The notes beneath the pieces are model-generated. The model searched no databases. It was not told the origin of the DNA and saw only the letters and a list, made by a program, of their open reading frames with translations. DNA of 58,717 bases, from assembly GCA_005791875.1 (NCBI GenBank), contig SXTU01000205.1, forward strand, positions 1-58,717, in the 5' to 3' direction. Below, one piece after another: positions 1 to 58,717 of this stretch (positions are counted from its first letter, which is position 1; each line of letters opens with the position of its first letter). Made by a program: the position numbers and the translations under genes. This DNA is from Verrucomicrobiales bacterium. Lineage in GTDB: Bacteria; Verrucomicrobiota; Verrucomicrobiia; Limisphaerales; SXTU01.

Positions 1-372
1 ATCGAGTGCCGCATCAACGCCGAGGACCCCTTCGACGACGTCCGCCCCTCGCCCGGCCGGATTGACATGTATTACGCCCCCGGCGGCCCCGGCGTGCGCA
101 TTGATAGCCATGCCTACGCCGGCTACACCATCCCGCCCTACTACGACTCGATGATTTCCAAGCTCATCGTCTGGGGCAAAGACCGCCGCGACGCCATGGA
201 ACGCATGAGCCGCGCCCTGAGCGAATACATGATCACCGGCATCAAGACGACGATCCCCTTCGAGCAAGCCATCCTTCAGGATCCGAACTTCCGGCGTGGC
301 GTCTATTCCACGAACTTCATCGAGCAACTCCTCGGCGGCGGCCGCCGCGAGCTGATCGAGGAAAAGGCGTAA
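1..372 (+). CDS. accC: Acetyl-CoA carboxylase biotin carboxylase subunit, C-terminal part (5' end lies outside the window)
   Basis: The frame is open from base 1. The translation IECRINAEDP...GPGVRIDSH...YYDSMISKLIVWG.DR..A..RM.RAL.E..I.GIKTTIPF matches the conserved AccC C-terminus. TAA stop at 370-372. Confidence 0.9.
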   Translation: MECRINAEDPFDDVRPSPGRIDMYYAPGGPGVRIDSHAYAGYTIPPYYDSMISKLIVWGKDRRDAMERMSRALSEYMITGIKTTIPFEQAILQDPNFRRGVYSTNFIEQLLGGGRRELIEEKA

Positions 373-389
373 CCGGGCGAAGCCGGCTG

Positions 390-698
390 TTGGAACTGCC
401 CATCACTCCGCACTGCGTCACCACCGATCTCGGCATGTCGGCCAGCCTGCAAGTCTCCGCATCCGTGCCGCTCTTCCTCATCCACGAGTATTACCCCAGC
501 ATCACGCCGAAGGACTTGATCCGGAAAAGCTGGGAAGTGGACAAGGACGGCTACGCCTCGCTGCCCACGGGCGTCGGGTTGGGTTGTGAAGTGAACGAGG
601 CGCGGCTGGCCGAACTGGCTAAGCAGCCGTCAAAACCCGAATGGCCCACGCGCGGCCGTTTGAAGGATGGCTCCATATCAGACTATTCAGACTATTGA
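390..698 (+). pseudogene. C-terminal remnant of an enolase-superfamily (mandelate racemase / D-galactonate dehydratase-like) gene
   Basis: Only about 100 codons are present, starting directly after the accC stop. SASLQVSASVPLFLIHEYY...LPTGVGLGCEVNEARL resembles the last quarter of MR/MLE-type enzymes. The N-terminal barrel and capping domains are absent. Confidence 0.4.
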
Positions 699-753
699 CA
701 GAACTATTGACAGAACGGTTGACCTGTCACGAGGGTCTCAGCATTGTTGGGTT

Positions 754-1383
754 ATGAAATACCCGTTCCCTCAGGTCGTCTCCCGACTGACGTTTATCAT
801 CGTCGTTTCTGCCTCGCTGCTCGCGCAGGCCGCCGACGCTCCGCTCAAGCCCGATGACAGGGGTTTCATTCGCGATTGGCTCTTGCTCGCGCCCATCCAG
901 CTCGCCGGTGAAAACACCGGGGCCGATGAAATTGACAAGCAACAGGTGCCAAACGAAGCCGCACTCAAACCCAAGGCCGGCGACGCCGTCACCGTCGGCG
1001 GCAAGGCGCTCAAATGGCGCGCGGTGAAGGCCAAGGATTACTTCTTCGATGTGAACGAGCTCCTCGGCGGCATGAACGAGAACGTCACCGCCTACGCCGT
1101 CGCCTACGTCGTCGCCGCAGCGGAGGTCAAAGGCGCGCAGTTGCTCATGGGCAGCAACGACCAGGGCAAAGTCTGGCTGAACGGCAAAGAAGTCCTGAAG
1201 TTCGCCGAGACCCGCACGCTGGACCCCGACACGGACAAGGCCTCCGGCCTCACACTTAAGGCGGGCGTCAACGTCATCGTCTTCAAGGTCATCAACGAGA
1301 ACAACAACTGGCAGGGCTGCCTGCGCTTCACCGACGCCGCCGGCAAAAACCTCGCCGGCCTCACCTTGAAGCTCGCGCCCTGA
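754..1383 (+). CDS. Secreted hypothetical protein (beta-sandwich/jelly-roll-like)
   Basis: The ATG at 754 gives MKYPFPQVVSRLTFIIVVSASLLAQA, a signal-peptide-like N-terminus. Third-position G+C bias is coding-like. No catalytic motif was recognised. Confidence 0.6.
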   Translation: MKYPFPQVVSRLTFIIVVSASLLAQAADAPLKPDDRGFIRDWLLLAPIQLAGENTGADEIDKQQVPNEAALKPKAGDAVTVGGKALKWRAVKAKDYFFDVNELLGGMNENVTAYAVAYVVAAAEVKGAQLLMGSNDQGKVWLNGKEVLKFAETRTLDPDTDKASGLTLKAGVNVIVFKVINENNNWQGCLRFTDAAGKNLAGLTLKLAP

Positions 1384-1394
1384 TTGGAGCGTTG

Positions 1395-2516
1395 ATGGCG
1401 ACTGGTCGCGCGCCCGCCATGTATGCCATCCCCCAGCGCGTTTCGCTCGTGGCCCAGACCGTGGCGTCGCTGCGGCAAGGGCTGGCGGCCGGGTTGTGGC
1501 ACGAGCACCTGCCGGGAGAGCTGGAGTTGTGCGAGCGCTTGCAGGTCAGCCGCATGACGCTGCGCCGGGCGCTGGCGGTGCTGGAGGGCGAAGGGTTGCT
1601 CGTGACCGCGCAAGGGCAGCGCCGCCGGATCGGCAAGGCCGCACCGGCAGGCCCGGCGCGCCGGGAGCGCCGGGTGGTGCTGCTCACGCCGCTCCGTCTG
1701 GCCGAGATGCGCCCCACCGTCCTCTACTGGGTCAACGATCTCACCGATCACCTGGCGGAGGCGGGCTTTCATCTGGAAGTTCATCCTTGTTCCGCCTGCT
1801 ACGCGGAGCGCCCGGAAGAGACCTTGAACCGGCTCGAACGGGAGCTGCGGCCCGCCGGCTGGGTTCTCTACCTCTCCACGGCCGCGATGCAGGAATGGTT
1901 CAGCCGGCAGACCGTGCCCGCGCTGCTGGCCGGCTCGCGGCACGGCGACGTGCGCCTGCCCTCAGTGGATTTGGATTACCGGGCCATCGGCCAGCACGCA
2001 GCGGAGACTTTTCTGGCCAAGGGCCATCGGCATCTCGCCTTTCTACGCTCTGCGCATGGCCTGGCGGGGGATTTGGAAACCGAGCACGGGTTTGTGGAGG
2101 CCTGCGGCCGTCACGGCGCGCGCGGCGAAGCCATTGACCTCGGCGAAACAGCGGAGCGCGTCGCGCAAACCGTGGGGCAGAGGCTGGCCCGGGCGCCCCG
2201 GCCCACTGCGCTGCTGGTGAGCCAGCCAGCCCACCTGCTGACGGTGCTGGGCACGCTCGCCCAAGCAGGCGTCGCCGTGCCGGGCGACGTGTCGCTGATT
2301 TCGCGCGACAGCGAATCCTTCCTGCCCTTCGTTGTCCCCACGGTGGCGCGCTACGAGATCGCGCCCGCGAACCTCGCGCGCAACCTCTCCCGCCAAGTGC
2401 TGCTGATGCTTGGGCCGCGCGGGCGGGCGGATCGGGCGGTGCGGCTCATGCCGAAGTTCGTGCCGGGGGCGACCTTGGGCAACTTGTCTAAAGCTCGGAC
2501 AACGACACCCGCTTGA
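1395..2516 (+). CDS. Transcriptional regulator with a GntR-type winged HTH fused to a LacI/periplasmic-binding-protein-like sugar-binding domain
   Basis: The N-terminus [31 protein letters not shown] is a GntR-like HTH. The remainder (HLAFL...ALLVSQP...[14 protein letters not shown]) is a LacI-type ligand-binding domain. It sits at the head of the sialidase locus. Confidence 0.8.
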
Positions 2517-2562
2517 GCGGCCAGGCCGGACAGTTACAGTGCGCGAACAGAGATTCCGCACT

Positions 2563-3324
2563 ATGAACACTCGCAAGCAATCCTCGGACGGATGCCGCCA
2601 GCCAGCCGGCTTCACCCTCATCGAACTGCTCGTCGTCATCGCCATTATCGCGATTCTGGCAGGCATGCTCCTTCCCGCGTTGGGCAAGGCCAAGCAGAAG
2701 GCCACGCAGACGAAGTGCCTCAGCAACATGAAACAGTTCGGCACCGCCGTGCGTCTTTACGCGGATGACCACGATGACTTGTTCCCACCGACCCGGTTGT
2801 TGAACTCGAGCGGCGCGATGCAGAACACCCAGTTCGCTTGGTATGGGAAAGCGGGGCTGGGAGGCTACGCCGTCATCGGCGCGGACCGCCGCTACGTAAA
2901 CCGCTATGTCGGGACGTTCACCGCCGCCTCGGAGATGCAGGTCGCGTTGTGTCCGAATGACCGCGATCGCCCGAACAACACGGCCATCGTCGCCAATTAC
3001 ACCGCCTTCGGCTCGTCTTACTCCATCAACGCCGGCTCTGGTCCAAATGCTGCCGTCAACTTCATCACCAAGGACGCCGCGTGCAACTCCGTCCGCACGG
3101 CGGAAATCGTCAGCCCGGTGCGCTTCACCATCAACGGCGACGCGGGCGTTTGGTATCCCATCTGGCCAATCCTTTATCGCAATGCGACGGCTGAGTTCTA
3201 CTGGCACTCGAAGCCGAACGACAACCGCTTCAACGTCACCTTCGCGGACGGGCATGCTGAGTTCATCCGCGTCACCGTCGGGGTCAACGCGACGAACAAC
3301 TACACATGCAACCGCGACTTGTGA
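2563..3324 (+). CDS. Prepilin-type N-terminal cleavage/methylation domain protein of the H-X9-DG (DUF1559-like) class
   Basis: [32 protein letters not shown] is the canonical type IV pilin-like N-terminus. The C-terminal FADGHAEFI resembles the H-X9-DG signature common in PVC bacteria. Confidence 0.85.
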
Positions 3325-3659
3325 GCTTCTTCCGGCTTGCCGCCAGCCTGTTGGCGTTTGCGTTGTGCGCGTTCGGAACAGGTTGCCGCAAACGCGCCGC
3401 TGAACAGTCTGCCCCCCTTACCCCGGTCACTGCCGTGCCAGCTCTCGACGGCCCACCCCTCTCCGCTGAGGCCGAGAAGGCTCTGGCCCAGATGGTCCAA
3501 GCCGCCGTGGGCGAGTATTTCAAGCAGCACAAACGCTTTCCGACCTCCGTTGCTGAACTTCAGGAGGCCCGGCTGCTGGAGTTGATTCAGTCACCGCCTG
3601 CGGGGCGGAAGTTTGTCATCAATCCGGCTGACGGACGGTTCAGCATCCAGCCGAAGTGA
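3306..3659 (+). CDS. Small putative lipoprotein
   Basis: [27 protein letters not shown] carries a lipobox-like FGTGC. The gene overlaps the preceding stop by 19 nt. Confidence 0.5.
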
Positions 3660-3707
3660 CGTTCGCCTCGCTTGTCACCCGTCCGGGCGCCTGCTTTGCT
3701 TTTCCCC

Positions 3708-6128
3708 ATGTATCCCTCAGTCTCGACGCTGCTGGCCGCACTAACGCTGTTTGGATGCAAGCTGGTCGCCGCCGAACCACCCGCCGGCCCGCTCCACGCG
3801 TGGTATCACGACGCCAGTCTGAAGACCGACGGCCCGAACGTCTCCGCGTGGGAAAACGCCGCCCCCAACGGCGCGGCGCAAAACCTCACGCGCGTCGTGG
3901 GCCGGCCGCAAGTCGTCCGCGTCAGCACGCCCACGGGACCGCGCGCCGTCGTGCGCCTCAACGGCACGTCCGCCCTCTGGCAGGCCGTGACCTCGTGGGG
4001 CACGCTCGCGGGTGAGCGCACGGTTGTCGCCTTCGCGCGCGTGGCGGCGACGAATCAAGGCGTCCTCTTCGACGGCAGCACGCGCATCGGCAGCACGCCG
4101 GTGAAGTGGACCGGCAAGGCTTGGCAATCCGCCGCGAAGACCTCCGCGCCCACCGACGGCAGCGGTTGGCAGACGCACCCCTTCGTCTTCGGCACGAATG
4201 GCAATCCGCTCGGCGGCTTCATCCTCGGCGCAAACGTCGCGACGCAAGAAGGCTTGGCCTGCGATGTCGCCGAGGTGCTCGTCTATCCGCGCGCGCTCGG
4301 CGAAGCAGACTTGAAGTCCGCGACCACTTACCTCGCCGCGACATGGGGCACCCCCACCGACCTCCCCGCCGCGCAGCAGCCGCAGCCCCTGCAACTCCCG
4401 AGCGACCCGCGCGTCTTCCGCACCACACTCCGCAAGGCCGGCGACGACGGCGTCCACACCTACCGCATCCCCGGCCTTGCCACCACGCCGAAGGGCACGC
4501 TCATCGCGGTCTTCGACCTCCGCCACAAGCACGGCGGCGACCTCCCGGCGGACATTGACGTCGGCGCGATGCGCTCGACCGACGACGGCGCGACGTGGAG
4601 CCCCGTCCGCCGTATCCTCGATTACGACGCCACCGTCCCCGGCTCGCAGGGTAACGGCGTGGGCGACCCCGCCATCCTCGTGGACCGCAACGGCACCATC
4701 TTCGTCGCCGCGCTGTGGTCCAAAGGCCCGCGCGCCTGGAACGGCTCCGGCCCCGGCCTGACGCCTGACGAGACCGGTCAGTTCGTGCTCACGAAAAGCA
4801 CCGACGACGGTCTCACGTGGTCGCCGCCCATCAACATCACTGCGCAGGTGAAAGACCCCGCGTGGCGACTCTGCTTCAACGGCCCCGGCAACGGTATCCA
4901 ACTCCGCGACAGCACGCTCGTTTTCCCCGCGCAGTTCAAGGGCGCGGACAAGGTGCCGCACTCGTGCTTCATCGCCAGCCGCGACGGTGGCGCAAGTTGG
5001 AAGATTTCCCCCGCCGCCATTCCCGGCACGCCACCCACGAGCGAGAGCACCATCACCGAACTCGCCGATGGTGCGCTGCTGCTCACGATGCGCAACGAGT
5101 CGCGCGCCGGCGTCCGCGCGTGGGCGCGCTGGGATTGGCAAGGCGACGTGCTGCAAGGCAAGTGGTCCGCCCCGTGGCACACCGTCCCCGACCCGACCTG
5201 CATGGCCAGCGTCATCCGCCACCCGCACGGCGAACTGATTTACTCCAGCCCCAACAGCGCCTCGCGCCGCGTCGCGCTCACCATCCGCAGCAGCACCGAC
5301 GCCGGGAAAACCTGGAGCGCCGGCCGCCTGCTCGACCCCGCTGGCGCGATGTATTCCTGCCTCACCGTGTTACGAGACGGCCGCCTCGGCGTGCTCTACG
5401 AGAGCGGCACGGAGGCGGGTCTGGTCTTCGCGCGCTTCCCGCTCGAGTGGGTGCAGGAAGGCGCGAGCGTGCCCACCATGCCCGAGGCGCGCACCGAGAC
5501 GACCGGCAAGTGGGCCTGGTGGCCCGCGCGCCACGCCGCGAAAGTCGCCGAGACCAAGGCCGGCGGCGCGGAAATCATCTTCCTCGGCGACAGCATCACG
5601 CAGGGTTGGGAAACCGCCGGCAAGGCCGCGTGGGAAAAACACTTCGCCCCGCGCAAAGCCGCGAACTACGGCTTCGGCGGCGACTCCACGCAACACGTCC
5701 TCTGGCGCGTGCGCAATGGCGAGTTCGACGGTGCGTCGCCCAAAGCCATCGTCCTGCTCATTGGCACGAACAACGCGCGCCACGGCGACTTCACCCCTGA
5801 GCAAATCGCCGCCGGCATCCGCGCTCTCCTCGACGCACTCGCCGAGAAAACCCCGCGCGCAAAAATCCTTCTCCTCGGCATCCTGCCGCGCGGCCCCGAC
5901 GCCGCCGACCCGTGGCGGCGCAAGTGCGAAGCCGTGAACGCATTGCTCCCCGCGCTCGTGGATGGCAAGCGCGTTCACCACCTGAATATCAACGCGAAGC
6001 TCCTGTCGCCCGACGGCGCGCTCTCCAAAGACCTCGCCCCCGACCTGCTGCACCTCAGCGCGAAAGGCTATTCCCTCCTCGCCGACGCGCTGGAGCCGAA
6101 GCTCGCGGAACTGCTCGCTGCTCAATGA
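3708..6128 (+). CDS. Three-domain exo-alpha-sialidase: LamG/ConA-like lectin domain, GH33 BNR sialidase and SGNH/GDSL esterase domain
   Basis: Lipoprotein-like signal MYPSVSTLLAALTLFGC. LamG-like VLVYPRALGEADL. Sialidase YRIP motif (YRIPGLATT). Four Asp-boxes: STDDGATWS, STDDGLTWS, SRDGGASWK, STDAGKTWS. C-terminal IIFLGDSITQGW ... GTNN ... DLLHLSAKGY matches SGNH blocks I, III and V. Confidence 0.85.
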   Translation: MYPSVSTLLAALTLFGCKLVAAEPPAGPLHAWYHDASLKTDGPNVSAWENAAPNGAAQNLTRVVGRPQVVRVSTPTGPRAVVRLNGTSALWQAVTSWGTLAGERTVVAFARVAATNQGVLFDGSTRIGSTPVKWTGKAWQSAAKTSAPTDGSGWQTHPFVFGTNGNPLGGFILGANVATQEGLACDVAEVLVYPRALGEADLKSATTYLAATWGTPTDLPAAQQPQPLQLPSDPRVFRTTLRKAGDDGVHTYRIPGLATTPKGTLIAVFDLRHKHGGDLPADIDVGAMRSTDDGATWSPVRRILDYDATVPGSQGNGVGDPAILVDRNGTIFVAALWSKGPRAWNGSGPGLTPDETGQFVLTKSTDDGLTWSPPINITAQVKDPAWRLCFNGPGNGIQLRDSTLVFPAQFKGADKVPHSCFIASRDGGASWKISPAAIPGTPPTSESTITELADGALLLTMRNESRAGVRAWARWDWQGDVLQGKWSAPWHTVPDPTCMASVIRHPHGELIYSSPNSASRRVALTIRSSTDAGKTWSAGRLLDPAGAMYSCLTVLRDGRLGVLYESGTEAGLVFARFPLEWVQEGASVPTMPEARTETTGKWAWWPARHAAKVAETKAGGAEIIFLGDSITQGWETAGKAAWEKHFAPRKAANYGFGGDSTQHVLWRVRNGEFDGASPKAIVLLIGTNNARHGDFTPEQIAAGIRALLDALAEKTPRAKILLLGILPRGPDAADPWRRKCEAVNALLPALVDGKRVHHLNINAKLLSPDGALSKDLAPDLLHLSAKGYSLLADALEPKLAELLAAQ

Positions 6129-7483
6129 ACACCAATCTGACGGACGCCGCCGCGCGGGTTGGCCTCGCCGCGTTCTACCGCGACACCTTGCTCAATGATG
6201 TGATGCCATTCTGGCTGCGGCACGGGCTGGATCGCGAGCACGGCGGCATCCTCACCTGCCTCGACCGCGACGGCAGCATCGTGGACACGGACAAAAGCGT
6301 GTGGTTCCAAGGCCGCGCCGCGTGGATGTTCGCAACGCTAGCGAACACCACGGCCTCTTCTCCCTCGCCCCCATCGGGGGAGAGGGCCGGGGTGAGGGGG
6401 CAAACGCCACCTTCGCCGCAAACTGCACCCACTTACTCCGCTGCCCCGCCCCCTCACCCTCAATCCCTCTCCCCCGATGGGGGCGAGGGAGGCCCGAGGT
6501 GCGCCGACTTCCTCGCCGCCGCGCGCTCGTGCATCGAGTTCCTCCGCGCGCACTGCGCTGCGCCGGACGGCAAGCTCTACTTCACCGTCACGCGCGAAGG
6601 CCAGCCGCTGAGGATGCGACGCTACGTTTACAGCGAGTCCTTCGCCGCGATTGGCAACGCCGCTTTCGCCAAGGCCACCGGCGACGCCCGCGCCGCCGAG
6701 GACGCACTGAAGCTCTTCGCCACTTACCTGCACCACAGCTTCACCCCCGGCGTGATGCCGCCGAAGTTCGAGGCGACGCGTCCCAGCAAAGGGATCGGCC
6801 CCCACATGATTGGCATCGCCACGGCGCAGGAGCTGCGCGCGAACTTGGGCGACGTGACCGTGAGCGGGCGCACTTGCACGGAGTGGATTGACCGGAGCAT
6901 CGCGGAGATTGAGCGCGACTTCCTCAAGCCCGAGCACCGCGCGCTGCTGGAGTGCGTCGCGCCCGACGGCAGCGTGATTGACCATCACGAAGGTCGCACG
7001 CTGAACCCCGGCCACGCGATCGAGTGCGCATGGTTTGTGATGCACGAGGGGGCTTTGCGCGGGGACAAGAAGCTCATCCAGCTTGGCACGACCATCCTCG
7101 ACTGGATGTGGGCGCGCGGGTGGGACACCGAGCACGGCGGCCTGCTCTACTTCACCGATCTCCTCGGCAAACCGGTGCAGGAATACTGGCACGACATGAA
7201 GTTCTGGTGGCCGCACTGCGAGGCCATCATCGCGACACTGCTGGCGTGGCAGCTCACCGGCGAGGCGCGCTTCGCCACGATGCACCAGCAGGTCCACGAC
7301 TGGAGTTTTAAGCGCTTCCCCGACCGCGAGCACGGCGAGTGGTTCGGCTACCTGCACCGCGACGGCCGCGTCTCCTCGCGCGCGAAGGGGACGATTTACA
7401 AAGGCCCGTTCCACCTGCCGCGCATGCTCTGGTATTGCTGGCAACGGCTCCAACAGGCTCAATCACCGTGCGCAGAGAGCTGA
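6125..7483 (+). CDS. N-acylglucosamine 2-epimerase (AGE / renin-binding-protein family) carrying an in-frame repeat-element insertion
   Basis: The ATG overlaps the sialidase TGA (ATGA at 6125-6128). VMPFWLRHGLDREHGGILTCLDRDGSIVDTDKSVWFQGRAAWMF and later WDTEHGGLLYFTDLLGKP, KFWWPHCEA are AGE-family motifs. Confidence 0.85.
   Translation: MNTNLTDAAARVGLAAFYRDTLLNDVMPFWLRHGLDREHGGILTCLDRDGSIVDTDKSVWFQGRAAWMFATLANTTASSPSPPSGERAGVRGQTPPSPQTAPTYSAAPPPHPQSLSPDGGEGGPRCADFLAAARSCIEFLRAHCAAPDGKLYFTVTREGQPLRMRRYVYSESFAAIGNAAFAKATGDARAAEDALKLFATYLHHSFTPGVMPPKFEATRPSKGIGPHMIGIATAQELRANLGDVTVSGRTCTEWIDRSIAEIERDFLKPEHRALLECVAPDGSVIDHHEGRTLNPGHAIECAWFVMHEGALRGDKKLIQLGTTILDWMWARGWDTEHGGLLYFTDLLGKPVQEYWHDMKFWWPHCEAIIATLLAWQLTGEARFATMHQQVHDWSFKRFPDREHGEWFGYLHRDGRVSSRAKGTIYKGPFHLPRMLWYCWQRLQQAQSPCAES
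6361..6490. repeat. Imperfect palindromic REP/MITE-like element inside the epimerase ORF
   Basis: The left arm is tccctcgcccccatcgggggagagggccggggtgaggggg (6361-6400). The right arm (6449-6490) is its near reverse complement. The first 26 nt of the arms pair perfectly. A 23-nt core, ggggagagggccggggtgagggg, recurs at 46879-46901 on the opposite strand. Confidence 0.75.
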
Positions 7484-7490
7484 CACACGG

Positions 7491-7619
7491 ATGAAAGCTT
7501 TTCCCCTCACCAGCCTTGTCGCTGCCACGCACTTGCCTTTTCACGCGAATGGTTTGTCCAACTTCGCCGTCGTCGCGACCTTGCAACGCGAGCTGAAAGC
7601 GCGGACAACCAAGCCGTGA
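7491..7619 (+). pseudogene. Possible 5' remnant of a DapA-family / N-acetylneuraminate-lyase-like gene
   Basis: This 42-codon ORF reads MKAFPLTSLVAATHLPFHANGLSNFAVVATLQRELKARTTKP. The segment LVAATH.PFHANG resembles the N-terminus of DapA/NanA-family enzymes. It ends where the next gene starts. Confidence 0.3.
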
Positions 7620-10600
7620 ACCCTGCTGCGACTCAGCCTACCAAGACCATACGCCGCCACGGCGTATGGTGGCGCACTGTGCTACATCTCGCCGCCTTGC
7701 ACCTAGCGGCAACCGTGCTCGCCGAGGACTGGCCCACGTTCATGCACGACCGCGCGCGCAGCGGCGTGTCGGGCGAGACGCTGAACCTCCCGCTGAACGA
7801 ACTCTGGTCCTACACGCCGCCCGCCGAGCCGACGCGCGCGTGGCCCAGCCCGCAGGCCGGCTACAACGAACTGCCCAAGCTTGCTTTCGATGACGCCACG
7901 CACGTCGCGATGGTCGGCGACACGGTGTTCTTCGGCTCGTCGGTGGACAACGGCATCCACGCCGTGGACGCGCGCACGGGGGCGAAGCGCTGGACGTTCT
8001 TCACCGAAGGCCCGGTGCGGCTGGCCCCGACGGTGGCAGGAGGACGCGTTTACGCCGGGTCGGATGACGGGTTGGTCTATTGCCTCGATGCCAAGGACGG
8101 TCGCCTAGTGTGGAGCGCGCGGCCCGGTGGCGGCGAGACGCGCATCCTCGGCGCAGGACGGCTGAGTTCCCTGTGGCCGGTGCGCACCGGCGTGCTCGTG
8201 GATGGCGGCGTGGCTTACTGCGGAGCCGGGATTTTCCCCGCGCGCGAAACGAGCTTGTCGGCGTTCGATGCGGCCACGGGCAAGCCGCTGTGGAAGAACC
8301 CCACCGCACCCAAGTCCGGCGAGGCCTACGTCGCGCTCGCGCCGCAGGGCTACCTGCTCGCCAACGCCGACCAGCTCTACGTCCCGTGCGGTCGCACCGC
8401 GCCGCTGGCCTTCGCGCGCGCGGACGGCGCGGCGCGCGGCTCGATGGTGAAGACCTATCTCGTCGTGCCGAGCAAGGGCGTCGTCAGCGGCGATTACGGC
8501 GTGCTCGTGGACGACCTCTACTTCCTCGGCTCGCAAAACGAGCTGCATAGCTACACGCCCGACGGCAAGCACGTCTCCACCGTGCGCGAGGCGGCGCAAG
8601 TCCTCGCGACGAAGTCACACTACTTCAAACTGGCCGGCCCGCCGGTGCCCAAGTATGGCCGCGAGGCTGCGCCCAAGCCGAACGTCCTCACCGCGTTCGA
8701 CCGCGCTGCCGCCGATGCCGCGCCGAAACGCGCGAGCTTTCCAAAGGAAGCGGTGAAGTGGACTTACGCTGCGCGCGACTTGCAGCTCGTCATCGCGGCG
8801 GGCGCGCACGTCATCGCGGGCGGCTCGAACTCGGTCATCGCCGTGGACACCGCGACGGGCAAGCCCGCGTGGACGAACCAGGTGGACGGCGTGGTCAAGG
8901 GCCTCGCGGTCGCGAACGGTCGGCTCGTGGTGAGCACGGCGAATGGGCGGCTCCATTGCTTCGGCGTCGGCGCACCGGCACCTGCGCTCGCGGCCAAGCC
9001 CGCGCCTGCTAGCGACGCGCGGACTGCGGCGCTAGCGGAGTCCGTGGTGAAGGAGTCGGGCGTGACGCGCGGCTACGCGCTGCTGGTCGGAGGCAGTGCC
9101 GTCGCGCTCGCCACGGAGCTTGCGAAGCGCACTGAGCTTCGCATCCACGTCGCCGAGAGCGACGCGGCCCGCGCCGAGACTGCGCGCAACGCACTCTCCG
9201 CCGCTGGCCTTTACGGGACGAAGGTGGAAGTGAACGTCCTGCCCGCCGGCCAGACGAGCGCGCTGCCGTTCCCGCCTTACTTCGCCAACCTCGTCGTGGT
9301 TGACGCGTCGTCGCTCGGCCAAGGCGCGTTGCCCGCCCGCCCGTTGCTCCGCGTGCTCAAGCCGCACGGCGGCGTGCTGCTCGCCAGCACCAGTTCGCCC
9401 GACGCGACTTGGACTGTAGCCGGAGCCGTGAGTTCCGCCCAACTCGGCGGCGGCGCATGGACGAAGCTCGTGCGCGGCGCGTTGCCCGGCGCGCGCGACT
9501 GGACGCACCAATACGCCGACGCCGGCAACACCGGCTCCTCCGATGACGAGCGTGTGCGCGGTCGGCCCGAGGTGCTGTGGTATGGCGAGCCGGGCGCGGA
9601 CAAGATGCACGACCGCCATCGCCGCAGCGAAGCGCCGCTGCAACTCGCGGGCCGGATGTTCGTCGAGGGCACGCGCCAGCTCACGAAGACGCCGTTGCTC
9701 CTGAGCTTCGATGCCTACAACGGCCTGCCCTACTGGGAGCGCGAGCTGCCCGGGGCGGAGCGGCTCGACATCACGCAGGACTGCGGGAACCTCGCCGCCT
9801 CGCCCCACGGCCTGTTCGTCGCGGCCGACAAGGAGTGCCATCAACTCGACTTGCGCACGGGCGCGACGCGCAAGACGTTTCCCGTGCCGCCCGGCCCCGA
9901 TGGCAAGTCAGGTCCGTGGGCCTACGTCGCGACGGAGGGCGACCTGCTCATCGGCAGCGCCTCTGCGGGATTTCAGTTCAGTCGGACGCTTTTCGCGTAT
10001 GACTTGCGGACGGGCACGTTGAAGTGGCGTTACGACAGCGCGGCGATGCGGAACAGCACGTTCGCGGTGTCGGGCGGCAAGGTGTTCCTCGTCGAGCATC
10101 GCGGCCAGACCAACGCGCCGAAAGTCCTCACGCTCATGGAGGCGCACAAGGCCATCGGGAAGCCAAAGCCAGCCAAGGCCGACGGCCCGCCGCCGCCCTA
10201 CATCCGCACCGTCGTCGCGCTCGACCTCGCCACTGGCAAGCCGCTCTGGTTGCGCGACCACGACCTGACCAAGTGTGGCAACTGGACTGGCAGCCTGTGT
10301 CTCACCGCGAAGAACGGCGTGGTGCTGCTCGCCGGCGTTTACTCCGCCTACGGCGCGGCGAAAGGCGACGAGGGCGAGCGCCGTGCGCTGGCCTTGTCCG
10401 CGTCGGACGGCTCGCCGCTGTGGAGCGAAGTCATCGGCAACTACGTGCGCCCGGTGCTCGTGGGTGAGCGCGTCATTGGCCGGCCCAAGGCTTACGACCT
10501 CCGCTCGGGTGCCGTCGTGACCAAGCCCGGGCCGAAGGGGATGATTCCGTGGTCCGTCCCGCGCAACGGTGCGTGCGGCCAGATGTCGGCCTCGGCGGGA

Positions 10601-10807
10601 ATGCTCTTCTACCGCGACGGCTACACCGTGATGCGCGATGCAGGCACTGGCGGGACCTTGATGAACTTCACCGGGATGCGCCCCGGCTGCCTCATCAACA
10701 TCATCCCGGCGGGCGGCATCATCGTGCAGGTTGAGGCCAGCTCTGGCTGCACTTGCTACCACGCGATTCAATCCACAGTGGTCTTCGTGCCGCCGGGTGC
10801 GGAGTGA
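7616..10807 (+). CDS. Large PQQ-like beta-propeller repeat protein with an embedded Rossmann/methyltransferase-like domain
   Basis: GTG start and a hydrophobic N-terminus. DWPTFMHDRARSGVS and repeated GRVYAGSDDGLVYCLDAKDGRLVW-type blades indicate a PQQ-like propeller. The central segment GYALLVGGSAVALATELAKRTELRIHVAESD...LKPHGGVLL resembles a class I methyltransferase fold. Confidence 0.75.
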   Translation: MNPAATQPTKTIRRHGVWWRTVLHLAALHLAATVLAEDWPTFMHDRARSGVSGETLNLPLNELWSYTPPAEPTRAWPSPQAGYNELPKLAFDDATHVAMVGDTVFFGSSVDNGIHAVDARTGAKRWTFFTEGPVRLAPTVAGGRVYAGSDDGLVYCLDAKDGRLVWSARPGGGETRILGAGRLSSLWPVRTGVLVDGGVAYCGAGIFPARETSLSAFDAATGKPLWKNPTAPKSGEAYVALAPQGYLLANADQLYVPCGRTAPLAFARADGAARGSMVKTYLVVPSKGVVSGDYGVLVDDLYFLGSQNELHSYTPDGKHVSTVREAAQVLATKSHYFKLAGPPVPKYGREAAPKPNVLTAFDRAAADAAPKRASFPKEAVKWTYAARDLQLVIAAGAHVIAGGSNSVIAVDTATGKPAWTNQVDGVVKGLAVANGRLVVSTANGRLHCFGVGAPAPALAAKPAPASDARTAALAESVVKESGVTRGYALLVGGSAVALATELAKRTELRIHVAESDAARAETARNALSAAGLYGTKVEVNVLPAGQTSALPFPPYFANLVVVDASSLGQGALPARPLLRVLKPHGGVLLASTSSPDATWTVAGAVSSAQLGGGAWTKLVRGALPGARDWTHQYADAGNTGSSDDERVRGRPEVLWYGEPGADKMHDRHRRSEAPLQLAGRMFVEGTRQLTKTPLLLSFDAYNGLPYWERELPGAERLDITQDCGNLAASPHGLFVAADKECHQLDLRTGATRKTFPVPPGPDGKSGPWAYVATEGDLLIGSASAGFQFSRTLFAYDLRTGTLKWRYDSAAMRNSTFAVSGGKVFLVEHRGQTNAPKVLTLMEAHKAIGKPKPAKADGPPPPYIRTVVALDLATGKPLWLRDHDLTKCGNWTGSLCLTAKNGVVLLAGVYSAYGAAKGDEGERRALALSASDGSPLWSEVIGNYVRPVLVGERVIGRPKAYDLRSGAVVTKPGPKGMIPWSVPRNGACGQMSASAGMLFYRDGYTVMRDAGTGGTLMNFTGMRPGCLINIIPAGGIIVQVEASSGCTCYHAIQSTVVFVPPGAE

Positions 10808-10868
10808 AGCGCCCACGTGCCGGCAACGGGCACTTGTCATCTGCCCCAGAGCGCGACAGGCTGCGGCC

Positions 10869-11939
10869 ATGAACTCCCCATTCCCTACCAGCGCAGCACA
10901 CGTCCGCACTTCCCGCCGTCGGTTTCTGGCAGCCATTGGTGCCACGGCTGCCGGTGCGGCGTTCCCCGCCCGTGCTGTGTCCCCCGCGCTCACCAGTTTC
11001 TTTGTGGTCAGCGACACGCATTTCCTGGCCGACAAGAACCAGCCCGACCAGATCGACGCCAATTCTATCGCCTACAACCGCCGGCTCGTGGACACGCTGA
11101 ACCGCCTGCCCGGCACAGCGTTTTCCGAGGCCGTCGGCGGCGGCACCGTGCCGGCGCCGATGGGCGTGCTGCACGCGGGCGATGTCATTGACACCGGCGA
11201 CAAGCAAGGGGCCACGCAGGTCGCGATGCAGCGCACGGAGTGGGCGGCCTTCGCGGCGGAATACGGCCTCACCGGCAGCGAAGGGCGGCTGAAGTTCCCC
11301 GTGTTCGAGGTGCCGGGCAATCACGACTCACCGCACGGCACGGGGCACGCCGTCGAGCAGATGATGGCACGGCAGCGGGCGCGGAAGGGCTTGAAGGCCA
11401 TCAGCAAGAACGGCCTGCACGCGTCGTGGGAATGGGGCGGCGTCCACTTCGCCACGCTCGGCCTCATCGTCGGCACGGACCGGAGCGTGGAGCGCAAGCG
11501 GCGTTACGCGGCGAGCGACAGTCTGGCGTTCCTGCTCGAAGACCTGGCCAACACGCCGAAGGACCGGCCGCTCGTGCTCATGCACCACGTGGACATGGCG
11601 CGCTACACCGTCGCCAAGCCGGACACGGACTACACGAAGTGGGAATGGGACCCGGCGGATGTGGCGGCGTTTCACGCGGCCATCAAGGGGCGGCGCACGG
11701 CGATTTTCTATGGGCACACGCACTTCCGAAACGTGTTCCGTTGGGATGGCGCATCCATCAGGGCGACGGAGGGGGTGGCGGTATTCAACGTGGACAACGC
11801 CGCGCACTTCAGCGGCCCGGCCCAGGCGTTCTTCCACGTCGAAGTGCGCGGCGACGGGCTGTCGGTGCGGGAGTTCGCCACGTCGGACGGCTGGCAGACT
11901 GGCGCGTGGACGCCGCAGGTTTGGCGGGCGGCGGTGTGA
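10869..11939 (+). CDS. Tat-exported calcineurin-like metallophosphoesterase
   Basis: SRRRFLAAIGATAAGAAF is a twin-arginine signal. VVSDTHF, GDVIDTGD, VPGNHD, LMHH and GHTH are the metallophosphoesterase motifs. Confidence 0.8.
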   Translation: MNSPFPTSAAHVRTSRRRFLAAIGATAAGAAFPARAVSPALTSFFVVSDTHFLADKNQPDQIDANSIAYNRRLVDTLNRLPGTAFSEAVGGGTVPAPMGVLHAGDVIDTGDKQGATQVAMQRTEWAAFAAEYGLTGSEGRLKFPVFEVPGNHDSPHGTGHAVEQMMARQRARKGLKAISKNGLHASWEWGGVHFATLGLIVGTDRSVERKRRYAASDSLAFLLEDLANTPKDRPLVLMHHVDMARYTVAKPDTDYTKWEWDPADVAAFHAAIKGRRTAIFYGHTHFRNVFRWDGASIRATEGVAVFNVDNAAHFSGPAQAFFHVEVRGDGLSVREFATSDGWQTGAWTPQVWRAAV

Positions 11940-12012
11940 CCTGTGCCGGCGGTTTGCAACCGCCGTTGGGTTCGTGGAATCGGCTAGGCGCGATGAACTG
12001 CTTTCTCCCATA

Positions 12013-12038
12013 GACGGCGACTGGAAGTCGCCGGCACA
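12013..12038. repeat. REP-like hairpin (gacGGCGACTggaAGTCGCCggcaca) between convergent genes; possible bidirectional terminator
   Basis: 8-bp GC-rich stem cggcgact/agtcgccg. A nearly identical 26-mer occurs at 41165-41190 and a related hairpin at 41099-41119. Confidence 0.5.
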
Positions 12039-12047
12039 GGCTGTGGC

Positions 12048-12722
12048 TTAATTCTTCACCCGCGTTTGCTTCACCTCGTAGTTCGTGTTGTTCGCCAGCT
12101 CGGCGCTCGGGCAGTCGTTGAACAGCGCGGCGGGCGTCTCGCCGAGGTGCCGGTTGTCCTTCACCACGACTTTCTCCGACGGCGAGCCTTGCACGCGGAT
12201 GCCGTGGCCGCGCGTCGTGTTCTTCACGATGGTCACGCGGCGGATGGGGAAATCGCCGGGCTGCTTGTGGCGCGCTGCGGTGACGTAGATGGGCGGGATG
12301 TGGCCGCTGGTAATGTAGTTGCCCTCGACGTGCAGGCCGTCAATCACGCCGACGTGGAAGAGCGAGAGGTAGGTGTTGCCGCGATTCCCGACGAGCCGGC
12401 TGTCCACGATGGTCGAGTTGCAATGGTCCTCGTGGATCAGCCCCTCGCCGTCGTTGATGCGATACTTGCCGTCGGAGCACACGTTGCTGAAGACCTCGTA
12501 GTCGTTGTTCTCCACCACCCAGCACCAGCCGCGCAGTTTCATCCCGCGGTTGTCGTTCGTGGCGCTGCCGTAGCTGGCCTTCGTGCCGCCGGGTGCTGAG
12601 TGAGCTGCCGTCTCATACCGATTTCCGAAGTCGCTCGGCGCGCCGCCTGCGCTACGGCGCGCGACAGTTCGATTCCGGAGTTCGGGCTCATAGCGAACCA
12701 GTTGGAAAGCCAGGCGGGCCAA
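12048..12722 (-). pseudogene. Probable truncated right-handed beta-helix (pectate-lyase-fold) protein fragment
   Basis: The C-terminal 160 aa or so show beta-helix-like repeats (NRGNTYLSLFHVGVIDGLHVEGNYI...). There is no signal peptide or plausible N-terminal domain. The ORF start abuts the divergent rsuA-like gene. Confidence 0.35.
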
Positions 12723-12736
12723 GCTACAACCTGCCC

Positions 12737-13432
12737 GTGCCGATTCTGAAACCGCTCCGCCGCCTCGACCAGTTGCTCTCCTCCTGTGGCTATTGCAGCC
12801 GGAGCGAGGCGCGGTTGTGGGTGCGCGGCGGGCGCGTGCTCGTGGGTGGACAGCGTGCGGAGGCGGTGGAGCAGAAGGCGCGGGCGGCGGACGTGGTCGT
12901 GGACGGCGAGCCGCTGGATTCGCCGGAGGGAATTCTCGTCCTGCTGCACAAGCCCGCTGGTTACGTCTGCTCGCATGACACGAAGGAGGGGCCGCGCGTT
13001 TTCGATCTGCTGCCGCCGCGATGGCTGGAGCGCAACCCGCCCGTCACGACCGTCGGCCGGCTCGACAAGGACGCCACGGGCGCGCTGGTCATCACGGATC
13101 GGGGGGACCTGGTGCATCAGTGGACTTCGCCCAAACGGCATGTGACCAAGCTCTATGAAGTCACCGTGGCCCGCGACCTCGACGCGTCACTGGTCAAACT
13201 TTTCGCCGCCGGGACGTTGGTGTTAGAAGACGAGCACAAGCCATGTCTGCCCGCGAAGCTGGAGATCATCGCAGCGCGCGAGGCGCGACTCGAACTCACC
13301 GAGGGCAAGTATCATCAGGTGAAGCGGATGTTCGGCAGCCAAGGCTGGACGGTCACGCGCCTGCACCGGAGCCGTTTTGGGGAGTTCGAGCTGGGCGATT
13401 TGCCCGTGGGCCAGTGGCGGCGGATTTTTTAG
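12737..13432 (+). CDS. rsuA: RsuA-family rRNA pseudouridine synthase (S4 domain plus catalytic domain)
   Basis: RLDQLLSSCGYCSRSEARLWVRGGRVLV is an S4 domain. GRLDKDATGALVITDRGDL is the catalytic Asp motif. KLYEVTV and GKYHQVKRMF are also conserved. The GTG start at 12737 is assumed because there is no in-frame ATG. TAG stop. Confidence 0.8.
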   Translation: MPILKPLRRLDQLLSSCGYCSRSEARLWVRGGRVLVGGQRAEAVEQKARAADVVVDGEPLDSPEGILVLLHKPAGYVCSHDTKEGPRVFDLLPPRWLERNPPVTTVGRLDKDATGALVITDRGDLVHQWTSPKRHVTKLYEVTVARDLDASLVKLFAAGTLVLEDEHKPCLPAKLEIIAAREARLELTEGKYHQVKRMFGSQGWTVTRLHRSRFGEFELGDLPVGQWRRIF

Positions 13433-13507
13433 CCACGGATTGAACACGGAATAAAAACGGATTCGGAATCAAGCCGGTCCGGCGAACTGCGGTGCCTTCA
13501 TCCGGGT

Positions 13508-13711
13508 TCAATACGGGCTCAATCCGGGGCTAAGATTTTTCTCGATCTGGGCGCGGAGGCAGGTGGGACAGAGACAATCGGCTGCCGCGTCGGTGGGCAT
13601 GGGGAGGCGCGGGAGGGCGGCGCACCAGCAGGTGTTCGCGGCGCAGTGCGCGAGGCACTCGAAGGCCGCGTCGCACTCGGGGCAGTTTTTCTTTTCAGCG
13701 GGGCGGCTCAT
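13508..13711 (-). CDS. Cysteine-rich CWC-family small protein
   Basis: The 67-aa product has CPECDAAFEC...CAANTCWCAALP...CLCPTCL, the cysteine pattern of CWC-type proteins. Its start overlaps the upstream stop (ATGA). Confidence 0.7.
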   Translation of the reverse strand: MSRPAEKKNCPECDAAFECLAHCAANTCWCAALPRLPMPTDAAADCLCPTCLRAQIEKNLSPGLSPY

Positions 13712-14393
13712 GGCACGGGGACGAGGTCTTGATACACGAAGTCGCCTTGCACCGCCACTTCACCGCGTGTGAAGGCGACCGGGCCGCCGGTGAATCCGGG
13801 GCCGTCGAACGCGAACGTGTGGAACTCGCCGTTTTCACCGCAGGGGTCAACGCTGGCGGGGAGTTCGCGGAGCAGGGCGGCGTCGAACTCACGCCCAGCG
13901 AAACTCGCGTCCAGCCGGCGCGCGTCCAGCCGGCGCGCGTCCACACACACGAGCGCCGCGCGGAAGCGGCGGCGGAGGAATTCGCGTGCGAGCATGGTGG
14001 TGTCGCGACCCTAGAGCGGATACCACGCTTCCATGCCGAGCGGACGCATCAACGCGTCGCGCCACGCGCGGATGTCTCCGAGGAACAAATCGCCGAAGAC
14101 CGCACGGCGCACACCCTGCGGGAGGAACGGGCGCAGGGCGGCACACACGCGGTCTTCGTAAAGCGAGTTGGGCGGGAACGCGGGGAGGCAGATGAACTGG
14201 AGTGGCAGGCCCAGCGACGTCGCCTGCCGTTCGAGCAGCTCGCGGCGGACGCGGTGCATGCCGCTGCGCCCGTCTTCTCGTTGAGCGTGGTCAACAGGGC
14301 GCGCACGTCGCATTCAGCGCGGACAGCGTCTAGGGCCAGCGCGCTGTCCTTGCCGCCGCTCCAGAAGACCACGACGGGTTCCTGCGCGCTCAT
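13708..14393 (-). pseudogene. Dph6/MJ0570-like PP-loop ATP pyrophosphatase domain gene, disrupted
   Basis: MSAQEPVVVFWSGGKDSALAL is a PP-loop SGGKDS motif. The frame switches near 14270-14280, at a G-run consistent with a 1-nt deletion. An in-frame TAG at 14011-14013 sits where homologues have PLWG. A 15-nt unit is repeated 2.5 times at 13907-13943. Confidence 0.7.
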
Positions 14394-14463
14394 TGTTTGG
14401 CGGTGAGTTCTGCCTTGCTGAGGTGCCCGTGAGCGAGCTGGTCCGCGTGGCGAGCGGCCCGGC

Positions 14464-14991
14464 TCAAGGGAGCGCGAGCTGAGGTTCGCGCACGGTGGGG
14501 AACTGTCGCTCCGCCAGTGCCAGCCCGCCATAGAGCAGCGCGGCGTAGCCGAGGTTGCCGAGCAGCATGTTTTGCAGGAACGGCACTGCGGCGACATAGC
14601 AGGCGGCTAGCCCGTCGAGCGTGAGCGGATAGAGCTTGCCGTGCGACCACACGGCGAAGTTCGTCACGAGGTAGAACAGCAGGGCACCCGCCACCGCTGC
14701 CGCTGCCACGGGCAGGGGCCGCCGGTGACAGCGCAGACGGAAGCCGAGGCAGGCCATCAGTGCGAAGCACAGGTAAACGACCGGCATCCCGCGATGCAGG
14801 CCGAGCACGAGGTCGCTCATGAACATCGCCGCCAGCGGCACGAGGAACGCGAGCCGCCGGTCTGCGAGGCACGCCCCGCCGAACAACGCCACGGCCCCGA
14901 TGGGTGTGAAGTTCGGCGGATGCGGCAGCAGGCGCGACGCGGCGGCGGCGAGGATGAGTCCGGCGATGATGGCGAAGCGTGGCGAGTCCAT
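14464..14991 (-). CDS. Small polytopic membrane protein, DUF6580-like (ECF S-component-like); candidate cobalamin permease
   Basis: LLPHPPNFTPIGAVALFGGA is the motif I recall for DUF6580. There are about 5-6 hydrophobic helices. It lies about 19 nt downstream of the btuB-like gene in a riboswitch-headed operon. Confidence 0.65.
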   Translation of the reverse strand: MDSPRFAIIAGLILAAAASRLLPHPPNFTPIGAVALFGGACLADRRLAFLVPLAAMFMSDLVLGLHRGMPVVYLCFALMACLGFRLRCHRRPLPVAAAAVAGALLFYLVTNFAVWSHGKLYPLTLDGLAACYVAAVPFLQNMLLGNLGYAALLYGGLALAERQFPTVREPQLALP

Positions 14992-15009
14992 GGCGGTGGC
15001 TGGCAAGTG

Positions 15010-16905
15010 TTAGAAGGTCACTTTCACCCCGCCATAAACGCCGAGGCGCAGGGCGGGAAAATTGCGGAGCGCGTCGTATTTCTGGTCGAGCAGGTTGTCG
15101 GCGCGGACCCAGACTTGCGCGTGTTCGTGGACTTGGTAGCTGGCCGCCGCGCGGACGAGCAGGTAGTCACCGATGGGGATGTTGGTCATGGCGAAGGTCG
15201 GCGGGGGGAAGAACACGTCCTGCCGTTGCACCACCCAGTTCGCCCCGGCGGAGAGCGTCAGCTTTTCGATGGGACGGCCGACGATGTCCAAGCTGAACTG
15301 GTGCCGGGGCCGGCGCACGAGGCGCACGTTGGCGACTTCGTCGTAGGCGGACAGGTAGGTGTAGCTGGCATTCACGGAGAGCTGGTCGCAGGGCTTGAGC
15401 TTCAAGCCGAACTCCACGCCCTCGCTGCTCGCGCGGTCGATGTTCTGCGGAGTGAAGGACGCGTCGAGCTGGATGAAGTTGCGATACAGGTGCTGGAACC
15501 AGGTCGCGGAGAGCGTGACGCGCTCCTCCCACAAGGGTTGCTCCACGCCAATTTCCCAGCTCAACGCGCGCTCGGGCTGCACGGCCGTGTTGCCGAAGAA
15601 GTAGAGGTCCTGCGCCGTGGGCGGGGCGACCGAGCGGGCGACATTGCCGAACAGGAGGGTCTCCGTCTTCGGAACCCGGTAGGACAAGCCGTTGCGCCAG
15701 GTGGTGGCGGACTGGTAGTCGGAGTAGGCGTCGAAGCGCAGGGCATTGATGACGGTGAGCCGCTCGACGGGCGACCACTGGCTCTGGGCGTAACCGCCGA
15801 GGTCTTGCAAGCGCGCGTTGATGCCGCCGCCGAACCCGCTGGTGGTGGTGCGGGTGACGTTCTGGTCCTGCCACATCACGCCGGCGGTGAGCTTCCACTT
15901 TTCGTGGAACTGGAAGTTGTTCTGCCAGTCCACCATGTGCGAGGCGACGTTGAGGCGGTTGGCGCTGCCATTGAACGGGAAGCCGTCCAGCGAGGGTTGG
16001 AACTGATTCTCGTAGGTGTAGTAGAGGCGCGTGTCCCACTGGTCCGACATCTTCAGGGTCATGCCGGGCGAGACGTTCACCGTCTCGCGTTTCAAGTGGT
16101 CAAGCGCGGACCCGGGCACCGCACCGGGCGATCCACCGTCGGTCTGGCGATACGAAGCCTTCAGGTCGAGGTAGAGCTTGTCGCTGACCTCATAGCCGAA
16201 GGAACTACGGACGCTGCTGCTGCGGTAGAGGTTGTTGTCGCGCGGGTAGGCGGCGTTGAACTGCGAGGCGGCCACGGCGTAGTCAAACGCGCCGACTGCG
16301 CCGCGCGTGGCCAGCGTCTCGCGGAAGGAGTTGAACGAGCCGCCCTCGAAAGAGGCTTCGTATTCCGGCTGCTTCAAACCGCGACCGGTCCGTGTGATGA
16401 TGTTCACCACGCCGCCGATGGCGTCGCCGCCGTAGAGCGCGGAACTGGCCGAGCGGACCACCTCGATGCGCTCGACGTTGTCCAAGCCAATGTTGCCCCA
16501 GTCATAACCGCCCGCGAGCATGGAAGGCGCGCGGCGGCCATCCACCGTGAGGAGCGTGTGGTTGCTTTCCGTGCCACGGATGAACACGGACGTGGCCTGA
16601 CCCGGCGTGCCATTGCGGGCGACCACGAGGCCGGGGACGCTGCCCAGCGCCTCGGCGAGGGTGGTAAATTTCTGCTCGTCAATGGCCGCGCGCGTGATGA
16701 CGGAAACGCTGGCGGCCGTTTTGTCCACCGGCTCCTCCGTGCGCGTGGCGGTGACGACGACCGTGGGCAGCACGGCCGGGGTGTTAGTCCTGCTCTCCTG
16801 CGCGGCGGCGGTGGCCGCGAGCAGGGCAAGGAGGGGACTGAGGCTGGCGCGGCGAGCGCGCCGTCCGCTGACTTCTGACTTCTGACTTCTGACTTCGGTT
16901 TTCAT
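15010..16905 (-). CDS. btuB: TonB-dependent outer-membrane receptor, BtuB-like
   Basis: TonB-box-like PTVVVTATRTEEP and plug motifs (GQATSVFIRG, RIEVVRSASSALYGGDAIGGVVNI). The C-terminus ends in an aromatic residue (...GGVKVTF). A cobalamin riboswitch lies upstream. Confidence 0.85.
   Translation of the reverse strand: MKTEVRSQKSEVSGRRARRASLSPLLALLAATAAAQESRTNTPAVLPTVVVTATRTEEPVDKTAASVSVITRAAIDEQKFTTLAEALGSVPGLVVARNGTPGQATSVFIRGTESNHTLLTVDGRRAPSMLAGGYDWGNIGLDNVERIEVVRSASSALYGGDAIGGVVNIITRTGRGLKQPEYEASFEGGSFNSFRETLATRGAVGAFDYAVAASQFNAAYPRDNNLYRSSSVRSSFGYEVSDKLYLDLKASYRQTDGGSPGAVPGSALDHLKRETVNVSPGMTLKMSDQWDTRLYYTYENQFQPSLDGFPFNGSANRLNVASHMVDWQNNFQFHEKWKLTAGVMWQDQNVTRTTTSGFGGGINARLQDLGGYAQSQWSPVERLTVINALRFDAYSDYQSATTWRNGLSYRVPKTETLLFGNVARSVAPPTAQDLYFFGNTAVQPERALSWEIGVEQPLWEERVTLSATWFQHLYRNFIQLDASFTPQNIDRASSEGVEFGLKLKPCDQLSVNASYTYLSAYDEVANVRLVRRPRHQFSLDIVGRPIEKLTLSAGANWVVQRQDVFFPPPTFAMTNIPIGDYLLVRAAASYQVHEHAQVWVRADNLLDQKYDALRNFPALRLGVYGGVKVTF
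16869..16896. repeat. Perfect 4x heptanucleotide tandem repeat (GAAGTCA on the coding strand) just after the btuB-like start codon
   Basis: The minus strand reads atgaaaacc gaagtca gaagtca gaagtca gaagtca gcgg, encoding MKTEVRSQKSEVSG. Confidence 0.9.
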
Positions 16906-17116
16906 TCTGGTCTTTCACTGCAAGCCCCGCGCGGGTTCTTGGGCGCGCGGAGCGGTTGGTGTTGGAGACCAGATGGAAGATGAAAAGCAAAAAGCCTTCA
17001 CCTCCGCAAATTGGAGAATGAAGGCATCTCAATCCCGCCGAAAGATGGTTCGGCGGGCTGGCCTCATCCTTCTCTTTGTCGGAGAAGTGGGCACGGGTGA
17101 GGGTGCCCTGACGAGC

Positions 17117-17258
17117 GCTGACAAGCCGGTATCCTGACTCCGGGCTTCAAACCTCGCTCCCGCCTTCCCGACCTTCAGTCAGTGGCATTGGGAGTCTGTA
17201 GCCCGTCACAGTGGCGCAACCGTCCCCGGTTCTCACGGGGTTCCCTGCACTTGTAAGC
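17117..17258 (-). promoter_or_regulatory. Cobalamin (B12) riboswitch aptamer
   Basis: The minus strand reads ...gcagggaaccccgtgagaaccggggacggttgcgccactgtgacggg...ccactgactgaaggtcgggaaggcggg...gagtcaggataccggcttgtcagc. This matches the conserved AGGGAA/GGTG..AA..CC core, the GCCACTG element and the B12 box (AGTCAGGATACCGGC). P1 pairs gcttacaag with cttgtcagc. GC-rich hairpins follow in the leader down to the ATG at 16905. Confidence 0.85.
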
Positions 17259-17462
17259 GATGATGGCGGAGCAACTCCGCCGTTGTTCAGAGAACCGGGT
17301 GCGGTTGTATGGGAACGCTCTGGCGCTGCCAAGGAAAAGGTTTGCGACGCGATTCTGCCTGCGGTTCGGCCGGCCTCATCCTGCTTGGGGTTCGCACCGT
17401 GGCGAATTTTAAGGGGACAACTTCCCGTTGTCGCTTGCGCTTCGCCCCGATACGTTGCGCCC

Positions 17463-17597
17463 ATGAAGTGGCTCACGCGGCAGGAGCAGACGGTGCTCTT
17501 CACGCTGTTGTTCCTCGTGCTGCTCGGCCTGGCGGTGAAGGCGTATCGAACGTCCACCCACGTCCCGCAGTCCAACCCGCCAGCTGCCGCTCGCTGA
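17463..17597 (+). CDS. Possible small single-pass membrane protein
   Basis: MKWLTRQEQTVLFTLLFLVLLGLAVKAY... The ORF ends 1 nt before the next gene. There is no family assignment. Confidence 0.3.
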   Translation: MKWLTRQEQTVLFTLLFLVLLGLAVKAYRTSTHVPQSNPPAAAR

Positions 17598-17598
17598 C

Positions 17599-18039
17599 AT
17601 GCAAAAAACCATCGACGTCGAACAAGTCCTCGAAACCATTGTCGCCCGGGACACCCGCTACCCGCGCGAGGCCTACTACTTCGTCCGCGAGGCGCTGGAC
17701 GTGGCGCAGCGCAAGTTCGCCAAGTCCGGCGGCAAGTCCGCCAAGGACAAGCCCGCGCACGTCAGCGGCCAGCAACTCCTCGAAGGCATCCGCGCGCACG
17801 CGCTGGAGCAGTTCGGCCCGCTGACGCTGATGGTGTTGGAGGAATGGGGCATCCGCCGCGGCGAGGACTTCGGCGAAGTCGTCTTCAACATGGTGGAAAG
17901 CTCGCTGCTCGGGAAGACGGAGAACGACAGCCGCGACGACTTCAAGGGCGGGTATGATTTCTTCGAGGCGTTTCGCAAGCCATTTTTGCCGAAGGCGAAA
18001 GTCGCTGAGCTTAAGCTGAAGTCCGAGCCGGTGAACTGA
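17599..18039 (+). CDS. Conserved hypothetical protein (resembles a small PVC-restricted family)
   Basis: A 146-aa ORF with coding-type codon bias. The segment RDTRYPREAYYFVREALDVAQ...GEDFGEVVFNMVE is recalled as a Verrucomicrobia/Planctomycetes-restricted family. This was not verified. Confidence 0.6.
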   Translation: MQKTIDVEQVLETIVARDTRYPREAYYFVREALDVAQRKFAKSGGKSAKDKPAHVSGQQLLEGIRAHALEQFGPLTLMVLEEWGIRRGEDFGEVVFNMVESSLLGKTENDSRDDFKGGYDFFEAFRKPFLPKAKVAELKLKSEPVN

Positions 18040-18112
18040 CTTCCGGGACGGCTTTGACGATTTCTCTCCGTTGCAGCGCGCGGTTCGACCCGCTACTTTC
18101 CGCGCCCTGATT

Positions 18113-20695
18113 ATGGCTGTTGCCCGCGCATCTCATCGCTCGACGAATTCATCCACTTCCCTGCCCGCCATCCCGCCCGGCACCACCGTCACCACGCTCG
18201 ACAACGGCCTGACCGTCATCCTGCGTGAGGACCGCTCCGCGCCCGTCGTGTCCGCGCAGGCGTGGGCGCAGACGGGCAGCGTGCATGAGGGCCGCTGGCT
18301 CGGCGCGGGCTTGAGCCATGTGCTTGAGCACATGCTCTTCAAGGGCACGGCCACGCGTCCGCCGGGCCAAATTGACCGCGAAGTGCAGGACGTGGGCGGC
18401 TACATGAACGCCTACACAAGCTTCGACCGCACCGTGTATCACATTGATGCCCCGAACACCGGCGCGCGCGTCGCCGTGGATGTGTTGTGCGACATCATGC
18501 AGCACGCCGCGTTGCCCGACGACGAGCTGAAGAAGGAACTCGACGTCATCCGCCGCGAGATGGACATGGGCCACGACGACCCCGGTCGCCGCGCGGGCCG
18601 CCGGCTCTTCGAGACGGCTTACACGCGCAGCCCGTATCGCTTCACGGTCATCGGCTACCGCGACATCTTCGACACGTTGAAGCGCGAGGACATCGTGAGC
18701 TACTACCGCGAGCGTTACGCGCCAAACAACGTCTTCTTCCTCGTCGTGGGCGACATCGTGGCCGCCGACGTGCTCGCGCAAATCAAGACGGCCTGGGCCA
18801 AGTCCCCGTCGCGTGCGATTCCGCCGATGGTCCTGCCCGACGAACCCACGCAAGCCGCCGCACGCGAAGTCATCGAGGAAGCGCCCATCGAGTTGGGCCA
18901 CTTCCACTTCTCCTGGCACATCCCTGACCTGCGACACGCGGACATCCCCGCGCTCGACGTGCTCGCCACCCTGCTCGGCAACGGTCGCAGCTCGCGCCTC
19001 TTCCAAAACGTCCGCGAGAAAAAGGCCCTCGCTCACTCCGCCGACGCGTGGACTTACAATCCCGGCCTGCCCGGCCTCTTCGGCATGAGCGGCGTGGTGG
19101 ACGCGGACAAGTTCTCCGCCGCCAGCGCCGCGATGCTCGCCGAGGTCGAACGCATGAAGGCCAAGCCCGTGTCGAAGGCCGAGCTGTCCAAGGCCGTGAA
19201 GCAGTTCACCGCCGGCACGCTCGCCACGCGCAAGACGATGGCGGGTCAGGCGGCGGACCTCGGCGGCAACTGGCTCGCCGCGAGCGACCTGAACTTCTCG
19301 CAACGCTTCCTCGACGCCGTGCGCCGCCTCAAGCCCGCCGACCTCCAGCGCGTCGCGCGCAAGTATCTCACGCCTGAAAACCGGACGCTTTACGCGCTCT
19401 TGCCCGAGGGCACCGCGCCGAAGACGACCACGGGCATCGAGGTCAGCAGCCGCAGCGACATCGCGAAGTTCGAGCTGCCCAGCGGCCTGCGCCTGCTGGT
19501 GAAGGAAGACCATCGCCTGCCGTTCGCGTATTTTCGCGCCGGCCTGCGCGGCGGCGTGCTGGCCGAGACGGCGGCGAACTGCGGCGCGAGTTCCATGCTC
19601 GCGCGGCTGATGATGAAGGGCACCCAGACCCGCACCGCCGAGCAGCTCGCGACGGAGATCGAGAGCGTCGGTGGCAGCCTCGACACCTACAGCGGCAACA
19701 ACTCGCTGGGCGTCACCGCTGACCTGCTGCGCGAGGACTTTGCCCTCGGTCTCGAACTCACGGCTGATGTGTTGCTTCACCCGTCCTTCCCGAAAGCCGA
19801 GCTGGAGCGCGAGCGCGAGATTCAGCTCGGCAACCTCCGCCACCAGCGCGACGAACTGCTCTCCTGTTGCTTCAAGCTCATGAAGCGCACCCTCTTCGGC
19901 GACGCTGGCTACGGCCTCGATTCCCTCGGCACCGAAGCGACGGTGAAGGCGATGCAAGTCCCCGCCCTCGCTGCGTTGCACCAACAGCTCGTCACGCCCG
20001 ACAACTGCGTTCTTGCCATCTACGGTGCGGTGGAGACGAAGACGGTGGAGGCGGCGGTGAAGAAGGCGTTCGCACGCTGGAAGGCGTCTGGCGCACCGAC
20101 CGTCAACTCCAATCTCCAAACTCCAAACTCCAAACTTGGGGCCCGTCGCGCCAGCGACACGCGCGACAAGAAGCAAGCCGTCCTCGCCATCGGCTTCCCC
20201 GGCACAACGATGCACCACGACGACCACTACGCGTTGGACCTCATCCAAGAGGCGTGCAGCGACATGGGATCGCGGCTCTTCACGCGCATCCGCGAGAAGC
20301 TCGGCTTGGCCTACTACGTCGGTGCGCAGCACCTCGCCGGCTTGGTGCCTGGCTACTTTGCGTTCTACTGCGGCACCTCACCGGAGAAGGCCGTGCTGGT
20401 GGAGAAGGAGCTGTTGGCCGAAGCCGAGTTGCTCCGCACGGACGGCTTGACCGAGGAAGAGCTGAAGCGGGCGAAGGCTAAAATCATCGGCCAGAAGAAA
20501 ATCTCCCGCCAAGACCTCGGCGGCCAAGCGATGCTCCACGCGCTCGACGAACTCTACGGACTCGGCTACGCGCACCACATTGCAGACGATGCGCATTACG
20601 AAGCCGTGACTCTCGCCGAAGTGCGCGCTGTCGCCGCGCGCTATTTCCTCCCCAAAGCCAGCGCCGTCGCCGTCATCAGCGGGCCGTTGGCGTAG
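18113..20695 (+). CDS. Fused two-unit M16 (pitrilysin/insulinase) family zinc peptidase
   Basis: HVLEHMLFKGT is the inverted zincin HxxEH motif. The second half is an M16 inactive-type repeat (GVTADLLRED..., AYYVGAQH). TAG stop at 20693-20695. Confidence 0.85.
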   Translation: MAVARASHRSTNSSTSLPAIPPGTTVTTLDNGLTVILREDRSAPVVSAQAWAQTGSVHEGRWLGAGLSHVLEHMLFKGTATRPPGQIDREVQDVGGYMNAYTSFDRTVYHIDAPNTGARVAVDVLCDIMQHAALPDDELKKELDVIRREMDMGHDDPGRRAGRRLFETAYTRSPYRFTVIGYRDIFDTLKREDIVSYYRERYAPNNVFFLVVGDIVAADVLAQIKTAWAKSPSRAIPPMVLPDEPTQAAAREVIEEAPIELGHFHFSWHIPDLRHADIPALDVLATLLGNGRSSRLFQNVREKKALAHSADAWTYNPGLPGLFGMSGVVDADKFSAASAAMLAEVERMKAKPVSKAELSKAVKQFTAGTLATRKTMAGQAADLGGNWLAASDLNFSQRFLDAVRRLKPADLQRVARKYLTPENRTLYALLPEGTAPKTTTGIEVSSRSDIAKFELPSGLRLLVKEDHRLPFAYFRAGLRGGVLAETAANCGASSMLARLMMKGTQTRTAEQLATEIESVGGSLDTYSGNNSLGVTADLLREDFALGLELTADVLLHPSFPKAELEREREIQLGNLRHQRDELLSCCFKLMKRTLFGDAGYGLDSLGTEATVKAMQVPALAALHQQLVTPDNCVLAIYGAVETKTVEAAVKKAFARWKASGAPTVNSNLQTPNSKLGARRASDTRDKKQAVLAIGFPGTTMHHDDHYALDLIQEACSDMGSRLFTRIREKLGLAYYVGAQHLAGLVPGYFAFYCGTSPEKAVLVEKELLAEAELLRTDGLTEEELKRAKAKIIGQKKISRQDLGGQAMLHALDELYGLGYAHHIADDAHYEAVTLAEVRAVAARYFLPKASAVAVISGPLA
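20107..20134. repeat. 4x heptanucleotide tandem repeat (CTCCAAT, then CTCCAAA x3) inside the M16 peptidase ORF
   Basis: ctccaat ctccaaa ctccaaa ctccaaa encodes NSNLQTPNSKL, in a linker-like position of the second M16 unit. Confidence 0.85.
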
Positions 20696-20809
20696 TCGCG
20701 GGTGTCCTCGCCTCACGTCGAGACGTAGTCGCGAGTGGGATTCTGGGCAGGCCAAATGTGACCGAACTTTTTCCCTCCGGCCGCCGTCCAACGCCGAAGC
20801 AATCCAGCC

Positions 20810-21832
20810 ATGCACACACAGAATTCCCTTTCCCGCCGTCACTTCACCCTCGCCCTCGCCGCCTGTGCCCTCGGTGCCGTCGCCACCAGCGCCGCCGAGA
20901 AGAAGGGCTTCACCACCGAGAAATCCGCCGCCGGCATCGTGGTGAAGCACAACGGCCAGCCCTTCACCGAATACGTCACGCTCTCCCAGAACAAGCCCAT
21001 CCTCTGGCCCATCGTCGGCCCGACCGGCAAGGAGATGACGCGCCGTTACCCGATGGACAAAGTGGAAGGAGAGCAGCACGACCACCCGCACCATCGCTCG
21101 TTTTACTTTGGCCATCAGAGCATCAACGGCCTGGAGTTCTGGCACGACCGCTCGTCTTTCGAGGGACCGAAGAGCACCCCGGAATCAATGAAGCCCAAGT
21201 TGGAAAAGCTCGGCGTCACCAAGCACCGCGAGTTCAAGGAAGTCTCGGCCGACGCGGACAAGGCCGTGATTGCGATTGCCAACGACTACGTCGCCTTCGA
21301 GGGCGGCAGGAAAATCATGGAGGACACGCGTCGCTTCACCTTCCGCGCCGACGCAAACTCACGAACCGTGGACGTGGAGATTGATTTTCACAACAGCACC
21401 AAGGAGCCGGTGATCTTCGCCGACATGAAGGACGCCGGGTTCAGCCTGCGCCTGCCGACCTCGATGGCCCTGACCTCCAAGCAGGGCGGAAAAATCATCA
21501 ACAGCGAAGGCATCACCGATAAGGACACCTGGGCCAAGCGCGCCAAGTGGGTGGATTACCACGGCCCGGTCCAGGGTGAGCATCTGGGCGTGGCCTTCAT
21601 GGAACACCCGACGAGCTTTCGCCACCCAACGCCCTGGCATGTGCGCGACTACGGCCTGTTCACCGCGAACGCCTTTGGCAGCAAGAGCCTCGACAAAAAC
21701 CTGCCCGACGCTGCCCACACGCTGAAGCCCGGCGAGAAGTTGAAGCTCCGCTACCGCATCATCTTCCACAAAGGCGACGAGAAGGTCGCCAACATCGCCG
21801 CCGCCTACGAGCGATTTGCGAAGGAGAAGTGA
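20810..21832 (+). CDS. PmoA-like DUF6807 family secreted protein
   Basis: Tat/Sec-like signal SRRHFTLALAACALGAVA. NKPILWPIVGPTGKEMTRRYPM...HDHPHHRSFYFGHQSINGLEFW is characteristic of the family. Confidence 0.7.
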   Translation: MHTQNSLSRRHFTLALAACALGAVATSAAEKKGFTTEKSAAGIVVKHNGQPFTEYVTLSQNKPILWPIVGPTGKEMTRRYPMDKVEGEQHDHPHHRSFYFGHQSINGLEFWHDRSSFEGPKSTPESMKPKLEKLGVTKHREFKEVSADADKAVIAIANDYVAFEGGRKIMEDTRRFTFRADANSRTVDVEIDFHNSTKEPVIFADMKDAGFSLRLPTSMALTSKQGGKIINSEGITDKDTWAKRAKWVDYHGPVQGEHLGVAFMEHPTSFRHPTPWHVRDYGLFTANAFGSKSLDKNLPDAAHTLKPGEKLKLRYRIIFHKGDEKVANIAAAYERFAKEK

Positions 21833-21898
21833 GGAGCGCGGACGTTGTCGTCCGCTTCCTGGAAGTCTCCTGCCGAGCCAGCCCTCCGCGATCCAGTC

Positions 21899-23293
21899 AT
21901 GCCGTCTCCGGCTCAACTCTCCCTCTGCGAGCCCGCTTCGCGTCGCGAATGGCTGCGCATCGGCGGCTTGGGCTGCATGGGGCTTGCGCTGGGCCAAATA
22001 CTGGGCCCCGCTGCTCGCGCTGCAAACTTGACCGGCGGCACCTTCGGCAAGGCGAAGCACTGCATCATCCTTTTCCTCGGCGGTGGCCCACCGCAGCACG
22101 AGACCTTCGATCCGAAGCCCGACGCACCGCGAGAGATTCGCGGCGAGTTCAAGCCCATTGCCACCAGCGTCCCCGGCATTCACTACTCCGAGTTGCTGCC
22201 GCGCACCGCGAAGGCCGCGCACCACCTCGCCGTCGTCCGTTCGATGTTCACCGACGTGAACAGCCACGCGACCAGCGGCTACTGGATGCTCACCGGCTCA
22301 CGGCACGAGTCGCAGGCCGAGAGCCTGCCGCCGAGCTCCGCCGACTGGCCCAGCCTCGCCGCTGTCATCGGGGCGTTGAAGCCCAGCGGGCGTTCTCCCT
22401 TCAACTCGGTGCTGCTGCCGGAAGTCATCCACAACAACCCGAACATCACCTGGCCGGGTCAGGACGGGGGCTTCATGGGACACACTTGGAATCCCTCCGT
22501 GTTCAAGTGCGATCCTGCTGCGCCGGGCTTCGAGATTGACGGGCTGAAACTCCCCGTTGGCGTCTCCGCGCTGCGCGTCACCGAGCGCGCCAGCCTGCTC
22601 CGTCAGTTCGACGACCACTTCCTCGCCACGGCCCGCAGCGAGTCCATCGCCGCGCTGGACCGTGTGCAGCAGCGCGCCTTCGACGTCGTGCAAAACGCAG
22701 CGACCCGCGCGGCCTTCGAGCTGGAGCGTGAGAGCGCCGCCTCTCGCGACCGCTACGGACAGCACAAGTTCGGCCAGAGCTGTCTGCTGGCGCGGAGACT
22801 CATCGAGTCCGGCGCGCGGCTCGTGCAGGTGAACTGGCCGCGTGAGCCGCGCGACACCGAGGTCGGCAACCCGCTATGGGACACGCACCAGAAGAACGCC
22901 GAGCGCGTCCGCGACGTGCTCTGTCCGCAGCTCGACTCCGCGCTGCCGACATTGCTCGGGGACTTGGCTGAGCGCGGCCTGCTGGCCGAGACGCTCGTGG
23001 TGGTGATGGGCGAGTTCGGCCGCACGCCCAAGCACAACGGCAGCGGCGGGCGCGATCACTGGGGGCATTGCTTCTCCGTCGCGCTGGCGGGCGGCGGCGT
23101 GCGAGGTGGGCAGGTCATCGGCGCGAGCGACCGCATTGGCGGTTACCCGGCAGATCGTCCGCTGCGCCCGCAGGACTTGGCCGCAACGATTTTCCACCTG
23201 CTCGGCATTGACCCGCACGGCTTCTTCGAGGACCGCGGCGGTCGCGCGCGCCCGCTGCAAACCGGCGGCGACGTGATCCGCGAGCTGGCGTGA
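21899..23293 (+). CDS. DUF1501 (sulfatase-fold) family protein
   Basis: Tat-like SRREWLRIGGLGCMGLAL. KHCIILFLGGGPPQHETFDPKP, VVVMGEFGRTP and GRDHWG are typical DUF1501 motifs. No adjacent DUF1553 partner. Confidence 0.85.
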   Translation: MPSPAQLSLCEPASRREWLRIGGLGCMGLALGQILGPAARAANLTGGTFGKAKHCIILFLGGGPPQHETFDPKPDAPREIRGEFKPIATSVPGIHYSELLPRTAKAAHHLAVVRSMFTDVNSHATSGYWMLTGSRHESQAESLPPSSADWPSLAAVIGALKPSGRSPFNSVLLPEVIHNNPNITWPGQDGGFMGHTWNPSVFKCDPAAPGFEIDGLKLPVGVSALRVTERASLLRQFDDHFLATARSESIAALDRVQQRAFDVVQNAATRAAFELERESAASRDRYGQHKFGQSCLLARRLIESGARLVQVNWPREPRDTEVGNPLWDTHQKNAERVRDVLCPQLDSALPTLLGDLAERGLLAETLVVVMGEFGRTPKHNGSGGRDHWGHCFSVALAGGGVRGGQVIGASDRIGGYPADRPLRPQDLAATIFHLLGIDPHGFFEDRGGRARPLQTGGDVIRELA

Positions 23294-23302
23294 CTCAAAG
23301 CG

Positions 23303-24310
23303 CTACCGCCTCAGATAGTCATTCTGACGGAACCACTCAGCCGCGTCCGCCAGCGCCTGACGCGGCGGAGTCTGCGGCAGGCCGAGTTCGCGGATGGCCT
23401 TGGCGGGGTTGAAGAACATTTTGTATTTCGCCATGCGCACGCCGGCGAGCGGGGCTTTGGGCGGCTTGCCGGTGATTTTTGAAATGCCCTCATCCACGTA
23501 GGCGGCCAGCAACGGGATGAAGTAGGGCAGCGCAATGCGCGGCGCGGGGACACGGGTGATGTCGTGCAACACGGCGAACGCCTCGCGCATCGTCCAGTTG
23601 CCTTCCGCGTTGCCGAGGATGTAGCGCTCGCCGACGCGGCCCTTCTCGGCCGCGAGGATGTGCCCGATCGCCACGTCGCGGACGTGCACCCAGTTCAGCC
23701 CGGTGTCGAGGTAGGCGGGCATCGCGCGGTTGAGGAAGTCCACGATGACCTTGCCGGTGGGCGTGGGCTTCACGTCGCGCGGGCCGACGGGGGCGCTGGG
23801 ATTCACGATGACGATGGGCAACCCCTTCTTCACCAGCTCGCGCGCGACGACTTCCGCGCGCCACTTGGAGAGCTTGTAGTGGTTGCTCATCTGCGCCTCG
23901 GAGACCGGCGTGTCCTCGTCGGTCGGAGTGAGCTGGCCGTTCACCTCGCGCGGCAGGCCGATGCATCCGACAGTGCTGGTGTAAACGATGCGCGAGCAGT
24001 CGGCGAGGAACGCGGCCTCCAGGACGTTGCGCGTGCCCTCGACGTTCGCGGCATACATCGGCGCGTAGTCCGGCAGCCAGAGGTGGTAGCTGGCCGCGAC
24101 GTGGAAACACCAGTCGAAGCCCCTCATCCCGGCCTGCATCAGCTTGCGGTCGCTCACGTCGCCTTCGAGAAGCTCGTAATCCGCGCCCTCCAGCCCGCGC
24201 ACGTCCGCGCCGGGTCGCGCCAGCACGCGGACCGAATGGCCGCGCCGGCCCAGCTCGTGGACAAGGTTCGCCCCGATGAAGCCGGAGCCGCCGGTGACAA
24301 AACACTTCAT
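23303..24310 (-). CDS. NAD-dependent epimerase/dehydratase (HpnA / dihydroflavonol-reductase-like SDR)
   Basis: MKCFVTGGSGFIGANLVHEL is a GxxGxxG Rossmann motif. YKLSK is the catalytic YxxxK. TAG stop. Confidence 0.8.
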   Translation of the reverse strand: MKCFVTGGSGFIGANLVHELGRRGHSVRVLARPGADVRGLEGADYELLEGDVSDRKLMQAGMRGFDWCFHVAASYHLWLPDYAPMYAANVEGTRNVLEAAFLADCSRIVYTSTVGCIGLPREVNGQLTPTDEDTPVSEAQMSNHYKLSKWRAEVVARELVKKGLPIVIVNPSAPVGPRDVKPTPTGKVIVDFLNRAMPAYLDTGLNWVHVRDVAIGHILAAEKGRVGERYILGNAEGNWTMREAFAVLHDITRVPAPRIALPYFIPLLAAYVDEGISKITGKPPKAPLAGVRMAKYKMFFNPAKAIRELGLPQTPPRQALADAAEWFRQNDYLRR

Positions 24311-24478
24311 TGCTCGCTCGCGCCGAGACGCAAACGGGCCGCAGCTTGGCGGGCCTCGCAAACGCGCACAAGCCAAACGCTAGGCAATCCTTGACGCAGG
24401 GCGCGTTCGGACACTGCCCCCGGGCGCGCAGCTTTCAGGCCGCTTCAGCGTTCGCTGGAGCGATGCAGCGAGTGCCCG

Positions 24479-25441
24479 TCACTCCTTCACCGCCACGACG
24501 AATTGGTTCGAGGTCGCCAGGCCCAGCTTGAGGCAGAGCGTGTCCAGCACGGTGAAACCGCCGCTGAACGCGATGTTCTTCAGGCTGATGTGCCGCCACG
24601 GCCAGCCACCTTCCTCGACGCAATCGAGGCCGAACTTCACGCGCAGGCTGATGATCCAGAAGCCGATGGACGGCAGATAGCCGCGGTCAATGACCTTGAA
24701 GCCCGCTTCCTGCACGAGCTTCGTCAGCGACGCCTGGTTGAACAGGTGGAAGTGGCGCGGCGTGTGGAAGCCGGCCCAATAGGAGTTGTGGAACAGGTCG
24801 AAGTCGAGGCCGCCGACGTTGGGCGTGTCGATGACGAGGAGCGCGCCGGGCTTCAACTTCGGGCGCAGGTTCAAGAGCGCCTGACGCGGGTCGCGCAAGT
24901 GCTCAATGAGCTGGCGCATGAAGGCGAGGTCGTAGCCGTTGTCCGGCAAGCCGGCCACGTCGGCCTCGATGTTGCCCTCGCGGCACTCGACGTTCAGCTC
25001 CTTCGCCAAGGCGCGCGCGCGGTCGCTGAAGAGCAGGTCAAAGGCGGTGGCTTGCGCGCCGCAGTCGGCGTAGGCGTCGCGGTAGGCGGCGATTCGCTTC
25101 ACGTCGCCGCAGCCGATGTCAATGAGGCTGGCGAAGCGCCGCTCGCCCCAGCGCGCGCGGAAGTCGCGGGCGTCCTTGCCCATCTTCCAGCGGATGAGCT
25201 TGCTCTCGTGGAAGAGCGGGGAGTTGGGGTTGACCGTGTAGTAAGTCGACGGGTAGAGCGCGGCGACCTCCTCGGGCGCGGGCAGCGGGTTGAGATAGAC
25301 ATGCCCGCACTTCCAGCAGCGCACGATGTCAAACTCGCCGGGGCGGGCGTGGTATTCCCGGTCGTCGGTGCGGGAGACGAGCGTCCAGCCGCGTTCGCCG
25401 CAGAGGAGACAATGGCCGTCGGTGCCGGTGGTGGAAGGCAT
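24479..25441 (-). CDS. Class I SAM-dependent methyltransferase with an N-terminal zinc ribbon
   Basis: CLLCGERGW...CWKCGHVYLNP is a Cys4 ribbon. LIDIGCGDV is SAM motif I. VIDTPN is also present. Confidence 0.75.
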   Translation of the reverse strand: MPSTTGTDGHCLLCGERGWTLVSRTDDREYHARPGEFDIVRCWKCGHVYLNPLPAPEEVAALYPSTYYTVNPNSPLFHESKLIRWKMGKDARDFRARWGERRFASLIDIGCGDVKRIAAYRDAYADCGAQATAFDLLFSDRARALAKELNVECREGNIEADVAGLPDNGYDLAFMRQLIEHLRDPRQALLNLRPKLKPGALLVIDTPNVGGLDFDLFHNSYWAGFHTPRHFHLFNQASLTKLVQEAGFKVIDRGYLPSIGFWIISLRVKFGLDCVEEGGWPWRHISLKNIAFSGGFTVLDTLCLKLGLATSNQFVVAVKE

Positions 25442-25453
25442 GGCGGGGGAAAC

Positions 25454-25487
25454 GTCCAACATTCAACGCTCAACTTTCAACTTCCAA
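25454..25487. repeat. Five degenerate heptamers (CNNNCAA) adjoining the methyltransferase start
   Basis: cgtccaa cattcaa cgctcaa ctttcaa cttccaa. Confidence 0.6.
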
Positions 25488-25540
25488 AGCAAGGACGGGA
25501 GCCAACCCTGAAACTCCGGTGGACTTGGCTGCGTAGCAGC

Positions 25541-25740
25541 CCAACAACAGTAGCCGTGGGTGAAGCGAGCCAAGGCGAGCGAAACCCACGGTAGGAGAGC
25601 GAAAGGCTAACCACCGCGTAGCGGTGGAACAATTCACCGCTCGTCGTCTGTCCTACCGCTACGCGGTAGCCATCCTTGTTCTCGCGAACCGTGGGTTTCG
25701 TTCGCAGGGCGAACTTCACCCACGGCTACTGTTGTTCTGG
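25541..25740. repeat. Nested roughly 200-bp palindrome (MITE-like element or structured RNA) in an intergenic region
   Basis: The outer arms are aacaacagtagccgtgggtgaag...gaaacccacggt (25541-25592) and its reverse complement (25688-25740). Each arm contains its own hairpin (ccgtgggt/acccacgg). The spacer holds two further hairpins, ccaccgcGTAgcggtgg and ctaccgcTACgcggtag. Confidence 0.8.
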
Positions 25741-25789
25741 CCCCGCTGGGGCCAGTGGCGAGGGAGAACGGCTGGAATGTTACAGGACG

Positions 25790-26060
25790 CGCCGGAAAAT
25801 TCTCCGCCACCGCCCGCACGTCCCCGGCACCGCCGGATAATTCCCCGCCACCGTCCCACGATTCCTGACCACCACCGGAAAAATCCGGGGAACCGTCCGA
25901 AGAATCCCGGGATTCGCCGGACGAATCTCGGGAATCGCCAGACGGCGGTCGGGAACCGTGGGAAAAATCCCGGCCTCCGTCCCGCGAATCCCAAGAATCG
26001 TCTGACGAATCCCAGGAGTTTTCCGGCGAATCCCGGGATTTTCGCGAAATTCCCAGCCCT
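25790..26060. repeat. Array of about ten degenerate ~20-bp repeats built around the palindrome GAATCCCGGGATTC (iteron/operator-like)
   Basis: Copies include gaatcccgggattcgccggac, gaatctcgggaatcgccagac, gaatcccaagaatcgtctgac, gaatcccaggagttttccggc and gaatcccgggattttcgcg, plus looser upstream copies (ggaaaaatccgggg, ggataattccccg, ggaaaattctccg). All three forward frames give repetitive pseudo-peptides. Confidence 0.75.
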
Positions 26061-26226
26061 CCCCAACACCCAACTCCGGCATTTCCTTCTCATTATCAGT
26101 CACTTACGCCGAATTTGGCGGTTTTTGCCGGTTTGGGAGTCGCGCAGTGGAAAATAACGCTTGCGGAGAGGGGGGGTGACATGGCGCAAAGGGCGCAATT
26201 CAACCCAAGAGAAATCGGAGAGCACT

Positions 26227-26839
26227 ATGGCCGACTTCATTCCGCCCGCCGATGACGCGAAAATCATCTGGCTCACCAACCTCCGCGACACCATTGACAC
26301 CTACTCGGCCACGCTGGGCATCACCGCTCCGCGCGTGACGCAAATCAAGGCGTGGTGCAACGACCTCATTGATGACATCAACGCCACCAATACCAGCCAA
26401 GCTGGCGTGGCTCGCCGCTGCCGCCACCAAGGCCACGCAGGAGACCGCCAGCCTGGGCGGACTGCGCGGCGAGATAAACCAGTGGAAGGCCAACCCCGCC
26501 TGCACCGACGCCATTGAGGCCGCGATGAAGATTGTGGGCAGCGGCAGCAGCTTTGACCCCAACACCTACAAGACCAAAATCAGCGCGCAGGTCGTGGGCG
26601 ACCATGTGGTGCTCAAGTTCAGCAAAGGCGAGACCGACGGCGTGAACTTCTATTGGCGCAAGAAGGGCGAGACCGTGTGGAAGTTCCTCTCCCGCGACAC
26701 CAACTCCCCCTACAACGACCACACTCCGCTGACGACTCCCGGCGTGCCCGAGGTGCGCGAATACCAAGCCTACGGCGTCCTAGACGACGCTCAAATCGGC
26801 CAGCCGAGCGACATCGTGAGCGTGACGTTTGCGGGATAA
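26227..26839 (+). pseudogene. Hypothetical protein with a C-terminal Fn3/Ig-like domain, split by a frameshift
   Basis: MADFIPPADDAKIIWLTNLRDTI...DDINATNT (frame of 26227) continues as AKLAWLAAAATKATQE...VVLKFSKGETDGVNFYWRKKGETVWKFL...EYQAYGV (frame of 26369). The switch needs one nucleotide skipped near 26390-26400. Confidence 0.5.
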
Positions 26840-26900
26840 ACCAAGAATCATTAATTTCGTCCCGATGTTCGGGGTGAAAAATAAAACAGGAGACACCACA

Positions 26901-27092
26901 ATGAAAGTCATGCAATCGCCGTTAGCACTGAGCGAAAACCCATCAACAACGGAATTCCACCTTCCAGCCTATGACTGGAACAAGCAGACACGGCACGACA
27001 TCATCGCGGCTGGGAAATATACGTGTAATTCACAGCAGACGTTTGACACTAGGGGACAACCCAAGGACTCACAGAACGACCATAATGATTGA
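26901..27092 (+). CDS. Candidate graspetide (omega-ester/omega-amide RiPP) precursor peptide
   Basis: A 63-codon ORF with GGAG 8 nt upstream of the ATG. The product is MKVMQSPLALSENPSTTEFHLPAYDWNKQTRHDIIAAGKYTCNSQQTFDTRGQPKDSQNDHND. The C-terminal third is rich in Thr/Ser, Asp and Lys. It lies directly upstream of an MvdC/MvdD-like ATP-grasp gene. Confidence 0.55.
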   Translation: MKVMQSPLALSENPSTTEFHLPAYDWNKQTRHDIIAAGKYTCNSQQTFDTRGQPKDSQNDHND

Positions 27093-27098
27093 TGACAC

Positions 27099-27129
27099 GT
27101 TGGTGCGGCGGCAGTCCCGCCGCACCAAC
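27099..27129 (+). promoter_or_regulatory. Perfect 13-bp stem / 5-nt loop hairpin between the precursor and ATP-grasp genes (possible attenuator or processing site)
   Basis: The sequence is gttggtgcggcgg cagtc ccgccgcaccaac. The GGAG ribosome-binding site of the ATP-grasp gene follows immediately. There is no U-tract. Confidence 0.6.
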
Positions 27130-27140
27130 GGAGTTTGATC

Positions 27141-28061
27141 ATGCTGCTCATTCTCACGAACAGTGTTGATGGAACTACTGATGAGATAGTTCGGCGCGTT
27201 GGGGCAAATCGGACTTTTCGTTTCAACATTGACCTGTGGAAGGATTATGAGATCCGCTTTCACACTGGCGGGTTTCGGCTAGCTGACCCGACCGGACGTG
27301 AGTGTCGGAGCGAGAAGCTTCAGGCGGCGTATGTCAGGAAGCCGACATTCGATGACCCGCTGGCAATTCCGGAAGGTGGTTGTCCCGAAGATTGGGTCCG
27401 GTCACAGATTTCCTGCGTTCTGCAAGAACTCTACAACCACTGCCGCGATGCTGGGTTAGTGCGACTGGTCGAGAAGGGGGCTCAACAAAGATTCGGGAAG
27501 TTTGGCCAAATGCGGCTCGCACAGAAGTTTTTTGAGGTTCCCCATTGGGAGTTCATTAAGACGTCAGGCCAAATCAGGTTTCCAGAGCCATGTATCACGA
27601 AGCCGTTGACGGCGGATTTTGTTGGGAACTACAAAGTTCTCTTCACACGGGCGGTTGTCCCAGATGATTTAGCCCCCACTTTTTCTTGGCTTCTCCAGCA
27701 GAAGATTGACGCCGAGGCGGATGTCACGGTTGTTTTCGTGGCAGGAAGATGTTTTGCCTTCGCCTTAGACCGAACGACGTTTGAGGGTGTGGATTGGCGG
27801 AAGCACATCAACAGGACAGAACTGAACTGGAGGCGCATCGGCCTTTCTCCCACGATGGAGGAATCCATTCGTTGCTACATGAGCGAGGCCGAGTTGCAAT
27901 TCGGAAGGTTCGATTTTCTCCGGGCCGGGGAGAAGTTCTATTTTCTGGAGGTTAATCCGAACGGTCAATGGGCGTGGCTTGACCTCGAAGGCACCGAAGG
28001 CATCTTTGACGCGGTCGTCGAGGAATTGACGAAGAACTGGAGCGAAGCCCAACTTTCATAA
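27141..28061 (+). CDS. ATP-grasp ligase of the RiPP-maturase (MvdC/MvdD, MdnB/MdnC-like) type
   Basis: The N-terminus MLLILTNSVDGTTDEIVRRVGANRTFRFNIDLW matches the maturase N-terminal domain pattern (LI.T...D.T.D.V...L......R.N.D). The C-terminus FGRFDFLRAGEKFYFLEVNPNGQWAWLD matches the ATP-grasp Mg/ATP site of this subfamily. G+C is lower than in the flanks. Confidence 0.8.
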   Translation: MLLILTNSVDGTTDEIVRRVGANRTFRFNIDLWKDYEIRFHTGGFRLADPTGRECRSEKLQAAYVRKPTFDDPLAIPEGGCPEDWVRSQISCVLQELYNHCRDAGLVRLVEKGAQQRFGKFGQMRLAQKFFEVPHWEFIKTSGQIRFPEPCITKPLTADFVGNYKVLFTRAVVPDDLAPTFSWLLQQKIDAEADVTVVFVAGRCFAFALDRTTFEGVDWRKHINRTELNWRRIGLSPTMEESIRCYMSEAELQFGRFDFLRAGEKFYFLEVNPNGQWAWLDLEGTEGIFDAVVEELTKNWSEAQLS

Positions 28062-28088
28062 CACCTAGCTCGATTCATAGCGAGCAGG

Positions 28089-28242
28089 CCACCTTCACCG
28101 CCGGATGCGCCACCTTCGGCTCCGCGTTAATCATTTCCCAGAGCACAGCGAGATAGCTGCGGCGGATGGGTTGGAGGTAGCCGGGTTCGTTCTCCTGCAG
28201 AACTCGCGAGAGCTTGCGGAGTTTGTAGAAGGGCACGCCGAA
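28089..28242 (-). pseudogene. Orphan duplicate of the last ~50 codons of the fatty-acid desaturase gene
   Basis: This 154-bp stretch is about 90% identical by eye to 28785-28937. On the minus strand it would encode ...FGVPFYKLRKLSRVLQENEPGYLQPIRRSYLAVLWEMINAEPKVAH, compared with the intact gene's ...FGVPFYNLRKLSRVLQENEPGYLQPIRRSYLAVLWEMINAEPKVAH. Confidence 0.8.
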
Positions 28243-28279
28243 TTTTCAGAGCGACCTTCCGTCAGGCCTTCCCGCAGCG

Positions 28280-28308
28280 TTGACGTTGCCCGTTGCGCCG
28301 CCTAGTTT
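28280..28308 (+). promoter_or_regulatory. Putative sigma70-type promoter for hicBA (would give a near-leaderless transcript)
   Basis: TTGACG (28280-28285), a 17-nt spacer, then TAGTTT (28303-28308). The hicB ATG is at 28315. Confidence 0.35.
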
Positions 28309-28314
28309 GCCGCC

Positions 28315-28527
28315 ATGCAAGCACTCCAGTTTCAGGTGGAGCAGGACGGGGACTGGTTCGTGGCCACCTGCCACGACCCGGAGATGGCCACGCAGGCCGA
28401 GTCGCTCGACGCCCTGCCCGCGATGGTGCGTGACTTGGTGCGCTGCCGCTTCGAGGAGGGCGCACCGCAATTGCGCTGGCCCATCCGGATGCACTTCGCG
28501 GAAGACCCTGTGCTGGCTGCGGCATGA
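28315..28527 (+). CDS. hicB: HicB-family antitoxin (short UPF0150/DUF1902-like form)
   Basis: The 70-aa product starts MQALQFQVEQDGDWFVATCHDPEMATQAESLDAL, typical of the HicB N-terminal fold. Its stop overlaps the hicA ATG (ATGA). Confidence 0.75.
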   Translation: MQALQFQVEQDGDWFVATCHDPEMATQAESLDALPAMVRDLVRCRFEEGAPQLRWPIRMHFAEDPVLAAA

Positions 28528-28739
28528 AGCTGCCGCGTGACCTCTCCGGCGATGAAGTTTGCCGAGCATTGAAACGGCTCGGCTTTGTGTTTCAGCGGCA
28601 GACGGGTTCCCACTGTCACTACGCGAAGGGCGGGCTGCATCCCTGCGTGCCGATGCACCGGGAGATTCGCCCCAAGACGCTGCAGTCCATCCTCAAGCAG
28701 GCGGACATCACGTTGGAGGAGCTGTTGGAAAACCTTTGA
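28524..28739 (+). CDS. hicA: HicA-family mRNA interferase toxin
   Basis: GDEVCRALKRLGFVFQRQTGSHCHY...VPMHREIRPKTLQSILKQA matches the HicA/YcfA signature (GF...R..GSH...P.H..l..gTl..Il.q). Confidence 0.85.
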   Translation: MKLPRDLSGDEVCRALKRLGFVFQRQTGSHCHYAKGGLHPCVPMHREIRPKTLQSILKQADITLEELLENL

Positions 28740-28778
28740 GCCGCGCGCGGCAGCTTCTCTGCTTGGGTGGTTCTCAGG

Positions 28779-29741
28779 TCACGCCGCCTTCACCGCCCCA
28801 TGCGCCACCTTCGGCTCTGCGTTAATCATTTCCCACAGCACTGCGAGGTAGCTGCGGCGGATGGGTTGGAGGTAGCCGGGTTCGTTCTCTTGCAGAACCC
28901 GCGAGAGCTTGCGCAGGTTGTAGAAGGGCACGCCGAACTGCGTGTGGTGCGCGAGGTGGGTGTCGAAGCCGAAGGGCGCGATGAGGTAGGCCTCCAGAAA
29001 GGTCGCCTCGATGTCCACGGTGGCCTGCTCCAAGTCGTCGAGCGGCGCCGGATCGGTCGTGTGCAGAAACCAGTAGCCGTGCTCGACGAAGATGCGGACC
29101 TCGTCGAGGAGTTGCGCGACGAGCACGAGCGGCGCGAGCCAGTGCGTGAAGTAGGCCCACCAAGTGAGTTGCGTGGCGAACAGCGCGAAGAGCGCCGCCT
29201 GCCCGACGAGGATGAGCGCGAGCTGCAACCAGTCGCGTTCGGTCTCGATGGTCTTGCTGCCGAACTGCGCGCGGGTGGTGAACTTGCGGACAAGCTTGCG
29301 GAAGAGCGAGACGACCACGCCGGTGAGCAGCGCCCACGCCCGCGGCAGGCCGGGTTTCACGCGCAGCGGCGGGCTGTAGAGCGGGGCGTCCACGTCCTCG
29401 CCAATCTTCTGCGGCGACTTGTGGTGCTGGAGGTGGGACTTCCGGTAGAGGAGGAAGTTCATGCCCAGCAAGCCGCTGAGGCCCTTGCCCATCGCCTCGT
29501 TCAAGGCCACGGGGAAAAAGAGGTTCTTGTGCGTCGCCTCGTGGATGGCCATGACGAGGCGATACTGCATGAAGCCGATGACAACGAAGGCCGCAGTCCA
29601 CACCGGCCACAGTGGCCAGAGCTTCATCGCCACCAGCGCAAGCGCGAGAATGCCGACGGTGGAGCCGACGTGGAGTGCGACGGGAAGATTGCGCTTGTCC
29701 TCGCGCAAGGCCTGAACTTTCTGAAGCGTATCTTTCGTCAT
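28779..29741 (-). CDS. Membrane fatty-acid desaturase
   Basis: Three histidine boxes are present: HEATH, HLQHH and HLAHH. There are several TM helices. The start is taken at MTKDTLQK. Confidence 0.85.
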   Translation of the reverse strand: MTKDTLQKVQALREDKRNLPVALHVGSTVGILALALVAMKLWPLWPVWTAAFVVIGFMQYRLVMAIHEATHKNLFFPVALNEAMGKGLSGLLGMNFLLYRKSHLQHHKSPQKIGEDVDAPLYSPPLRVKPGLPRAWALLTGVVVSLFRKLVRKFTTRAQFGSKTIETERDWLQLALILVGQAALFALFATQLTWWAYFTHWLAPLVLVAQLLDEVRIFVEHGYWFLHTTDPAPLDDLEQATVDIEATFLEAYLIAPFGFDTHLAHHTQFGVPFYNLRKLSRVLQENEPGYLQPIRRSYLAVLWEMINAEPKVAHGAVKAA

Positions 29742-29911
29742 GCGAGCATCTGAAGCCGCAGCCGAAACATACGAATCAGCCCCGGGTTGGCGAGGCTTTT
29801 GTTGGCGGAGGGGGGGGCGCGGATTGGCTCCCGCGCGGGGTCGCACGGGCTGTAGCGGCGGGTCTATGACCGCCGGTTCGGCGCTCGCAGAGCGCCGCGA
29901 CAGGGCACGGC

Positions 29912-30301
29912 TCAGTTCCGTGCCAGCGACTTGCGCGCGGTGGCGGAGCTGGCGGACTTGCGCGCGGCGGGCTTCGCCACGGAGGCGGGCTTCACTGCGA
30001 CGTTGCGGGACGTGGCAGCGAGCTTGGTGGTCTTCGTCGCGGCGGCCTTCGGGGTGGCCGGAGTGATGGCGCGAGCGCGCGACAGCTTCGGAGCGGCGGC
30101 GGTCTGTGGGGGCCAGGTGCGGGAGGATTGGCTGGAGGCGCGTTCAGCGAGTTGCTGGCGCGTCTGGCGGAGCTGGGCCTCGGCCTGAAGCCAGTAGGTT
30201 TGCTCGCGGCCCGGCTGGCGTCCGTCCTTCTCCCAAATCAGGAAGGCGTGCAGGGCGATTTCGTCGTGGGTCACTGTGGTGGCGGTGTTCAACTGGTTCA
30301 T
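29912..30301 (-). CDS. DUF2934 domain protein with a Lys/Ala-rich (histone H1-like) tail
   Basis: IALHAFLIWEKDGRQPGREQTYWLQAEAQL is the DUF2934 motif. The C-terminus is AKP/KAA-rich. Confidence 0.7.
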   Translation of the reverse strand: MNQLNTATTVTHDEIALHAFLIWEKDGRQPGREQTYWLQAEAQLRQTRQQLAERASSQSSRTWPPQTAAAPKLSRARAITPATPKAAATKTTKLAATSRNVAVKPASVAKPAARKSASSATARKSLARN

Positions 30302-30506
30302 GTCAGTGTGCTCGTTTGCTGGTTCAAGACGCCATTGCTGGCGGTTCAAAGGCGGATGAACCCTCGTTGCCCGGCCGATGCCAATCCGGCCAAAGCACGC
30401 ATCAGTGCCAGTCGGGTGCGGGGAAATCTATCCGGGCGAGAGCGCCCGAAGGCGCAGCGCGGGTGTTAGGTAGGAGAAAGCGCTGGCGGTGTCAAGCGCG
30501 GCGCGG

Positions 30507-31982
30507 TCACTGGGCCGGCGGACGGGGCGCGCGAGACTCCTCTTTGCCGAAGACGCGGAAGAACCAGATGGCCTCGTAGCGCGGGAGCCGGTCCTTCGCG
30601 TCGCCCTTCATCCCGCCGCGCAGCACAATGCGAACGGTGTCCAGCAGGATGAACAGGTCGAGGAACAAGCTCATGTGCTTCATGTAGTAGAGGTCGTATT
30701 CGAGCTTCCACTTCGCATCCTCCACCGACGAGCCGTAGGGGTAATTCACCTGCGCCCAGCCGGTGATGCCGGGCTGCACCATGAGCCGCTCCTGAAAATA
30801 GGGGATTTGCTGCGCCAGCTCCTCGATGAACACGGGCCGCTCCGGGCGCGGGCCGACGAAGGACATGTCGCCCTTGAGCACGTTGAGGAGCTGCGGGATT
30901 TCATCAATGCGATACTTGCGCAGGAAATTGCCCACTGGCGTGGAGCGTGGATCCTTGCCGGCGGTGGACCAGACGGCGCCGTGCTTCTCGGCGTCCGTGC
31001 GCATGGAGCGGAGCTTGATGACGTTGAAGGGCCGGCCTAAACGGCCAGCGCGGACCTGCTTGTAAAAAGCCGGGCCAGCTGAAGTCAGCATCGTGGCGAG
31101 AATGCCCAGCAGCATTACGGGGCCGAGGAACACGAGGCCGAGCAGCGACACCACAATGTCGAACGCCCGCTTGACCTTCTTGATGTAGAGCATGTGCGGC
31201 TGCGCGCTGGCGGCGAGGAGCCACTCGGGCGTGATGAGCTCCAGCGGCACGAGCTGATGGACTTCCTCGAAGAGACTGACCAGCGGCATGACCTGCACGC
31301 CGGAGTAGCGCAGCTCGCAGAAGGCCTTGCACATCGAAGGGTCGCTGATGCTCTTGCTGGTGCAGAGCACGCGGTGGATGTTCTCGCGCCTCACGATGTC
31401 CTGCAAATCGCTGACCTTGCCCAGCACGCGCATCTCGCCGATGGGCTGGTAGTTGTCGTAGTGGATGAGGCCGGCCAGCTTTATGTTCTCCGTTCCGAGC
31501 GACTGGAAGAAGCGCGCCTCCAGCTCGTCGAACGTGCAAGTCATGATGAAGGCCACGCGTTCGCGGTAGTTGCGCAACGAGCGCAGCAGTAAGCCGTGGT
31601 GAATGAGGACGGTGCAGTAGGCGATCGCCACGCTGTAGAGAAAGACTTCGCGACCAATGGCCGTGGACTTCTTGATGTAGAAGAGCGGAAACATCAGCAG
31701 CACCGTGCCCACGAGGCAGATGGCCAGCACAATCGCCCGATTGGTCAGGCACTGCTTGTAACTCTGCGGCGAGTAGAGGCCGAAGATATAGACCAGGCAG
31801 GGGAACATCGCCGAGCCTAGCAGGATGCCCGGCAGGTAGGACGTGAGCCGCAAATGCACCTCGTCATCAGAGATCACGAAGTCCGTGCCGATGACGAACG
31901 CCACCGCGAAGATCACCGCATCCGCCACGAAGTGGATGGCCACGTGCAGCCAGTGCTGCTTGAGGATGCCGTTCGGATTCAT
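30507..31982 (-). CDS. Polyprenyl-phosphate hexose-1-phosphate transferase (bacterial sugar transferase, WbaP/EpsB-like)
   Basis: KRAFDIVVSLLGL...LRSM...DPR.TPVG.FLRKYRIDEIPQL.NVLKGDMS.VGPRPERP...GITGWAQV is the canonical C-terminal catalytic domain. It is preceded by TM helices. Confidence 0.85.
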   Translation of the reverse strand: MNPNGILKQHWLHVAIHFVADAVIFAVAFVIGTDFVISDDEVHLRLTSYLPGILLGSAMFPCLVYIFGLYSPQSYKQCLTNRAIVLAICLVGTVLLMFPLFYIKKSTAIGREVFLYSVAIAYCTVLIHHGLLLRSLRNYRERVAFIMTCTFDELEARFFQSLGTENIKLAGLIHYDNYQPIGEMRVLGKVSDLQDIVRRENIHRVLCTSKSISDPSMCKAFCELRYSGVQVMPLVSLFEEVHQLVPLELITPEWLLAASAQPHMLYIKKVKRAFDIVVSLLGLVFLGPVMLLGILATMLTSAGPAFYKQVRAGRLGRPFNVIKLRSMRTDAEKHGAVWSTAGKDPRSTPVGNFLRKYRIDEIPQLLNVLKGDMSFVGPRPERPVFIEELAQQIPYFQERLMVQPGITGWAQVNYPYGSSVEDAKWKLEYDLYYMKHMSLFLDLFILLDTVRIVLRGGMKGDAKDRLPRYEAIWFFRVFGKEESRAPRPPAQ

Positions 31983-32084
31983 GCGTATCTGGAACTCACG
32001 AGCGCAAGTTAGACGCCATCCGCAAACGCGCCAAGCCTGACTTTTCCCGACTCTGCCATCGGGGGAAACCCTGCAAGCCCGAGT

Positions 32085-33185
32085 TCACGGCACAATCACG
32101 CTCTTGGCAGACTGCCACTTTGCCGTCGTGCGCAGCGCCTCGTCCGCCTGCTCGATTGTGAAGCGGTGCGTGACCATCTCGTGGAATGGGAACTCCCGCT
32201 GGCGCCGCCGGAGGAACTCAATTCCCGCCTGTAAATGCCGTGGTTCGCTGGACCACGAGCCAAACACCGAGAGCTGCTTGCGAGTGATGACGTGCGGGTT
32301 GAACGCCACCGTCCCCGCGTCGCAATAGTGGCCGAGCACAAGATACTTCCCGCCATCGCGGCACAGTTCCATGCCCTCGACGACCGCGCTCGGATGGCCG
32401 ACGCATTCCAGCACCACGTCCGCGCCGTAGCCGCCGGTCAACTCGCGCACGCGCGTGAGTCGCGCGGCGGGCGTGGGGACTTTCTCCAAATCAATCACCT
32501 CATCCGCGCCGAAGCGTTTCGCCATTTCCAGCCGGTGTTTCGGCGTGCCGATTACGATGACTTTGCCCCCACCCGCGCTCTTCGCCACCGCCAGTGCGGC
32601 GATGCCCACCGGCCCCGCGCCCTGCACCACGATGTTGTCCTGCCACGCGATTCCCGTGCGCTCGACGCCGTGAATCGCCGTGATGAGGGCGCAGCCCGCG
32701 CCGATGACCGACTCGGTGGGCAGGTCGTCGGGGAGCCTGAAAATCGTCGTGCGCGGGCGGAGGTAGTGGAGCTCCGCGTAGCCGCCGAGGAAGTGCGGCG
32801 CGCAATCGCACGGGTAACCGATGCCGTAAGCCCGACGCTGCGCGCAACGAGTCGGCTGTTTCTTCACCGCGCAGTAGTAGCACTGGCCGCAGGACACGGC
32901 GGAGTTCCACGTCACGCGGTCGCCGACCTTCAGCGGCTGGCCGGACCAATCTTTTTCAACCCCTTCGCCCAGCTCCGCGATGCGCCCCACCGTCTCGTGC
33001 CCGAGGATGACCGGCAGCTTGATGGGCAACTGCCCCTGCCACAGATGCACGTCCGTGCCGCAGATGCCGGCCATTTCCGTGCGCACGAGCACCGCGCCCG
33101 CCTCGACGGGCGACGGCACTTCGTAAGTGTGCAGCCGCAGCGGCGCGTTGAACGCTTCGAGGACGGAGGCTTTGGCAGTGCGCAT
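32085..33185 (-). CDS. Zinc-dependent medium-chain alcohol/polyol dehydrogenase
   Basis: GICGTDVH, ILGHETVG and CGQCYYCAVKKQPTRC mark the catalytic and structural Zn sites. VVQGAGPVG is the NAD-binding motif. Confidence 0.85.
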   Translation of the reverse strand: MRTAKASVLEAFNAPLRLHTYEVPSPVEAGAVLVRTEMAGICGTDVHLWQGQLPIKLPVILGHETVGRIAELGEGVEKDWSGQPLKVGDRVTWNSAVSCGQCYYCAVKKQPTRCAQRRAYGIGYPCDCAPHFLGGYAELHYLRPRTTIFRLPDDLPTESVIGAGCALITAIHGVERTGIAWQDNIVVQGAGPVGIAALAVAKSAGGGKVIVIGTPKHRLEMAKRFGADEVIDLEKVPTPAARLTRVRELTGGYGADVVLECVGHPSAVVEGMELCRDGGKYLVLGHYCDAGTVAFNPHVITRKQLSVFGSWSSEPRHLQAGIEFLRRRQREFPFHEMVTHRFTIEQADEALRTTAKWQSAKSVIVP

Positions 33186-33262
33186 GATGAAGCCAGTTTG
33201 GCGAACGCAGCGCGGTGGCTCAACGCGGAAGTTGCGGAGCGCCGATCTCCGACCGGCGCGAT

Positions 33263-34294
33263 TCACCCCATGTAGCCGGTGGCAGGCAAGAACCCGTGTC
33301 GCTCCAAAGCCGTGACGGTCTGGCGGATGACTTCGACAGGCAAGCGGCTGCCAGCGTGCAAGCGCGGCGGCGTCACACTGGCCGCCTTCGAGCCATGCGC
33401 GAAGAAGTGGTCCATCGCCTTGTTCGCGTTGGCGAAGGCGTTGCCATCCGGCAGCCCGGCGACGAGGGCGAAGACTTCCTTCACAACGCCGGAGAGCCGG
33501 TCGGAGAGCTGCTGGGCTTCGGCGCGGCGACCCGCGAGAAGCAGCTCGATGACTTGGTGCAGCTCGCGACCGAAGCAGTTCGCCGTGCTGAGAAGGAAGC
33601 CGTCATAAGGCCCGCCACCAGACTTGAGCCAGCGCGCGTAGTCGCCCTCCGCGCCGCGCACAAGGAAGACGCCGCCGAAGTCCTGGCCCGAGTTCGCGAC
33701 CCGATCCGCGCCGCTTGTGTCCTTGAACAAGATGAAGTTCGGGAAGCGTGCGGCGAGGTCGGCCAACGTCTCCGGCGACATCTCGTTCTGCGTGACCTGC
33801 GGGAGCTGGTAGAGCGCGGTGGGGAAGCCGAGTGCGAGGATGCCGGCGAGAGCGTTGCGGATGGTTTCCTGGGGCAGGTCTTTGCCCTTCGGCGGACAGA
33901 CGGTGAAGGCAGGCGTGTTGCGTGTTGCGTGTTGCGTGAGTTCGGCTGGAAGCTCCCGGCCATACTCACGCAACACGGAACACGCAGCACCTGCCTCTGT
34001 CTTCAACACGCCAATGAGCAAGTGGAGTCCTAGCTTCGCGGTCTGCTCCTGCGCCAGGCGCAGCAGCTCGCGGATTTCCGCGTCGGACATTTCCCAGCCA
34101 TCGCCGGTGGAGCCGGGGATGAGGAAGCCATTCACGTGCGGCGCGAGGTGGCACAGTTGTGCGGTGATTCGCGGGTGGTCGAGCGAACCGTCGTCGCGGT
34201 AGTGCGTGAGCAGCGGGCACCAGAGTGGCGGGATGCCGTGCGGGAAAAGGCGCGCGTGCCAGTCGGCGCGGGTGGCTGGTGGTTGCGTGCTCAT
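33263..34294 (-). CDS. Dihydrodipicolinate synthase (DapA)/aldolase family protein with an in-frame palindromic insertion
   Basis: FLIPGSTGDGWEMSDAEIRELL resembles the DapA GSTGE motif region. TIM-barrel aldolase-like periodicity. Confidence 0.7.
   Translation of the reverse strand: MSTQPPATRADWHARLFPHGIPPLWCPLLTHYRDDGSLDHPRITAQLCHLAPHVNGFLIPGSTGDGWEMSDAEIRELLRLAQEQTAKLGLHLLIGVLKTEAGAACSVLREYGRELPAELTQHATRNTPAFTVCPPKGKDLPQETIRNALAGILALGFPTALYQLPQVTQNEMSPETLADLAARFPNFILFKDTSGADRVANSGQDFGGVFLVRGAEGDYARWLKSGGGPYDGFLLSTANCFGRELHQVIELLLAGRRAEAQQLSDRLSGVVKEVFALVAGLPDGNAFANANKAMDHFFAHGSKAASVTPPRLHAGSRLPVEVIRQTVTALERHGFLPATGYMG
33913..33990. repeat. 78-bp palindromic element (heptamer array GCGTGTT x3 plus GCGTGAG forms the left arm) inside the DapA-family ORF
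   Basis: The left arm gcgtgttgcgtgttgcgtgttgcgtgagt (33913-33941) pairs with actcacgcaacacggaacacgcagcac (33964-33990). It encodes ...AACSVLREYGRELPAELTQHATRNTPA.... Confidence 0.8.
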
Positions 34295-34335
34295 GGAGCA
34301 TCCGCCTCCTCACGTCGGCGGCTCCCGGGCGGAAC

Positions 34336-35826
34336 TTATTCGTCGGCGTGCTCCGGCTTCGGTTCCGTGAGCCATTGGCTGGCCACGACGCCGACGATGG
34401 CGAACACCCCGGCCACCACGGCGGCGGTCAGGGCAATCTTCGCGGGGTCTGGCGGCTTCGCAGCGGCGAAGGTGAAGGTGAACCACGCCGCCGAGGTGCC
34501 GAGGATGCGGCCGCCGATGTTCGCGGCGAAGCTCTCGCCGGTGCCGCGCAGATGGACGGGATACACCAGCGGCAGGTAGTTGCCCCAGAAGCTGAAGGTG
34601 GCGACGACGAAGAAGCCGCACAACGCCGCGCCCCACTTCACAATCTCCAGGTTGCCGCTCTGGCCGAGGTTGTTGGAGAGCCACCAGAAGAAGAGCGTGA
34701 TGCACCCCAGCGCGGGGACTTGGAAGATGCGCAGGACCGTCCGCTTGCTGACGACGAAGATGATCACGCCCGCCAGCGCGAGCCGGCCGGCCATGCCGCC
34801 GATTTCCTGCCACATCTGCACTTCGCCGGCAAAGCGCTCCGTCTCCTGACGGCCCGCTGCTGCGACGGCCTTGGCATCCGGGGCGGGTTTGCCAGCGTCC
34901 GCGGCGGCTTTCACCATCGACTCCTGCTTGGCCTTCGCGGCGACCTTCACGTCGGCCAGACCGGGGACAATCTGCGGCAGGTGCTGGATCGCGCCGAACG
35001 CCATGCCGTAGCACGAAGCGACGATGATGGCCGTGACGATGGTGGTGCGGGCCAGTTCCGGGGTGAACAACGCGCCGAGGCTGGCACGCTTGAGTTGGCC
35101 GGCTTCGCGCTTCTTGGCCCACACGGGGGACTCGGGCAGGAACGGACGGATGAGGATCAAGGGAATTGCCGGGATCAGCCCGGAGATGAGCGTGTAGCGC
35201 CACGCGTCGTGCCCGCCGTGGATGGCCGGCAGGCTGTTCGCGTAGTTCACGCAGAGCAGATACGCGCCGGAGACCATGAAGCCGCCGACCGAGGAAAACG
35301 CCTGTGTGAAACCGAGCACCTTCTCGCGCTGCGCGGGATTGGGGAACAGCTCGGCCAGCCACGCCACCGCCGCGACGAACTCGACGCAGACGCCGATGAA
35401 GACGAGGCAGCGGAAGAAGAGCAACTGCCACAGGCTTGTGCTCAAGCCCGCCGCCCCCGCCGCGAAGGCGTAAAGCAGGATGCTGAAGGTCAGCACCCGC
35501 CGCCGCCCCAGGCGGTCCGTGAGGTAGCCGCCGATGAGGCCGAAGATGCCGCCGAAGATGGCCGGCACGAAGAACAGCGTGCGCGCCCACTGCACATACA
35601 TCTCGCCGCCAGGCAGCCATTGCGCCACGGCCTCCGGGCGGGCCATACCGCCCTGCACCATCTGCTCGATGAGCGGCGCGCTCAACACGGCGATGGCGGG
35701 CTTTACGATCAGCGGCAGCATCAGCAGCTCGTAGATGTCGAAGGCAAAGCCGATGACGGCGATGAAGCAGATCAGCCACTCGGTTGTGCCGAGCGCCTTC
35801 GGAGCCGGCGGTTGCGGAGAACTCAT
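34336..35826 (-). CDS. MFS transporter
   Basis: About 12 hydrophobic helices. GGYLTDRLGRRRVL is the MFS loop 2-3 signature. There is a large central loop. Confidence 0.85.
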   Translation of the reverse strand: MSSPQPPAPKALGTTEWLICFIAVIGFAFDIYELLMLPLIVKPAIAVLSAPLIEQMVQGGMARPEAVAQWLPGGEMYVQWARTLFFVPAIFGGIFGLIGGYLTDRLGRRRVLTFSILLYAFAAGAAGLSTSLWQLLFFRCLVFIGVCVEFVAAVAWLAELFPNPAQREKVLGFTQAFSSVGGFMVSGAYLLCVNYANSLPAIHGGHDAWRYTLISGLIPAIPLILIRPFLPESPVWAKKREAGQLKRASLGALFTPELARTTIVTAIIVASCYGMAFGAIQHLPQIVPGLADVKVAAKAKQESMVKAAADAGKPAPDAKAVAAAGRQETERFAGEVQMWQEIGGMAGRLALAGVIIFVVSKRTVLRIFQVPALGCITLFFWWLSNNLGQSGNLEIVKWGAALCGFFVVATFSFWGNYLPLVYPVHLRGTGESFAANIGGRILGTSAAWFTFTFAAAKPPDPAKIALTAAVVAGVFAIVGVVASQWLTEPKPEHADE

Positions 35827-36052
35827 GGTGTGGAATTGGACACGAGGGTTGGAGGCGGGACAAGTGTTTTGTTACGCACCCGTATTATCAGGAGAGCGAG
35901 AACCGAGAAGCTGCCGAGGCTCGCCATGCTCGGCAAGGCCGCGCGCAGCGCGGCCCTACCGGGCTGAGGAAAAGGACGGATCAGGATCAGGCTTACGAGC
36001 AGGAGTAGAGCGCATGCTCGCAGCGCTCTCCCCATCTGTGTCCATCTGTGGC

Positions 36053-36080
36053 AAAAAATGCCGCCTCCTGACCTCGGCGG
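36053..36080 (-). terminator. Rho-independent terminator of the substrate-binding-protein gene
   Basis: The minus strand reads TAG-ccgccgaggtcaggaggcggc-attttttgcc, a GC stem followed by a T-tract. Confidence 0.75.
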
Positions 36081-37736
36081 CTACTCGAAGGAAAGGTGCT
36101 TGTAAGGATGATGGTCGAGCAGGGTCGGGTGCCAGCCCTTGAGCTTCGGGGAGATGAGGTGCTGGCGGGTGTAGTGGTAGATGGGGATGATGGGCAGCTC
36201 GTCCATCAGGATGGTCTCGGCTTTCTGGAAGAGTTCGAGGCGGGCGGCGGCGTCGGCGGTGCGGGCGGCCTCGGCGATGAGGCGGTCGTATTCCTTGTTG
36301 CTCCAGCCGGTTTCGTTCTGGCCGCCGCCGGTGAGCCACATGTCGAGGAAGGAGTTCGCATCCACGTAGTCGCTCGTCCAGCCAGCGCGGCAAATCTGGT
36401 AGTTCATCTGCCGCTGCGTGTCCAAATACACCTTCCACTCTTGGTTCAGCAGCCGCGCATCGAGGCCGAGGTTCTTCTTCCACATTTGCTGGATGGCTTC
36501 GGCGATGACGCGATGGGATTCCGACGTGTTGTAGAGCAGCTCGAAGGGGGGAAAGCCCTTGCCGTCGGGGAAGCCGGCGTCGGCCAAGAGCTTTTTGGCT
36601 TCGGCCAGGTCGCCGGTGAGCTTGCCGCGCGCGGTGTAGCCGGCGGTGCCGGGCGGCGTGAGGTTGAACGCGGGGAGTTGGCCAGCTTTGAGGATGTTCT
36701 GGGTGATGGACGCGCGGTCAATGCCGAGCGCTAAGGCCTTGCGCACGCGTTTGTCGTTGAACGGCGGCTTGGTGATGTTGATGCGGTAGAAATAGGCCGC
36801 AAGATACTGGTCGATGCGGATGAGTTCAGGGTGGTTCTTCCGATAGCCGGGGATTTTTGTGAGCGGCACGGTGTCGGTGACGTGGAGCTGGTTCGCGCGG
36901 AACATGCGTTCCTCGGTCTCGGCGCTGGAGATGGGGTAGAAGGCGATGCCGTCGAGCTTCACAGTCTTCGCGTCCCAGTGGTGCGGGTTGCGCTTGATGG
37001 TGAGGACTTCGTTGACCTTCCACTGGTCGAGCGTGAAGGGGCCGTTGCCGACGAAGTGCTCCGGGCGCGTCCACTTGCTGCCGCGCTCGTAGGGCTTGCC
37101 GTGCTTGGCGATGGTCGGCAGGTGGACGGGCATCCACGACGTGTGGTTGATGAGCGAGAGGAAGTAAGGCGTGGGGCCGATAAGCAAGATTTGGAAGGTG
37201 TGGTCATCAATGACCTTGTAGCCGACCTGGGAGAAGTCCTTCAGCTTGCCCTCGTTGTAAGCCTGCGCGTTCTTCACGACGTGGTGCATGTAGGCGTATT
37301 GCGCCGCGAGCGTGGGTTCGAGGATGCGTTTGTAGGACTCGAAGAAGTCGCGCGCGGTCAGGGCGTCGCCGTTGGACCACTTGGCGTTCTTGCGGAGGAA
37401 AAACGTGTAAGTGAGCAGGTCCGGCGAAATCTCCCAGCGCTCGGCGGCTCCGGGCACGGGGTGCAAGTCCTTCGGGTCCTCGTCCGTGAGGCCCTCGAAG
37501 AGGCCCATGAGAATCATGTGCTCGGGCACGCCGGTGACAATCTGCGGGTCGAGGTCTGCTGGCTCGGAGCCGTTGCCGCGATGGAGGATCATCTTGCCCG
37601 GCGAGACGGCGGGGCCGGAGCCAAAGCCGGGGTCGGTCTTCGGTGCGCCGCCGCCGGGTGCTCCGGGTTGGTCGGTGGGCTTCTTGCAACCGACGAGCAA
37701 GGCCGCCAAACACGCGGCGGTGAACAGTGCTTTCAT
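36081..37736 (-). CDS. ABC transporter substrate-binding lipoprotein, family 5 (OppA/DppA-like)
   Basis: MKALFTAACLAALLVGC is a lipobox. WSNGDALTARDF, ...PYFLSL... and WTSDYVDANSFL are family 5 SBP motifs. No permease genes are adjacent. Confidence 0.85.
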   Translation of the reverse strand: MKALFTAACLAALLVGCKKPTDQPGAPGGGAPKTDPGFGSGPAVSPGKMILHRGNGSEPADLDPQIVTGVPEHMILMGLFEGLTDEDPKDLHPVPGAAERWEISPDLLTYTFFLRKNAKWSNGDALTARDFFESYKRILEPTLAAQYAYMHHVVKNAQAYNEGKLKDFSQVGYKVIDDHTFQILLIGPTPYFLSLINHTSWMPVHLPTIAKHGKPYERGSKWTRPEHFVGNGPFTLDQWKVNEVLTIKRNPHHWDAKTVKLDGIAFYPISSAETEERMFRANQLHVTDTVPLTKIPGYRKNHPELIRIDQYLAAYFYRINITKPPFNDKRVRKALALGIDRASITQNILKAGQLPAFNLTPPGTAGYTARGKLTGDLAEAKKLLADAGFPDGKGFPPFELLYNTSESHRVIAEAIQQMWKKNLGLDARLLNQEWKVYLDTQRQMNYQICRAGWTSDYVDANSFLDMWLTGGGQNETGWSNKEYDRLIAEAARTADAAARLELFQKAETILMDELPIIPIYHYTRQHLISPKLKGWHPTLLDHHPYKHLSFE

Positions 37737-37889
37737 GGCGAGGAGCTTTTCGATTCCGGCAAGGCGAGGGAAGCGCAAAGTTTCCCCAGCCGCGCGGCCC
37801 TACCAGTGGGACGTGCGCGGATGCGTCTCCACCGACAAGCCGCTTGTCACCTGGCAGTCGTGTTGCCTACGCTTGCCGCACTTCGCCCC

Positions 37890-38651
37890 ATGAAAGACTT
37901 CTCGCTCGCAGGACACGCCGCTCTTGTCACCGGCTCTTCGCAAGGCATCGGCCACGCCGCCGCCTGCGCGCTGCGCGAGGCGGGCGCAGCAGTCGTCTTC
38001 CACGGGCTTCAACCGCGCCCCGATACGATCCCGGCCGACGCCGACTACGTGCAGAGCGACCTCCTCGAACCCGCTGCTCCAGCGCACGTCATGCAGGCCG
38101 CGTTCATCGCGCAGCCGCAGCTCGACACACTCGTCTGCAACGCCGGGAGTTTCTTCGACACGCCGTTCCTCGACCTCACCCGCGAGCGCTGGGATCGGAC
38201 GGTGCAGCTGAACTTCACCGCCACATGCTTCCTCGCGCAGGAGTTCGCAAAGCGACTCGCTGCCGCCGGACGCCCCGGTTCCATCTGCATCACCACCTCG
38301 ACAAATGGCTTTCAAGCAGAGGCCGACTCCGTGGCCTACGACACCTCCAAGGGCGCGCTTGTCATGCTCATCCGCTCGCTCGCCGTCTCGCTCGCCGCGC
38401 ACGGCATCCGCGTCAACGGCATCGCCCCCGGACTGATCCGCACCCCGCTCACCGCCGTCTGGCTCGAGACGCGCTCGGAGGAACTGCTGGCGCACTACCG
38501 CAGGAAAATTCTCCTCGGCCGCATCGGCACGCCGGCGGACTGCGCGGGCGCGGTGGTCTTCCTCAGCTCGCCCGCCGCCGCCTACATCACCGGCGAGATC
38601 GTCACGATAGACGGCGGGTTGACGGTGCAGCAGATTGGCAAGCCGGAATAA
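37890..38651 (+). CDS. Short-chain dehydrogenase/reductase (SDR)
   Basis: TGSSQGIG (TGxxxGxG), NAG and YDTSK (YxxxK) are present, followed by ITGEIVTIDGG. Confidence 0.85.
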   Translation: MKDFSLAGHAALVTGSSQGIGHAAACALREAGAAVVFHGLQPRPDTIPADADYVQSDLLEPAAPAHVMQAAFIAQPQLDTLVCNAGSFFDTPFLDLTRERWDRTVQLNFTATCFLAQEFAKRLAAAGRPGSICITTSTNGFQAEADSVAYDTSKGALVMLIRSLAVSLAAHGIRVNGIAPGLIRTPLTAVWLETRSEELLAHYRRKILLGRIGTPADCAGAVVFLSSPAAAYITGEIVTIDGGLTVQQIGKPE

Positions 38652-38709
38652 GTCCGGCCCTCGCTGCTACCTGCGGGAGCATCGCGCGATGGTCGCCGTC
38701 CAACGGGGC

Positions 38710-41091
38710 ATGAAACGCTCAATCGCCTTCCTCACCCTCCTCGGCTGGCTGCTCGCCAACATCCCCGCATCCGCCGCCGGCCTCATCGTTGTCACCGAGT
38801 CTCCGGAGGATCGCCGCATCCTGCCAACGCATCCCCCCGTCGTCGTGCCGCCACCTCGGTTCATTCCTCCGCCGCGTCCCTATGTCTTCGCACCTTTGGA
38901 GGTCAACTACCACAAGGTCAGCGCGCGCATCACGGACCAGGTGGCGGTCACGACGATTGAACAGGAGTTCTACAACCCGAACCCGACGCGGCTGGAGGGC
39001 ACCTTCCTGTTGCCCGTGCCCAAGGGTGCGCAGCTCAACAAATTCACGATGGAGATTGACGGCAAGAAGGCCGAGGCCGAGCTGCTCTCCGCTGACAAGG
39101 CCCGCAGCATTTACGAGGGCATCGTCCGCTCGATGCGCGACCCGGCGCTGCTGGAATACATCGGCCAGGACGTGTTTCGTGTGCGCATCTTCCCCATCGA
39201 GCCACGCGGCACCAAGCGAGTCACCCTTAGCTATACGCAGTTGCTCAAGGCCGACGGCGGCCTACTCAACTATGTCTCACCACTGAACACCGCGAAGTTT
39301 TCCGCCAAGCCGCTCAAAAACGTCAGCCTCAAGGTCGAGCTGGAGGGCAAGCGCCCGCTCAAGGCGCTCTGGTCGCCGAGCCACGCGGTCGAGGTGAAGC
39401 GCGAGGGCGGCAAGGCCACTGTCGGCTTCGAGGCGCGCGACGTGAAGCCGGACGCGGATTTTCAACTGCTCTTCTCCTTCGAGGCCGGCGAGCTGGGCGC
39501 GAACCTTCTCACGCACAAGGTCGCGGGCGAGGACGGTTACTTCCTCCTGCTCGCCACGCCGGATGCGAGCGTGAAGGGCGGCAAGTCCGTGCCCAAGGAC
39601 GTGTGCTTCGTGCTCGACACCTCCGGCTCGATGGCCGGCGGCAAACTCGAACAGGCGAAGAAGGCGTTGGCGTTCTGCGTGGAGAATCTCAACGAGAACG
39701 ACCGCTTCGAAGTGCTGCGCTTCTCGACGGAGGTGGAGCCGCTCTTCGGCGAAGTGCTGGAGGCAAGCAAGGCCAATCGCCAGCGCGCGATGGACTTCAT
39801 CAAGGGGCTGAAGCCGCTCGGCAGCACAGCCATTGACGACGCGTTGCGCAAGGCGCTCGCGCTCTTCCCCGCGCGCCTCGCGGGCGCGGCCCGCACTCCC
39901 ACCATCATCTTCCTCACCGACGGCCGGCCGACCATCGGCGTCACGGACGAAAACACCATCTTCAAGAACGTGAAGGAGCAGAACGCCGGGCAGACGCGCA
40001 TCTTCTGCTTCGGCATCGGCACGGACGTGAACACGCACCTGCTCGACAAGATCACCGAGGACACGAAGGCGTTCAGCACCTACGTGCTGCCCGAGGAGGA
40101 TCTCGAAGTGAAGCTCTCGGCCTTCTTCACCAAGCTCAAGGAGCCGGCCCTGGCGAACCTGAAGCTCACTTTCCCCGAAAGCGTGCGCGTGACGAAGCTC
40201 TACCCGTCGCCGCTGCCGGACTTGTTCAAGGGCGAGCAGCTCGTGCTGGCCGGGCGTTTCGCTGGGGAGGCCAAGGGCAAGCTCGTCATCGAAGGCAGCG
40301 TCGCAGGCGAGGGGCGCAAGTTCAGTTACGACGCAGATTTCGGCACGGACGGCTCGCATGACTTCATCCCGCGCCTCTGGGCCACGCGGAGAGTCGGCTA
40401 CCTGCTCGATGAGATTCGCCTGCGCGGCGAGAACGCGGAGCTGAAGGAGGAGGTCACCGAGCTGGCGCGCAAATACAGCATCGTAACGCCTTACACCGCG
40501 TGGCTCATCACCGAGGACGAGACGCGGCGCGGCGTGGCGATGGAGCGCCGGCTCCTGCCGCAGCTCCGGGCGGATCGCGAGGCCAATGATCAGGCGGCCG
40601 CGTCCTACGACAGCTTCAAGAAGCTCAAGGACGGCGAAGTGGCCGTGGGCGGCGCGCGCCTGGCCTACGAGTTGAAAGCGGCGGATTCATCCGGGCTTGC
40701 GCAGCAGCGCGCGAATCAGTCCGTCGCGCGCAGCTACGGTGGAGTTGCGTCGGCCCCGGCGTCGGTGTCCGGGCCGGTCATTGCAAACCCCATGCCGCGT
40801 GGTTCTGCCAAGTTCAATGTGGCCAGCCCTGTCGCCGACGCCGCCACGCGCGTCGCCCAATACGCGCAGCAGAACCGCTTCGTGGCTGGCAAGAGCTTCT
40901 ACCAAAACGGCGCGCAGTGGGTGGACGCCGAGGCGCAGCAACTCAAGGACGCGAAGCCCGTAAAATTCCAGTTCGGCTCGACGGAATACTTCGCCCTGCT
41001 GGGCAAGGAGCCGCGCGCCGCGCAGTGGCTCGCGCTGGGCCGCAACGTGCAGTTTGTCATGGGCGGCACGCTCTACGAGGTGGCGGAGTAG
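38710..41091 (+). CDS. Secreted VIT plus von Willebrand factor A domain protein
   Basis: Signal peptide MKRSIAFLTLLGWLLANIPASA. VIT-like VSARITDQVAVTTIEQEFYNP. The vWA MIDAS motif is VLDTSGSM, followed by FLTDGRPT. Confidence 0.85.
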   Translation: MKRSIAFLTLLGWLLANIPASAAGLIVVTESPEDRRILPTHPPVVVPPPRFIPPPRPYVFAPLEVNYHKVSARITDQVAVTTIEQEFYNPNPTRLEGTFLLPVPKGAQLNKFTMEIDGKKAEAELLSADKARSIYEGIVRSMRDPALLEYIGQDVFRVRIFPIEPRGTKRVTLSYTQLLKADGGLLNYVSPLNTAKFSAKPLKNVSLKVELEGKRPLKALWSPSHAVEVKREGGKATVGFEARDVKPDADFQLLFSFEAGELGANLLTHKVAGEDGYFLLLATPDASVKGGKSVPKDVCFVLDTSGSMAGGKLEQAKKALAFCVENLNENDRFEVLRFSTEVEPLFGEVLEASKANRQRAMDFIKGLKPLGSTAIDDALRKALALFPARLAGAARTPTIIFLTDGRPTIGVTDENTIFKNVKEQNAGQTRIFCFGIGTDVNTHLLDKITEDTKAFSTYVLPEEDLEVKLSAFFTKLKEPALANLKLTFPESVRVTKLYPSPLPDLFKGEQLVLAGRFAGEAKGKLVIEGSVAGEGRKFSYDADFGTDGSHDFIPRLWATRRVGYLLDEIRLRGENAELKEEVTELARKYSIVTPYTAWLITEDETRRGVAMERRLLPQLRADREANDQAAASYDSFKKLKDGEVAVGGARLAYELKAADSSGLAQQRANQSVARSYGGVASAPASVSGPVIANPMPRGSAKFNVASPVADAATRVAQYAQQNRFVAGKSFYQNGAQWVDAEAQQLKDAKPVKFQFGSTEYFALLGKEPRAAQWLALGRNVQFVMGGTLYEVAE

Positions 41092-41098
41092 TTCCGTG

Positions 41099-41190
41099 CC
41101 GGCGACTTTCAGTCGCCGGCTGGCACGTGCCCAGGTCTGGGGTTTTGCCTGTCCACACCTCACGGACGGCGACTGCAAGTCGCCGGCACA
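41099..41190. repeat. Two REP-like hairpins of the GGCGACT-N-AGTCGCC family downstream of the vWA gene
   Basis: ccggcgactttcagtcgccgg lies at 41099-41119. gacggcgactgcaagtcgccggcaca at 41165-41190 has one mismatch to the 26-mer at 12013-12038. Confidence 0.6.
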
Positions 41191-41459
41191 ACTGAGGTGT
41201 TTTCCCCATGCCTTCCCCGCTGCGCAAGGCGCCGGCGCTGCTCAGAGTCACGCGTGAGACAGGTCTGGCAATTCGTGGATGAGGCACTGCCGGTGCTGGC
41301 GTTCCTCGTCTATGTGGCGGTCGAGGCCATCGTCATCTACGGAATGCTGCGCTGGGTCGGGGCGATCTGAGGTGGCTGAGTGCAGCGCGAAGATTCGCTT
41401 TGACGGCGCGGGCGGCGGGGATTGAACTGGCGGCCAGCAACACCAGTTCTAACTCTTCC

Positions 41460-42329
41460 ATGAAAGCCTCCCTCTCCCGCCGTTCCGCCCTTGCCACCGT
41501 GGCTGCGACAGCCGCAGCGCTTTCCCAGCGCCTCTCCGCCGCCGATGCCGCCGCCAAGACTCGTGTGAACCACTCCGTCTGCAAGTGGTGCTACTCGAAG
41601 ATTCCGATCGAAGACTTGTGCAAGTCGGCGAAGGACATCGGCCTTTCGTCCATCGAGCTGCTGGAGCCGGCGGACTTCGCGATGCTCAAGCAATACGGCC
41701 TGAACTGCGCGATGGTGAGCTTCCCGCAGAAGAACGGCCTGGGCGGCATCGGCAAGGCCTTCAACCGTCTGGAGCATCACGACACGCTGGTGGAGATTTA
41801 CACGGAACGGATCAAGCAATGCGCTGACGCTGGCTTCAAGCAGCTCATTTGCTTCTCCGGCAACCGCGCGGGCCTCGACGACGAGGCGGGCTTGAAGAAC
41901 TGCGCGGCGGGTTTGAAGCGTCTTCTTCCGCTCGCCGAGAAGAACGGCATCACGCTCGTGATGGAGCTGCTCAACAGCCGCGTGAACCACAAGGACTACC
42001 AGTGCGACAAGTCCGCGTGGGGCGTTGCGCTGTGCAAGGCCATCGGCTCCGAGCGCTTCAAGCTGCTCTACGACAGCGACCACATGCAGATCATGGAGGG
42101 CGACGTGATCGCCACCATCCAGCGCGACCACCAGTATTTCTCGCACTACCACACCGGCGGCGTGCCGGGCCGCAACGAGATTGACGACACGCAGGAGCTG
42201 AACTACCCGGCCATCATGCGCGCCATCGTGGCCACGGGCTACAAGGGCCACGTCGGCCAGGAGTTCATCCCCAAGCGCGAGGACAAGCTCGCCTCCCTCA
42301 AGCAGGGCGTGAAGATTTGCACCGTGTAA
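41460..42329 (+). CDS. Tat-exported xylose-isomerase-like TIM-barrel protein (hydroxypyruvate isomerase family-like)
   Basis: SRRSALATVAATAAAL is a Tat signal. LVMELLNSRVNHKDY...LYDSDHMQIMEGD...HYHTGGVPGRNEID matches the Hyi/AP-endonuclease-2 fold motifs. Confidence 0.8.
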   Translation: MKASLSRRSALATVAATAAALSQRLSAADAAAKTRVNHSVCKWCYSKIPIEDLCKSAKDIGLSSIELLEPADFAMLKQYGLNCAMVSFPQKNGLGGIGKAFNRLEHHDTLVEIYTERIKQCADAGFKQLICFSGNRAGLDDEAGLKNCAAGLKRLLPLAEKNGITLVMELLNSRVNHKDYQCDKSAWGVALCKAIGSERFKLLYDSDHMQIMEGDVIATIQRDHQYFSHYHTGGVPGRNEIDDTQELNYPAIMRAIVATGYKGHVGQEFIPKREDKLASLKQGVKICTV

Positions 42330-42347
42330 CTGGCGCTTTCACCAACC

Positions 42348-43232
42348 ATGAACACCTCCCGCCGTTCCGCCCTCAAAACCGCCGCCACGTTTGCCGGCGT
42401 GTCCGTGCTCACCTCGTCCAAAGTCCGCGCCGCCGAGGCCCGAGATTTTTACGTCGCGAAGAACGGGCGCATCAACCAGTCGCTCGTCACGTGGAACTTC
42501 CGACCGCTCACCATCCCTGAGCTGGCGAAGCTCTCGGTTAAGTTTGGCGTGAAGTCAGTCGAGCTGGTCGGGCCGGAGCATTGGCCGATGCTCAAGGAGC
42601 TTGGCCTCAAGTGCGCCATCGCCGGCAGCCACGGTTTCGCCAAGGGCTTCGCGCAGCCGGACCAGCACGCGGAGTGCCTCAAGGTGCTGGAGCAGCGCAT
42701 CGAGCAATGCGCCGCGCATGGAGTGCCAAGCGTCATCAGCTTCTCCGGCTTCCGCAAAGGGCTGACCGTGGACGACGCCACGAAGAACACCATCGAGGGC
42801 CTCAAGAAGATCGCGCCCTTCGCTGAGAAGCACAAAGTCACCATCGCGCTGGAGATGCTGAACTCGAAGGTGAACGTCGAGATGAAGGGCCACCCGGACT
42901 ACTTCTGCGACGACATGGACCTAAGCGTGCGCATCCTCAAGGCTGTCGGCTCGCCTTACGTTAAGGTGCTCTATGACATCTACCACGTGCAGATCATGCA
43001 CGGCGACGTCATCAGCCGGCTGCGCCAATACAAGGACTACATCGCCCACTACCACACCGCCGGCAACCCGGGCCGCAACGAGATTGATGACACGCAGGAG
43101 ATCAACTACCCACCCATCATGCGCGCCATCGCTGAGACGAAATACACCGGCTACGTCGGGCAGGAGTTCATTCCCGTGAAGGCGGACAAGGTGAAGTCCA
43201 TCAACGAGTCGGTGAAGCTGTGCGACGTGTGA
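42348..43232 (+). CDS. Paralogous Tat-exported xylose-isomerase-like TIM-barrel protein
   Basis: SRRSALKTAATFAGV is a Tat signal. IALEMLNSKVNVEMKGHPDY...LYDIYHVQIMHGD...HYHTAGNPGRNEID is clearly paralogous to the preceding gene. Confidence 0.8.
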   Translation: MNTSRRSALKTAATFAGVSVLTSSKVRAAEARDFYVAKNGRINQSLVTWNFRPLTIPELAKLSVKFGVKSVELVGPEHWPMLKELGLKCAIAGSHGFAKGFAQPDQHAECLKVLEQRIEQCAAHGVPSVISFSGFRKGLTVDDATKNTIEGLKKIAPFAEKHKVTIALEMLNSKVNVEMKGHPDYFCDDMDLSVRILKAVGSPYVKVLYDIYHVQIMHGDVISRLRQYKDYIAHYHTAGNPGRNEIDDTQEINYPPIMRAIAETKYTGYVGQEFIPVKADKVKSINESVKLCDV

Positions 43233-43495
43233 TCTCGTAGCGGAACTATTCGGCAATTCACAGTGCGGGTCCGCCTCCTTACCCCGGCGGGTGCACGAAC
43301 TTGCCGGGGCTGGTGAAGGCCCGCGGCATGGGCGCGCGATGTCCAACCGCGCATCCTCCCTTGCGGGCATTTGGAGATCGCGGCTGAGTTTGGGCGAGGT
43401 CATTTCCGCGGAGTTTTGACTGCGGCAAATCCAGCCTCTTTGCAGCCAGCCAACTTTGAATGACGGCCAGAGGTGCCGGGTCAAACGCCGTGCCT

Positions 43496-46400
43496 ATGTC
43501 TTTGAAACCCTTTTGCAGTGCCGCGCTGCTGGTCGCTCTCCTGCTGGCCACGTTGCCCGCCCGCGCCGCGCTATTCGGTGCGAAGCCCGCCCCGGTGGAC
43601 TTCAACCGCGACATCCGGCCTATCATGTCGGACACGTGCTTCAAGTGCCACGGCTTCGACGAGCAGACGCGCAAGGGCAAGCTCCGCCTCGACGTGCGCG
43701 AAGACGCCCTCAAGGCCGGCACCTCCGGCAAACCCGCCATCGTCCCCGGCAAGCCCGACAAGTCCGAAATCATCGCCCGGCTCTTTACGAAGGATGCCGA
43801 CGACCTCATGCCCCCGCCCAACTCGCACAAGGCCATCACGCCCGCGCAGAAGGAGCTCTTCCGCCGCTGGGTGGCCGAGGGCGCGAAGTATCAGGGGCAC
43901 TGGGCGTTTGAGACCGCAGTGGCCCCGCCGGTGCCGAAGCGGGAAGTAATCAGCAAGACAGTGTTCAGTGTTCAGTCGCCGGGAGCCAAGTCCTCAACTG
44001 ACCTGCTGAAAGCTGGCTCACTAAACACGATTGATTCGTTCCTCGCCGCGAAGCTCGACGCGGAGAAACTCAAGTTCCAGCCCGAAGCCGCTCGCGAAGT
44101 CCTCTTCCGCCGCGTCACGCTCGCGCTCACGGGCCTGCCGCCCACGCTCGCTGAAGTGGACACCTTCCTCGCCGACAAATCTCCGCGCGCTTACGAGCAC
44201 GTCGTGGACCGCCTGCTCGCCTCCCCGCACTTCGGCGAGCGCATGGCCGTTCCGTGGCTCGACCTCGCGCGTCACTCGGACTCGGCGGGTTATCACAACG
44301 ACTCCCTCCGCGAGACGTGGCTCTGGCGCGACTGGGTCGTGCGGGCGTTCAGCGACAACAAGCCCTTCGACAAGTTCACCATCGAGCAACTCGCGGGCGA
44401 CCTCCTGCCGAACGTGACCGTGGACCAGAAAATCGCCAGCGGCTTCATGCGCAACGTGATGACCTCCGACGAGGGCGGCATCATTGATGCCGAGTATCTC
44501 AACATCTACCTCGTGGACCGCGTCAGCACGCTGGGCACGACTTGGTTCGGCATGAGCATCGCCTGCGCGCAGTGCCACGACCACAAATACGACCCCGTCA
44601 CTGCGCGCGACTTCTACAGTCTCTACGCCTTCTTCCACAACGTCCCGGAGAAGGGCAAGGACGGCACGCGCACGCTCAACCCCGAGCCGCGCATGGCCGT
44701 GCCGTCGCCAGAGCAGGAGAAGGAACTCGCCAAGCTGGCCGCGCAAATCACCACCGCCGACGCGCAGGTGAAAGACCGCGAAGGCAAACTCGACGCCGCG
44801 CAAGTCGCCTGGGAAACCAAGGTCGCCACCGATGCGAGCTCCCGCAGCATCGCCGGGCCTTACGACCACTTCCCGCTCAACACCAACGCCCACGGCGTCA
44901 CGCACGACGGCAAGGAAATCGAAGCCACGCTCGCGGGCGAGACGGGTTTCGCCGACGGCGCGGAGGGCAACTCACTTCTCCTCAACGGCAAGGGCCACGC
45001 CGATCTCGGCGCGCGTTACGACTTCGACTCCACCAACAAGTTCAGCGTCGGCCTGTGGGTCCGCACGAGCGCCAAGACCACCGGCGCGCCCATCGGCAAG
45101 ATGGAGAACGGCCCAAACTTCCGGGGCTGGGACATTGAGTTCGCGGCTGGGAAGGCGAGCGTTCACCTCATCCACAAGTGGCCGGAGGAAGTCATCCACG
45201 TGCAGACGGAAAAGGATTTGCCCGCTGACACCTTCCAGCACCTCGCCTTCACCTACGACGGTTCGGGCAAGGCCGCAGGGCTGAAGCTGTTCCTCAACGG
45301 CCAACCCGTCGCGACCAAGGTGCTCAAGGACAAACTCCCCGGCACCATCAAGACCACCGCACCCTTCGCCATCGGGCGGCGCGGCGGCGGCGGCTCGCCC
45401 TTCACCGGGCGTGTGGATGAGCTGCACGTCTTCCCGCGTGCGTTGACCGAGAAGGAAGTTGCCACGCTCGCGGGCGGGCCGACCCTCGCGCTCGCGGTCA
45501 TCGAGAAAGCCAAGCGCACGAAGGAGCAGACCGACAAGCTGCGGAAGTTCTTCCGCGAGACGCAGGCCACCGATTACCTCGCCGCGAAGAAGTCCGCCGA
45601 GGACGCGCGCAAGGCCAAGACCGACTTCGACAAGCTCGTCCCCAGCGTGATGGTCATGGCCGAGATGGAGAAGCCGCGCGACACGTTCATCAAGGTGCGC
45701 GGCGCTTACGACAAGAACGGCGACAAGGTGGAAGCCGCCTTCCCTGCCTTCCTCCCCAAGCCCGCCGCGACTACCTCCACGAACCGCCTCACCCGCCTCG
45801 ACCTCGCGCAGTGGCTCGCCTCGCCGCAGCACCCGCTCACCGCGCGCGTCGCTGTGAACCGCTTCTGGGCGATGCTCTTCGGCACCGGCCTCGTGAAGAC
45901 GGTCAACGACTTCGGTTCGCAGGGCGAGTGGCCGAGCCATCCCGAGTTGCTGAACTGGCTCGCCGCCGACTTCGCGCGCGACTGGGACGTGAAGCGCACG
46001 CTCAAGCAAATGGTGATGAGCCACGCGTTCCGCCAGAGCGCCGCCGTCACGCCCGCGCTGCTCGCGAAGGACAGCGAGAACCGCCTACTCGCCCGTGGCC
46101 CGCGCGGCCGCCTCGACGCCGAGTTCGTCCGCGACAACGCGCTCGCCATCGCCGGCCTGCTGAACCCCAAGCTCGGCGGCAAGCCCGTCTATCCGTATCA
46201 ACCGCCCGGCATCTGGGAAGTGAACGAGATGGCCGGCGGCGGTTGGAAGCACCAGCGCGACGACAACCAATACCGCCGCGCGCTCTACATCTACCACCGC
46301 CGCAGCACGCCCTACCCGAGCCTGCTCACCTTCGACGCGCCCAACCGCGAGGTCTGCGCTGCCGGGCGCCCCCGCACCAGCACGCCGCTCCAGTCACTCG

Positions 46401-46726
46401 TGCTGATGAACGACCCCGTCTATGTCGAAGCCGCCCGCGCCTTCGCCGCCCGCGTGCTGAAGGAAGGCGGAGCCGATGACGCCGCGAAGCTGAACTACGC
46501 CTGGCGACTCGCCCTCGCGCGGAACTTGAGCACCACCGAGCGCGCCGTGCTGGAGAAAACTTTGGCGAAGCAGCGCGAACTCTTCACCGCCGAGAAGCCC
46601 GCCGCCGACCTGCTTCTGAAAGTCGGCGACTTCAAAAACCCCGAAGGCGCAAACGCGACCGAGCTCGCCGCCTGGACCGCCGTGGCCAACGTCCTCCTGA
46701 ACCTGAACGAAACCATCAGCCAGTGA
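43496..46726 (+). CDS. PSD1-type protein (planctomycete cytochrome c domains, DUF1549, LamG, DUF1553)
   Basis: CFKCHG and [11 protein letters not shown] are heme-binding-like motifs. [11 protein letters not shown]...LTGLPPT is DUF1549-like. [16 protein letters not shown] is LamG-like. [36 protein letters not shown] is DUF1553-like. Confidence 0.85.
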
Positions 46727-46796
46727 AGAGCAGGCGAGAAAATGTGAAAGCGAGCAGGTGGAAAATTGCGCCTGCCATCTGCGAGCCGCGACGCAT

Positions 46797-46930
46797 CGCC
46801 TTCTCCCTTCCTCGGAGGAGGGGAGAAGGTGGCCGCAGGCCCGATGAGGGGTGCAGCCGCTTGCGCAGACCCCCGCAACCCCTCACCCCGGCCCTCTCCC
46901 CTCATCCGATGAAGGGAGAGGGAGAGGACG
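46797..46930. repeat. Second, intergenic copy of the GGGGAGAGGGCCGGGGTGAGGGG palindromic element family
   Basis: The imperfect inverted repeat is tctcccttcctcggaggaggggagaagg ... cccctcaccccggccctctcccctcatccgatgaagggaga. It shares an exact 23-nt core with 6377-6399. Confidence 0.7.
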
Positions 46931-46982
46931 CCTTCTCACTACCCCGCTTTCTCGCTCTCACACCTGCATCTTCAATTTCCCT

Positions 46983-48419
46983 ATGACCACCGCCCAACTC
47001 CTCACCCGCCGCGCTTTCCTCCAGCGCAACTCCACTGGCCTCGGCGCGCTCGCCCTCGCGTCTCTCCTGAAGCCCGAGGCCTTCGCCGCGCTCCCCGGCA
47101 GCGGCCCCGCTGTGCCCGGCCTGCTCAAGCGCCTCCACCACGAGCCGAAGGCCAAGCGCGTCATCTACCTCTTCCAGTCCGGCGCGCCCTCGCACCTCGA
47201 CCTCTACGACCCCAAGCCCAAGCTCGTCGAGATGACCGGCAAGGACTTGCCCGAGTCCATTCGCCAAGGCCAGCGCATCACCGGCATGACCAGCGGGCAG
47301 AAGAACCATTTCTGCGTCGGCTCGCCCTTTAAGTTCACCAAGCACGGCCAGTGCGGCACGGAATTCAGCGAGGTCATTCCCCACATCGGTGGCATTGCGG
47401 ACGAAGTGGTCGCCATCCGCTCGATGTTCACCGAGGCCATCAACCACGACCCCGCTGTGACCTTCTTCGGCACCGGCCACCAGCAGCCCGGTCGCCCCAC
47501 GATGGGCGCGTGGGCCAGCTACGGCCTCGGCAGCGAAAACTCCGACCTCCCCGGCTACATCTGTCTGCAATCCGGCGGCGGCGGCCAGCCGTTGCAATCC
47601 CGCTACTGGGGCCCGGGCTTCCTCCCCGCGCAGCACGGTGCCGTCACGTTCCGGGGCGCGGGCGACGCCGTGCTGTATCTCTCGAATCCGCCCGGTATCA
47701 GCTCCGCCGCACGCCGCTCGACCATTGACGCGATGAACGAGCTGAACCGCCTTCAGCTCGGCGCGCTCGGCGACCCCGCCATCGCCGCGCAAATCGCGAA
47801 CTACGAGCTCGCCTTCAGCATGCAGACCAGCGTGCCGGAGCTGATGGACCTCTCGAAGGAACCCGACTCCACCTTCGAGTCCTACGGCGCGAAGAAGGGC
47901 GCGCCGAGCTTCGCCGCGAACTGCATCCTCGCCCGCCGCCTCGCTGAACGCGGCGCGCGCTTCATCCAGTTGAACCACCGCGACTGGGACCATCACGGCG
48001 GCCTGCCCGGCGCGCTGCCCAACAAGGCGAAGGAAGTTGACCAAGCCGCCGCCGCGCTCGTGAAGGACCTAAAACAACGCGGCCTGCTCAAGGACACCAT
48101 CGTCATTTGGGGCGGCGAGTTTGGCCGCACCGCCTACAGCCAGGGCGAAATCAAGAAGGACAGTTTCGGTCGCGACCACCACCCGCGCTGCTTCACCATC
48201 TGGGCGGCGGGCGGCGGCTTCAAGCCCGGCGCAGTCCACGGCGCGACTGATGACTTTGGCTACAACATCACCAAGGACCCCGTGAGCGTGCATGACTTCC
48301 ACGCCACGCTCCTGCACCTCCTCGGCGTGGACCACCTCAAGCTCACCCACCGCCATGAGGGCCGTGACTACCGCCTCACGGACATTCATGGCGAGTTGGT
48401 GAAGGGGATACTCGCCTGA
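46983..48419 (+). CDS. DUF1501 (sulfatase-fold) protein, partner of the upstream PSD1 gene
   Basis: Tat signal TRRAFLQRNSTGLGALALA. VIYLFQSGAPSHLDLYDPKP, IWGGEFGRT and GRDHHP are family motifs. Confidence 0.85.
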   Translation: MTTAQLLTRRAFLQRNSTGLGALALASLLKPEAFAALPGSGPAVPGLLKRLHHEPKAKRVIYLFQSGAPSHLDLYDPKPKLVEMTGKDLPESIRQGQRITGMTSGQKNHFCVGSPFKFTKHGQCGTEFSEVIPHIGGIADEVVAIRSMFTEAINHDPAVTFFGTGHQQPGRPTMGAWASYGLGSENSDLPGYICLQSGGGGQPLQSRYWGPGFLPAQHGAVTFRGAGDAVLYLSNPPGISSAARRSTIDAMNELNRLQLGALGDPAIAAQIANYELAFSMQTSVPELMDLSKEPDSTFESYGAKKGAPSFAANCILARRLAERGARFIQLNHRDWDHHGGLPGALPNKAKEVDQAAAALVKDLKQRGLLKDTIVIWGGEFGRTAYSQGEIKKDSFGRDHHPRCFTIWAAGGGFKPGAVHGATDDFGYNITKDPVSVHDFHATLLHLLGVDHLKLTHRHEGRDYRLTDIHGELVKGILA

Positions 48420-48540
48420 TTCGCCGGGCTGCCAAGCGCGGCATCCATTTCACATTCGCTGACGCTTGCATTCCAACTGACAGCAGCCCAATGTTCCCGT
48501 CGCTTTCGACCCGACGCGCCAAAGTGTCGCCGCTTTTTTC

Positions 48541-50073
48541 ATGAGCCAACCGCCCGAGACCGAGATGGATTTGGAACTGCAACTGTTGCCCGCGTGGGCC
48601 AGGCAGTCCACCGACACAAACCGCTACGCCCACATCCGTGGCGACGAGGGCGCTCCGCCTGAGCGCGGTGACCGCCGCTCCGGCCCTCCCCGTGGCGCGC
48701 GTCCCGGCGGGCCTCGCCCCGGTGGTCCCGGTGGCCCCCGCCCCGGCGGACCGCGTCGTGATGGACCCGGTGGCCCTCGCTCCGGCGGCGACCGTTCCTT
48801 CGGTGGCCGTCGCGATGACCGCCGCGACGAGCCGCGCCGCGAAGCCCCCGCCCCGCTGCCCGACTTCGACGTGAGCCTCATGCCCGAGGACAAGGGCGTC
48901 GAGGGCCTCGCGCGCCAGATCAAGCTCACCGGCCGCGCCTATCCCATTTTCGACATCGCGCACCTGATCCTCAAGAAGCCCGACCGTTTCACCATCACGT
49001 TCTCGGTTATCAAGCAGGGCGACAGCGTCGCGGCCCCGCTCTTTCTTTGCAGCCTCGACGACACGCTCTGGCTCTCGGAGGCCGATGTGACGGCGCATTT
49101 GCTCCAGCGCCACTTCAACACCTTCTACTCGACCGAGAAGATCGCCGGCGAGGCACCCAAGGGCACCTACACCTTCGTCGCACAGTGCGGCATGAGCGGC
49201 CTCATCCTCGGCCCGCCGAACTACCACGACTACCAGACCAAGCTTCACAAGCTCCACGCCGAGCGCTTTGCCCGGATGCCCTTCGAGATGTTCAAGTCGC
49301 GCGTCAAGATCGTCCGCGACGAGGCCGTCGTGAAGCAGTGGGTCGAGGATTCCAGCGTCAAGACCGAGTTCACCGCGCTCAACGTCCCCGAGCCGCTCAA
49401 GTTCAACACGCGAGCCGAGGTCGAGGCGCACTTCAAGGCCACGCACCTGCCCAACCTCATCAAGTCCGTCCAGTCCCACCGGCTGCTCGGCGCGAACGTC
49501 GGCCAGTCCTCGCCCGTCATCCGCCGCATCTTCAGCCTCGTCGTCGAGGACCAGGTGCGCTTCCCGCTCAAGCTGGTCAACACGCTCTGCACGCAGATGA
49601 GCGCGTTGGGACTCCAGTTCTTCAAGGTCAACAAGACCATCACGCACGTCAGCGTTGCGCGCCCGACCTACCTCGACATGGAGGCCACGCCCGTCTCGCC
49701 GAACTTGCGCCGCCTCATCGAGTGCATCAACGCCACGCCCAAGTGCACCCGGCGCAAAGTCCTCGAGATCCTCGCCCCGGCGCCCACGGTCATCACCATC
49801 CCGGTGCCGGTCGAAGGCCAGCCGGCGACACCCGCGACCGCGCCGGAAGCGACCGCCGAGCAATCCGCCATCAACAGCGACCTGCACTGGCTCATCCATC
49901 AGGGCCACGTCATCGAGTTTGCCAACGGCCTCCTCGAGACCGCAAAGAAGCCGCTGCCCCGGCCAGCCCCCGCGCCCCGGCCCGAAGCCGCGCCGCGACC
50001 TGAGCGCGCTCCCCGTGCTGAACGCCGCTATCTGCCCGTCTTCCTAGGCGTTCCAACGCTTGTGGGGATTTGA
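48541..50073 (+). CDS. Hypothetical protein with an Arg/Gly/Pro-rich disordered N-terminal region and a conserved-looking globular C-terminal part
   Basis: Residues 40-110 or so are RGG/PGG repeats (GARPGGPRPGGPGGPRPGGPRRDGPGGPRSGG). The rest has normal composition and coding bias. No motif was recognised. Confidence 0.6.
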   Translation: MSQPPETEMDLELQLLPAWARQSTDTNRYAHIRGDEGAPPERGDRRSGPPRGARPGGPRPGGPGGPRPGGPRRDGPGGPRSGGDRSFGGRRDDRRDEPRREAPAPLPDFDVSLMPEDKGVEGLARQIKLTGRAYPIFDIAHLILKKPDRFTITFSVIKQGDSVAAPLFLCSLDDTLWLSEADVTAHLLQRHFNTFYSTEKIAGEAPKGTYTFVAQCGMSGLILGPPNYHDYQTKLHKLHAERFARMPFEMFKSRVKIVRDEAVVKQWVEDSSVKTEFTALNVPEPLKFNTRAEVEAHFKATHLPNLIKSVQSHRLLGANVGQSSPVIRRIFSLVVEDQVRFPLKLVNTLCTQMSALGLQFFKVNKTITHVSVARPTYLDMEATPVSPNLRRLIECINATPKCTRRKVLEILAPAPTVITIPVPVEGQPATPATAPEATAEQSAINSDLHWLIHQGHVIEFANGLLETAKKPLPRPAPAPRPEAAPRPERAPRAERRYLPVFLGVPTLVGI

Positions 50074-50267
50074 CCTGTGCCTCCGGGCCGGAGAACCGGC
50101 TTCGCCCGCTCCACGCGCGCCGGGACAGTCCAGATGGCCGCGCCCAACTCGACCCACTTCAGGCATCAAGTTTTAGACTTTTGTTCCGTGCAGGGCTGTG
50201 GCATATGGACGGTCAGCTTTTCTGCCGCAGCCGATGCTGTGGCGGTGGCCGGGTTGGTTCCCGAGTT

Positions 50268-51767
50268 ATGAGTGTCTCGTCCGTGGTTGTCTGCGCCTTG
50301 ATCGGCTTTCTGGTGTCCTGGGGTCTGATCCCCGTGATCCTGAATGTTTTCCGTCGTGCGGGTGGCGCAAACCGCGACAAGTGCTTCCACCAAAGCGCCA
50401 AAAGCCAGGTCCCGCGCTTTGGAGGCGTCGCGCTGGCGGCGGGCTTCGCGGCGGTGGTCCTGGCCGCCGCGTATCTCTCAGGCAATGAGGTGACGCGCGA
50501 GTTGCTGACGGTGGTGTTCGGCGCGCTGGCGATGTTCGGGTTGGGCATGCTGGACGACCTGCATCCCATCGGTGCCAGGCTAAAGCTGCTGGGACAAATC
50601 GCCATAGCAGCCGTTGTGGCGCTGGGCGGCTCGAGCATCGAGATGGTGACCAATCCGTTCACGGGCACAGGCTACTCCCTCGGTGGGTGGAGCGTGGTGG
50701 CCACCGTGCTCTGGCTTGTGGCGCTGACCAACCTGATCAACATCATAGATGGGATTGACGGCCTGGCGGGAGGCATCAGCCTCATGTTGATGGTGCTGCT
50801 GGTGCACGCCAGCCTGGGCAGCTCCCCCTTCCTCCTGTTGCTGGTGGTCGGAATGATCGGGGCGCTGGTGGGCTTCCTCTATTTCAATTTCCCCCCGGCG
50901 CGCATCTACATGGGCGACGGCGGGGCATACTTCCTCGGATTCCTGATCGGCGGGCTGACACTGGTGACGGCGCAGAAAGGCACCGTGGCGGCGGCCTTGG
51001 TGGCCCCGGTGTTCGCCCTGGCGCTGCCCATCATCGACGTCGCCCTTGCGATCGTGCGGCGCGGATTAAAGGGCCTGCCCGTGTTCCGCCCCGACCGGCG
51101 CCACATCCATCACCGGCTGGTCGAGTTCGGTTTCTCGCACCGCCGCACGCTGCTGACCTTATATGTGCTCTCCGCCCTGTTTCTGCTGATGGCCTTTGGC
51201 GTCTTCTGGTCGCAAGGCCGTCTGGTGCCGCTGTTCCTGGGCCTTTCCTTCCTCGTCGTCATCTATATCGTCCACTCATTCGGACTGGTTTCCTCCAAGT
51301 ATTCCATCCGCACGTTCTGGAGCGACTTGCAGAGCATCCGCCGTGAAACCCGCTACACGATGCTTCTGGCCCAGTGCCTAGAGATGGAAGCCGAGCGCTG
51401 CCGGTCGCCCGAGGAGCTCTGGAAGAACTTCGTCGTCTTCGCCAACAAGCTCGAACTGGCCGAGGTCAAACTCTTCCTGCGGGACGGCCAGCTTGCGTGG
51501 CAGGCTTCCGGCCGCGAGGCCGCCACGGATGACCTGGACCTCAAGCATCACGATTTCCACGGTTCCGCGATCACGGGCATCGAGGTGGCTGTCCGCAAAG
51601 GCGGCATGAGCCCGAAACTCTTCGAGATGAAATCCGAGCTGGTCGCAGAAGCCTGGTTCAAGGCCGCCACACGCTGGCGCGCGACAAACCACGCCGAGAT
51701 CGAGCTGGCCCCGGACACCAAGCGGCTGGTGGCTGTCCGCCCCGTGATAGCCCGGGTGCCGGCGTAG
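50268..51767 (+). CDS. MraY/WecA-family polyprenyl-phosphate N-acetylhexosamine-1-phosphate transferase with a ~150-aa C-terminal cytoplasmic extension
   Basis: NLINIIDGIDGLAGG and MGDGGAYFLGF are family GT4 (MraY/WecA) motifs. About 10 TM helices. The soluble tail has no recognised motif. Confidence 0.8.
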   Translation: MSVSSVVVCALIGFLVSWGLIPVILNVFRRAGGANRDKCFHQSAKSQVPRFGGVALAAGFAAVVLAAAYLSGNEVTRELLTVVFGALAMFGLGMLDDLHPIGARLKLLGQIAIAAVVALGGSSIEMVTNPFTGTGYSLGGWSVVATVLWLVALTNLINIIDGIDGLAGGISLMLMVLLVHASLGSSPFLLLLVVGMIGALVGFLYFNFPPARIYMGDGGAYFLGFLIGGLTLVTAQKGTVAAALVAPVFALALPIIDVALAIVRRGLKGLPVFRPDRRHIHHRLVEFGFSHRRTLLTLYVLSALFLLMAFGVFWSQGRLVPLFLGLSFLVVIYIVHSFGLVSSKYSIRTFWSDLQSIRRETRYTMLLAQCLEMEAERCRSPEELWKNFVVFANKLELAEVKLFLRDGQLAWQASGREAATDDLDLKHHDFHGSAITGIEVAVRKGGMSPKLFEMKSELVAEAWFKAATRWRATNHAEIELAPDTKRLVAVRPVIARVPA

Positions 51768-51836
51768 GCTGAATCAACGACCTTGCGCCGGCTTCAACGC
51801 CGCGTCGTCCAAGTCGAGCCGGTAGAGGATCTGGTT

Positions 51837-53141
51837 TTAGTCGTGACGCGGCGTGGGCGTGGGCTTGTTCGCGAACTGCACCGTGTAGGTGCCCTCGAAG
51901 AAAAGGTGCGGCGAACCCTCCGGCGTGAACTCGATGTGCAGGCGCGGGTTGTAAAACGTGTAGTTGTCGTGGCTCAACACCTTCACCGCCGTGCCCCACG
52001 GCCCGGTCGGCGCGTCCGCCTCCGCATACCACAGCTCGTCGAAGACTGACGGCTTGCCGAAGGACTGCATGAACACCGTCACCCACCGCTTGCGCCACGG
52101 ATGCCACGCGATGGACCCGCTGTGCGGCTTCACTGTCTCGCCACCCGCGCCGCGCAGGCTCGCCTGCGGCGTGAGCACTTCCCAAGTCATCGCGTTCTGC
52201 CACGCCTCGAACGTCGCCGGGCAGCGCAGCGTGGGCAGCGGGTTGCCGAAGAGCGCCCACTCCTTGCCCGCCGTGTCCTTCCACAACACGGGATGGCCTT
52301 CTGGGACCGGCGGCGCTTTCGGCGCGGCGGCGGACTTCGTCCAGACCGGCCTCAGCTTTTCGAAAAGGTTCTTCTCCTCGCTCCACAGCGCGAGGCTCCA
52401 TTCGTAGGCTTCGAGCGGCGGTTTGATTTTCATGTAGGCGCACACGAGGCGTGATGTGCCTGCCTGGTCGGGAAGGCTCATCACGCCTGTCACCCACGTA
52501 GGCCCCTTGCCAGGCATCGGAGCGATGCTGCGCGGCGCGCCGGTTGCGTTCGTGAAGTAATCGAGCTGCAAACGCAGCGGCGGCCGGAGTGCCACTGGGG
52601 GCTGCACCGCCGTCGTCGCGCCCGTGCCGTCGAAGATGCCGAGGGGATAGCGCGCCAGCGTGGTGTCGCCCCAGAACCACTAGAGCCGGCCGCGATGCAC
52701 CGCGTTCTGCACGCTGTCCTGCCCGATAAGGCCCGGCTCCCGCCAGCCAGCTTCCAGCCCGAGCTTCTGGCTCTCGGCGAACAACCCCTCGCCCGTCAGC
52801 CGCCCGACAAGCTGGGCGATGATGGTCCGCCGCACCTCGACGCGCAGCGTCTTGCCTGGCTCGGGCTTCAAGCGCACGCCACGGATGCCGAAGCCATCCG
52901 CCTTCACCTCGTAGCCGTGGCCCTGAACCACAAACCACGTCTCGCGGCCCATGAGCTCTGGCAGGTCGAAGGCGATCCTCCCCGCATTGTCCGACACGAA
53001 TCTCGCGTGATGCGTCGTGCGCAGCTCCACCAGCGGCACCGGCCAGCCCGTGCGCTCCTCGACGATCTCGATGCGGCATGGCTCGACGGCGCGCGACGTG
53101 ACCGCCAGGGCCAGGAACAGAAAGTAGTTCGAAAGTTTCAC
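51837..53141 (-). pseudogene. Secreted protein (N-terminal carboxypeptidase-regulatory-like beta-sandwich plus C-terminal domain) interrupted by an in-frame TAG
   Basis: ORFs 52680-53141 and 51837-52607 share one frame. They are joined as ...VHRGRL*WFWGDTTLARYPLG..., with the TAG at 52680-52682. Signal peptide MKLSNYFLFLALAVTSRA. Confidence 0.6.
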
Positions 53142-53200
53142 GGCGCGCAGCGTGGCGGAAAGCGAAATGCCGCGCCAGCCGGGCCGGCATTGGGAAAGGT

Positions 53201-54772
53201 CTACTTCGCCTCCTGCTTCTTCTTCTTCGCGCCCGGCTCGCCCTTCGGCGCGTTCGGACGGATGATCGTCTCGGGCGCGTCGGGGTCAGGCACCTTCAGA
53301 TCCTTGCGCAGACGCGTCAGCTCGGTGTGCAACTCGGCGCGCGTCTTCGCGTAGGCGGGGTCTTCGTAGAAGCTCTTCATCTCCTGCGGGTCTTTCTCCC
53401 GGTCGAACAGCTCCCAGTAGTTCACGTCCGGCTCGTAGAAGTGGACCAGCTTGTAGCGGTCAGTGATGACGGCGTAGTGCTTGCGGACGCTGTGCGGGCC
53501 GGGGAACTCGTAATAGTGATAGTAAAAGCTCTTGCGCCAGTCGGCGGGCGTCTGGCCGCGCAGGACGGGCAGCAGGCTGCGGCCCTGAATGTCCGCTGGG
53601 ATTGGCTGGCCGGCGGCTTCGAGAAAGGTGCTGGCGAAGTCGAGGTTGCTGACGATGTCGCGGTTCACGCTGCCGGGCTTGGTCACCCCAGGCCAGCGCG
53701 CGAGCAGCGGCGTGCGGAGGGATTCCTCGTAGAACCACCGCTTGTCGAACCACCCATGTTCGCCGAGGTAGAAGCCCTGGTCGCTGCTGTAAACGACGAT
53801 GGTGTCCTTCGCCAGCCCCTCGTCATCGAGGAACTTCAGCAGCCGCCCGACGCTCTCGTCCACGCTGAGGATGCAGGCGAGGTAATCGTGCATGTAGCGC
53901 TGGTAGCGCCAGCGGATGAGGTCCTTGCCGGTGAGATTGGCCTTCTCGAACTCAGCATTGCGCGGTTCGTAGTAGGCGTTCCAAGTCTTGCGCTGCTCTT
54001 CGTTGAGGCTGCCGGGCACGGTGAGCTTGGCGTCGAGCTTGGTGAAGGTCTTCTCCAACGTCATGTCCTGCTCGTATTCGGCGCGACCACGGCCGGTGTA
54101 ATTGTCGAAGAGCGTGGGCGGCTCGGCGAATTTCTGGTCCTTGTTCCAGCCGAGGTGTTTCAAGTTCGGCGACCACTCGCGATGCGGGGCCTTGTGCTGC
54201 GCCATCATCAGGAACGGCTTGGACTTGTCGCGCTTCTTGAGCCAGTCGAGCGAGAGGTCGGTGATGAGGTCGGTGGTGTAGCCGGTGTGCTTCACCTGCT
54301 GGCCCATGCGGTTCATGGGCGGGTTGTAGTAAACGCCCTGGCCGGGGAGAATTTCCCAGTAGTCGAAGCCGAGGCTCGACGGCTCCGCGCCGGTGAGGTG
54401 CCACTTGCCGACGATGGCGGTCTGGTAACCGGCGGCCTTGAGGAGCCGGGGGAAGGTCTGCTGCGTGCCGTCGAACTTGCTGTTCGAGTTATTGTAAAAG
54501 CCGTTCAGGTGATTGTATTTCCCAGTCATCACTGTGGCGCGGCTGGGACCGCAGATGGAGTTGGGCACCATTGCGCGGTGGAAAATCATCCCCTCCTTCG
54601 CGAGCCGGTCAATATTCGGCGTCTGCACGAGCTTGATGGAATGCTGGTAGGCGCTGATCGCCTGATACGCGTGGTCGTCGCTGAAGATGAAGAGGATGTT
54701 CGGCTGCTTCGGCGCGGCGAAACCATTGAAGGCCGCGAGGACGAGGGCGATGGAGAGGAATAGGCGTTTCAT
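53201..54772 (-). CDS. Formylglycine-dependent sulfatase
   Basis: Signal peptide [30 protein letters not shown] and [14 protein letters not shown] (CxPxR formylglycine motif), then GKWHL. Confidence 0.9.
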
Positions 54773-54824
54773 GTTGGCTGGTCGAAGGAAAACAATAGTG
54801 TGAGCGAACTGCGACGGGCAACGG

Positions 54825-55058
54825 TCAGCGTGCCGGCTTTGCCGAACCGCCCCGGCGGATCTCCAGCTTGGTGATGTGATCGGCGTCCACAATGTGCTTG
54901 CCGCCCTTACGGTCCACCACGATGACCGTCTCGCCAATCGGCGGGATCAACATGAAGTCCGGGTGCGGCACATGGATCGCGTCGCCATCCGTGGTGCGAA
55001 CCGTGTAGGGACGGAAGGGCGTCGTGCGGTTGATGTCGTGGAGTTTGTTCATGTTCAT
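54825..55058 (-). CDS. Small hypothetical protein
   Basis: A 77-aa ORF starting at ATG 55058 ([26 protein letters not shown]...). Codon bias is coding-like. No motif was recognised. Confidence 0.45.
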
Positions 55059-55169
55059 CCGGCATTCGTAACACAACCTGTTCAGGCAGGCTAACCAAAA
55101 CCCCGCAAAATCCCGCTACTTCCCGAACAGGCCAGTCGGGCCCGGCACAGCGGGCAGCCGCACGTCCGC

Positions 55170-55238
55170 TTAGAATAGTTTCAACAGCTTCAGCAGGCCG
55201 TCGTGTCCGCCCAGCCGTTCATAAAGCGGACGAGTCAT
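55170..55238 (-). pseudogene. Possible 5' remnant of a truncated-hemoglobin-like gene
   Basis: The 22-codon ORF MTRPLYERLGGHDGLLKLLKLF* resembles the trHb N-terminus (LYERLGG....I..LV..FY). Its ATG overlaps the upstream TGA (ATGA). Only about 160 bp remain before the next gene. Confidence 0.3.
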
Positions 55239-56230
55239 GGTGCGGCGGGTGGGTTGCGCTGAAGGAGAAAAACACCCTCGTCCGCCGTCACGTTCAGCCA
55301 CTGCGCACGAAGCGTGAGTTGCTGTTCGGCGAAAAGTCTCTTCACTTCTCCGGGTGTGTGGCGATACGAGAAGAACAATCCAAACCGGGTGCCGGCGGCG
55401 AAGTGTAATTTCTGATCTGCGTAGTTCACGGAGCAGTCACGGCCGAAGACAAAATCAGCCTCGATACGCAACAGCCCCGAGCCTTCAGGACAGGCTGCGA
55501 TCTGAAACTCCACTCGCCCATCGTCACCCGTCACACCGAGATCCGCCAGCACGGAGAACAACCACTCGGCCGTCAGTGCATTGTCGTAAAGCGGGAACAC
55601 CTGCCGCACCCCGGCTGCGTAATCGCTGCCGGGTGCGAGATTCGCGCTCACCAGCAAGGCATCGCCGGGCGCCAGTAAACCGGCCAGTCGCGGTAACGCC
55701 TGCGCGGGGGTGAAGTTTGGCAGCATACCGAAGAACGTCACCACGCGCCGGACCCCAGGACGCAACCTAGCCCCCAGCGCCTGCTGCCAGTCGGCCGTCT
55801 CCGCGAGATCGAGCACGAGCGGCACACAATCTTCGGCCGCCACCAGTTTGCCCGCCACTGCAGCCGCGCGGGCGATGAGCGTGAGGCTCGTGCTGACATC
55901 GGTGGGCAAGTAGGTCACTGGCCGCGCGGGTTGCGCCGCGCGCAAGGCGCGGAGGAGTTCCAGTTCCTTCTGCCCGCCCCCGCAGCCCAAGCTCACGAGT
56001 TCTACCGCCGCCGCCCCGCAGAGCTCCGCCGCTGCCTGCGTGCCCTGCTGGTAGGTGGCCTGGCACGAAAAGTCCTGCCGCGCCGGCGAGAAAGCCTCGT
56101 GCACCCGCAGCCAACGCAGGGACTGCTTAGGCGTGTCGTAGTGAAACTTGTGGTTCATCCGCCGACTTTGAAGCGACGCGCAAAACGCTGCCTCAATCGC
56201 CAAGGGAAACTGGCTCGGATGAATCAGCAC
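55235..56230 (-). CDS. EgtD-like (histidine N-alpha-methyltransferase family) SAM-dependent methyltransferase
   Basis: KFHYDTPKQSLRWLRV..., VELVSLGCGGGQKE (SAM motif), TFFGMLPNFTPAQA and LYDNALTAEWLFSVL parallel the EgtD-family blocks. The start is uncertain (GTG 56230 or ATG 56158). The longer 611-aa ORF in the track overlaps alaS and is rejected. Confidence 0.7.
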   Translation of the reverse strand: MLIHPSQFPLAIEAAFCASLQSRRMNHKFHYDTPKQSLRWLRVHEAFSPARQDFSCQATYQQGTQAAAELCGAAAVELVSLGCGGGQKELELLRALRAAQPARPVTYLPTDVSTSLTLIARAAAVAGKLVAAEDCVPLVLDLAETADWQQALGARLRPGVRRVVTFFGMLPNFTPAQALPRLAGLLAPGDALLVSANLAPGSDYAAGVRQVFPLYDNALTAEWLFSVLADLGVTGDDGRVEFQIAACPEGSGLLRIEADFVFGRDCSVNYADQKLHFAAGTRFGLFFSYRHTPGEVKRLFAEQQLTLRAQWLNVTADEGVFLLQRNPPAAP

Positions 56231-56307
56231 GGCGACGGGCGACTCCTGCGGCTTCGCCGCACGCGGCAAGCCGGAGAGATACGAGATCGGCCTGCGACGG
56301 AGCTTGC

Positions 56308-58717
56308 TCAGACGATCAACTCCTTCGCCTTGGCCAGCGCCTCGTCCAGCTTGCTCGCGTCTTTGCCGCCGCCACGCGCGTTGTCGGGCTTGCCGCCGCC
56401 TTTGCCGCCGACGATGGGCGCGATGGCTTGGATGATTTTCCCGGCCTGGGCTTTCGCGGTGAACTCGGCGGACACCGCCGCGACTAGGGCGACCGCGCCG
56501 TTCGCCGCGCCGCCGAGGACGATCACGCCTTTGAAGCCGCCGCTCTTCAGCGCGTCGGCGATGGTCTGGAGCGTGTCGCCGTCCGCGCCCGGGACGTGGG
56601 CGATGATCGCGGGCGTGCCACTGACCGTCTCGGCGGCGGCGAGGAGAATTTTCGCGTGGGCGACGGCTTCTTTCTGGTGCGCGGCTTTGAGGGCTTTCTC
56701 CAAGTCCCGCTGCTGCGCGAGGAGCGTCTCGATCTTCTTCTCCAGCTCGTGGAGGGGCGAACTCACTTTGCCCGCGACGCTGCGGAGAAGCTCGCGGTCC
56801 AGACGCATTGCGTCGAAGGCGGTCAGGCCGGCGACGGCCTCGATGCGGCGCACGCCGGCGGCGATCGCGTTCTCGCCGATAATGCGGAAGAGGCCGATCT
56901 CGCCGGTCGCGCGCGTGTGCGTGCCGCCGCAGAGTTCCATGCTGTAGCCGTCGAGGTGCTGCGCACGGCCACCAATCTGCACGACCCGCACGGTGTCGCC
57001 GTATTTGTCGCCGAAGAACTGCATCACGTCCTTGCGGGCCTTCACATCGGCGTGCGGGACTTCGGTCCACGACACGCCCGCGTTCTCGACGATGCGCTCG
57101 TTGACGAGCTTCTCAATGTCCGCAACCTGCGCGGGCGTGAGCGCCGCGCTGTTGAAGTCGAAGGTCAGCTTGTCCGGCCCGACGAAGGAGCCTTTCTGCG
57201 AAGCCTCCTTGCTGACGACTTCGTGCAAAGCCCAGTGAAGCAGGTGCGTGACGGTGTGGTGGCGCTGGATGGCGTCGCGACGGAATTTCTCGACGGTGAG
57301 CGTGACGCTCGCGCCGACGGCGGGGGCGTCGCCGCCCTCGACGAAGTGCAGGAAGGTGTTGCCGGATTTATGAGTGTTGACCACGCGCCAGAGCTGGCCG
57401 CTGCCGGTGAGTTCGCCGGTGTCGCCGAGTTGGCCGCCCATCTCGGCGTAGCAGGTGGAGGTGTCGAGCACCACGGCGGTCTTGTCCTTGACGTTGACGA
57501 CTTCGAGCACATGCGCGGGCGTCTCCAGCGCGTCGTAGCCAAGGAAGCGCGTGGGCGTCTTGGTCTCGATTTGGGACAGCTCGATGACGGTCTTCTTCTG
57601 TGCAGCGCGGGCGCGGGCCTTCTGCTCCTCCATCAACGCGTTGAAGCCGGTCACGTCCACGGTCAGGCCGCGTTCGCGGGCCATCAGCTCGGTGAGGTCG
57701 AGGGGGAAGCCCTGCTCGTCGTAGAGGCGGAAGGCGAAGGCACCGGAGATGTTCCTCTTAGCGGCGGCCTCGTTGAAGAGGGTGATGCCTTTATCCAACG
57801 TCTTGTTAAAACTTTCCTCCTCCAGCTTGAGCGCGTCCTTCACGTGCTGCTTGCGCGTGCGGATTTCGGGGAAGACCTCGCCCATCGTCGCGGCGAGCAC
57901 GTCCACCAGCTTGTAGAAGAACGGTTCGTGGAAGCCGAGCGTGCGGCCGTAGCGCACCGCGCGGCGCAGGATGCGGCGCAGGACGTAGTTGCGGTCGGTG
58001 TTGCCCGGCTGGATGCCGTCCGCGATGGCGAAGCTCAACGTGCGGATGTGGTCGCCAATGACGCGGAAGGCGATGTCCACCTTCTCCTGCTCGGTGTCGC
58101 CGGTGCTGCTGGGCTTGGGCAGGGTGGAGCCGTATTTCTTCCCGCTCATTTTCTCCAGCTCATCGAAAATCGGGCGGAAGATGTCGGTCTCGTAGTTCGA
58201 GATTTTCGCGTGGGCGAAGTCGGTGAGGTTCTTCGTGCCTTGGATGATGCTGGTCACGCGCTCGAAGCCCATGCCGGTGTCCACATGCTTAGCCGGGAGC
58301 GCGCTGAAGGTGCCATCGGGGTTCGCGTTGAACTGGATGAAAACGTTGTTCCAAATCTCGATGCACCGGGCGTCGCCTTGGTTGACGAGCGAACCCTTGG
58401 TGTCGCCGAGCGGCGTGAGGTCCACGTGGAGTTCGGAGCACGGGCCGCAGGGGCCGGTCTCGCCCATCATCCAGAAGTTGTCTTTCTTGTTGCCGTTGAC
58501 GATGTGGACGGCGGGGTCGAGGCCGACGGAGCGGAACTTCTCCGCCCAGAAGTTCCACGCCTCTTGGTCGAAATCGCTGGGGTCGCCCTTGGCTTTGTCA
58601 GGGTTGTAAACGGTCGCGTAGAGGCGCTGCGGGGGGAACTTCCACACTTCGATGACCAGCTCCCACGCCCAACTGATGGCCTCCTGCTTGAAGTAGTCGC
58701 CGAAGGACCAGTTGCCG
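56308..58717 (-). CDS. alaS: Alanine--tRNA ligase (N-terminus lies outside the window)
   Basis: The frame is open to the window edge (GNWSFGDYFK...). FWMMGETGPCGPCSELH, HTVTHLLHWALHEV and GGTH editing/Zn motifs are present, as is the C-terminal DHHA1-like GGGKPDNARGGG. Confidence 0.95.
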   Translation of the reverse strand, partial: GNWSFGDYFKQEAISWAWELVIEVWKFPPQRLYATVYNPDKAKGDPSDFDQEAWNFWAEKFRSVGLDPAVHIVNGNKKDNFWMMGETGPCGPCSELHVDLTPLGDTKGSLVNQGDARCIEIWNNVFIQFNANPDGTFSALPAKHVDTGMGFERVTSIIQGTKNLTDFAHAKISNYETDIFRPIFDELEKMSGKKYGSTLPKPSSTGDTEQEKVDIAFRVIGDHIRTLSFAIADGIQPGNTDRNYVLRRILRRAVRYGRTLGFHEPFFYKLVDVLAATMGEVFPEIRTRKQHVKDALKLEEESFNKTLDKGITLFNEAAAKRNISGAFAFRLYDEQGFPLDLTELMARERGLTVDVTGFNALMEEQKARARAAQKKTVIELSQIETKTPTRFLGYDALETPAHVLEVVNVKDKTAVVLDTSTCYAEMGGQLGDTGELTGSGQLWRVVNTHKSGNTFLHFVEGGDAPAVGASVTLTVEKFRRDAIQRHHTVTHLLHWALHEVVSKEASQKGSFVGPDKLTFDFNSAALTPAQVADIEKLVNERIVENAGVSWTEVPHADVKARKDVMQFFGDKYGDTVRVVQIGGRAQHLDGYSMELCGGTHTRATGEIGLFRIIGENAIAAGVRRIEAVAGLTAFDAMRLDRELLRSVAGKVSSPLHELEKKIETLLAQQRDLEKALKAAHQKEAVAHAKILLAAAETVSGTPAIIAHVPGADGDTLQTIADALKSGGFKGVIVLGGAANGAVALVAAVSAEFTAKAQAGKIIQAIAPIVGGKGGGKPDNARGGGKDASKLDEALAKAKELIV

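Follow-up and report, generated by a model that had tools for sequence, protein, structure and literature searches.

The window analysed here, a stretch of 58,717 nucleotides, carries what is very probably a functional, self-contained two-gene cassette for the biosynthesis of a graspetide (omega-ester peptide), made up of a short precursor gene and, directly downstream, the gene of an ATP-grasp ligase (Table 1). Sequence comparisons and a structural model both argue for this reading, in which the ligase is predicted to act on the peptide. Graspetides are peptides closed into several rings, compact and resistant to proteases, and the characterised members are potent protease inhibitors.

Table 1. 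Coordinates of the cassette, its predicted elements and the surrounding features in the window
Feature	Position	Strand	Description
Block common to the window and the unrelated contig L083	26170..28045	+	About 90-95% nucleotide identity; flanks non-homologous on both sides
Upstream gene, putative protein	26227..26839	+	219 aa in L083; split in the window by a 1-nt insertion near 26395; no Pfam match
GGAG ribosome-binding site, precursor gene	26889..26892	+	Read from the sequence; 8 nt 5' of the ATG; kept in L083
Precursor peptide gene, 63 codons	26901..27092	+	63 aa; ATG 26901, stop TGA 27090-27092; peptide MKVMQSPLALSENPSTTEFHLPAYDWNKQTRHDIIAAGKYTCNSQQTFDTRGQPKDSQNDHND
Leader recognition elements (putative)	26916..26996	+	Clade and cross-phylum alignments (A2, A6)
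Predicted core T41-D63	27021..27089	+	Invariant or nearly invariant alignment columns; donors T41, S44, T47; turn G52-x-P54; acceptors D56, D60, D63
Perfect 13-bp GC-rich hairpin, 5-nt loop	27099..27129	+	27099-27111 pairs with 27117-27129; between the precursor and ligase genes
GGAG ribosome-binding site, ligase gene	27130..27133	+	Read from the sequence; adjoins the hairpin at its 3' arm
ATP-grasp graspetide synthetase, 306 aa	27141..28061	+	NCBIfam, PDB profile search, AlphaFold/Foldseek; dN/dS 0.16

The precursor gene and its ligase

An earlier note on this DNA had described a 63-codon reading frame with a GGAG site, whose C-terminal third was said to hold five Thr/Ser, four Asp and one Lys. 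Frame and site are both present where they had been placed, and the residue count agrees: the C-terminal 23 residues, TCNSQQTFDTRGQPKDSQNDHND, contain T41, S44, T47, T50 and S57, the acidic residues D49, D56, D60 and D63, and K55. A second in-frame ATG lies upstream at 26865; it is out of frame in L083, which favours 26901 as the start. Searching 5.8 billion proteins returned, beyond the window's own copy, 14 homologues of the precursor (62-90 aa, 65-87% identity, E-values of 5e-30 to 3e-19). Relative to L083, the nearest relative, dN/dS is 0.40 for the precursor, with all replacements at non-conserved positions, and 0.16 for the ligase. The 14 homologues and the ratio below 1 indicate that the small frame is not a chance ORF, and the two ratios point to purifying selection on both genes. 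Scans of the peptide at E <= 1 returned no match in Pfam and none in NCBIfam, TIGR04186 included, and the 61-nt region 5' of the gene showed no sigma-70-like promoter.

The ligase was taken to start at ATG 27141 and not at TTG 27135, since its homologues likewise begin MLLILTNS. In NCBIfam it matches solely models of ATP-grasp ribosomal peptide maturases (TIGR04187 at 8e-30 over the full length, MvdC at 6e-20, MvdD at 3e-14 and grasp-with-spasm at 3e-11), all with scores far below the curated cut-offs. A Pfam scan at E <= 1, RimK and GSH-synthase included, gave no match, a null that is uninformative because the NCBIfam and PDB results are decisive. The family profile retrieved from the PDB only AMdnB, MdnB, CdnC, MdnC and PruB (4e-30 to 4e-16, full length); no RimK or glutathione synthetase and no PsnB appeared at E <= 0.01. 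With the AlphaFold model of the ligase (pLDDT 94.9), the best 32 Foldseek matches are all graspetide ligases (MdnC, AMdnB, PruB, CdnC, MdnB and PsnB, 7e-19 to 3e-11), and RimK enters at rank 33 (1.6e-10, TM about 0.63), behind every one of them. K154, D258, E270 and N272 do not vary among 73 homologues, and the NPNGQWAW motif is invariant in the family as well; following the general ATP-grasp pattern, these residues would supply a lysine for ATP binding and ligands for Mg2+. The placement of the ligase with the RiPP ATP-grasp maturases, and not with the ATP-grasp families of primary metabolism, is thus well supported by profiles and modelled fold. The earlier note had likened it to microviridin maturases rather than to RimK or GshB, and the ranking of RimK after all graspetide ligases bears this out; no clustering with primary-metabolism ligases was seen, as NCBIfam, PDB and Foldseek all favour RiPP maturases.

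A short Thr/Ser/Asp-rich ORF, the conservation of which had been suggested as a check, lies directly 5' of the ligase in 77 of 78 homologous loci, a count that takes in only loci that include upstream DNA and that covers four precursor subtypes. The family amounts to about 260 clusters at 50% identity, found mainly in Verrucomicrobiota, Kiritimatiellia, Akkermansia and Lentisphaerae and drawn from MAGs of lakes, soils, rumen and gut samples. Its named members are annotated "hypothetical", and one fragmentary member was automatically labelled rimK/RimK-type. The closest genome loci come from MAGs labelled Verrucomicrobia, Verrucomicrobiales and Chthoniobacteraceae; the genes neighbouring the pair are not conserved among them, which indicates that peptide and ligase form an autonomous module. 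In sister subfamilies ABC transporters adjoin the pair, which suggests by analogy that the product is exported. An ABC transporter, a Ser/Thr-kinase-like protein and an ECF sigma factor, which accompany the pair as conserved partners in the rumen subfamily, are absent from the window clade.

Leader, predicted core and proposed route

Two conserved elements stand out in the N-terminal part of the precursor. One is S6-P7-x-x-L10, where P7 is invariant and L10 at least 90% conserved; this SPxxL fits the generic graspetide leader signature P-h-h-x-h (PMC8939145). The other, LPAYDWNKQTRH, runs from L21 to H32, and even between phyla its Y24 and Q29 never vary. Both elements would serve ligase binding, to judge from the leaders of microviridins and plesiocin. 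The statement of the earlier note that the leader does not resemble PFFARFL therefore stands, with the qualification that it holds these two conserved elements and that one of them fits the generic signature.

In the window clade T41, S44, T47, D56, D60 and D63 vary hardly or not at all, and D49 is nearly invariant. K55 and K39 are conserved neither in the clade nor in the cross-phylum alignment, the latter retaining Y24, Q29, T47, G52 and D56; T50 and S57 are not conserved either. The precursor type that spans several phyla has T45 and D58 and no D63, whereas the window clade, in which S44 and D63 were gained, no longer has T45 or D58. This co-variation of donor and acceptor is a single clade-level transition, one evolutionary event and not repeated covariation. 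We infer from the alignments three omega-ester crosslinks around the Gly-x-Pro turn, predicted to be T47-D56, S44-D60 and T41-D63; the position sums of these pairs are 103-104, a spacing that fits cross-strand pairing. A lactam is unlikely, because the lone Lys of the core, K55, is not conserved.

The route that we propose would begin with translation of the 63-aa precursor, the leader of which (about residues 1-38, with both conserved elements) would dock on the ATP-grasp ligase. The enzyme would then spend ATP in phosphorylating Asp side-chain carboxylates of the C-terminal core, and attack of Thr/Ser hydroxyls on the resulting acyl phosphates would close side-chain macrolactones. The likeliest product would carry three esters nested across a beta-hairpin with its turn at G52-x-P54, which would make the peptide 54 Da lighter. 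The cassette has no gene for leader removal or export; unlinked functions would serve, or the leader may be retained. Judging from characterised graspetides, the product would most plausibly be a protease inhibitor.

Genomic setting and alternative readings

The peptide-ligase pair has a GC content of 50-55% against 62-70% in the surrounding genome, which marks the locus as a low-GC insert. A HicAB pair adjoins it, and a 158-nt duplication flanks HicAB. No GNAT, ABC exporter or peptidase gene lies within about 3 kb, in line with what the earlier note had said of the adjacent genes; its assignment of the DNA to a PVC-type genome is backed by a PSCyt1/PSCyt2/PSD1 gene and a DUF1501 gene in the window and by the verrucomicrobial closest loci. 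The 219-aa upstream gene, a distant homologue of which (25% identity) is also found upstream in one further locus (L087), was considered as a third core component and rejected, since it is missing from the other approximately 75 loci and carries a frameshift in the window. A SAM methyltransferase gene at 24479-25462 on the minus strand was likewise rejected as a graspimiditide-like tailoring enzyme: it encodes a Methyltransf_23 and not a PIMT, lies on the opposite strand, does not belong to the block in common with L083, and is not conserved.

Between the two genes lies the perfect hairpin that the earlier note had pointed out, with the ATG of the ligase 11 nt past the stem. The region 27085-27150 has a minimum free energy of -35.6 kcal/mol (z = -5.9), and none of 200 shuffled sequences folds as well; the hairpin is identical in L083. 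When each locus is folded on its own, the intergenic region is strongly structured (z <= -3) in most loci of the family. The position of the stems is constant among loci and their sequences are unrelated, so that one consensus structure across loci was ruled out. T-tracts follow the stems in some loci, L001 and L054 among them, whereas the hairpin of the window has only UUU and, for lack of a U-tract, is not a canonical intrinsic terminator. It is probably a partial terminator or a stabiliser of the mRNA 3' end that sets the ratio of precursor to enzyme: most transcripts would most likely be terminated or stabilised past the precursor, leaving more peptide mRNA than ligase mRNA.

An enzyme with this fold could in principle belong to primary metabolism or protein tailing, as a RimK-, GshB- or LysX-type ligase next to an unrelated or spurious small ORF. 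ATP-grasp enzymes have one common fold, RimK, LysX/ArgX and synapsin are among the Foldseek matches, at about 1e-10, and the automatic annotation rimK/RimK-type is attached to one distant plasmid homologue in addition to the fragmentary family member. We nevertheless find this explanation extremely improbable, given that no Pfam RimK or GSH-synthase match was obtained, that the PDB profile matches at E <= 0.01 are graspetide ligases only, that the same holds for 32 of the 32 top structural matches, and that both the sequence and the position of the small ORF are conserved in all but one of the 78 loci. It also appears improbable that a cassette once acquired horizontally is decaying here, with a product that is no longer made in the window genome. 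Such decay is visible elsewhere in the family, where the ligase is truncated and the precursor frameshifted in one locus (L080) and the precursor is interrupted in another (L024), and the low-GC insert, the frameshift in the co-transferred upstream gene, the adjoining HicAB pair with its flanking 158-nt duplication and the lack of a promoter-like site directly upstream would all fit. In the window, however, the two reading frames are intact, as are the ribosome-binding sites of both genes and the hairpin, the expected ATP and Mg2+ residues are retained, and purifying selection is seen relative to L083, with the low ratio of the ligase.

A functional cassette need not imply the triple lactone. 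The peptide may be the true substrate of a different chemistry: there may be fewer rings, D49 may take part in one, K39 or K55 may form a lactam, or the topology may be interlocked and cage-like instead of a nested hairpin. We regard this as a possible, if somewhat doubtful, alternative. In the window clade D49 hardly varies, T50 and S57 are extra hydroxyls, and graspetide ligases tolerate varied donor and acceptor patterns (PMC8939145, PMC13097080). K55, K39, T50 and S57 are however not conserved, while the clade keeps exactly three invariant donors and as many invariant C-terminal acceptors, with a spacing that suits cross-strand pairing.

Relation to known graspetides

The microviridin ligases MdnC, MdnB, AMdnB and CdnC (group 1) are the best matches to the window ligase (full-length profile matches at 4e-30 to 3e-22, TM 0.74-0.78). 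They have in common with it a C-terminal FLE(V/I)NPxG(Q/E)W motif, and in microviridin loci too the precursor gene adjoins the ligase gene and encodes a leader followed by a C-terminal Thr/Ser/Asp core. Identity is however only about 20%, and the MvdC/MvdD equivalog cut-offs are missed (71.7 against 425 bits for TIGR04185, 53 against 475 bits for TIGR04184). Microviridins differ further by their PFFARFL leader and TxKYPSDx(D/E)(D/E) core, neither of which is found in the 63-aa peptide, by a conserved Lys for the lactam, which the window precursor lacks, and by a gene set of two ligases, a GNAT and an ABC transporter, where the window has one ligase and neither GNAT nor ABC gene within 3 kb.

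Similar two-gene graspetide loci are known from actinobacteria, namely TgmA/TgmB (SAV_5884 family, TIGR04186/TIGR04187) and that of PruB (PDB 9bou). TgmB is the best NCBIfam model for the window ligase, matching it as TIGR04187 over the full length, although its cut-off is missed (104 against 350 bits), and PruB is one of the top fold matches. Genes for tgmB are among the best annotated plasmid matches (25-27% identity), with the same order of precursor, then ligase. These loci differ from that of the window in phylum, leader motif and core motif.

In precursor layout, the window also resembles the group 6/thuringinin branch (cluster 13 of Makarova et al., 2022; core for example GTETFTKTTNEPTDSDND). 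The leader motifs, EYSKKQN in group 6 and AYDWNKQ in the window, both have an aromatic residue and then Q or N, the core is akin to TxTF...PxDxDND, and the profile-profile alignment spans the region from the leader Tyr to the core. This is a weak match (hhalign probability of only 37%, P = 3.6e-4) in which the precursors alone were compared. Group 6 precursors have two or three repeated cores (TxTxT...ExxDxD), whereas the window has a single core with spacing off by one residue, and DSQNDxND in the window clade stands against DxDxD in group 6. The window ligase is similar to the microviridin and TgmB types, and the profile search retrieved no PsnB at E <= 0.01, thuringinin-branch ligases lying outside the comparison. 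Kinship with group 6 may exist but is not adopted here, the ligase pointing to the microviridin and TgmB types.

Within the catalogue material available, the window precursor matched neither the 174 cluster consensuses (Makarova, 2022) nor the representatives of groups 25, 27-30 and 32-41 (Carter, 2026), groups 7-24 (Ramesh, 2021), 26, 31 and 42-43 being outside the comparison. The pattern PxDLAxxP...YDxxxQxR...TxNxTQTFxxxGxPxDxD occurs in none of these consensuses or representatives, and no published group number can be assigned to the family from them. A broad literature search for graspetides in PVC taxa gave nothing useful, and the Rheinheimera graspetides reported in PNAS in 2024 belong to groups 1 and 2 and were set aside as unrelated. 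The proposal of a compact, possibly new graspetide class is upheld in that the locus is a two-gene graspetide locus. Its last part was overstated, because the family is a new group or variant inside a class that is already known, with 43 groups counted in PMC13097080. Relative to the catalogues compared, it is a real and probably undescribed variant of this RiPP class. More tentatively, and with some doubt on our side, it may be an uncatalogued PVC-centred group (about 260 clusters, with gut and rumen Akkermansia and Kiritimatiellia) of one-enzyme, one-peptide cassettes, defined by a single-core hairpin with three omega-esters whose register was rewired in the window clade, and whose ring topology would be new among characterised graspetides.

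The gain is incremental: 43 groups with more than 21,000 predicted members have already been described, as have the class itself and its chemistry. A one-peptide, one-enzyme cassette with a new core motif would be easily expressed, and the toolbox of enzymatic peptide cyclisation would gain from it a new ring scaffold as well as a new leader/ligase pair. The family is widespread yet unannotated in Verrucomicrobiota, Kiritimatiellia and Akkermansia-related MAGs, and its function would therefore bear on peptide-mediated interactions in their communities.

The ligase and its family

The 306-residue ATP-grasp protein has no match in Pfam, and its NCBIfam matches are confined to ATP-grasp ribosomal peptide maturase models: SAV_5884/TgmB (TIGR04187; residues 2-296, E 8e-30, 104 bits), MvdC (E 6e-20, 71.7 bits), MvdD (E 3e-14, 53 bits) and grasp-with-spasm (E 3e-11, 43.2 bits). 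All four scores lie far under the curated cut-offs (350, 425, 475 and 230, respectively). Searching the PDB with the single sequence gave significant matches to AMdnB, MdnB, MdnC, 9bou (PruB) and CdnC, all others having E > 0.3; a 17-sequence family profile recovered the same five over their full length (4e-30 to 4e-16) and nothing further at E <= 0.01. With 73 homologues as input, AlphaFold2 gave a confident model (mean pLDDT 94.9, pTM 0.90). Graspetide ligases fill the first 32 places in its Foldseek ranking against the PDB (MdnC bound to MdnA, AMdnB, PruB, CdnC, MdnB, PsnB; E 7e-19 to 3e-11, TM-scores 0.67-0.78), with RimK, LysX/ArgX and synapsin following from 1.6e-10. K154, D258, E270, N272 and an NPNGQWAW block are invariant in the 73 homologues; from the general ATP-grasp pattern, and independently of the model, we take these residues to be the lysine that binds ATP and the ligands of Mg2+. 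These results make the enzyme a graspetide-type ligase that retains its expected catalytic residues and falls outside every curated subfamily; the earlier note had likened it to microviridin-type maturases rather than RimK or GshB.

A word-indexed search returned 204 ligase homologues, and an exhaustive profile search 260 representatives of 50%-identity clusters (E <= 1e-30) within a superfamily of 5,613 at 1e-10. Named members are all annotated as hypothetical proteins, save one fragment labelled RimK-type. The 80 genome loci fetched for comparison are mostly MAGs labelled Verrucomicrobia/Verrucomicrobiota, Kiritimatiellae, Akkermansia or Lentisphaerae, with scattered representatives in Acidobacteriota, Bacteroidota, Nitrospiraceae, Proteobacteria, a cyanobacterium, Terrabacter and Thermodesulfobium. 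In 77 of the 78 loci whose sequence includes upstream DNA, the ligase is directly preceded on the same strand by a short ORF that is Thr/Ser-rich and ends in an Asp-rich tail (two disrupted; only L035 has none). The earlier note had proposed this conservation as a check; it holds, and the graspetide interpretation of the pair is supported. Some loci are decaying: in L080 (6001-6872) the ligase is cut to 149 aa and the precursor frameshifted, and in L024 (about 3820-3960) a stop codon interrupts the precursor ahead of its ...RLDDSHTWD tail.

The precursor gene and the intergenic hairpin

The layout of the locus (see table) agrees with the earlier description of a 63-codon ORF with a GGAG site, then a perfect hairpin and the ATP-grasp gene, as does the composition of the final 23 residues (TCNSQQTFDTRGQPKDSQNDHND; five Thr/Ser, four Asp, one Lys). 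An alternative in-frame ATG at 26865 loses its frame in L083, an ENA metagenome contig and the closest relative, which favours 26901 as the true start.

Features of the window in and around the precursor-ligase pair
Feature	Position	Strand	Remarks
Cobalamin riboswitch	17107-17269	-	Rfam RF00174, 77.9 bits, E = 1.6e-17
874-aa protein, two M16 (insulinase-type) peptidase modules	18071-20695	+	about 6 kb upstream of precursor
Long imperfect inverted repeats, several	25575-26040		
Degenerate 21-nt tandem array	25790-26040		about 12 copies; units with palindromic GAATCCCGGGAT; non-genic or low-complexity
Upstream gene, function unknown	26227-26839		directly 5' of precursor; split by 1-nt insertion near 26395
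Precursor ribosome-binding site, GGAG	26889-26892	+	8 nt before ATG
Precursor ORF, 63 codons	26901-27092	+	ATG 26901, TGA 27090-27092; read from sequence
Perfect 13-bp hairpin, 5-nt loop	27099-27111 with 27117-27129		downstream of precursor stop codon
Second GGAG	27130-27133	+	abuts hairpin stem, ahead of ligase ATG
ATP-grasp ligase gene, 306 aa	27141-28061	+	ATG 27141
Direct repeat, 158 nt, 92% identity	28085-28242 and 28780-28937		brackets HicA and small ORF
HicA toxin gene and overlapping upstream small ORF	28315-28527, 28524-28739		Pfam HicA_toxin, 5.6e-17; immediately downstream of pair
Fatty-acid desaturase gene	28779-29846	-	3'-end fragment duplicated as left repeat copy

Among 5.8 billion proteins the precursor has 14 homologues (62-90 aa, 65-87% identity, E down to 5e-30). 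Invariant in their alignment are P7, L21-P22-x-Y24-D25-W26-x-K28-Q29-T30-R31-H32, G38, S44, Q46, T47, G52, P54, D56, D60 and D63, and T41, F48 and D49 are conserved at 90% or more; across phyla, the leader keeps Y24 and Q29, and the core T47, G52 and D56. Four subtypes were distinguished: type A (17 loci), the window type and its multi-phylum relatives, with leader PxDLAxxP...YDxxxQxR and core TxNxTQT(F/Y)xxxGxPxDxDxD; type B (3 loci), Thermodesulfobium-like, ...SSTMFDGESKSTEADS, with an ABC transporter downstream; type C (32 loci), from rumen Kiritimatiellia, MTPNDIATDISGL...NFTYTFERMDDANTWD; and type D (19 loci), from Akkermansia/Luteolibacter, YDWQTQ...GTxSYVGxxLTIDDWNSD. Partner genes among the 81 loci compared encode ABC transporters (32, mostly upstream), Ser/Thr-kinase-like proteins (38, mostly downstream) and ECF-type sigma factors (17), mainly in the type-C subfamily, judging from the loci inspected. 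Rumen/Kiritimatiellia precursors have about 40-46 aa and start MTPNDIAT...; the rumen/gut cluster (L010, L013-L016, L018, L021-L022, L026, L028-L034 and others) is larger than that of the window.

The window hairpin folds at -35.6 kcal/mol (z = -5.9), which none of 200 shuffles equalled. The intergenic region is strongly structured (z <= -3) in most family loci and in all precursor subtypes, with stems that begin just past the precursor stop codon and are unrelated in sequence between loci. T-tracts follow the stems in L001 and L054, as in intrinsic terminators; L002 and L003, with a spacer of merely 12 nt, have no hairpin. We infer that the hairpin acts as a partial terminator or 3'-end stabiliser, raising precursor mRNA above ligase mRNA, and the window stem may, in addition, mask the adjoining ligase ribosome-binding site.

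A two-gene module in varying surroundings

Compared with L083, the ligase has a dN/dS of 0.16 and the precursor one of 0.40, and the replacements in the precursor all fall at non-conserved positions. The window and L083 are homologous over about 26170-28045 alone, with unrelated flanks; the pair has a GC content of 50-55% against 62-70% in its surroundings, and the closest loci (L001, L002, L003, L039, L083, L086-L089) share no conserved neighbours. The conserved unit is therefore the two-gene module, which behaves as a horizontally moving insert.

Toxin-antitoxin genes are often nearby (HicAB in the window, PIN-domain genes in L086-L089), and small ORF pairs with a recombinase-like ORF were noted by eye in L046 and L027. 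In the window, the small ORF upstream of hicA looks HicB-like by eye and has no Pfam match; the bracketed pair looks like an insertion with target duplication. The gene 5' of the precursor, also without a Pfam match, is intact in L083 (4039-4698, 219 aa), has a homologue of 25% identity 5' of the pair in L087 (3562-4266), persists as truncated remnants in L039, L086, L088 and L089, and is missing from all other fetched loci. The tandem array separates the inserted block, at its left edge, from a methyltransferase gene. Besides the cobalamin riboswitch, no Rfam family reaches its gathering score in the window. The M16 protein is probably unrelated to leader removal, since the inserted block does not include it and it is not conserved alongside the pair.

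Predicted rings and relation to known graspetides

In multi-phylum type A precursors the donors are T41, T45 and T47, with D56, D58 and D60 as acceptors. The window clade has Q, L, I or V at position 45, never Ser/Thr, and Q, K, T or R at position 58, never an acidic residue; S44 and D63 are invariant in it. This joint loss suggests that T45 and D58 are ring partners in the broader type A. For the window clade we propose the pairs T47-D56, S44-D60 and T41-D63, whose position sums (103, 104, 104) are those expected if the pairs lie across the strands of a hairpin that turns at G52-x-P54; because the scheme is based on one evolutionary transition, we offer it as a hypothesis. A lactam would not be expected, as K55 and K39 vary. 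The A-G38 pair, found in this clade alone, may serve as a double-glycine-like cleavage site; the gene pair is linked to neither a C39 peptidase nor a peptidase-containing transporter.

At the sequence level the locus has every feature of the class and would be expected to work like a graspetide cassette. Its ligase resembles the microviridin and TgmB types; PsnB was unmatched by sequence in the profile search. A microviridin locus is ruled out: the window has neither the PFFARFL leader nor the TxKYPSD core, a single ligase scoring under the equivalog cut-offs, and no GNAT or ABC gene, leader and gene content being as the earlier note had observed. Membership of TgmA/TgmB is likewise ruled out by the ligase score (104 against a 350-bit cut-off) and by a precursor without an NCBIfam match; among plasmid genes, the closest annotated relatives (tgmB and 'MvdC/MvdD family' genes) share the precursor-then-ligase order at no more than 28% identity. 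Group 6 (thuringinin-branch) precursors, which are multi-core, bear a superficial likeness (GTETFTKTTNEPTDSDND; profile-profile probability 37%, P = 3.6e-4). The 174 precursor-cluster consensuses of Makarova et al. (2022) include none like the window family, nor do motifs and taxa in the accessible part of their supplements match it; no representative sequence given in the accessible part of Carter et al. (2026) for groups 25, 27-30 and 32-41 matches the window precursor, and for groups 26 and 31 no sequence is printed. The family may belong to one of groups 7-24 (Ramesh et al., 2021) or 42-43.

The locus is a real member of the well-known graspetide class of RiPPs, and apparently an uncatalogued variant within it. 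The earlier suggestion of a possible new class is better read as one of a new group. Since 43 groups and over 21,000 predicted graspetides are already described (PMC13097080), the locus is unsurprising in kind; its appeal lies in a cassette that is minimal, easily tested and probably new in its ring pattern, and in a wide, unannotated distribution in PVC bacteria.
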